NCBI GenBank assembly: GCA_964426185.1
Contig: CAYRPF010000005.1
Span: 38,997-70,996 of the forward strand
DNA: 32,000 nucleotides
Reading direction: 5' to 3'
DNA from: an uncultured archaeon
GTDB taxonomy: Archaea; Asgardarchaeota; Lokiarchaeia; Sigyniarchaeales; Promethearchaeaceae
Notes under the pieces: model-generated
The model's input: the letters and a program-made list of their open reading frames with translations, nothing else
The model's database searches: none
Told to the model about the DNA's origin: nothing
Program-made: the position numbers and the translations under genes
Shown: positions 1-32,000 of the stretch, one piece after another
Position numbering within the stretch: position 1 is the stretch's first letter
How the letters are laid out: every line of letters begins with the position of its first letter

Positions 1-33
1 CCAATATATATTATTTTTTATTTTAAAAACCAT
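1..33 (-). CDS. Partial CDS (N-terminus only, runs off the window edge); MVFKIKNNIYW resembles the start of FprA/flavodiiron metallo-beta-lactamase-fold proteins
   Basis: ATG at 33 preceded by GGGTGAG SD-like motif; 11 open codons; KIKNNIYW(VG)-type starts are typical of FprA. Only 11 aa visible. Confidence 0.35.
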   Translation of the reverse strand, partial: MVFKIKNNIYW

Positions 34-138
34 ATATCTCACCCTTATGAAGATTTCAATCTTTAAATTAATTTATACTATTATTCATAAGCAATCCTTA
101 AGAGAGTCGAACAAGTAGAAAAAAGAGACATGGAAGCA

Positions 139-1710
139 TTAATTAGCTATATTTTTCAGTTTTCTTCTAATATAATTCTCCAAAAAATACCATCCAAGTC
201 CTATCGGCACGCAAATCAACCACATGAGAGCAACGTAAAGCCAGACGACCATTACATAATTTGAATTGCTGTTAAACCACATCGTATGTATAGCATTTCC
301 TTCCACCAAATAATGATCCCCTGTAACTGCCAGGATTATGCCGTATGCAAAAATCTGGGTTAATAATATGTGATAACTAGCCTTTCCAATGGTTGAGAAC
401 CCCTTTAATATTTTATAGTTTGAATTCTTAGGTAAAACTGAAAGGAACACCATCACTATTAGCGCGGAATACGGATAAACAAGAAAGTGATAGTCCCCTG
501 TAATAAGTAAGAATCTAAAATCATCATAATGATAAACAGATAGATAGGTTGCAGAGGTAATTCCCAACATCCACAGGAAAAAATTACGATTTTTTGGAGA
601 AAAAATTATGTTTAGCACATATGGAACGGCAAAAACGACTATGGCTTCAAAGAAAAGAGTGCTCTCAGCGTTACATGTGCGGGTTTCCCAATCAATCCAA
701 ACTAAATCCCCGTATTTATCTATAATTAATAAAAATCCGATAGTTATTAATATAGAAATGGAGAAAACTTTTGCAAATTCATTCAATGGTCGGTAGAAAT
801 AAAACCCTAAACATAAAACAATGAGTAAAATGACAATCATGACTGCTTGCCACCTTCCTAGGATTAATTTTAGATTTGGTACTATCACTGTTATTCCCAG
901 AACAATTAGCGCCAATATTACTAAATAAAAATGGAATGGAACCTTTTCATTGAGTTTTTTATTGAGTGTTTTTGTTTTTGTTTGTATATTTGAAATCGAG
1001 TCCACCGAGTCCGCAATTAAGTGAGGATTATGTGCTATCCAAAATCCGATGAAAAGGGCATTTATGTAAAATAAGACACTGGTTTGGAGCATCGTGCGGG
1101 CTAGCGGTACATTCGGCCACCATTCAACATAATGGCCATTAACCACAAAATTGAAATACTGAACTCCCAGTTCAAACAGAAAAGAAGCAACTAAAGTCAT
1201 TTTTGGTGCTTTCCGAAATACCCAATAAAGAAGTGGCAAGATCAGCATGGCTTGAAACAGAACAGGGATAAACCAATTTCCGGGGCCATAGAACGGTAAA
1301 ATAAAATTCCAGAGCATTTCTTGAGGCCAGTGTGGATAAAACTGAATTTCAAGTAAATTTGTGAAATTACTGTAATAAATTAAGCCAAATATTGTTGATA
1401 CTATGAACAACAGACCAAAGGGAATATAAAATCGTTTGAATTTATGCCAAATATATTTCATATAAGAATGGAAAGATTCCAAGGGGATGCCTTTTTTTCG
1501 AAATGATAATGCCGAGTTAAAGCCCATAATGATGAGGAAAACTGGAATTGAAATGCGTTCCCACAGTGAGTGGCCCCATTGAGCGCGTACATCCCAAGGT
1601 ATGGCGTGGTCAATGATGACTAACAAAATCATCAGTCCTTTCAGAATATCAATCTGCAGGTAGTGAGAATCATCTTTAAAATCCGAAGTTTTCTCTTCTG
1701 AAGCAGTCAT
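139..1710 (-). CDS. Acyltransferase-3 (OafA-like) integral membrane acyltransferase with internal TM insertion
   Basis: IDILKGLMILLVIIDH, IPVFLIIMGF, KFKRFYIP, WFIPVLFQ and IGKASYHILLTQ motifs typical of AT3; multi-TM; 523 aa. Confidence 0.8.
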   Translation of the reverse strand: MTASEEKTSDFKDDSHYLQIDILKGLMILLVIIDHAIPWDVRAQWGHSLWERISIPVFLIIMGFNSALSFRKKGIPLESFHSYMKYIWHKFKRFYIPFGLLFIVSTIFGLIYYSNFTNLLEIQFYPHWPQEMLWNFILPFYGPGNWFIPVLFQAMLILPLLYWVFRKAPKMTLVASFLFELGVQYFNFVVNGHYVEWWPNVPLARTMLQTSVLFYINALFIGFWIAHNPHLIADSVDSISNIQTKTKTLNKKLNEKVPFHFYLVILALIVLGITVIVPNLKLILGRWQAVMIVILLIVLCLGFYFYRPLNEFAKVFSISILITIGFLLIIDKYGDLVWIDWETRTCNAESTLFFEAIVVFAVPYVLNIIFSPKNRNFFLWMLGITSATYLSVYHYDDFRFLLITGDYHFLVYPYSALIVMVFLSVLPKNSNYKILKGFSTIGKASYHILLTQIFAYGIILAVTGDHYLVEGNAIHTMWFNSNSNYVMVVWLYVALMWLICVPIGLGWYFLENYIRRKLKNIAN

Positions 1711-1856
1711 ATTAATCTGTGCATAAAAAAGGGAGAGAATTAATAAAGGAAGGTAAGCCCTTTTCTCTAATCAATCTAATTTTTGTGAATAAGTTGAAAT
1801 TTTTTTATTCATCTTCGATCAATAAGAATATACTACTATAAAGGGAAGAAGAAAAT

Positions 1857-3185
1857 TTGAACGAATCAGAAAAGAACCTGGAAGAACAAGAAACTGCCTA
1901 TCAATACCAAAAGAATATCATTAAACTCTATGCAAAATACATTAACAAGCCGAAAACCACTTTTTTTAAAAGTTTAGGGCTGGCAGTAGCACAAGGAAAG
2001 CGTGATGGAATTTATCTTTCAACTTTGGCTGGAAATCGCAAGAAAAATGCTCCGATTAAGTTTATTGACTGTCGTACAAGCGGTGGTGTATTCAATTTTG
2101 GTCATCATAACTTGAAATTGGTGAATATCTTAAAAGAAGCTTTAGACAAGGGGCTGGATATTGGTGATCATCATATGATCAGCGAACAAAGAGCATTATT
2201 AGCCCGAGATCTGGCAGAAATCCTTCCAGGGAATATTTCGAAAACTCAATTTTGCGTGGGAGGAGGTGAAGCAATTGATTTATCTTTAAAACTTGCCCGA
2301 GCTTTCACCAAGCGGAAAAAAATCATTTCAGCCAACCGAGCATATCACGGTGTGACCGGACTTGCCATGTCGGTGGGAAGCGAGCGGTTTTATAGTCCCT
2401 TTCAAACAGACATCTCGGATTTCATCCATGTTCCATTTGGAGATTTAGATAAAACTTTGAATGCTATTGATGAATCCACTGCTGCTGTAATTTTGGAGAC
2501 TATCCCTGCTACGGGGGGTATTCTTATTCCACCTCCTGGATACTTACGCGCCGTTAAGCAACGATGCGAAGAAACCGGTGCTCTTTATATTGCAGATGAA
2601 GTGCAAGCGGGATTGGGAAGGACTGGGGAACTGTGGGCTGTTGATGGTGGAATTTATCCCGATGAGCGGGTGGTTCCCGATATAATGGTATTAGCTAAAG
2701 GTATGAGTGCAGGTTTATATCCGTTGGCAACTTGTTCCTATCGAGCTGAAATAGAATCGGTGTTTGAAGAAGATCCGTTTCTGCACATTTCTACCACAGG
2801 GGGATCTGAGGTGGGCTGCTATGTCACCCGCAAGATGCTCAAAATGCTTACCGCTCCTGGTTTCTTGGATAATGTGAAGGAAAGAGGTGCACAACTTCAG
2901 AAAGGTCTGTTGGAAATTCAAGAAAAGCGTTCGGATATTGTAAAAGAAATTCGAGGACGCGGGTTAATGTGGGGGATGGAATTCATAAATAATCGATTAA
3001 GTATTGGTTATACTCTATATATGATTCAAAACGAGATATTTGCTGATTACTGTGGTAATAATGAAGCGACTATTAAGTTGATGCCGCCTCTAATTACAAA
3101 TTCCAAAGAAATTGAAGAAATTATCCGAAGGTTAGAAATTGCAGTTGAAAAACTTCCTTCTCCGAAGAAAGAAGGAACTAATTAA
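1857..3185 (+). CDS. Class III PLP-dependent aminotransferase (PatA/ArgD-like family)
   Basis: FIDC..GGVFNFGH, GGEAIDLSLKLA, AYHG, IADEVQAGLGRTG, PDIMVLAKG (PLP Lys), IRGRGLMWG; TTG start. Confidence 0.92.
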   Translation: MNESEKNLEEQETAYQYQKNIIKLYAKYINKPKTTFFKSLGLAVAQGKRDGIYLSTLAGNRKKNAPIKFIDCRTSGGVFNFGHHNLKLVNILKEALDKGLDIGDHHMISEQRALLARDLAEILPGNISKTQFCVGGGEAIDLSLKLARAFTKRKKIISANRAYHGVTGLAMSVGSERFYSPFQTDISDFIHVPFGDLDKTLNAIDESTAAVILETIPATGGILIPPPGYLRAVKQRCEETGALYIADEVQAGLGRTGELWAVDGGIYPDERVVPDIMVLAKGMSAGLYPLATCSYRAEIESVFEEDPFLHISTTGGSEVGCYVTRKMLKMLTAPGFLDNVKERGAQLQKGLLEIQEKRSDIVKEIRGRGLMWGMEFINNRLSIGYTLYMIQNEIFADYCGNNEATIKLMPPLITNSKEIEEIIRRLEIAVEKLPSPKKEGTN

Positions 3186-3198
3186 GGAGGCATAAAAA

Positions 3199-4197
3199 AT
3201 GAGTATGAAAGGGAAATTGGGTGTTTATTTAAGCAAAATTGAAAATGAATCTGGAGAATTTGAAATATTACAATTATTTGAAAGCTCACTCGACACGGTG
3301 CATCCAGATCAAGGTGAAATTCCAATAAAATTGCTTGGATTTGGAGAAATCAGTATTGTGTTTGAAATTTTAACTCCTGAATTAAAAGGATTGGCTTTCA
3401 AGCGCTTGCCTCTCTTTGAGAGTGAAGCTCAAGTCACTCGACACATCAAAGCATATCATGAATATTACACTCTTCTAACAGAAAAAGTCGGTTTAGTGAT
3501 CCCAGAGCAAAAAAGTGCCTGGGTATATATGAATGATGAGCACACAAAAATCGCGCTCTATTGTATTCAAAAGAAAATCCCGGCTGAAAATGTAGTTAGT
3601 TCTATGTTATCGTCTATTTCTGCCGAGAAATTGAAGCCAATTGTCGCACTAATTCTTCAAGAATTTAAAAAGATCTGGCAGTACAATCGCAATAATACTG
3701 AAATGATCGAAATTGGATTGGACGGACAAATATCTAATTGGGCCTATTTTAAGACCCCTACAGGCAATCATATAGAATATCTAGATACATCGACTCCTCT
3801 ATTTCGTAAAGATGGTGAAGAAGCCATGGAAGTCGCATTGTTTCTTAAGAGTGCTCCTTCATTTTTGCAGTGGATGTTAAAATCTTTGGCTACAGAGGTA
3901 GTTGAACGTTATTATAACTTACGCGATGTGTTTATTGATCTGATTGCTAATTTCTACAAGGAGCAACGTTCTGATTTAATACCTGCTTTAATCTCTCAAA
4001 TAAATGAATTTATCCTCGAAAAAATTCCGGAGTTAGAAATTTCTCCCATATCGGAAGAGGAAGTTGTAAAGTATTATAAGCATGATAAATTCATCTGGCA
4101 GCTGTATTTAGGTTTAAGGAGATTTGATCGATTCTTAAAGACAAAAATTTTGCGGAAGAAATATGATTTCTACCTCCCAGAAAAGATAAAACGGTAG
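3199..4197 (+). CDS. DUF6206-like protein with probable protein-kinase-like (APH/choline kinase-type) fold
   Basis: AGGAGG SD at 3185-3190, 13 bp after the aminotransferase; LGFGEISIVF (Gly loop), LAFKRLP (beta3 Lys), GLDGQISNW (DxxxxN loop), YLDTS (DFG-equivalent Asp). Confidence 0.6.
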   Translation: MSMKGKLGVYLSKIENESGEFEILQLFESSLDTVHPDQGEIPIKLLGFGEISIVFEILTPELKGLAFKRLPLFESEAQVTRHIKAYHEYYTLLTEKVGLVIPEQKSAWVYMNDEHTKIALYCIQKKIPAENVVSSMLSSISAEKLKPIVALILQEFKKIWQYNRNNTEMIEIGLDGQISNWAYFKTPTGNHIEYLDTSTPLFRKDGEEAMEVALFLKSAPSFLQWMLKSLATEVVERYYNLRDVFIDLIANFYKEQRSDLIPALISQINEFILEKIPELEISPISEEEVVKYYKHDKFIWQLYLGLRRFDRFLKTKILRKKYDFYLPEKIKR

Positions 4198-4257
4198 TGT
4201 GTTTTTTGGAAAGTCGGCAAATTTTTTTTGTTTGGATTTTTTATTGGTTTGAATTTC

Positions 4258-5292
4258 ATGGATAAGAATTCTTCCCAAACAATCTCAAATAATCTCGTTG
4301 AATCTCCTGATAAGAAACCCGAAAATCACTCTGAAGAGCAACTCGATAAGTCGTACGATAGAGATATAAAAAGTACCGCTTTACCTCACTATTTGGGATT
4401 AATACTACTCATTGTGACCACAATCCTATGGGGTTCTACATTCACAATCACAAATCAAGTTACTCAACACATCCCGCCGATTTTTTACATGACTTTTCGC
4501 TACTTAATTGGATTTCTGGTTTACATTCCATTTTTTTGCCATTTTCGTAAAATTAACCGGGAATTTTGGAAAATTACACTCACGGCCAGCTTTCTGTTAT
4601 GGGCATCATTCACACTTCAGACGATAGGAATTCAATTAACCACTGCAACAAAATCAGCATTTATTACTGGATTAAACGTGATTATGATTCCAATTTTTGC
4701 AGCAGTTATTTACAAAAGGCGGGTTCGTGGTATTATTTGGGTCAGTACTGTATTAGCCTTAATCGGCGTCTCGATCATGTCATTTTCGGGATTTGATTCC
4801 ATCGAATTGGGAGATGTTTTAGTATTCATCTGTGATATTTTTTACGCGCTATACATCTTGTATTTAGAAAGAAAGCTTCCTTTTGTGGAAATTATTTCCT
4901 TCAGTGCCTTTCAACTTGCGTTTTTATCTTTGTTTTCCTTCATATCATCACTGATATTTGAAGTTTCGGTAAACTCATTCGTTTCAACCTTCAGAATTTT
5001 TCTCCAAACCCCATTCTACTGGTACATCTTATACATGGGCGTCATTGCTACTTCATTTGCCACTATAATTCAAATGAAGGGCCAAAGGGCAGTAACTGCC
5101 ACTCAAGCTGCAATAATATATGCGCTCGAGCCTATTTTTGGCGCATTATTCGCTGCAATTCTGGGTAATGAAGATATTACTTGGCAAATTATTGTAGGAG
5201 GTGGGTTAATTATGACCGGAATCTTTTTATCCATTTCTAAAAAGAAAAAATATAATTCTGACACTGAAAGAAAAAAAAGTTGCAAAAAATAA
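4258..5292 (+). CDS. EamA/DMT family transporter
   Basis: ~10 TM, LWGSTF, TTATKSAFITGL, GDVLVF, YALEPIFGALFA; ATG 4258 preferred over TTG 4228. Confidence 0.9.
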   Translation: MDKNSSQTISNNLVESPDKKPENHSEEQLDKSYDRDIKSTALPHYLGLILLIVTTILWGSTFTITNQVTQHIPPIFYMTFRYLIGFLVYIPFFCHFRKINREFWKITLTASFLLWASFTLQTIGIQLTTATKSAFITGLNVIMIPIFAAVIYKRRVRGIIWVSTVLALIGVSIMSFSGFDSIELGDVLVFICDIFYALYILYLERKLPFVEIISFSAFQLAFLSLFSFISSLIFEVSVNSFVSTFRIFLQTPFYWYILYMGVIATSFATIIQMKGQRAVTATQAAIIYALEPIFGALFAAILGNEDITWQIIVGGGLIMTGIFLSISKKKKYNSDTERKKSCKK

Positions 5293-5295
5293 GGG

Positions 5296-5646
5296 TTATA
5301 ACACTAATTTTTTTAGTTCTTTAGGATTTATTTTAATTGCTTTAGTTTTTCCTTTTGATTTTTCTTGTGCCATCACTTTGTGCTTTTGATGAAGAAGCTT
5401 CTGCTTTTCCAATCGAATCTTCTCTTCATAAGAAAGAATGCGCTCGGGAGGCAAAACAGGTTCATCATCTAAAAATTCTCGATTGAATTCTGAAAGAAAA
5501 CTTTTTGAATCAAGAAAATTCGCATTTCCAAGAGTTTCATCCCTACCTCGAAAGGTATTTTTTCTTTTGGGATGATGTTTTGGATTACTCTTCGCTTTTT
5601 TTCCGTGTTTATGCGACTTGTGCTTAGAAAGATTTTTACGCGCCAA
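5296..5646 (-). CDS. Small highly basic (Lys/His-rich) hypothetical protein
   Basis: 116-aa ORF filling the gap; own TATA-like motif at 5690-5699 and GAGGAG SD; TTG start. Confidence 0.65.
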   Translation of the reverse strand: MARKNLSKHKSHKHGKKAKSNPKHHPKRKNTFRGRDETLGNANFLDSKSFLSEFNREFLDDEPVLPPERILSYEEKIRLEKQKLLHQKHKVMAQEKSKGKTKAIKINPKELKKLVL

Positions 5647-5689
5647 TGAGCATTTCTCTCCTCAAGTGCTTTAGTTATTATTAGAAAAT

Positions 5690-5699
5690 GAGTTAAAAA
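5690..5699 (-). promoter_or_regulatory. TATA-like promoter element TTTTTAACTC
   Basis: Identical 10-mer also at 6749-6758 and 29030-29039, each just upstream of a minus-strand gene start. Confidence 0.5.
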
Positions 5700-5711
5700 A
5701 ATTTTATTTTT

Positions 5712-6731
5712 TTAAAGATTGATCTTTAATCGATTTATTCGCTGAATAAGTGCTGTGATTACCAAAGGAAATCCTATAGTACTATCGACCCAGACACTTT
5801 GATGTTTTGCATTTACAGCATATTTTCCCCACGAAATGCTTTCAGAAATAGTGCAACCCGACAACCCTCCATCATATTGAACAGCAGTATGAAAACGAAC
5901 GCTGAAATTATATCCATCGTAAATTCGGGCATCATTCGATTGGTGCATCTGATCTAAGTAGGGAAAAATTTGCTGTGCCCAATTACGGGGTACACCACCG
6001 CCTAAAATAATCGAACCCGCTTGGTTATATTTTGAAATGTAATCTGCAAAAATGGGAATATCGCCCAGTTCATCAATGATAATTTGAATGTTGTTTCGTT
6101 TTCGATACTTAACTAAATTCAATCCCAATTCAGAATCCGATAATGCTCCACAAAAGATAGGAACGTTATACTTAGCCGTTAACGAAATAAAACTCCTACC
6201 GGGTAAATTTTCTCCTAAAATGCGTAGAAATTCGGAAGGAGTTTGCGTGTATATCTCATTTGGTTTGTAAAATTTTTGAATTAGTTTTAACAAACCTTTT
6301 TCGGCCTTAGCATAGTTGTCTTCAGGTAGAAAAGTATCATAAATACGATTAATGCGGTGTTTGAATAAATCTGGGTCGTTTACTTTCTCAGAACCGATAA
6401 AGTGTCCTTGATGTGCTTGATCTGGATCAAAAACATTCACAATTGAATGAATAAGATTCGCTCCAGTAGTAACTATCGCATCAATTATTTTATATTCGAT
6501 AGCTTGATTGATAACTTCCTCCATTCCAGCTGGTATCATTGCCCCAGCTAAGGTAAGAACTTTAAAGCAATTAGGAGTATTTACCATATTTGTTAAAACT
6601 TCCAAAGCTCTCCCTAAATTTCTACCTTGAAAAGAGCAAGATTGCAAATTTACTAATGCTTCTTCCACAGTATTTACCGATTTGGGATTAAAGGGTTTGA
6701 TTTTCGATTGTAAATATTCTTCCTTTCGCAT
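5712..6731 (-). CDS. dys: Deoxyhypusine synthase family protein
   Basis: SFQGRNLG, LAGAMIPAG, IVTTGANL, RINRIYDT, DSELG, GGGVPRN, DGGLSGC..SESISWGK (catalytic Lys); ATG 6731 preferred because ATG 6746 abuts the TATA-like motif. Confidence 0.9.
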   Translation of the reverse strand: MRKEEYLQSKIKPFNPKSVNTVEEALVNLQSCSFQGRNLGRALEVLTNMVNTPNCFKVLTLAGAMIPAGMEEVINQAIEYKIIDAIVTTGANLIHSIVNVFDPDQAHQGHFIGSEKVNDPDLFKHRINRIYDTFLPEDNYAKAEKGLLKLIQKFYKPNEIYTQTPSEFLRILGENLPGRSFISLTAKYNVPIFCGALSDSELGLNLVKYRKRNNIQIIIDELGDIPIFADYISKYNQAGSIILGGGVPRNWAQQIFPYLDQMHQSNDARIYDGYNFSVRFHTAVQYDGGLSGCTISESISWGKYAVNAKHQSVWVDSTIGFPLVITALIQRINRLKINL

Positions 6732-6748
6732 TTGCAAACACTTCATTT

Positions 6749-6758
6749 GAGTTAAAAA
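6749..6758 (-). promoter_or_regulatory. TATA-like promoter element TTTTTAACTC (likely leaderless DHS transcript)
   Basis: Repeated 10-mer, ~20-27 nt upstream of ATG 6731. Confidence 0.5.
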
Positions 6759-6822
6759 AAAATTTAATTAAAATAAAATTTGAACTCAATTAGAACTTAT
6801 TTAAGGCGTAATTCAAGCACTT

Positions 6823-7368
6823 TTAGAGCACAAATACAGCAGCGGATAATACGGTGGTAAATTCTTCATCTTTTTCCACGACCGCTGTGGAAGTATGAGA
6901 CTTTGTCTCTACGATCTTGTCACTCATTAAAAATATTTTTCGTCTTTTATCGTAATCTTCATCAGGATCAAACGGAATTCCAAGAGAAGATGCAAGCATG
7001 GTAGCTGCTAAATCTTCAGCAAAATCACTGGCTGTTTGTTCATCTTGACCAAAAGAGTGATGTTCACTTAAATAACCATAATGTTTTTCATCTTTTGGTT
7101 TCGCTACGCCAATTGAGGCAGAAATCAAGCGATTTATTTCACTAGAGCAATGCCTGGCTAAAACCGAGTAAACAATTTGCCCAGGTTTCAGCATTTTCAA
7201 ACCTTCTTCTCTACTTATTTCAATACAATTAGGAGGGAATATTGAAGATACTTGAACTATATTCAGTGTTGAAATACCTGCATCGCGTAAAGCCTCTTCA
7301 AAGGATTGCAGTTCTTTCTTGGCACGTCCTACGCCTTTCGTGAAAAACACATATTTTGGAATCATCAT
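6823..7368 (-). CDS. pdaD: Pyruvoyl-dependent arginine decarboxylase
   Basis: FFTKGVG, SFEEALRDAGI, NIVQVSSIFPP (Ser-Ser autocleavage site), YGYLSEH, AEDLAATML. Confidence 0.93.
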   Translation of the reverse strand: MMIPKYVFFTKGVGRAKKELQSFEEALRDAGISTLNIVQVSSIFPPNCIEISREEGLKMLKPGQIVYSVLARHCSSEINRLISASIGVAKPKDEKHYGYLSEHHSFGQDEQTASDFAEDLAATMLASSLGIPFDPDEDYDKRRKIFLMSDKIVETKSHTSTAVVEKDEEFTTVLSAAVFVL

Positions 7369-7443
7369 TTAAAAAAAGAAGTGCCTAATTTTATCTTTTT
7401 CCATTAGTAAGAATGTTAAAAAATACCCCAAATTAGAAGGCGA

Positions 7444-8661
7444 TTAAATTTTTAAAACGAATTTTGGTTTTAATTTCAATTCTATTTTACCCAGATTCAG
7501 ATCTTCAACCTTATTAACGATTTTTTTGCCGCGATACGAAAACTGTGTTTCTCTCACATCGCTAAAAATCATTATTGCTTCTTCATTCTCTTGCTCGCAA
7601 ACAAAATATCGTGTACCGTCAAATTCCAAAACATCAGTAACTCTATTTACATGAGGTAAATAATACCCGCCGCCGTGAGGAATGACATTAAAATGAGTTA
7701 ACTGCTCATAGACCCCGTTTTTCTTGGCCCGATGCTCGAATCCTAAATTTTCAATTTGTTTTGTTGTTAGGTTGGGTAAAGCTGTAATTAAATACATGGG
7801 TAAATCTGAACGGAGTGCCACAGGAAAAAGCTTCTTTGGGTCATCTGAAATGTGTTGAGCTCCAAGTAAGATCTCACCAAAATTTATCAATCCTTGATGC
7901 ATGGGATTTGAAACTACTTGAATTTTCCCAAATAACATTTCCGCCGCTTTCTTGCGTTTTTCGGCAGCATACCACTTAACATAGTTAAAATATTTCATGA
8001 AATCTTTGGCATCGGTTCCGTCCAAATAAAGTATAGGCCCAAACGGAGTATCGATTTTTTTACATATCTGACGCAGTTCAGGAGATTGATCATAATATAT
8101 CCCTATCCCTTTTTCATTCTTTTGTCTTAATTCTGGGGCAGATCCGTGAATCACAAACATAAAATTAGGAAATCTCATGCTATCATTGAATTTTTCCTCA
8201 ATTTCGAAAACATCAATGAAATGGTTTCCTTTTTTAAAATCCCATTGAATTTTAATATCATCAATATAAACCTCTTTTTGGATGATTTTATTGATATTTT
8301 GGATAATTTCGCTTGGTTCTGGTAATTCATCTAAGCCCCCAACTAGCATTCCGCAAGCATTCGGTTTAGTATCAATAAAAATTAAAGGATCATGTGCATC
8401 TCCCCAAGTTAATTTTCCCCCATAGCCGTATCCATTCTGCCACCGAATTTTATTTCGAGAAATTGTTTCATCTGGTGTTGAAATGAAAGTTGCTAATGGA
8501 TCCTTTCCCAATTGTTCTTGGGCATAATGAATTTTCGCAAGACCATATTGAAAATTCCATCGACACAGTGAGGATGCTCCATCTTCCACACCTAATGAAA
8601 AATAAAAGCTTTTAGCACGCTTTAATAATTCTTTTTTCGATAAAAAGGATATAGCTTGCAT
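7444..8661 (-). CDS. Divergent RtcB-fold (RNA ligase-like) protein
   Basis: RtcB motifs in the correct order: TPD, NACGM, GNHF, VIHGS, MHQ, PHGGG, SYR, KLKP...K at the C-terminus; ATG 8661 preferred (TTTTAAA box ~26-33 nt upstream). Confidence 0.72.
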   Translation of the reverse strand: MQAISFLSKKELLKRAKSFYFSLGVEDGASSLCRWNFQYGLAKIHYAQEQLGKDPLATFISTPDETISRNKIRWQNGYGYGGKLTWGDAHDPLIFIDTKPNACGMLVGGLDELPEPSEIIQNINKIIQKEVYIDDIKIQWDFKKGNHFIDVFEIEEKFNDSMRFPNFMFVIHGSAPELRQKNEKGIGIYYDQSPELRQICKKIDTPFGPILYLDGTDAKDFMKYFNYVKWYAAEKRKKAAEMLFGKIQVVSNPMHQGLINFGEILLGAQHISDDPKKLFPVALRSDLPMYLITALPNLTTKQIENLGFEHRAKKNGVYEQLTHFNVIPHGGGYYLPHVNRVTDVLEFDGTRYFVCEQENEEAIMIFSDVRETQFSYRGKKIVNKVEDLNLGKIELKLKPKFVLKI

Positions 8662-8799
8662 TTGCCTTTCTAGAGGGGGTCTCAAGTTTAAAAAGCTTAC
8701 GGGTATTTAGGAAAACTCTCAATCGCATAGAACTTCGATAGCAAAGAACCTTAAGGTGGGAACAGCTATATATCATTAAATGAATTAAAGGTTTGTACC

Positions 8800-9477
8800 A
8801 TGGTATTTACTCGTCAATTAACCAAGGAAGAATCACAAATTTTGCTGAAATTGCAAAAATTTGTTCGATCTGCTCATGCGGAATCTAATTCTCACGATTA
8901 TGCTCATGTATTAAGTGTATGTAAATATGCTATTCAAATTGGAAAGGCAATTCCCGACCCAGTAGACCCGTTTATTTTGAGTGCTGGCGCACTTCTTCAT
9001 GATATTGGTAAAACTAACAGCGTATTTTCACATATTCATGGGCTTTTCGGTGGTTCTTTAGCTGAAGAGTTTTTAGATGGAATGAAAATTGATCCTGAGA
9101 TACGTGATGCTATCTGCAGAGTAGTGATCCGTCATACTCCTACCTCTATGATACCTCCCGAAACTCCAGAAGAAATGGCGGTGTATGATGCTGATACTTT
9201 AGATAGATTAGGATTAATGGGTTTACTTAGAGGATTCATAGGAAAAAATGGCGCGATGGACGAAATCATATCCACTTATATGGAAAAGCGCAAACAAGAT
9301 TTTAAGAAGCTCCATTTTCAAGTAAGCAGAGATATTGGTCTCGAAAGTGAACAAATGATGCTGGCGTTTATTGAGATAATAGAGGATCGTTTGAAAACAA
9401 GGATGGAGTCTATTCACGATATTTTCAGAAAGGAAGGTTTGTTAAACTCACATTTTCAGGATGGCTCGAATCGGTGA
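8800..9477 (+). CDS. HD-domain metal-dependent phosphohydrolase
   Basis: HDYAHVLSV, LLHDIGK, H..G, RH, VYDADTLDRLG. Confidence 0.9.
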   Translation: MVFTRQLTKEESQILLKLQKFVRSAHAESNSHDYAHVLSVCKYAIQIGKAIPDPVDPFILSAGALLHDIGKTNSVFSHIHGLFGGSLAEEFLDGMKIDPEIRDAICRVVIRHTPTSMIPPETPEEMAVYDADTLDRLGLMGLLRGFIGKNGAMDEIISTYMEKRKQDFKKLHFQVSRDIGLESEQMMLAFIEIIEDRLKTRMESIHDIFRKEGLLNSHFQDGSNR

Positions 9478-10191
9478 AACTGTTTTTGGATTGTCGAAAA
9501 GCAAACCATCAATATGATGAAATACTAATTCACTCATACGTTCCACTGGATCTTCATAATCCATAAAATGCCAGCTTAATGCAAGAATCTTGAGTTCATG
9601 ACACTTTTCAATAAATTGTGTTATATTCGGATGGGTCGATTTCAAGGAGATCATACTGAATGGTAGAGGCAAATCCTTTTTTGATGAAGCTTGTAGAAAT
9701 TTTTCCAGCGGGTATTGGGTACATTTAGTAATATTTAAGCACAAAGTGGAGTTGGGGCAAATTTCATGGGCATCAGCAATTTCAATGATATTTCTACCAC
9801 TGAAAACCACTTGATCACCTAATTTATTTTTGAGAATTGTTTCCGCTGCCGGGATTCCCGTACCTTTTCCTTTTAGTTCTACCATAAATTTTGGGGTAGG
9901 TGAAGTCCATCTAACTCGCTGTTCGATTAATTCATTAAAGCTTGGAATTTTCCAAAGACCATCTTTGCTTCTAACTTCATCCAATTCACGGCTTGTATAC
10001 TCCGATATTTTCCCGATTGCATTCATGGTTCTGTCAAGAGTGGAGTCATGCAGTATGTAAAGCATATTGTCACTAGAAAGTTGAAGATCGAATTCAATAT
10101 AATCCATATTTAAGGTTGCTGATTTGTTAAACGCTTGAAAAGTGTTTTCTACCACTCCTACGCGGAATCCTCGATGAGCTATAAAAATCAT
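9448..10191 (-). CDS. Glycerophosphodiester phosphodiesterase (GDPD/UgpQ family)
   Basis: IAHRG, ENT, IEFDLQ, LHDSTLDRT, VELK, IDGLLFDNP; start at MIFIAHRG (10191) with a TTTTATA box ~25-30 nt upstream; 30-nt convergent overlap with the HD gene. Confidence 0.9.
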   Translation of the reverse strand: MIFIAHRGFRVGVVENTFQAFNKSATLNMDYIEFDLQLSSDNMLYILHDSTLDRTMNAIGKISEYTSRELDEVRSKDGLWKIPSFNELIEQRVRWTSPTPKFMVELKGKGTGIPAAETILKNKLGDQVVFSGRNIIEIADAHEICPNSTLCLNITKCTQYPLEKFLQASSKKDLPLPFSMISLKSTHPNITQFIEKCHELKILALSWHFMDYEDPVERMSELVFHHIDGLLFDNPKTVSPIRAILKM

Positions 10192-10289
10192 TGTTGAAAT
10201 ATGAAAGGATAAGCTATAAAAATCTTCGGATTCAAGAAGAAGATTGCCAATTAGATTAATAATCAGAATAGCGATTAAATAACAGTTAA

Positions 10290-10332
10290 ATGAAAATAAA
10301 ATGGAACAGAAAATGAATGAAATTTGTTCCAT
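10290..10332 (-). terminator. Hairpin plus T-rich tract downstream of the histone gene
   Basis: ATGGAACAAA-N12-TCTGTTCCAT (9/10 paired) followed by TTTATTTTCATTT on the minus strand; further T-tracts between it and the stop codon. Confidence 0.45.
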
Positions 10333-10377
10333 AGGAGAAAAAAATAGTAAAACACAGGCAGAAGTAGAAAAACGGTT

Positions 10378-10650
10378 TCATTCTGCTGCTAGAATATCTG
10401 CTGCTGTTATACGCTTTCGTTTTTCTGCTTTTACTATTTTCAAAGCATCTTTTGTAACCTTTGTTCCCAATTTTTCTAGTTGCTCAATTAACATGCTCAC
10501 AGCATCTTCGGCAACTAATTTCGCTCCTTCGGCCTTCATTAGACGTCGCATGGGGGCTTTGGCAATATGTCCTCCGCTTTTTACTGCGGGTTTTTTCTTT
10601 GCAGCCGCTTTCTTTTTCGGCTTAACTTTTGTTGCTCTTTTTTTAGCCAT
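10378..10650 (-). CDS. Archaeal histone-fold protein (HMf-like) with Lys-rich N-terminal tail, 90 aa
   Basis: AKAPMRRLMKAEGAKLVAEDA...KRKRITAADI aligns by eye to HMfB (PIAPIGRIIKDAGAERVSDDA...GRKTIKAEDI); ATG 10650 with AAGTGAT SD-like motif; TTTATA box at 10701-10710. Confidence 0.9.
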   Translation of the reverse strand: MAKKRATKVKPKKKAAAKKKPAVKSGGHIAKAPMRRLMKAEGAKLVAEDAVSMLIEQLEKLGTKVTKDALKIVKAEKRKRITAADILAAE

Positions 10651-10691
10651 AATAATCACTTTTATTTGAGTAAAAAAGGTAGATCTCCGCG

Positions 10692-10722
10692 AATAAGGAG
10701 TAATATAAATATTCCCCTTATT
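10692..10722 (-). promoter_or_regulatory. Histone promoter TATA box embedded in an imperfect palindrome
   Basis: AATAAGGAGTAATAT-AA-ATATTCCCCTTATT; minus strand reads ATTTATATTA at the centre. Confidence 0.45.
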
Positions 10723-10905
10723 TTGATTAACTAACTTTGCCCTTTTAAATGTTGTCGCCGAAGAGTGAAATTTCTTACGCAATAACTCTGATCATCCGAA
10801 TTAATTCCGACATATTACGACTTTGCACGCAATATTTGAAATTTTTTTTATTCGATGAATGGAATCTGAATTCATAAAAGGGGTGTCGAAGATATCATAA
10901 TATAT

Positions 10906-11907
10906 ATGAAGGATTATGCAGTAATCTATAACCCAATTTCAGCGGCCGGAAAAACGAAAAAACAATTTGAATTAGTCAAGAAAACCTTAGAAAATTTAAA
11001 TATATCATTCGATCTTTTTCAAACGGAGTATTTTACTCATGCAATTACCCTCGCTAACGATTTAGCAAATGATGGATATCGAATTATTGCCGCAGGCGGA
11101 GATGGAACTTGTAATGAAGTGTTAAACGGAGTAATCAACTCGAATACCCATGAATTGTTAGGCTTCATTCCAATGGGAACTGGTAATGACATTCCAGGTG
11201 CTGTTGGATATGCACCTAAAGATGTAAAGCGCGCTTGTGAAATAATTGCATCTGGTAATACTGGTCCTGTTGATGTTGGGGTATCCATTAATTCGTCTGG
11301 GGAAAAACGGTACTTTTTAGGCATAGGGAGCCAAGGTTTTGATGCAGAGGTAACCCAACGAACGAACGAAGGTTCAAAATTGTTACCTGGAACTTGGAAT
11401 TATATTGCATCCGTGATTAGATCGGTATTCGGTTTTAAAAAACGGCACATTAAACTGACCACGGATTCAGAAACTTTCGAAGGTCTATGTAATTTAGTGG
11501 CTGTGGGCAACGGACCGACTTATGGTGGATTTATGTATATGTGTCCTCGCGCTAAAGTGAATGATGGATTATTTCATATTTCAATGGTGAATATGGGCAG
11601 GTTTGAGTTACTCTACAAATTTAACACTATGTACTCCCGCACTCTTCATCCCGATCCGCATATTAGAGAATTTATTGGTCGAAAGGTTAAAATTGAGATG
11701 GTAAATGATAATGATAATCCGTATATTGCTCAAGTTGATGGAGAAATTATTGGAAAACTTCCCGTGGAATACGAATGCATTAGAGATGGCTATATTTTCA
11801 TCAAACCAAAAGAAAATGAAGCAGAAAAATGGTTCATGAAGCGGTATGGCAAGAAATTTTCCAAGCATTTGGAAGAATTACAAAACAAAGGGATTGAATA
11901 TTATTAA
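10906..11907 (+). CDS. Diacylglycerol/lipid kinase family protein (YegS/BmrU/DAGK)
   Basis: IYNPIS, AAGGDGT, IPMGTGND, GFDAEV, VGNGPTYGG, QVDGE. Confidence 0.92.
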   Translation: MKDYAVIYNPISAAGKTKKQFELVKKTLENLNISFDLFQTEYFTHAITLANDLANDGYRIIAAGGDGTCNEVLNGVINSNTHELLGFIPMGTGNDIPGAVGYAPKDVKRACEIIASGNTGPVDVGVSINSSGEKRYFLGIGSQGFDAEVTQRTNEGSKLLPGTWNYIASVIRSVFGFKKRHIKLTTDSETFEGLCNLVAVGNGPTYGGFMYMCPRAKVNDGLFHISMVNMGRFELLYKFNTMYSRTLHPDPHIREFIGRKVKIEMVNDNDNPYIAQVDGEIIGKLPVEYECIRDGYIFIKPKENEAEKWFMKRYGKKFSKHLEELQNKGIEYY

Positions 11908-11986
11908 TATTAGTAATATCCTTTAAAAAAAAGGTCGGTATCATATTTTTTTAATTTCATAATGCTTTTCCTTCATTTGATTAAAA

Positions 11987-12781
11987 ATGAATTTTTGGCA
12001 AGATATTATTTTGGCTTTCATCCAAGGTATCTTGGAATGGCTCCCAGTAAGTAGCGAAGGCTTTTTGGTTCTGTTCTCCGTGAACATTTTTCATGAACCT
12101 GAAGCAAGCGCATTTCAATTGGCATTATATTTTCACTTGGGAACTGCCTTGGCGGTATTGGTAAAATATTGGCGGGATTATTGGGATGCTTTTACAAAAA
12201 ACCGGGATGTGCTCCGTTTTCTCATTTTTGCTACACTTGCCACTGGAATTTTTGGGATTCCTTTATATTTATTATTAAAAAATTTCTTGAATAGCAGTGC
12301 AGTTACTGGGTTGATTTTAACAGGATTAATTGGAATAACGCTGATGATAACAGGATTGCTACTGAAAGCGGGAAAAATGAAAACAACTAATCAAATTGCC
12401 TTCTCTGAGCGAAAAATTGGAGATGAAATCCTTTTAGGATTATGTCAAGGCATAGCAATAATTCCTGGTATAAGTCGTTCAGGGACCACGGTAACATATT
12501 TGCTATTACGTGGTTATAAAAAAGAAGATGCCTTTTACATGAGTTTTTTAATTAGTCTACCAGCCGTAATCGGGGCGGTGTTATTTGATCTCTTTGTTTC
12601 GCAAGATTTTACCTTTGTATTTAACTGGGAATTTTTGATATTAATTTTAATTACCGCTTTAGTGGGTTATTTTAGTATGGGTTTACTCTTAAGGATGGCT
12701 CGAAAACTTTCGTTTGATGTGATTTGTTTTATCTTGGGTGGGATAACTCTTGTGTTAGTTATCATTTTATATATTTTTTGA
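11987..12781 (+). CDS. uppP: Undecaprenyl/polyprenyl-diphosphate phosphatase (BacA/UppP)
   Basis: QGILEWLPVSS, HLGT, PGISRSGTT, SFLISLPA; multi-TM. Confidence 0.88.
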   Translation: MNFWQDIILAFIQGILEWLPVSSEGFLVLFSVNIFHEPEASAFQLALYFHLGTALAVLVKYWRDYWDAFTKNRDVLRFLIFATLATGIFGIPLYLLLKNFLNSSAVTGLILTGLIGITLMITGLLLKAGKMKTTNQIAFSERKIGDEILLGLCQGIAIIPGISRSGTTVTYLLLRGYKKEDAFYMSFLISLPAVIGAVLFDLFVSQDFTFVFNWEFLILILITALVGYFSMGLLLRMARKLSFDVICFILGGITLVLVIILYIF

Positions 12782-12852
12782 AGTTGACCCTTTTTTAACT
12801 GAATTTTTCCAAATAATTTTAAGTTCAGCCACCAAAATCTATTCAGATTGTA

Positions 12853-15800
12853 ATGTTCTTGAATGTATTCCAATTAACAGATTTTCTTCTCAATAATTTA
12901 AATTCCTTTCTTATCGGTTTAAATACTCTAATCGGTATCATTATTTTTATTCGGATGATGGCTCATTCAAGGCAAGAATTAAAAACAGCCCCTCGTTATA
13001 ACATTTTTCAGAAAGCCAGTAATTTTTTCGGAGCATTTTCTTACTCATTAATGGTTTCATTAACCGTGGTTTTTATCATTGCGTTGATATCTTCAATGAT
13101 TGCTGTCAATGCACTTTATTATATCAATAATTTCAGAAGGGAATTCGCCAACTATAATCAGCTAATTGCCACTTTTCAATATCCCGTATTTCTTCCTACT
13201 ATTCTTGTGTTAATGGCAGCATTTGCTGTATTTTATTCTCTTTTAGAATATCTTTTAATGGCCCAGCCCTCTCAGGATGCTCCAATGGAGATTCAACGAT
13301 GGATTGAAAAAACATTTATCGATCGATTTCGTCCTCCTTGGAGTTATCTTGTAGCCTTTATTATATTTGTGGTAATTGTTTTGCTTGCTCCATTTATTAC
13401 AGCTCGATTATCTCTTCAGCTTTGGACCAATTTTCCTCCTAATGCAAAAATATGGTTAATTATCTTGATTTTTATGAGTTGGATTATGTTGGGACCAATT
13501 TTTTATCTTTCTTACTATTCCCAAATTGGAATTGTTCAAGCATATTTCCGTGGGCGTAAAATCAACAAGAAGAAAGATAAAAAAGGTGCCTTTTTCTACT
13601 ACATTGCACTTTTAGGGATTTTCATGACAGTTTATTCTTTCATTAAAATCCTAATATTAATTTTTGATGCTCGACCTGACACTGCATTAAATCCATTAGA
13701 TGCACAAGGTGATTTTTGGCCCATTATTTTTAAATTTATTAAGGAAAGAAGTGGATTGTTAACTCAAGAGCAAATACAAGCAATTCTTGCATTTTTTGCT
13801 ATTTTTCCGCTTGGTTTTTCCAGTTTCATCTTAACAACTATTATTTTTGGTTTGGTTGGATTTTACGCCAAGTTTCTCAGTAAAGAACCGTTAAATACCC
13901 CAAAAATGATACTTTTCGCCGCTTACATCATTACGGGTATTGCATTTTCAATTTTCATTAATACAATTGTCAATTTTCCCTATACATTTCCTACACAGTT
14001 TCTAAATTCAATTGGATTTCCTCTAACTACCAGAAACATAAATGATCAAATATTGCTGTTAAGGATTTTTGCAATTCCCTTATTGATGGAAAAAACTATT
14101 AATCTAATATTTTTGATCAATTTCTTGTTTTTAAACAAATCTCTCAAACAACAGATGGAAAAACTTGTCTTAAATCAAGCTATAACTAACGAGGATTTTG
14201 AAATTTTTCAAAAATATCTTAATCATAGGGATCCTTCCATACGTTTGAAGTTATTCATTCATTTGGTTGATTACATTAATCTTGATCCCACAATGACCGA
14301 TCAAGCTAGAGATCAATTATCAAATATTTTTGAACGCTTTATTTTTGATGAAGATCCGAATATAAATCAGATGTTTATAGAGAATTCGGCAAAAATTACC
14401 GACCTTTTTACTTTATCAAGCCAGTTAAACTTGTGTTATCGGTTGATTGCTAAGGAATCTCCACAATCAATCAATATGGGCTTTAATTTACTAAAAATAG
14501 CATTACCATATTCACAAAATCTGTCAGACGATGAAAACACACAAATTTTCAAAGTTATGAAGAAAATTGTCTTAAAAAGTTACAACCCTCAAATAAACAA
14601 TTCATTTACTGAATTTTTGAGTAACTTTCGCCGTAGTTTTCCAATACTTACTCGGAAATTAATCATCTCATTTATTCAAGCAACTCCCCGCTTTGAAATA
14701 TTGCTTGGGTTAAATTTTATTTCACAATTTCCAAAATTTGTTCAATCAGACAAAGATATCATCATTTTATCCATTCAAAATCAATTAAAGAAAATGGATT
14801 TAGAAATTATTAAAAATGCTTTACATGCATATATTCGATTTGCGTTAGTTGAAACTTCTTTAATCCCTCAAATAATGACAGAATTTAATCAAATTACCTT
14901 AAATGAAGAGCCCATTATACAAGAAAAAATAGGTGGTATTGTACAGTTTAATTTAATTCATCCAGAATGGTTTGAGCAGTTTTTTGAGTATCTTCGTATT
15001 TACCTTGAAGATTCAAATATTTCAATCAAATCTGATGCATTAATCGCTTGTGGAACTTTAGCTTCACCAGTAAATGAGTTTCAATTCTTTAATTCTATCT
15101 ATCCTTATTTTCTTCAAAATATTCAATCAGAAACAATAGAAATTCGAAAAGCCGTGATATCTTCACTTATTGTCATTGCTCAAACTCGTCCTGATATATA
15201 CAATGACCCAAGGTTTCACAAATTGTTCACTTTTCTCATCGTTGATCCTCGTTCAGAAATTCGACATCAAGTATATCGATTTTTCATCGATGGAGATCCA
15301 GAATATATTGTTCGTGATATAGCAAATTTGTTAGAAACTCCCATAAGTATAGGTGTGCGTGTTGATCTCCTTAATATTTTATCTCAAATTGTACCATCTG
15401 TTATACCTTATGTAGATGATATCGATCTTTACCGTATATTGATGGAACAGCCTTTCTCAAATCAAGAAAATGAAGTAAATATGTCTGTAATTCAAGAATT
15501 GCAGGAAGATAAAACATCTTTGTTTGGATTTCGGAATTTTCAATCTTCGTTTAATCTCTATGACTCAATTGTTGCGTTAATGTATGATTTAACATACTAC
15601 ATTCCAGAAAAATATCATATCCTCGTTGATTTTTATCAAAAACATCAAAAATTGGAAAATGATTTCAGTCTTGCCAAGAAAATAGAATTTTACTCTAAGA
15701 TTATATATGAAGAATTAAGCCTAACCAGAACGGTAGGAATTACTTTTACTTTGGTAAATTTAATTGAGCTTATCCATCAATCTTTCTCGAAAATCCAATA

Positions 15801-17286
15801 TCATTCTACACATATTATTATTCAATATATCTCAAAACTTCTTAAAGTTGCCCCAGGTTTTCATAAAGAATTGTTTGATATTGGTTATAACTTAATTTCG
15901 TTCAAATCTTACATGTCTGATTCGGACAAAGGGACCTTACTCGTCTTTTTTACGGAAATTATTACTCATTCAAGGGGAAATTATATTCAGCCAATTACCA
16001 TTCCAATTTTCTTAAAATCCAAACAAATAACATTAAATCCGTTCGAAAAGGTTCTAAAACCCTTTCTACTCTTCTGCATGAAAAATTCTCACAAACAGAT
16101 GGAAAATTTCATTATGGAATCATTACAGAAAATGATGACTGATTTTTCTGATATATCAAAAATTCAAGATTTTCTGGTTCATATCATTCACCATTCTCAT
16201 GATTCCGAAGTAAAAATATCCGCAATGAAATTTTTCACTTCACTCCCAATTGAAATTAAAAATAGGAAAAATATTTTATTAATTTTGAACCAATTACGTT
16301 CTAAAGATGACAATGTAAAAGCCCAAGCTATAGAATCCATAGGAATCATTCTGCGCGCCTTTCCGACTGTAAACCCTGATGAAAAAGGGCCATATAGTTC
16401 ATATGCTAAAGTTATTCGAGATCTTTTATATAATGCTTTTTATAGTTCTTACAGTATAACTGCTCCGATTCAAATTCGCGCAACAATTATAGCCCATTTA
16501 AAAACCATATTATTGATCCAACCTCATTTTCCAGTTTCTTTGAAAATTCTCGATCAACTCTCTCAAGAACCAGATGAGGTGCTGGCTATTCAAGCAGTTT
16601 CACTACTATTTGATTTTGTTGATTTCCATAAGGAAAAACTTAGTGAAGAATTGGTAATTCTGCATCATTATTCTAATTCCCCATTTGCTTCAGTGCAAAA
16701 GATCATGAGTGAACGTATCGCAGGATTATTTAATGAGAAAGTACATTTGAATGTATTATTTCCCATTATTTTCAATTTAACTACAAGCGATTTCCCTGAA
16801 ATTCGTCAAATGGTATTTAACACCATATTTTTACTGTTTAATCAAGAACCTACTTTACTACCGCAATTTTTCTATAACCTACAAAAATTAACGAAACAAG
16901 TTAACTATGAAATTCGATATGATTCTTTTGAGCTATTGACTAAAATTGTTAATATACTTTCTTTATCAGAAGATTTGATTGGAAAATTTAATGAAACACT
17001 TCTTAGATTATCCATGGATCCCGAAATGGGAATAAAGATCTTCATTTCTCAGAATTTAGTTCATTTAATTCATCGATATCCTCAACATAGTTCCGAGTAT
17101 TTACATATTATTTCGGATTTTATCAGGTTAAATAATTCGGAGATTGTAAAAAATATTATACCCGCTTGTAAAGCGGTTATTCAAGTAAACCAAGAATTCA
17201 AGCCTATATTAGAAAAACGGATTAAAAAGGTGTTTAAGAAAACCCAAAATCCGTTTATCGATACGTTGCTAAAGGAAATTTCTTAG
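12853..17286 (+). CDS. Large membrane-anchored HEAT/ARM-repeat protein (~10 N-terminal TM helices plus ~1000-aa alpha-solenoid)
   Basis: Hydrophobic segments to ~aa 430, then recurring HEAT-like units (NHRDPSIRL, EDSNISIKSDAL, SETIEIRKAVI, DPRSEIRHQV, SKDDNVKAQAI, SDFPEIRQMV, DPEMGIKIFI). Confidence 0.75.
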   Translation: MFLNVFQLTDFLLNNLNSFLIGLNTLIGIIIFIRMMAHSRQELKTAPRYNIFQKASNFFGAFSYSLMVSLTVVFIIALISSMIAVNALYYINNFRREFANYNQLIATFQYPVFLPTILVLMAAFAVFYSLLEYLLMAQPSQDAPMEIQRWIEKTFIDRFRPPWSYLVAFIIFVVIVLLAPFITARLSLQLWTNFPPNAKIWLIILIFMSWIMLGPIFYLSYYSQIGIVQAYFRGRKINKKKDKKGAFFYYIALLGIFMTVYSFIKILILIFDARPDTALNPLDAQGDFWPIIFKFIKERSGLLTQEQIQAILAFFAIFPLGFSSFILTTIIFGLVGFYAKFLSKEPLNTPKMILFAAYIITGIAFSIFINTIVNFPYTFPTQFLNSIGFPLTTRNINDQILLLRIFAIPLLMEKTINLIFLINFLFLNKSLKQQMEKLVLNQAITNEDFEIFQKYLNHRDPSIRLKLFIHLVDYINLDPTMTDQARDQLSNIFERFIFDEDPNINQMFIENSAKITDLFTLSSQLNLCYRLIAKESPQSINMGFNLLKIALPYSQNLSDDENTQIFKVMKKIVLKSYNPQINNSFTEFLSNFRRSFPILTRKLIISFIQATPRFEILLGLNFISQFPKFVQSDKDIIILSIQNQLKKMDLEIIKNALHAYIRFALVETSLIPQIMTEFNQITLNEEPIIQEKIGGIVQFNLIHPEWFEQFFEYLRIYLEDSNISIKSDALIACGTLASPVNEFQFFNSIYPYFLQNIQSETIEIRKAVISSLIVIAQTRPDIYNDPRFHKLFTFLIVDPRSEIRHQVYRFFIDGDPEYIVRDIANLLETPISIGVRVDLLNILSQIVPSVIPYVDDIDLYRILMEQPFSNQENEVNMSVIQELQEDKTSLFGFRNFQSSFNLYDSIVALMYDLTYYIPEKYHILVDFYQKHQKLENDFSLAKKIEFYSKIIYEELSLTRTVGITFTLVNLIELIHQSFSKIQYHSTHIIIQYISKLLKVAPGFHKELFDIGYNLISFKSYMSDSDKGTLLVFFTEIITHSRGNYIQPITIPIFLKSKQITLNPFEKVLKPFLLFCMKNSHKQMENFIMESLQKMMTDFSDISKIQDFLVHIIHHSHDSEVKISAMKFFTSLPIEIKNRKNILLILNQLRSKDDNVKAQAIESIGIILRAFPTVNPDEKGPYSSYAKVIRDLLYNAFYSSYSITAPIQIRATIIAHLKTILLIQPHFPVSLKILDQLSQEPDEVLAIQAVSLLFDFVDFHKEKLSEELVILHHYSNSPFASVQKIMSERIAGLFNEKVHLNVLFPIIFNLTTSDFPEIRQMVFNTIFLLFNQEPTLLPQFFYNLQKLTKQVNYEIRYDSFELLTKIVNILSLSEDLIGKFNETLLRLSMDPEMGIKIFISQNLVHLIHRYPQHSSEYLHIISDFIRLNNSEIVKNIIPACKAVIQVNQEFKPILEKRIKKVFKKTQNPFIDTLLKEIS

Positions 17287-17300
17287 AAATTACATAATAC

Positions 17301-19397
17301 TTAGGAAAAATCTGCGAAAAATAATTTTTTAATTGAATCTAAGATATTTTCTAGAAATTCTTTTGTAATATCTTTTGCTTCAGAAATTTTTTCGATTTCA
17401 TTTGAGAAAATAACACTTAGTTTATCACGATCATAGAAGAAAACATTCAAATTTTCAGGAAATACCAAAGTAAACAAGAAATAAGCTTGACCTTTTGTCC
17501 TTTTTTCTTTTTGAGTATAATCTTTAATTGTTTGAGTATAAATTAAAGCAAATGTCTTAGGATCAGTAAATAATAAAGGACCAAATAAACCTTGATGGTA
17601 GAGTTGACCTTGGCCGAGTGCAATAGAATACAAACTGCCAACTCTTAAAACATTCGCTTGAATGATTGGATCCGATAAATCTAAACGAGTACTCTCTTGT
17701 ATCATAGGACCTAGGCGTTCATCAATTTTAAAGACAATCATGGCGATTTCATTTAAATAATTTATTGAGATTACGGATTCTCTAAAGGAATATAAAGGAT
17801 CTCTTAATATATTGATCATTCGCTTAAATAGATAGCCTTCTATACTGGAGGAGATGGATTTTGCTGATGGTTTTGTTTCTATTAGGTTATGAATTTCCTC
17901 GCATAAGTGGATATGATATTCAAATGAAAGTTTTTTGGATATTTCAAAAGCGTTTTGTAATTTTTCTAATGCCTTTTTGGGTGTTTCTAAGGCTATAAAA
18001 GATAAAGCCAAAATTTCATAAAGTAGCATTTGGAAGATGTGTTGATTTTTCTTTTTGGCAAGATCTAAAGACTTAAGTGCTAAATTTTGTATATTTTGAA
18101 TTATTTTTTGTTTGGTTTCTGGTTGATTTCGACTAAAATTTGAGTATTGCAGGAGATAATTACGAATTGAAAGAAAATTGAAAATGTTTTGGAAAAGTGT
18201 TTTATTCTTTCTTTGTGCGAGATTAGAACCCTCGCTCAGAAGAAATTCTGCTTCAAAGAAATTCTGATGTTCTATCGCTTTATTTGCTCTAAATTGCAAA
18301 ATTTGCATTTGAATTTGCTTTAAATCGTATTTTTTAGCGAATTTGTCTGCTAATTTAAGATGAGAATAAGCTTGTCTTGTCTCACCAAGTTGATCTTCAA
18401 TATTCGCTAAGAGAATTAGAATTTCTGCATGTTGAATAAAACCTTCAGTATCTTCAATAATAGAAATTGCTTTAATTAATAAATCCTTTGATTTTAAAAA
18501 TTGAGATTTTAATTCCCAAAATTTAGCAAAAAATAACAATGCTTGTGCATACCTGACTGGATCTTCTAATTCTTGATATAACGATATTGCTTGATCTAAT
18601 ATTTTGTTAGCTTCAATAATTCTACCTAATTGTAATAAAATATTCGCTTGCCCAACGTATAAATATGCTCGAGATCTACGATCTTCAATTTTTTGTGCCA
18701 ATTCAATTCCTTTTTGAAAAACTTGCAATGCAGTATCATATTCTCCCATTATTTCTTTGGATTCTGCAATATTATGTAAAATCAAGCATTGCCATTTATG
18801 TAAATCGTTTTCTTCTGCTATTTGAAGAGCTTTTTCAAAATTCTGAAGGGCTAATTCATTATCACCATTTTCCCTTAGAATTAATGCCATATTTGAGATC
18901 AATTGTATTTTTAATTGATAATTTCCTGTAAGATCCAGAGATTCTACTAAAGATAGGTATTTTAATGCTTCAGAATTTTTATTTTGGTGATAGTAAATTG
19001 CCCCCAAAATCATCCCAGTTCTGGCGGCTTTTACGTGTAATCCCAGTTTTTGAAAAATTTCTAAGGCTTTTCTTGCTCTAATTTCGGATTTTTTGAATTC
19101 TCCCATTTCCATTTCGATTAAAGAGATTCCACGTAAAGACTCTCCTTTGAATTCCAAATGATATTTTTTTATGGAGTAATCATATAACTCAAAATAATAT
19201 TTTCTTGCTTCAGAGAACTTCGATTGGTAAAAACAAGCAGATCCAAGCATATTTAAAATTTGAAACCTTTCTGCTTCTTCTTTTGCTATATTTAATAATT
19301 CATTTAACTCTTGCTCAGCTTCACGAGGGTGTTTCATAATTTCTTGCTCTAACTCGTCTAATCGAGATAGTATCTCTGATTTTGAATCCAGTCTCAT
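17301..19397 (-). CDS. TPR-repeat protein with C-terminal longin/uDENN-like domain
   Basis: ~40-aa-periodic TPR units (LGSACFYQSKFSEARKYY, MALILRENGDNELALQNFEKAL, IAESKEIMGEYDTALQVFQKG); last ~145 aa alpha/beta with FKIDERLGP and GQG...GLFGP. Confidence 0.75.
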   Translation of the reverse strand: MRLDSKSEILSRLDELEQEIMKHPREAEQELNELLNIAKEEAERFQILNMLGSACFYQSKFSEARKYYFELYDYSIKKYHLEFKGESLRGISLIEMEMGEFKKSEIRARKALEIFQKLGLHVKAARTGMILGAIYYHQNKNSEALKYLSLVESLDLTGNYQLKIQLISNMALILRENGDNELALQNFEKALQIAEENDLHKWQCLILHNIAESKEIMGEYDTALQVFQKGIELAQKIEDRRSRAYLYVGQANILLQLGRIIEANKILDQAISLYQELEDPVRYAQALLFFAKFWELKSQFLKSKDLLIKAISIIEDTEGFIQHAEILILLANIEDQLGETRQAYSHLKLADKFAKKYDLKQIQMQILQFRANKAIEHQNFFEAEFLLSEGSNLAQRKNKTLFQNIFNFLSIRNYLLQYSNFSRNQPETKQKIIQNIQNLALKSLDLAKKKNQHIFQMLLYEILALSFIALETPKKALEKLQNAFEISKKLSFEYHIHLCEEIHNLIETKPSAKSISSSIEGYLFKRMINILRDPLYSFRESVISINYLNEIAMIVFKIDERLGPMIQESTRLDLSDPIIQANVLRVGSLYSIALGQGQLYHQGLFGPLLFTDPKTFALIYTQTIKDYTQKEKRTKGQAYFLFTLVFPENLNVFFYDRDKLSVIFSNEIEKISEAKDITKEFLENILDSIKKLFFADFS

Positions 19398-19532
19398 AAT
19401 GCTCCCGCGTAAAATTGAATTGTATGCCTACTATTAAGCTCGGTACCATTAATATTTTAGGAATAGTGCGAATTTGATCATATTTTACTTATCTTTTTAA
19501 GTATGAAGCCGACAATAATTATGAGGGTAAAT

Positions 19533-19730
19533 ATGAACTACAAAAATGGTATTATCATTGCAATTATAGGATTAATTGTCTCAATTATCTCTTATCCGAT
19601 TGCACCAGTAATCACCTACTTTTTCGGCTCTTACATGTTATTTTTCTTGGTATTTCTATATTTCACTGATATAAGAAAGAGATATAAGCCAATTGAAGTA
19701 ATTCAATCAAGAACTCTTGAAACTGTCTAA
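19533..19730 (+). CDS. Small 2-TM membrane protein
   Basis: GAGGGT SD before ATG 19533 (track start 19503); two hydrophobic stretches and a basic tail. Confidence 0.6.
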   Translation: MNYKNGIIIAIIGLIVSIISYPIAPVITYFFGSYMLFFLVFLYFTDIRKRYKPIEVIQSRTLETV

Positions 19731-19788
19731 CCTTTATTTCCACTTTCATCTAAATTTATCATCTATTGACCTTAAAAAGTGAATCACT

Positions 19789-19953
19789 ATGAGTAACAAA
19801 GTGCGTTTTACTGCGAAAATTGAAAAATTCACCCCAAATTTGGAAATTCCTTCAGATTCATCTTTTCTTAATTATAAAATTCAAGAGTTTAATCGAATTG
19901 AGATGATCGAACGCATTTATGATGCATTACTTGAAGCAAGGCTTCGAAAATAA
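19789..19953 (+). CDS. Small hypothetical protein, 54 aa (not in ORF track)
   Basis: MSNKVRFTAK...ERIYDALLEARLRK*; AAGTGA SD-like motif; T-tract downstream. Confidence 0.5.
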   Translation: MSNKVRFTAKIEKFTPNLEIPSDSSFLNYKIQEFNRIEMIERIYDALLEARLRK

Positions 19954-20053
19954 TCACTGTATCAATTTTTTTTTTTCTTTTCACAAAATAATGAACACTC
20001 AATCAGCGGTAATCTGATAATTTTAAAGGTAATGTAAATTATTAAACTTAATC

Positions 20054-20356
20054 ATGTCTCAAATCAAATTTAAACAAGAAGAAAAAACAATATTCCTTGG
20101 TGGATTAATTATTGTAGTTCTATTGATTGTAATTTTTGCAATCAACAATTTTCCAGGATATCTCTATTTAATTGTTGGATTATTGGGTATTACCTTGGGG
20201 ATTTTTTATCTGAAATCCCAAGAAAAAGAACAACGATTTGAATGGATCAAAGAATACGTTTATGCCCGTCAACGTGAAGAAAAGAAAAGATCCATGAAAA
20301 ATAAGGATGATACAGATAATTTCATTGAAGAAAAACTTGATTCAAACGAAAAATAG
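20054..20356 (+). CDS. Small 2-TM membrane protein with charged C-terminal tail
   Basis: Two TM helices, then an E/K-rich helix; poly-T directly after the stop. Confidence 0.7.
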   Translation: MSQIKFKQEEKTIFLGGLIIVVLLIVIFAINNFPGYLYLIVGLLGITLGIFYLKSQEKEQRFEWIKEYVYARQREEKKRSMKNKDDTDNFIEEKLDSNEK

Positions 20357-20369
20357 TTTTTTTTTAAAA

Positions 20370-20458
20370 TTCGCCTATCACGGTTCTCGTTTTAACAATA
20401 TATGATTAATAGGTTAGTTCGAATTTTTATATAAAATTAATGAGCCGCCATAGGCGAA
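20370..20458. repeat. Long imperfect inverted repeat between convergent genes
   Basis: TTCGCCTAT (20370-20378)/ATAGGCGAA (20450-20458) perfect; extends inward as CGGTTCTCGTT/AATGAGCCG. Confidence 0.7.
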
Positions 20459-20470
20459 ATTTCTAATTTA

Positions 20471-21289
20471 TTAATTTTTTTCATGAGAAAATAGAAATTC
20501 TATTAACTGAGGCATAAATTTTAATTCATTTTGAAGCCAATCTGGCAAAGATAGATTTTTTTCAATTTTTTTGAAATCTATATGATTTTTCATATATACC
20601 ATGCGAAAAGATTCAATAAAAAGGCTAGTTGCATAAGGTATATAATCTTCTACCTTTTTTCTGCATATATTTAGAAGATTATTTAAAAGTTGATTCAACT
20701 GATGAAAATTTAACTTTGAATTCTCTGTTCGAGATAACTGATTAGAGATTTCATCAAAATAAAGATTATATTGATGCTCTTTTGCGAATTCTCCAATAGT
20801 CATAGTAATCTCTTTTTGAACTTGCTTCATTAATGTCTGGTCTAAGTATTGCCAGATATTTTCAATAGTTTGATTATAAATAGAAATTAGTAATTCTAAA
20901 TCAGTTGGATTCGGCTTGATACTTAAAATTCGTCTAATTTTAAATGTAAAAATCGTCGAATTTAATGGTTTAAATGTAAATTCCTTTGCTCCGTAATACA
21001 ATGCCTTTAAAATTAATCCGCGATGTTCTAATCCTGCTAGAAGGAAAATTTTTATCTGGGGATCAATAGAAATTATTTTTCTTATACCATTACATTTTTT
21101 ATTTCTTTCTAATGAAAGATCATAGATAATAAAACTAAAATGTGTTTTAGAACATTGAGCATAGGTATCCTTCATAGAAGATTTACGATTGATGTTCTTA
21201 AGTCCTGATTTCATTAGAATTTTGGAAATATTTTCTGCTAGTTCGTTTGAACGAGTTATTAGAAGCACATTTTGATCTATCATAATCAT
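20471..21289 (-). CDS. Atypical response-regulator receiver domain protein with helical C-terminal domain
   Basis: VLLI, FIIYDL (phospho-Asp position), KIFLLAG, GAKEFTFKP receiver pattern. Confidence 0.75.
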   Translation of the reverse strand: MIMIDQNVLLITRSNELAENISKILMKSGLKNINRKSSMKDTYAQCSKTHFSFIIYDLSLERNKKCNGIRKIISIDPQIKIFLLAGLEHRGLILKALYYGAKEFTFKPLNSTIFTFKIRRILSIKPNPTDLELLISIYNQTIENIWQYLDQTLMKQVQKEITMTIGEFAKEHQYNLYFDEISNQLSRTENSKLNFHQLNQLLNNLLNICRKKVEDYIPYATSLFIESFRMVYMKNHIDFKKIEKNLSLPDWLQNELKFMPQLIEFLFSHEKN

Positions 21290-21322
21290 CCTTTTTTTTT
21301 TGGTTTCAATCCTATACTTTCC

Positions 21323-22345
21323 CTATTTTATTATAATAATTATAACACCTATAACTATAATTATAACTCCCAAAAAAGATAAACTAGAAATTTTTTCTCG
21401 ATTGATTAAATATGCAATTGGAATAGAAAATAGAGGATTTGCACTCGCTAATAATGACATTATAGTCGCTCCTGTTACTCTAGCCGCTTCAGTGTATAAG
21501 AAAGCACCTAATGAAGTGCCTATTATGGATGCAATGATAAGCAAAAAGTATGATTGCTTCGAAATTGTGCTTAATTTTGGTTTTTCTTTTGGAATTAAGA
21601 TACCGCTAAGGATTAGAAATGCCGCAGGAAACCGAATGACATTTCCCAAAATACTGCTTGATGCTCCAATATTTAATTGATTATTTATTTGATTGGTTGC
21701 ATAATCTATAATTACTAAACCTGCTGCCCACCCTAAGCTGGCAAAAATTGCGAATCCAATTGCCAAAATTGTTTTTTTCGGTGTAATTAACTCTCTTTTT
21801 TTTCCACTATGTAATTTTTTTGATTTTCTTGCTATGATAGTGGTTTTGTTTGAATTTATTGAATCTGGAATAATGGACATTTCTTGAGATTCTTTAATTT
21901 GAGCTTTTGCAATAACAAGGACTCCTGAGGTAATAAATATGAAAGATACAAATATCCACCATTCAAATTTTTGATGCAACACAAGAACTGATAACAGAAA
22001 TGAGAATAAGGGATATGTCATTGAAATTGCTAATGCTTTTGTGGGACCAAGTTCTTTTTGGGCCATAAAATAGCTAGTGTCTCCCAAAACTTGACCAAAA
22101 ACAAAACTTAAGATTAACCATATCCATAATTCTAATGAAAGTGAGAAAATTAGGTGGAAAATTCCAGAATAGGCTGCAATGGCAAAAAAAGTAATCACTC
22201 CAATAAGTGTTCTGAACGTATTAATAAAAAGTGGTGAAGCTTCATGTTCACATTTTCGAAATATTACATTAGATAATACAAAAGAAAGAGTTGCAGCTAA
22301 TGCTATGACTTCACCTGCCATAGGAAGGTTAACAACAGATTGCAT
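21323..22345 (-). CDS. EamA/DMT family transporter
   Basis: ~10 TM, INTFR, GQVLGDTSYF, YPLFSFLLS, NPLFSIPIAYLINREKIS. Confidence 0.9.
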   Translation of the reverse strand: MQSVVNLPMAGEVIALAATLSFVLSNVIFRKCEHEASPLFINTFRTLIGVITFFAIAAYSGIFHLIFSLSLELWIWLILSFVFGQVLGDTSYFMAQKELGPTKALAISMTYPLFSFLLSVLVLHQKFEWWIFVSFIFITSGVLVIAKAQIKESQEMSIIPDSINSNKTTIIARKSKKLHSGKKRELITPKKTILAIGFAIFASLGWAAGLVIIDYATNQINNQLNIGASSSILGNVIRFPAAFLILSGILIPKEKPKLSTISKQSYFLLIIASIIGTSLGAFLYTEAARVTGATIMSLLASANPLFSIPIAYLINREKISSLSFLGVIIIVIGVIIIIIK

Positions 22346-22416
22346 AATTTCTTTTGCTTTCGTGTATATGATTATTTAATAGAATATCTCAACTAATTAA
22401 TAAATAGGGTGATCAA

Positions 22417-22953
22417 ATGATTCGCTGGCTCTTTACAGTTTCATTTATAAATTACATGAAATCCAAATCATGGGAGATTTCAGGAGAAAAGGATGAAAAT
22501 CGAACTATTGCTTCGCCAGTAGCGATAGCAATATTCACAGCCTGTACTTTGGGTTGATCCATGAGTAATTTCTTTCCATTTGAGGTAGCCGGGATGCCAC
22601 TAGAAGAAGCACAAAATGACCCAGGATTAATTCAGGTTGAAACGAGTAACAAACCAGAATGGTTGCAAATATTTGTAGAAAAATCGATAATACCTGATTT
22701 AATCGATCCTATGATCTTGGATTATTCATTGCTAAACGAGGTTGAATTTCCTTTTGTGGTAATAAATCCTCAATTAATAGATGATCTTCAATTCTATGGC
22801 AATGTATCATTAGAGCAGGAATGATCCTTTGATAGAAATTCTTCAATAAATAAGGAAAATCAAAGGGAACGCCAAGCAAATGGATGCTCTTTTTTTTCGA
22901 TTTCGAAATTACAAAATAGAAAAATGCTGATATATTATCCTAATAAGGAATAA
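22417..22953 (+). other. SD-led reading frame interrupted by two in-frame TGA (recoded gene or pseudogene); core ORF 22561-22824
   Basis: GGTGATC SD plus ATG 22417; in-frame TGA at 22555 and 22822; first TAA at 22951; acidic, protein-like core. Confidence 0.4.
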
Positions 22954-22975
22954 AAAAAAGAATCAGGTTAGCAAG

Positions 22976-23824
22976 TTGAAACGAACACGAAAAGAAGAAT
23001 ATCATGAAATTATATCTCAAATACCAGAATTGGAATATCACCCAACTTCACCATTCATCCAAGTGAATAATTTAGTAAAGAATTTTAAATTAGGTGATAC
23101 CCAAATCCAAGCAGTAGATAATATTACCTTGAACATTCATCAGCATGAATATGTAGTTATTGTGGGTGAAAGTGGTGCTGGAAAAACCACATTACTACAT
23201 TTATTGGGTGGGTTAGATAAACCCAGTGCAGGAAAAGTGATCTTGAGCCATATAGATCTTTCTCATTTTGATCAAGAAACTTTGGCCACTTTTCGCATAT
23301 TCACAGTTGGAATCGTGTTTCAAAATTATAATTTAATTTCTTCCTTAACATCTCTTGAAAACATCTTATTCCCAATGCAATTATGTGACTTTACAGTTGA
23401 GGAAAGCCTTAAACGAGCAACTGAATTATTAGAATCTGTTGGTTTAAGTGCCCGTGCAGATCATCTTCCTTTTCAATTAAGTGCAGGAGAGCAGCAAAGA
23501 GTAGCAATTGCTCGGGCATTGGCACTTAATCCGCCTATTATTCTTGCAGATGAACCTACTGCCAATCTGGATAAAACTAATGCAGAATATATTGGACGAC
23601 TTTTTGAAGAACTCCGACAGCAAGGTAAAACCGTAGTATTGATATCTCATGATGAGAAATTAATCAAACATGCTCATCGAAAGCTGGAAATGGCCGAAGG
23701 AAAAATTGTTAAAGATGAAATTCTTCAAGAAATTATTTTCAATGATTCTATCGAAAATTTTGCTACTAATTTAGATGAAAATTCTACCGTAAATTCAGAG
23801 AAAAATTCCGAAGAGGGGATGTGA
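22976..23824 (+). CDS. ABC transporter ATP-binding protein (LolD/MacB-like)
   Basis: GESGAGKT, VFQNYNL, LSAGEQQRVAIARAL, ILADEPTANLD, ISHD. Confidence 0.95.
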   Translation: MKRTRKEEYHEIISQIPELEYHPTSPFIQVNNLVKNFKLGDTQIQAVDNITLNIHQHEYVVIVGESGAGKTTLLHLLGGLDKPSAGKVILSHIDLSHFDQETLATFRIFTVGIVFQNYNLISSLTSLENILFPMQLCDFTVEESLKRATELLESVGLSARADHLPFQLSAGEQQRVAIARALALNPPIILADEPTANLDKTNAEYIGRLFEELRQQGKTVVLISHDEKLIKHAHRKLEMAEGKIVKDEILQEIIFNDSIENFATNLDENSTVNSEKNSEEGM

Positions 23825-25764
23825 TGAGTTATAACTTTGCTTTGAAAGATTTAATGCGACATCCCAAGCAAACTCGCGCCTATATGCGAAATACTATCTC
23901 TATCTTGACATTTTTTTTAACATTTTGGAACTTAATGCGCGGGTTTGGATATCTTCTCATGCCATCATCTATTCAACAATATAATTTCACTATTTATGAA
24001 ATCATCACTCAATTTTATTTCTTTTTATTCATCCTTACCTCAATTCTTGCTGGTCTTCTTTTAATTCTCAATAATCATGCCATTATCCAAGATCGAAAGC
24101 GGGACATTGGAATCATGAAATCAATTGGAACCTATCCTTCTCACTTGTATAGTTTTTATTTAAGCGAATTGTTTATTTTATTTGTAATTTGCTTCTTAGT
24201 GGCATGGTTTTTTGCTTTCATGCTGTATCTCGTTCTTTACTTACTTGTCCATCCCTTTTATCCTATATTTTCTTGGGTATCTGATCCGTCTGTTGCCTTC
24301 ATAAGCTTTTTTGGGTTGATTGTAGCAATCTTCATCTTTAATGGCTGGGAAATTCGAAAAATTGGACGTTCCACTTATGCCGAAACGAAATCTGGAGTTA
24401 TTAAAGCAGGAATTCTGGGTAAATTATCTGCAAAACTCCGTAGTTGGTTGTCAAAACGTTCTGCTGCGGTTAACTTAGCCTTTCGCAACATCCTTCGCAA
24501 GAAACATAAGGTACAACAAACTTTGGCGATAGTAGTTATTGCTAATATCGTAATATTTTCTAGTTTCTTTGGATTACTCATAATTAATTCAACTGGAAGA
24601 AGCTATATTTCCCAAGCCCAAAGCGATTATGTAATTGCAATAGGGAATAATGCCCTTTTAGAAACATATACTCAAGGATATGCCAGTTTCACGAATTCAA
24701 ATATTGAACTTAATTCTGAGATAGATTATCTGCAATCGATGAATAATTTGACTCGTTTTTATGCCAATCTGTCTGAATATCTAAAAAATTATGGAATTAA
24801 TGCTGTAGACAAGCGCTTGTTTACCATTAAAAATATCACCGAAGATCCAGGAGTGGTGTTGCAAAATTTTGTAGATCCCACTACTGGCCTAGAATCGCAA
24901 GAATATGTGTTAATCGGAGGAAATAAATCTCGAACCATTCCCATTCAAGGTGTAAATTTCGGAGAAACGGTTCAAAATTGGTACTATGAAGGTGCTATGC
25001 TCAATTTTGAATATGGAGTAGCCATTGGAGATACTTTAGCAGGTGAAGTTTATACAAATCCTCTTGTACAATGGTTTCTATACTCAAATTCTGCTACAAA
25101 TCGGACCTACCGGCACAAAGTAAATGCAATTGTATTTGACACCTTCAATAGGGGAAATTCTGCCTATCTATACTTAAACACTTTACAAGAAACTCTCGGT
25201 AAGCCGAATTATACCAATCTTTTCTTAGTAGATTACACTTCACTGGTTATAAATTCGGGGGAAGACGCTGTCAATTCATTTATTTTCGAATTAGAAGATC
25301 TAATTCATACTCAATTGGGAGAACAATTTGGATTAGTTGATTTAAGCCCAATTCTTAAACATAATCTGAATTCCCTTCAACCAGTTATAATTACACTTTT
25401 ACTTTTGATTTTAATGATGAGCATGGTAGTGATTTACAATATATTTAACTTTGAAAAAGGGCGGGTTCATGAAGATAAAAAAGACTATGCCATTCTTCTT
25501 GCCATTGGGGCAAAACAAAAGACTTTGCAGAATTCAATTTTCTTAGAACTTGGATATTTGGCAATTTTAGGTGTAGTATTAGGTTTTATTGGAGCTATGT
25601 TCTTTAATATTGTGTTTTTATTAGAAGAATCTACTCGTCCAAGTATATGGATCCCCATATCTGCTGTGGGTGCTCAAATTATCATTCTTTTAGGATTAAT
25701 GGCTGGAATTTCGCGGTTTTTCCAATTCAAAGAACAAAATGATTATCTTGCCATTACCGTATAA
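23821..25764 (+). CDS. ABC transporter permease (FtsX/MacB-like, two permease modules)
   Basis: RKRDIGIMKSIG and DKKDYAILLAIGA motifs, LAFRNILRKK, extracytoplasmic loop; 4-nt overlap with the ATPase gene. Confidence 0.88.
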   Translation: MMSYNFALKDLMRHPKQTRAYMRNTISILTFFLTFWNLMRGFGYLLMPSSIQQYNFTIYEIITQFYFFLFILTSILAGLLLILNNHAIIQDRKRDIGIMKSIGTYPSHLYSFYLSELFILFVICFLVAWFFAFMLYLVLYLLVHPFYPIFSWVSDPSVAFISFFGLIVAIFIFNGWEIRKIGRSTYAETKSGVIKAGILGKLSAKLRSWLSKRSAAVNLAFRNILRKKHKVQQTLAIVVIANIVIFSSFFGLLIINSTGRSYISQAQSDYVIAIGNNALLETYTQGYASFTNSNIELNSEIDYLQSMNNLTRFYANLSEYLKNYGINAVDKRLFTIKNITEDPGVVLQNFVDPTTGLESQEYVLIGGNKSRTIPIQGVNFGETVQNWYYEGAMLNFEYGVAIGDTLAGEVYTNPLVQWFLYSNSATNRTYRHKVNAIVFDTFNRGNSAYLYLNTLQETLGKPNYTNLFLVDYTSLVINSGEDAVNSFIFELEDLIHTQLGEQFGLVDLSPILKHNLNSLQPVIITLLLLILMMSMVVIYNIFNFEKGRVHEDKKDYAILLAIGAKQKTLQNSIFLELGYLAILGVVLGFIGAMFFNIVFLLEESTRPSIWIPISAVGAQIIILLGLMAGISRFFQFKEQNDYLAITV

Positions 25765-25778
25765 AATTTCTTTTTCTT

Positions 25779-28739
25779 TTATTTTTTGGGTAATTTTCTT
25801 GGGCCAATAAGTTGATTTATTAATTTTGGTATTTCTTTGAGTTGTAGCATTGTTTGGGGTGAAACAGTTACAGATTTCCCAATTTTTTGAATAGCGAGTA
25901 AACTATATATTATCCGTTCTAAGTAGTCGATTAAATCTCCTGGAAAAATTTTTATCTCGAATTCATCTTTGAATACTTGAACTATCTCGGAAATACTCAA
26001 TCCACTCAAACGGTAATCGAAAATAAATCCTTCTACATTTTTCCGACCACAGTCGCAGTAAGGTGAATCCTCGCAAGAGCAATTGAAAATATCTTCTATC
26101 CAGCGAATTATCGTTTCGTATACTCTTCGATTGAGCCGTCCTCTTTGTTTTTTGCCCATGTAATCTGCGGAAATCATGGATAAAACCGAATTAGAAAATA
26201 AATTATTAGAACGAGATTGTCTTTCACTCTTTAAACTGAGTTCTGCCAACATTCGATTAGTAACATAAACGTTCATAAATTTATTCAAACTTTGTGCCAA
26301 GATTAGCATATCTGGGGCGGGGTTTTCTTCAGTTACTGGTCTAGTTAGTTCTTTACGAATTTGGATTGCCTGTGAAAGCGACAGATATGATTCTGCTACA
26401 GCTTTTCCAAACTTAGTGGTTCGAAATTCTGTGTTATTGTAAACAGGACGAATCATATGCACACGATAAAGATATTTTATGGCTGATTTAAGATCGAAAT
26501 CTCCATTAAATAATAGAGAATGAAAATACCGTAGATTTCCTTTGCTTATACCACGTTCAAGGGTTCTATCATAACTATACATACTTATAATGGCTAAAAT
26601 CTCGGCATATTGGAGTTCATCATTTGGAGGTAATTGTAATGCTTCAATTTCTCCTTTAAGCAGACGCATGGCTAATTGTTCTTCTGTTTCCATATATGCT
26701 GCTGTAAATGTTTTTCCAGGCGTAATCAGCAGATATACCTTGCCAAGGTCATGTTTTTTTAGTCTTCCAGCGCGCCCACTCATCTGTTCAAAATCTGCAA
26801 CAGTTAATGGTTGAATACCCATGACTAAAGAATAAAATACAACTAAACTGGCTGGAAAATCTACCCCAGCTGCAAGTGCTGCTGTTGTGACGACACATGC
26901 CACCTTTTGCATCTCAAATGACTTTTCTATGAATTTTCTTTTACCATAATCTAAGCCTCCATGATAAGCATAGGCGGTAATATTGTTTTTTCTCAGCTGT
27001 TCAGCCAATTTCTCAGTATTTTTTCGAGAATTGGTAAAAACTATGGTTTGCCCTTTAAATCCAAAGCTTGATTTAACCCGATATTCTTCTCGAACCAACC
27101 TTCGAAGATGTTTGAATTTTGTAGGCTCATCCATGCAAATAACTAAGTGTCTTTCAATTGGAACAGGTCTATCTTTATAATGAATAAGTGATGCACGAAT
27201 ATGTGTTGCTAGTTTCTCTGGATCTGAAATAGTTGCACTCAAGTATAACATTTGAGCTTTGGGAAGATAAAGTCGTAAGCGGGCGATTAATCCATCCAGA
27301 ATAAAACCCCTTTCAGGGTCTGCTAACATTTGGATTTCATCCACAACTATGGTCCGAAAGTCACGTAGCAAATATGGATGACCGCTTCTTAATAAGATAT
27401 CGATTGCCTCATATGTGGCAATCACGACATCTGCTTTTGTTAAGGTGCCTAAATCTTCTTTAACACCTGCTTTTCGAGAAATGTGAGAAATCCCTATTTT
27501 CAAAGCGGAATTTACTCCAATTTTCTGCAATTCTTTATATTCTTGAAAACGCATATTTGCCAAAGCCACAATTGGAACTAAATATAGCATTTTTGCTTTG
27601 GATTTGATCTTTTTCATCGTTTGCAGAAATTTTACTTGCACCTCGCTAAACGTATATGATTCATCCTTGGAGTAGTGACTTTTTGATCTTGAATTATGGA
27701 ATGGATTTTTCTGATTATTGTTTTTGGTCAAGATTTGAATTTTATTCTCTATAATTTTACCAATCCCCGCCATTTCCCCTATCATTGTTTTTCCCGAGGA
27801 AGTTGAAGATACAATTAATTCATCTTGGTTGTGAAGTAATCCATGTTCCAAAGCCATAATTTGTGCAGGGAGTAATTCAACCCGATGTTTTTTAGCATAG
27901 AAAATTTGTAAAGGATAAGGAATTGGAAAATCCCAGATGGTTCCTTTTTTTTCATTGGCTTTTTGAATCTTCTTCTTGCGCACATTAACCAAAGTTGCTT
28001 CGCGATGAGCGATGATATCGAAATTTGGGTTAAAAATATTCAGAACCTTCACTACATCATTATATCGCTTTAACATTTTACTTAAATATTTTTTAAACTC
28101 GGAAGTTATTTCTATTCGCGTTTTCAACATGGCTACTATCTCATTTCCAGCGCATTTTCGACAAACATAAAAAGCTTGGTTCTTATAACGGTTGTATTCA
28201 TCAATTAGTGTATATCGCTTGTTTTGTCTGCATGAATGACAAAAAAGATAATTTCGTATTTTATCATAATGAAGTGCATTTAAATAATTATAAACTGGGG
28301 TTAAGGAATTCAAATACTCGTTCATTTGTTGAATTTGGATCTCGTGAGCGTCAGTTTCTACAACTTGAAAGTTATCCATTTGATGCCCTTGTGGGCGATT
28401 TAAATGATTTCCAACAATACAAAATTGTGCGTGAAGGATAAAGTAACGAAAATCACTTGGATCTAAAACTTTCAAGGCATTCTCTGGGTTTGTCGCCTTT
28501 AGATTTCTTTTCCAAAATTTGAAAGGAACATATGAACCATTTTCTGTTTCCACATCAAATAGCACTAATCCTGTAAAAAATGGCAACTCACGATAACGCA
28601 GTTCATGATAAAACTGATCATCCTTGATAATATCAAAACACACTACATCAAAGTACTTTTTACGGGGATGTTCTAAGTCCTTATCTAGTATAGTGAAATA
28701 TTTTTTTTTTTGCAAAATACCAGAAATACTGGGCGACAT
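25779..28739 (-). CDS. Archaeal SF2 DEAD/DEAH-box helicase (COG1202/DUF5814-type)
   Basis: STSSGKT, YLVPIVALAN, TYE, DEIQ, LSAT, YHGGL, TTAALAAGVDFPA, QMSGRAGR; N-terminal CxxC pairs; C-terminal CSCEDSPYCDCG. Confidence 0.9.
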   Translation of the reverse strand: MSPSISGILQKKKYFTILDKDLEHPRKKYFDVVCFDIIKDDQFYHELRYRELPFFTGLVLFDVETENGSYVPFKFWKRNLKATNPENALKVLDPSDFRYFILHAQFCIVGNHLNRPQGHQMDNFQVVETDAHEIQIQQMNEYLNSLTPVYNYLNALHYDKIRNYLFCHSCRQNKRYTLIDEYNRYKNQAFYVCRKCAGNEIVAMLKTRIEITSEFKKYLSKMLKRYNDVVKVLNIFNPNFDIIAHREATLVNVRKKKIQKANEKKGTIWDFPIPYPLQIFYAKKHRVELLPAQIMALEHGLLHNQDELIVSSTSSGKTMIGEMAGIGKIIENKIQILTKNNNQKNPFHNSRSKSHYSKDESYTFSEVQVKFLQTMKKIKSKAKMLYLVPIVALANMRFQEYKELQKIGVNSALKIGISHISRKAGVKEDLGTLTKADVVIATYEAIDILLRSGHPYLLRDFRTIVVDEIQMLADPERGFILDGLIARLRLYLPKAQMLYLSATISDPEKLATHIRASLIHYKDRPVPIERHLVICMDEPTKFKHLRRLVREEYRVKSSFGFKGQTIVFTNSRKNTEKLAEQLRKNNITAYAYHGGLDYGKRKFIEKSFEMQKVACVVTTAALAAGVDFPASLVVFYSLVMGIQPLTVADFEQMSGRAGRLKKHDLGKVYLLITPGKTFTAAYMETEEQLAMRLLKGEIEALQLPPNDELQYAEILAIISMYSYDRTLERGISKGNLRYFHSLLFNGDFDLKSAIKYLYRVHMIRPVYNNTEFRTTKFGKAVAESYLSLSQAIQIRKELTRPVTEENPAPDMLILAQSLNKFMNVYVTNRMLAELSLKSERQSRSNNLFSNSVLSMISADYMGKKQRGRLNRRVYETIIRWIEDIFNCSCEDSPYCDCGRKNVEGFIFDYRLSGLSISEIVQVFKDEFEIKIFPGDLIDYLERIIYSLLAIQKIGKSVTVSPQTMLQLKEIPKLINQLIGPRKLPKK

Positions 28740-28835
28740 TACTCACTTATTACTAATATTTTGCACTTTTTTTGTTTTTCGCTTTTCAGAGCGAAGAACG
28801 AGAGGGAAATAGAATTAATTAGAATTAAAAAATAA

Positions 28836-28994
28836 TTAGAATCCAAAAGCTGATTTAATATCTCCATAGATACGAGAAATTTCTTGTAATTTTTGAGTAT
28901 CATCCATAACAGATTTAATCCAACCCGCTAACCCTTGATCACCTTGTTTCACCCATTCTAAAAAGATTTCAACTGTAGCTCGATCATCAGACAT
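28836..28994 (-). CDS. Small hypothetical protein, 52 aa (not in ORF track)
   Basis: MSDDRATVEIFLEWVKQGDQGLAGWIKSVMDDTQKLQEISRIYGDIKSAFGF*; AAGTGAT SD-like motif; TTTTTAACTC box at 29030-29039; T-tract after the stop. Confidence 0.7.
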   Translation of the reverse strand: MSDDRATVEIFLEWVKQGDQGLAGWIKSVMDDTQKLQEISRIYGDIKSAFGF

Positions 28995-29029
28995 AACACA
29001 TCACTTTGATGAGCTTTATTGTTTTTATG

Positions 29030-29039
29030 GAGTTAAAAA
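29030..29039 (-). promoter_or_regulatory. TATA-like promoter element TTTTTAACTC
   Basis: Same 10-mer as at 5690 and 6749; ~36 nt upstream of ATG 28994. Confidence 0.5.
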
Positions 29040-29081
29040 TGTTAGCAATAACATTTTATGGATTCAAATTAAAGTACTACT

Positions 29082-30149
29082 ATGAATATTCAAATTAAAT
29101 CCCCGAATCCAGATGATATTTGGGACCTTTGGAAGCGACAAAATGCAAAATCGCAGAATCTTGAAAAACATTATAAAATTAAAGGCTCCACATTCAACTT
29201 GGATAATATAACCTCCTCAGAATATGTAAAAGATGTCGAAAAAGGTGCGATTTTACTTTATTTACGAACAGAAAAATCGTTGCCCGAAGATGCAAAACCG
29301 AAAGTGAGGCAAATTTCTCCCAAAAAAGTTACTAAAGAAAGTTTTTATGATTTTAGGACTTCTCCCACCAAAAAGAATTGGAAAGGAGACAATGTCGTGC
29401 CATTCCTTAACACACTTAAACCTGTTAAGTGTCCTTCATGTGAAGGTTCTGGAAAAGTACAATGTTCTAAATGCAAAGGACAGCGTTTTGTAGTTTGCAC
29501 AAATTGTGGTGGTAAAGAGAAAAAGTGCAAAAAGTGTAATGGAACAGGGAAATTGAGTGAAACGATAACTGTAATTAACGAAAAAGGTGAAAAAATAAAG
29601 AAAGAAATCGTTTTTCAATGTAATGAATGTTTTGGCTCTGGCAGCGTGACATGTAAAAAGTGCGGGGGCACTGGTAAAATTTTATGTACGTATTGTGATG
29701 GAACAGGCGTTTATCGTTGTGATAAATGTGACGGCTATGGAATCACGTACCAATATGAGATTAAACCAGTTCCTTTTAAATATGATTCGCAAACGGAGCC
29801 GATGCTATTTAGTTCTATTAAATTATCTGGATTAGAATCTCAAATTGGCAGAGATATTCAACAAGCATTGGATCAAGTTGAAGGGATTTTAATTCGCCAC
29901 CCAGAAAAAGAGCTTAATAAAAAATTTATTGAACCTTCATTGGGATATATTTCCAAAGAAATTCAGAAAATTGCGAAAAACGTGAAAAAAGAGTGGGAAT
30001 CCGCCCAAAGAAGTTCAAATTTGTCTATTTCACTTCCAATTTATTTATTTCCTGTTCTTATTTTGAAATGTGAAACCAAGAAAGGCAGAAGTTTTCAAGT
30101 TTTTGCCATTGGTTCGGAAAAGAAATATCGTGTGTACGGTAAAATCTAA
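29082..30149 (+). CDS. DnaJ-type CxxCxGxG zinc-finger repeat protein without J-domain (SSUH2-like architecture)
   Basis: 8 CxxCxG motifs (CPSCEG, CSKCKG, CTNCGG, CKKCNG, CNECFG, CKKCGG, CTYCDG, CDKCDG); no HPD motif. Confidence 0.8.
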   Translation: MNIQIKSPNPDDIWDLWKRQNAKSQNLEKHYKIKGSTFNLDNITSSEYVKDVEKGAILLYLRTEKSLPEDAKPKVRQISPKKVTKESFYDFRTSPTKKNWKGDNVVPFLNTLKPVKCPSCEGSGKVQCSKCKGQRFVVCTNCGGKEKKCKKCNGTGKLSETITVINEKGEKIKKEIVFQCNECFGSGSVTCKKCGGTGKILCTYCDGTGVYRCDKCDGYGITYQYEIKPVPFKYDSQTEPMLFSSIKLSGLESQIGRDIQQALDQVEGILIRHPEKELNKKFIEPSLGYISKEIQKIAKNVKKEWESAQRSSNLSISLPIYLFPVLILKCETKKGRSFQVFAIGSEKKYRVYGKI

Positions 30150-30171
30150 TATCGTGTGTACGGTAAAATCT
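30124..30171 (+). repeat. Perfect 24-bp tandem duplication
   Basis: AATATCGTGTGTACGGTAAAATCT x2 (30124-30147, 30148-30171). Confidence 0.95.
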
Positions 30172-30208
30172 CTTTTTCTTCTTTATTTGCAGATATAGAG
30201 GAATTTTT

Positions 30209-31954
30209 ATGGAGAATATGCCTCATTCAAAATCAGCTATAAAAGAAAGTTCAAATAATCGATTACTTATTTTATCACTTTCATGCTTGATGGGAGTCAT
30301 TGGTGGGTTATTTGCTGCAGTACTTCGATTTTTAATTGAGATTATTTCTTACTTTTTTACCGAAATTCTATTGCCACATATCTCATTGGTGATTCAGGAT
30401 TATAATCTTGGTTATCTTTTACTTCCTACAATTGGTGGTTTGATTGTTGGTATAATAATCTCTAAATTTTCTAAAGAGGTCCAAGGTTCTGGAATTCCTT
30501 ATCTATTGGAATCAATGACCTTTAAAAGCGCCAAAATTTCTCCCCGCGTCGGGTTGTTTAAAACCATTGCAACCTCAATTTCAATCGGAACAGGTGGAAG
30601 TGCTGGGAAAGAGGGCCCAATTGCATTAATTGCGGCTTCGTTCGGCTCATTTTTTGGAGGAAAACTCTCTCTTCGGCCTGAAAATAAGCGTTTGTTGATG
30701 ACATGTGGATTAGCCGCAGGAATTGCGGGGACATTTGGTGCTCCAGCGGGAGGCGCGCTTTTCGGTTTAGAAATTCTTTATCAAGGTATTACGCTATCTG
30801 CTGGTATTCCAGTTTTTTTGGCAGCTGTGATTGGATCGGTGGTTACTGGGCTATTTTATGGATATGACAACATATTTGCCGTGGATTTTGATCCTTCTTC
30901 CATAAAAATAGCAGAATACCCTATTTTTATTCTTTTAGGTGTTTTCTGTGCAATAGTGGCATATCTTCATATATTTTCTTATAAAAAGATATCACGTTTA
31001 TTCCACAAAATGAAAATTCCTCTATTCATTAAACCCGCTATTGGAGGTCTTCTTGTCGGCCTATTAATTATGTTTTATCCTGACTCGGGTTTGTATGGAA
31101 CTGGTTTTAATGGAATTCAGCAAGCTTTTGATGAAAATTTGGCTTTAGGGATGTTGGTAATTCTTCTAATCCTAAAAATTCTCGCTTCTTCAGCCACTAT
31201 TGGATCAGGAGGTAGCGGTGGCGTATTTGCCCCGTTAGTGTATATTGGTTGTATGGCAGGAGGTGCGTTCGGAACTGCTGGGAATTCGCTTTTCCCTTCC
31301 TTAATTTCGACTCCTGCACTTTATTGTATTTTAGGTTCTGCAGCAGTGTTTTCTGCCTCGGCACAAGCACCTCTCAACATAAGTTTAATAATAGCAGAAA
31401 TGACAGGTCATTTTGATGTTTTCCCTCCACTTATTGTAACTTCTATTTCCAGTTATTATGTTGGACGAATCTTCTTTAAAGGATCCTCAATTTACACTTT
31501 AATTCTTGGACGAAAAGGACATCATCTCAAAGCAGACACTATTTATTTGTTGGGAACCACTCAAGTCCACGAAATAATGTCCACTAACCTGGTTACTGTT
31601 TCATCATCCATTAAAATTTCTGATTTTGCTCAGCTAAGTAATCAATACCACCCTTTAAACAAATTTCCAGTGGTAGATTTTGGAAATCTAAAGGGTATTG
31701 CATTTATTGATGATATAAATAAAATCCCTTACAATTCTTGGGAGTCAACTACCATAAAAAGTATTATGCGAACTGAACATACAATTATTTCTGCAAAAGC
31801 AACCCTGCAAGAAGCTATGGATCGCATGAATCAATATAACCTTCGCGCTCTGGTAGTTGCAGAAAAGATAGAGGGGACAGATAAATACAATCTTCAAGGT
31901 TTGGTTACTTTTAATGATATTATCTCGGTGTGGCAAAAAGAGAGAAAAAAATAA
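30209..31954 (+). CDS. CLC family Cl-/H+ antiporter with C-terminal CBS pair
   Basis: GSGIP, GKEGP (gating Glu), FGLEI (proton Glu), GGVFAP, SIY; CBS motifs VHEIMST, FPVVD, GLVTFNDI. Confidence 0.93.
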   Translation: MENMPHSKSAIKESSNNRLLILSLSCLMGVIGGLFAAVLRFLIEIISYFFTEILLPHISLVIQDYNLGYLLLPTIGGLIVGIIISKFSKEVQGSGIPYLLESMTFKSAKISPRVGLFKTIATSISIGTGGSAGKEGPIALIAASFGSFFGGKLSLRPENKRLLMTCGLAAGIAGTFGAPAGGALFGLEILYQGITLSAGIPVFLAAVIGSVVTGLFYGYDNIFAVDFDPSSIKIAEYPIFILLGVFCAIVAYLHIFSYKKISRLFHKMKIPLFIKPAIGGLLVGLLIMFYPDSGLYGTGFNGIQQAFDENLALGMLVILLILKILASSATIGSGGSGGVFAPLVYIGCMAGGAFGTAGNSLFPSLISTPALYCILGSAAVFSASAQAPLNISLIIAEMTGHFDVFPPLIVTSISSYYVGRIFFKGSSIYTLILGRKGHHLKADTIYLLGTTQVHEIMSTNLVTVSSSIKISDFAQLSNQYHPLNKFPVVDFGNLKGIAFIDDINKIPYNSWESTTIKSIMRTEHTIISAKATLQEAMDRMNQYNLRALVVAEKIEGTDKYNLQGLVTFNDIISVWQKERKK

Positions 31955-32000
31955 GAATTATTATTCAGATTTTTTTTTCATGTGCAATTGATAACTCAAA

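Follow-up and report, generated by a model that had tools for sequence, protein, structure and literature searches.

A lysine-rich tailed histone of the HLoB type in an uncultured, Harpocratesius-like lineage of Lokiarchaeia

A short gene on the minus strand of an archaeal contig appears to encode a histone preceded by a long, lysine-rich tail. Is that tail truly translated, to which histones does the protein belong, and could the tail be a substrate for regulatory modification rather than simply a source of positive charge? The gene lies in a 32,000-nucleotide stretch of DNA, the whole of which we refer to as the window. The genome from which it derives (G000; 3.26 Mb, 92% complete, 34% GC) is Harpocratesius-like and belongs to the Promethearchaeia, alias Lokiarchaeia, and the stretch is present in hydrothermal-vent and marine-sediment metagenomes. 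The coding sequence is complete at 10378–10650 on the minus strand, running through 90 codons from the ATG at 10650–10648 to a TGA at 10380–10378. Codons 1–27 (10570–10650, minus) specify the Lys/Ala/Pro-rich N-terminal tail, which is predicted to be disordered, and codons 28–90 (10381–10569, minus) a histone fold assigned to the HLoB type by HMMER alignments to HMfA and HMfB, a family alignment, and comparison of the HLoA and HLoB classes introduced below.

A sequence-only reading of this DNA had described a 27-residue tail with 11 Lys, 1 Arg, and no acidic residue ahead of the fold, and translation of the minus-strand frame reproduces that description exactly: residues 1–27 comprise 11 Lys (41%), 1 Arg, 6 Ala, and 2 Pro, with no Asp or Glu, and close with S-G-G before His28. 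The same reading had pointed to a Gly-Gly hinge. The hinge is indeed present here, but it is specific to the genus; in other relatives R-S-A, E-G, or similar residues precede the aromatic residue that opens the fold. N-termini of this kind are rare in the genome. Of 4404 ORFs that start with ATG and span 60 aa or more, only four combine 12 or more Lys plus Arg with an absence of Asp and Glu in their first 27 residues, and the composition of the tail is more than chance would supply at 34% GC.

The globular portion of the protein is matched by Pfam PF00808 over residues 31–89 (E 9.1e-10; 39.1 bits, cut-off 21.4) and by the NCBIfam archaea_histone model, NF043032 (53.3 bits, cut-off 50), while HMfA from the PDB is alignable over residues 27–88 (E 1.8e-6). 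Henneman et al. (2018; PMC6136690) set out residue criteria that include the Arg52–Asp59 pair, the DNA-contacting Arg10 and Lys53, and the stacking Gly16. Counterparts of all of these are present in the protein encoded here, as the intramonomer pair Arg78–Asp85 and as Arg36, Lys79, and Gly42; in the family alignment Arg36, Gly42, Lys79, and Asp85 are invariant and Arg78 is conserved in at least 90% of members. Judged by profile and by residue, the predicted protein is an archaeal nucleosomal histone. It shares its fold and the equivalents of Arg10, Gly16, Arg52–Asp59, and Lys53 with HMfA and HMfB of Methanothermus fervidus (PDB 1HTA, 1A7W, and 5T5K), but differs from them in its 27-aa tail, in four substitutions considered below (His49 to Ala, Leu62 to Ala, Arg19 to Leu, and Thr54 to Arg), and in a chain that ends five residues earlier after α3. 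An AlphaFold2 monomer model, computed from a 40-sequence alignment, assigns block-mean pLDDT values of 46–51 and no secondary structure to the tail, and pLDDT values of 90–95 to α2 and α3. The model fuses α1 into α2 (H34–75), a merger that is expected because the histone was folded without a partner, and we have used it for tail disorder only.

Is the tail made as read? In-frame methionines at positions 34 and 38, together with a TTG at 10782 that opens a longer frame of 134 aa, allow that the start has been mis-called and that the annotated N-terminus is an artefact, a reading that evidence from the family renders scarcely credible. In the genomes of 30 relatives the best match invariably opens ATG-GCN-AAR-AAR (MAKK in 27), and in all 30 a Lys/Ala/Pro tail of 5–36 aa is followed by [YFH]-I-A-K-A-P-I-R-R-L-M; conservation of the tail among orthologs, on which the sequence-only reading depended, therefore holds. 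The internal-Met start that would have undone that reading finds no support. All 39 aligned relatives have Ile at the position of Met34, and the next methionine, Met38, sits within helix α1 behind an invariant A-P-x-R-R that initiation there would delete. The longer TTG frame is not conserved, because G001, a genome of the same genus, has a stop just two codons ahead of the ATG. A Shine-Dalgarno-like GTGAT at 10655–10659 (minus), a putative ribosome-binding site 4 nt upstream of the ATG, fits the 3′ end of the 16S rRNA of this genome, GGATCACCTCCT, and GTGAT or GGAGG stands 4–10 nt before the ATG in nearly all HLoB and HLoA genes of the relatives.

Close relatives of the same genus are equally instructive. 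The genes in G001 (82% identical) and G002 are syntenic orthologs because their neighborhoods match: the divergent neighbor in both is a diacylglycerol-kinase-like gene, and a GDPD gene is also present in G002. Their tails are 32 and 20 aa long, and the tail indels that separate them from the gene under study, of 15 and 18 nt, are in frame. In Candidatus Lokiarchaeum ossiferum, mass spectrometry has recovered the N-terminal peptide AKKKTPAKK of the tailed histone HLoB.2, with the initiator Met removed (10.64898/2026.07.02.735847); the HLoB.2 gene that we extracted from the genome of that organism begins exactly as the reported peptide does (MAKKKTPAKK). The 134-aa ORF started by TTG and the starts at Met34 and Met38 are rejected by the G001 stop and the family alignment, and the tail is translated sequence, not the product of a mis-called start.

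Candidate expression signals flank the gene. TTTATAT at 10703–10709 (minus), a proximal TATA-like box and possible promoter, lies 13 nt before GCGGAGAT (10683–10690), and the arrangement TTTATAT...GGAGGAT also occurs upstream of L. ossiferum HLoB.2 and of an HLoB gene in G011, and in degenerate form in G001. Farther upstream, GACAACATTTAAAAG at 10742–10756 (minus) is a distal BRE/TATA-like element and likewise a candidate promoter, conserved among G000, G001, and G002 within a spacer that has otherwise diverged. A BRE/TATA-like motif, (A/C)AAC-ATTTAAAT, is found 60–135 nt upstream of most HLoA and HLoB starts in G000, G001, G011, and the L. ossiferum genome, which implies either unusually long 5′ UTRs led by Shine-Dalgarno motifs or tandem promoters. 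Archaeal RNA polymerase terminates at oligo-T tracts, and two such tracts that follow the stop codon and precede the next gene, T5 at 10368–10372 and T7 at 10338–10344 (together spanning 10338–10372, minus), form a possible terminator. Elsewhere in the window, genes for deoxyhypusine synthase and a pyruvoyl-dependent arginine decarboxylase lie side by side at 5712–7368 (minus), an ordinary polyamine and hypusine gene pair, and 12853–17286 (plus) encodes a 1477-aa HEAT-repeat protein with a weak adaptin-N-like match below the Pfam cut-off, possibly an Asgard eukaryote-like protein of interest.

Tailed Asgard histones are not new. [quoted passage not shown] HLoB proteins are distinguished there by a disordered N-terminal tail of ∼16–32 aa with more than 30% Lys, and the tail described here, with 27 aa, 41% Lys, and pLDDT values of 46–51, is of precisely this kind. 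Among named proteins, the closest are a "histone" of Candidatus Harpocratesius sp. and NEF87_003938 of L. ossiferum. The L. ossiferum genome in our set (G010) contains three tailed genes, which correspond letter for letter to the HLoB.1, HLoB.2, and HLoB.3 reference sequences in Supplementary Table 2 of Cho et al., and the histone in the window is 71% identical to HLoB.2 and 60% identical to HLoB.1 of L. ossiferum B35. It falls in the same clade as these two and shares with them the MAKK start, a Lys/Ala/Pro tail of similar length, the motifs I-A-K-A-P-I-R-R-L-M and K-R-K-R-x-T-A-A-D-I, and a short C-terminus ending A-A-E, near the antibody epitope RKRVTAADVIAAE. The differences are that the tails are not alignable residue by residue and that His28 and Met34 here take the place of the usual Tyr/Phe and Ile. 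In a tree of the fold, tailed HLoB and untailed HLoA proteins split with support of 100/99 (HLoB branch 1.58), and a one-to-one ortholog is not separated among HLoB.1 and HLoB.2. HLoA proteins, such as that encoded at G000:C5:36309-36485, have the same fold and a MAKK-type start, but only 3–6 residues before a fold that carries the motif F-A-W-S-P. By these comparisons of sequence, the gene is an HLoB-type tailed histone of Lokiarchaeia.

The genome as a whole carries eight PF00808 genes, three tailed (HLoB-type) and five untailed (HLoA-type, with F-A-W-S-P), and one HLoC-type gene in addition. The other tailed histones are encoded at C30:33985-34227 (21-aa tail) and C26:35521-35760 (47-aa tail). 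Contig C5 bears one gene each of HLoC, HLoA, and HLoB within 26 kb, the first of these a divergent HLoC-type histone (G000:C5:23584-23811, minus) that is 72% identical to HLoC.1 of L. ossiferum. Directly after the HLoA gene on this contig lies a degraded histone-like frame (L005:1690-1917, plus) that has no start and has lost α1; it probably derives from a tandem duplicate that has decayed, contigs C34 and C53 showing such pairs intact. More elaborate architectures occur among the representative hits. P0024 (374 aa) strings four histone folds in one chain ahead of a C-terminal Cys cluster, and P0039 (649 aa) bears an HLoB-like fold at its end, preceded by a long N-terminal part of unrelated sequence; both are histone fusions akin to the HLoB family. 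Contig C2 encodes a 219-aa protein (G000:C2:64357-65019; L086:1358-2017, minus) whose N-terminal tail, rich in Lys, Thr, and Ser, extends for ∼65 aa and exceeds every histone tail described here; its C-terminal part bears Cys. A Pfam search with this protein returned no match, and its language-model neighbors are archaeal winged-helix regulators (score 0.91), which we take as a lead only.

While the fold is recognizably that of a histone, its capacity for higher-order assembly is less easily read. Henneman et al. (PMC6136690) attribute the dimer–dimer interface for tetramers and hypernucleosomes to Leu46, His49, Asp59, and Leu62 of HMfB. The corresponding residues here are Ile72, Ala75, Asp85, and Ala88: the Leu46 site, as Ile, and the aspartate are kept, while His49 and Leu62 are replaced, so that an HMfB-like tetramer interface is not reproduced in full. 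At the DNA-binding loops, Arg19 of L1 is replaced by Leu45, invariant in HLoB, and Thr54 of L2 by Arg80, found in at least 90% of HLoB proteins; the paired-loop DNA site thereby retains a basic residue, on the other loop. HLoA proteins have Ile or Met at the Arg19 site and Lys at the Thr54 site. Across all HLoA and HLoB genes at loci L001–L008 and L044–L073, both classes carry a hydrophobic residue at the former site and Lys or Arg at the latter, and because it is shared with HLoA this replacement is a trait of the lineage rather than of HLoB. Since His49, Leu62, and the L1 arginine are absent, HMfB-like assembly cannot be assumed. The missing residues lower the claim that the predicted protein assembles like HMfB, not the claim that it is a histone.

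The two classes divide at the tetramerization histidine. The His49 position is never His in 36 of 36 genome-derived HLoB proteins, where Ala, Asp, Gly, Lys, Thr, and Glu are seen, and is His in 23 of 23 aligned HLoA proteins; position 62 is Leu or Met in the latter and variable in the HLoB family. Loss of the histidine follows clade rather than tail length, because short-tailed HLoB members also lack it. When 146 proteins are tabulated by tail and by His49, the result is descriptive only, the set having been chosen by likeness to the query and its members being kin. A multimer model of two HLoA and two HLoB cores scored 0.68 against 0.16 for the best control, a mark reached also by 58 of 80 solved complexes and by 2 of 110 mismatched pairs, counts that hold only roughly, since alignments of our own making were supplied to the model. 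Between runs, at least 99% of contacts agree, partner pLDDT is at least 92, and the contact pattern is that of HLoA:HLoB heterodimers in a handshake, though homodimers were possible. No confident contact is listed for HLoB residues 72–76, and an unlisted residue is not thereby free; the output omits contacts between copies of one chain and cannot tell tetramer formation. The favorable score may reflect likeness to, or memory of, solved histone dimers.

What might the tail be for? The most direct evidence comes from L. ossiferum, for which Cho et al. (10.64898/2026.07.02.735847) report lysine methylation of HLoB tails in vivo. Methylation is the dominant mark there, and no complete methylation pathway was identified. 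In vitro, LoHAT2 acetylates HLoB.2 tail peptides and LoSIR2b removes the acetyl groups, and both enzymes also act on the yeast H4 tail; in vivo, tail acetylation was detected once only, and no reader domains were found. In two Asgard lineages, tail peptides bearing modifications were enriched relative to those without. The earlier proposal that this gene encodes a candidate PTM-regulated histone is in agreement with these reports on its relatives, in respect of both the methylation seen in vivo and the activity of LoHAT2 and LoSIR2b in vitro, although the single observation of acetylation in vivo and the lack of reader domains leave any regulatory function of these marks a proposal. The genome under study contains one SIR2 gene and three HDAC-family genes as eraser candidates, along with many GNATs. 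SIR2 and HDAC-family genes lend little weight because they are also common in control prokaryote genomes. The SET family (PF00856) was not found in this 92%-complete genome, and neither was MOZ_SAS (PF01853), in a search that also matched no control genome and so says little.

One GNAT gene has a physical link to a tailed histone. Among the representative hits, the metagenomic protein P0029 runs a tailed histone together with a GNAT domain, and its GNAT part, used as a query, retrieves a single gene in the genome, C26:35950-36366. This gene follows the 47-aa-tailed, HLoB.3-type paralog on the same strand, 190 bp downstream; in locus coordinates the pair, which is outside the window, occupies L001:1351-1689 (histone) and L001:1858-2277 (GNAT), both plus. 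The pair is present in four genomes (G000, G001, G002, and L. ossiferum), and in G011 and G007 a tailed histone and the GNAT are ∼1.5 kb apart; at eight GNAT loci fetched from the other family of the order, no histone was found. The encoded protein, of 139 aa, is YpeA/RimI-like, with N-α-acetyltransferases among its solved relatives. Its L. ossiferum ortholog, GNAMCCOK_03972, adjoins HLoB.3 (GNAMCCOK_03971) and is among the 63 candidate writers of the preprint, but is neither LoHAT1 nor LoHAT2, the two that were tested there (10.64898/2026.07.02.735847). The words "adjacent," "operon," and "synteny" are absent from the main text of that preprint, in which "neighbo-" occurs once, in the MD methods, with reference to DNA turns. 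We regard the C26 GNAT as a candidate dedicated tail or N-terminal acetyltransferase, as a lead and not a result.

These observations can be arranged in more than one way. The loss of His49 throughout HLoB and its retention throughout HLoA, the Ala at a variable position 62, and the modeled HLoA:HLoB heterodimers, with no confident contact at residues 72–76, could together mean that the four-helix-bundle face of HLoB is disabled. HLoB would then pair with HLoA, or stack only beside it, and would cap or punctuate hypernucleosomes, leaving tail-bearing subunits at their ends. There is precedent in the capstone histones of Stevens et al. (2020; PMC7776873), which stop oligomer growth and for which a non-His residue 49, acidic or hydrophobic, serves as the marker. 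Ala75 is such a residue; tailed histones were excluded from the models of that study. The capstones Msp_0383 and Msm_1260 (PMC7776873) resemble HLoB in bearing a non-His residue 49 at the dimer–dimer interface, but they are tail-less, lowly expressed proteins of Methanobacteriales whose instability was seen by MD, whereas HLoB is very abundant in cultured Loki (10.64898/2026.07.02.735847). Moreover, in the preprint the best AlphaFold3 assembly has HLoB.2 within a particle of nucleosome-like form, and the MD simulations were run on hypernucleosomes of HLoB.2. On balance an assembly-limiting role strikes us as doubtful. The same must be said of a more elaborate proposal, improbable in our estimation, in which HLoB is both tailed and deficient in its tetramer face, an HLoA:HLoB heterodimer presents one competent and one incompetent face to cap or phase hypernucleosomes with modifiable tails at their ends, and the linked GNAT is the dedicated writer. 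If this were true, the division of labor between HLoA and HLoB would recall that between H3/H4, which keep the histidine, and H2A/H2B, which have lost it, in the eukaryotic octamer.

A plainer account holds that the tail does no more than clamp DNA through its charge and aid compaction, like Lys/Ala/Pro tails in H1 or mycobacterial HupB, that it grew by frame extension into AT-rich upstream DNA, and that its lysine marks are incidental. Among 36 unique HLoB proteins the tails range from 5 to 48 aa and have a pooled composition of 38% Lys, 22% Ala, 8% Pro, and less than 4% Asp plus Glu. Their composition is kept and their sequence and length are not, and because composition alone is conserved, a plain electrostatic role stays a serious rival to signaling. 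A genome of 34% GC makes AAA and AAG codons cheap, a review (PMC10919886) calls such tails "easy come, easy go," and the lone in vivo acetylation and the want of reader domains in the preprint point the same way. An incidental polycation sits less comfortably with the enrichment of modified over unmodified peptides in two Asgard lineages, with enzymes that act on the tail in vitro, with retention of a tail by each of the three HLoB lineages in this genome and order-wide, and with the GNAT gene linked to one tailed paralog in four genomes; we consider it possible, if somewhat unlikely. Likeness to eukaryotic histones can be taken too far in the other direction. The sequence-only reading had compared the tail with AKP-rich tails of the H2B/H1 type, and in composition the comparison is apt: the C-terminal domain of eukaryotic H1 and the N-terminal tails of H2B and H4 are also disordered, lysine-dominated, and nearly without acidic residues, and GNAT and sirtuin enzymes act on lysines in tails of this sort. 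It goes no further than composition, since there is no sequence homology, no alignable tail, no S/T-P-K-K motif, and no winged-helix globular domain of H1, and the linker-histone family is absent from the Pfam matches of this protein. True homology to a eukaryotic tailed histone (H2B or H4) or to linker histone H1 would have to draw on that H1-like composition, on a PF00125 match over residues 3–89 that at 26.4 bits lies exactly at the cut-off and is weaker than that of PF00808, and on the stretch K-R-K-R-[IV]-T-A-x-D-I, which recalls K-R-K-T-V-T-A-M-D-V of H4. Set against these are best matches that are archaeal histones, a position nested in a Lokiarchaeial clade, the missing linker-histone domain, and tails that cannot be aligned even among HLoB proteins. 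Published analyses, including PMC10919886, regard histone tails as convergent, and we judge such homology highly improbable.

The reading that we prefer, and that we consider very likely as a whole, is that of an HLoB-type nucleosomal histone that pairs through its fold, bends DNA, and carries a modifiable, disordered tail. Residues 28–90 would form a histone fold that, by homology, should pair hand in hand with a second fold, either of its own kind or of an untailed HLoA paralog, and each dimer would bind and bend ∼30 bp of DNA within histone–DNA assemblies. Residues 1–27 would project from the fold as a disordered, polycationic tail, adding DNA affinity and charge neutralization and offering lysines to modifying enzymes, as has been shown for the L. 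ossiferum relatives. The genome itself supplies plausible erasers, in the SIR2 gene and the three HDAC-family genes, and many GNATs, one of which adjoins a paralogous tailed histone.

The HLoB family, its tails, and their modifications have already been published, and the gene confirms known work and opens no new question. It does add a well-supported HLoB member from an uncultured, vent- and sediment-associated, Harpocratesius-like lineage, in which the complete HLoA, HLoB, and HLoC set is retained. Two features of that set, the strict split between HLoB and HLoA at the tetramerization histidine and the conserved pairing of a tailed histone gene with a GNAT gene, may deserve attention in future work on Loki chromatin. 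More broadly, tailed Asgard histones such as this one bear on the origin of modifiable chromatin before eukaryotes.
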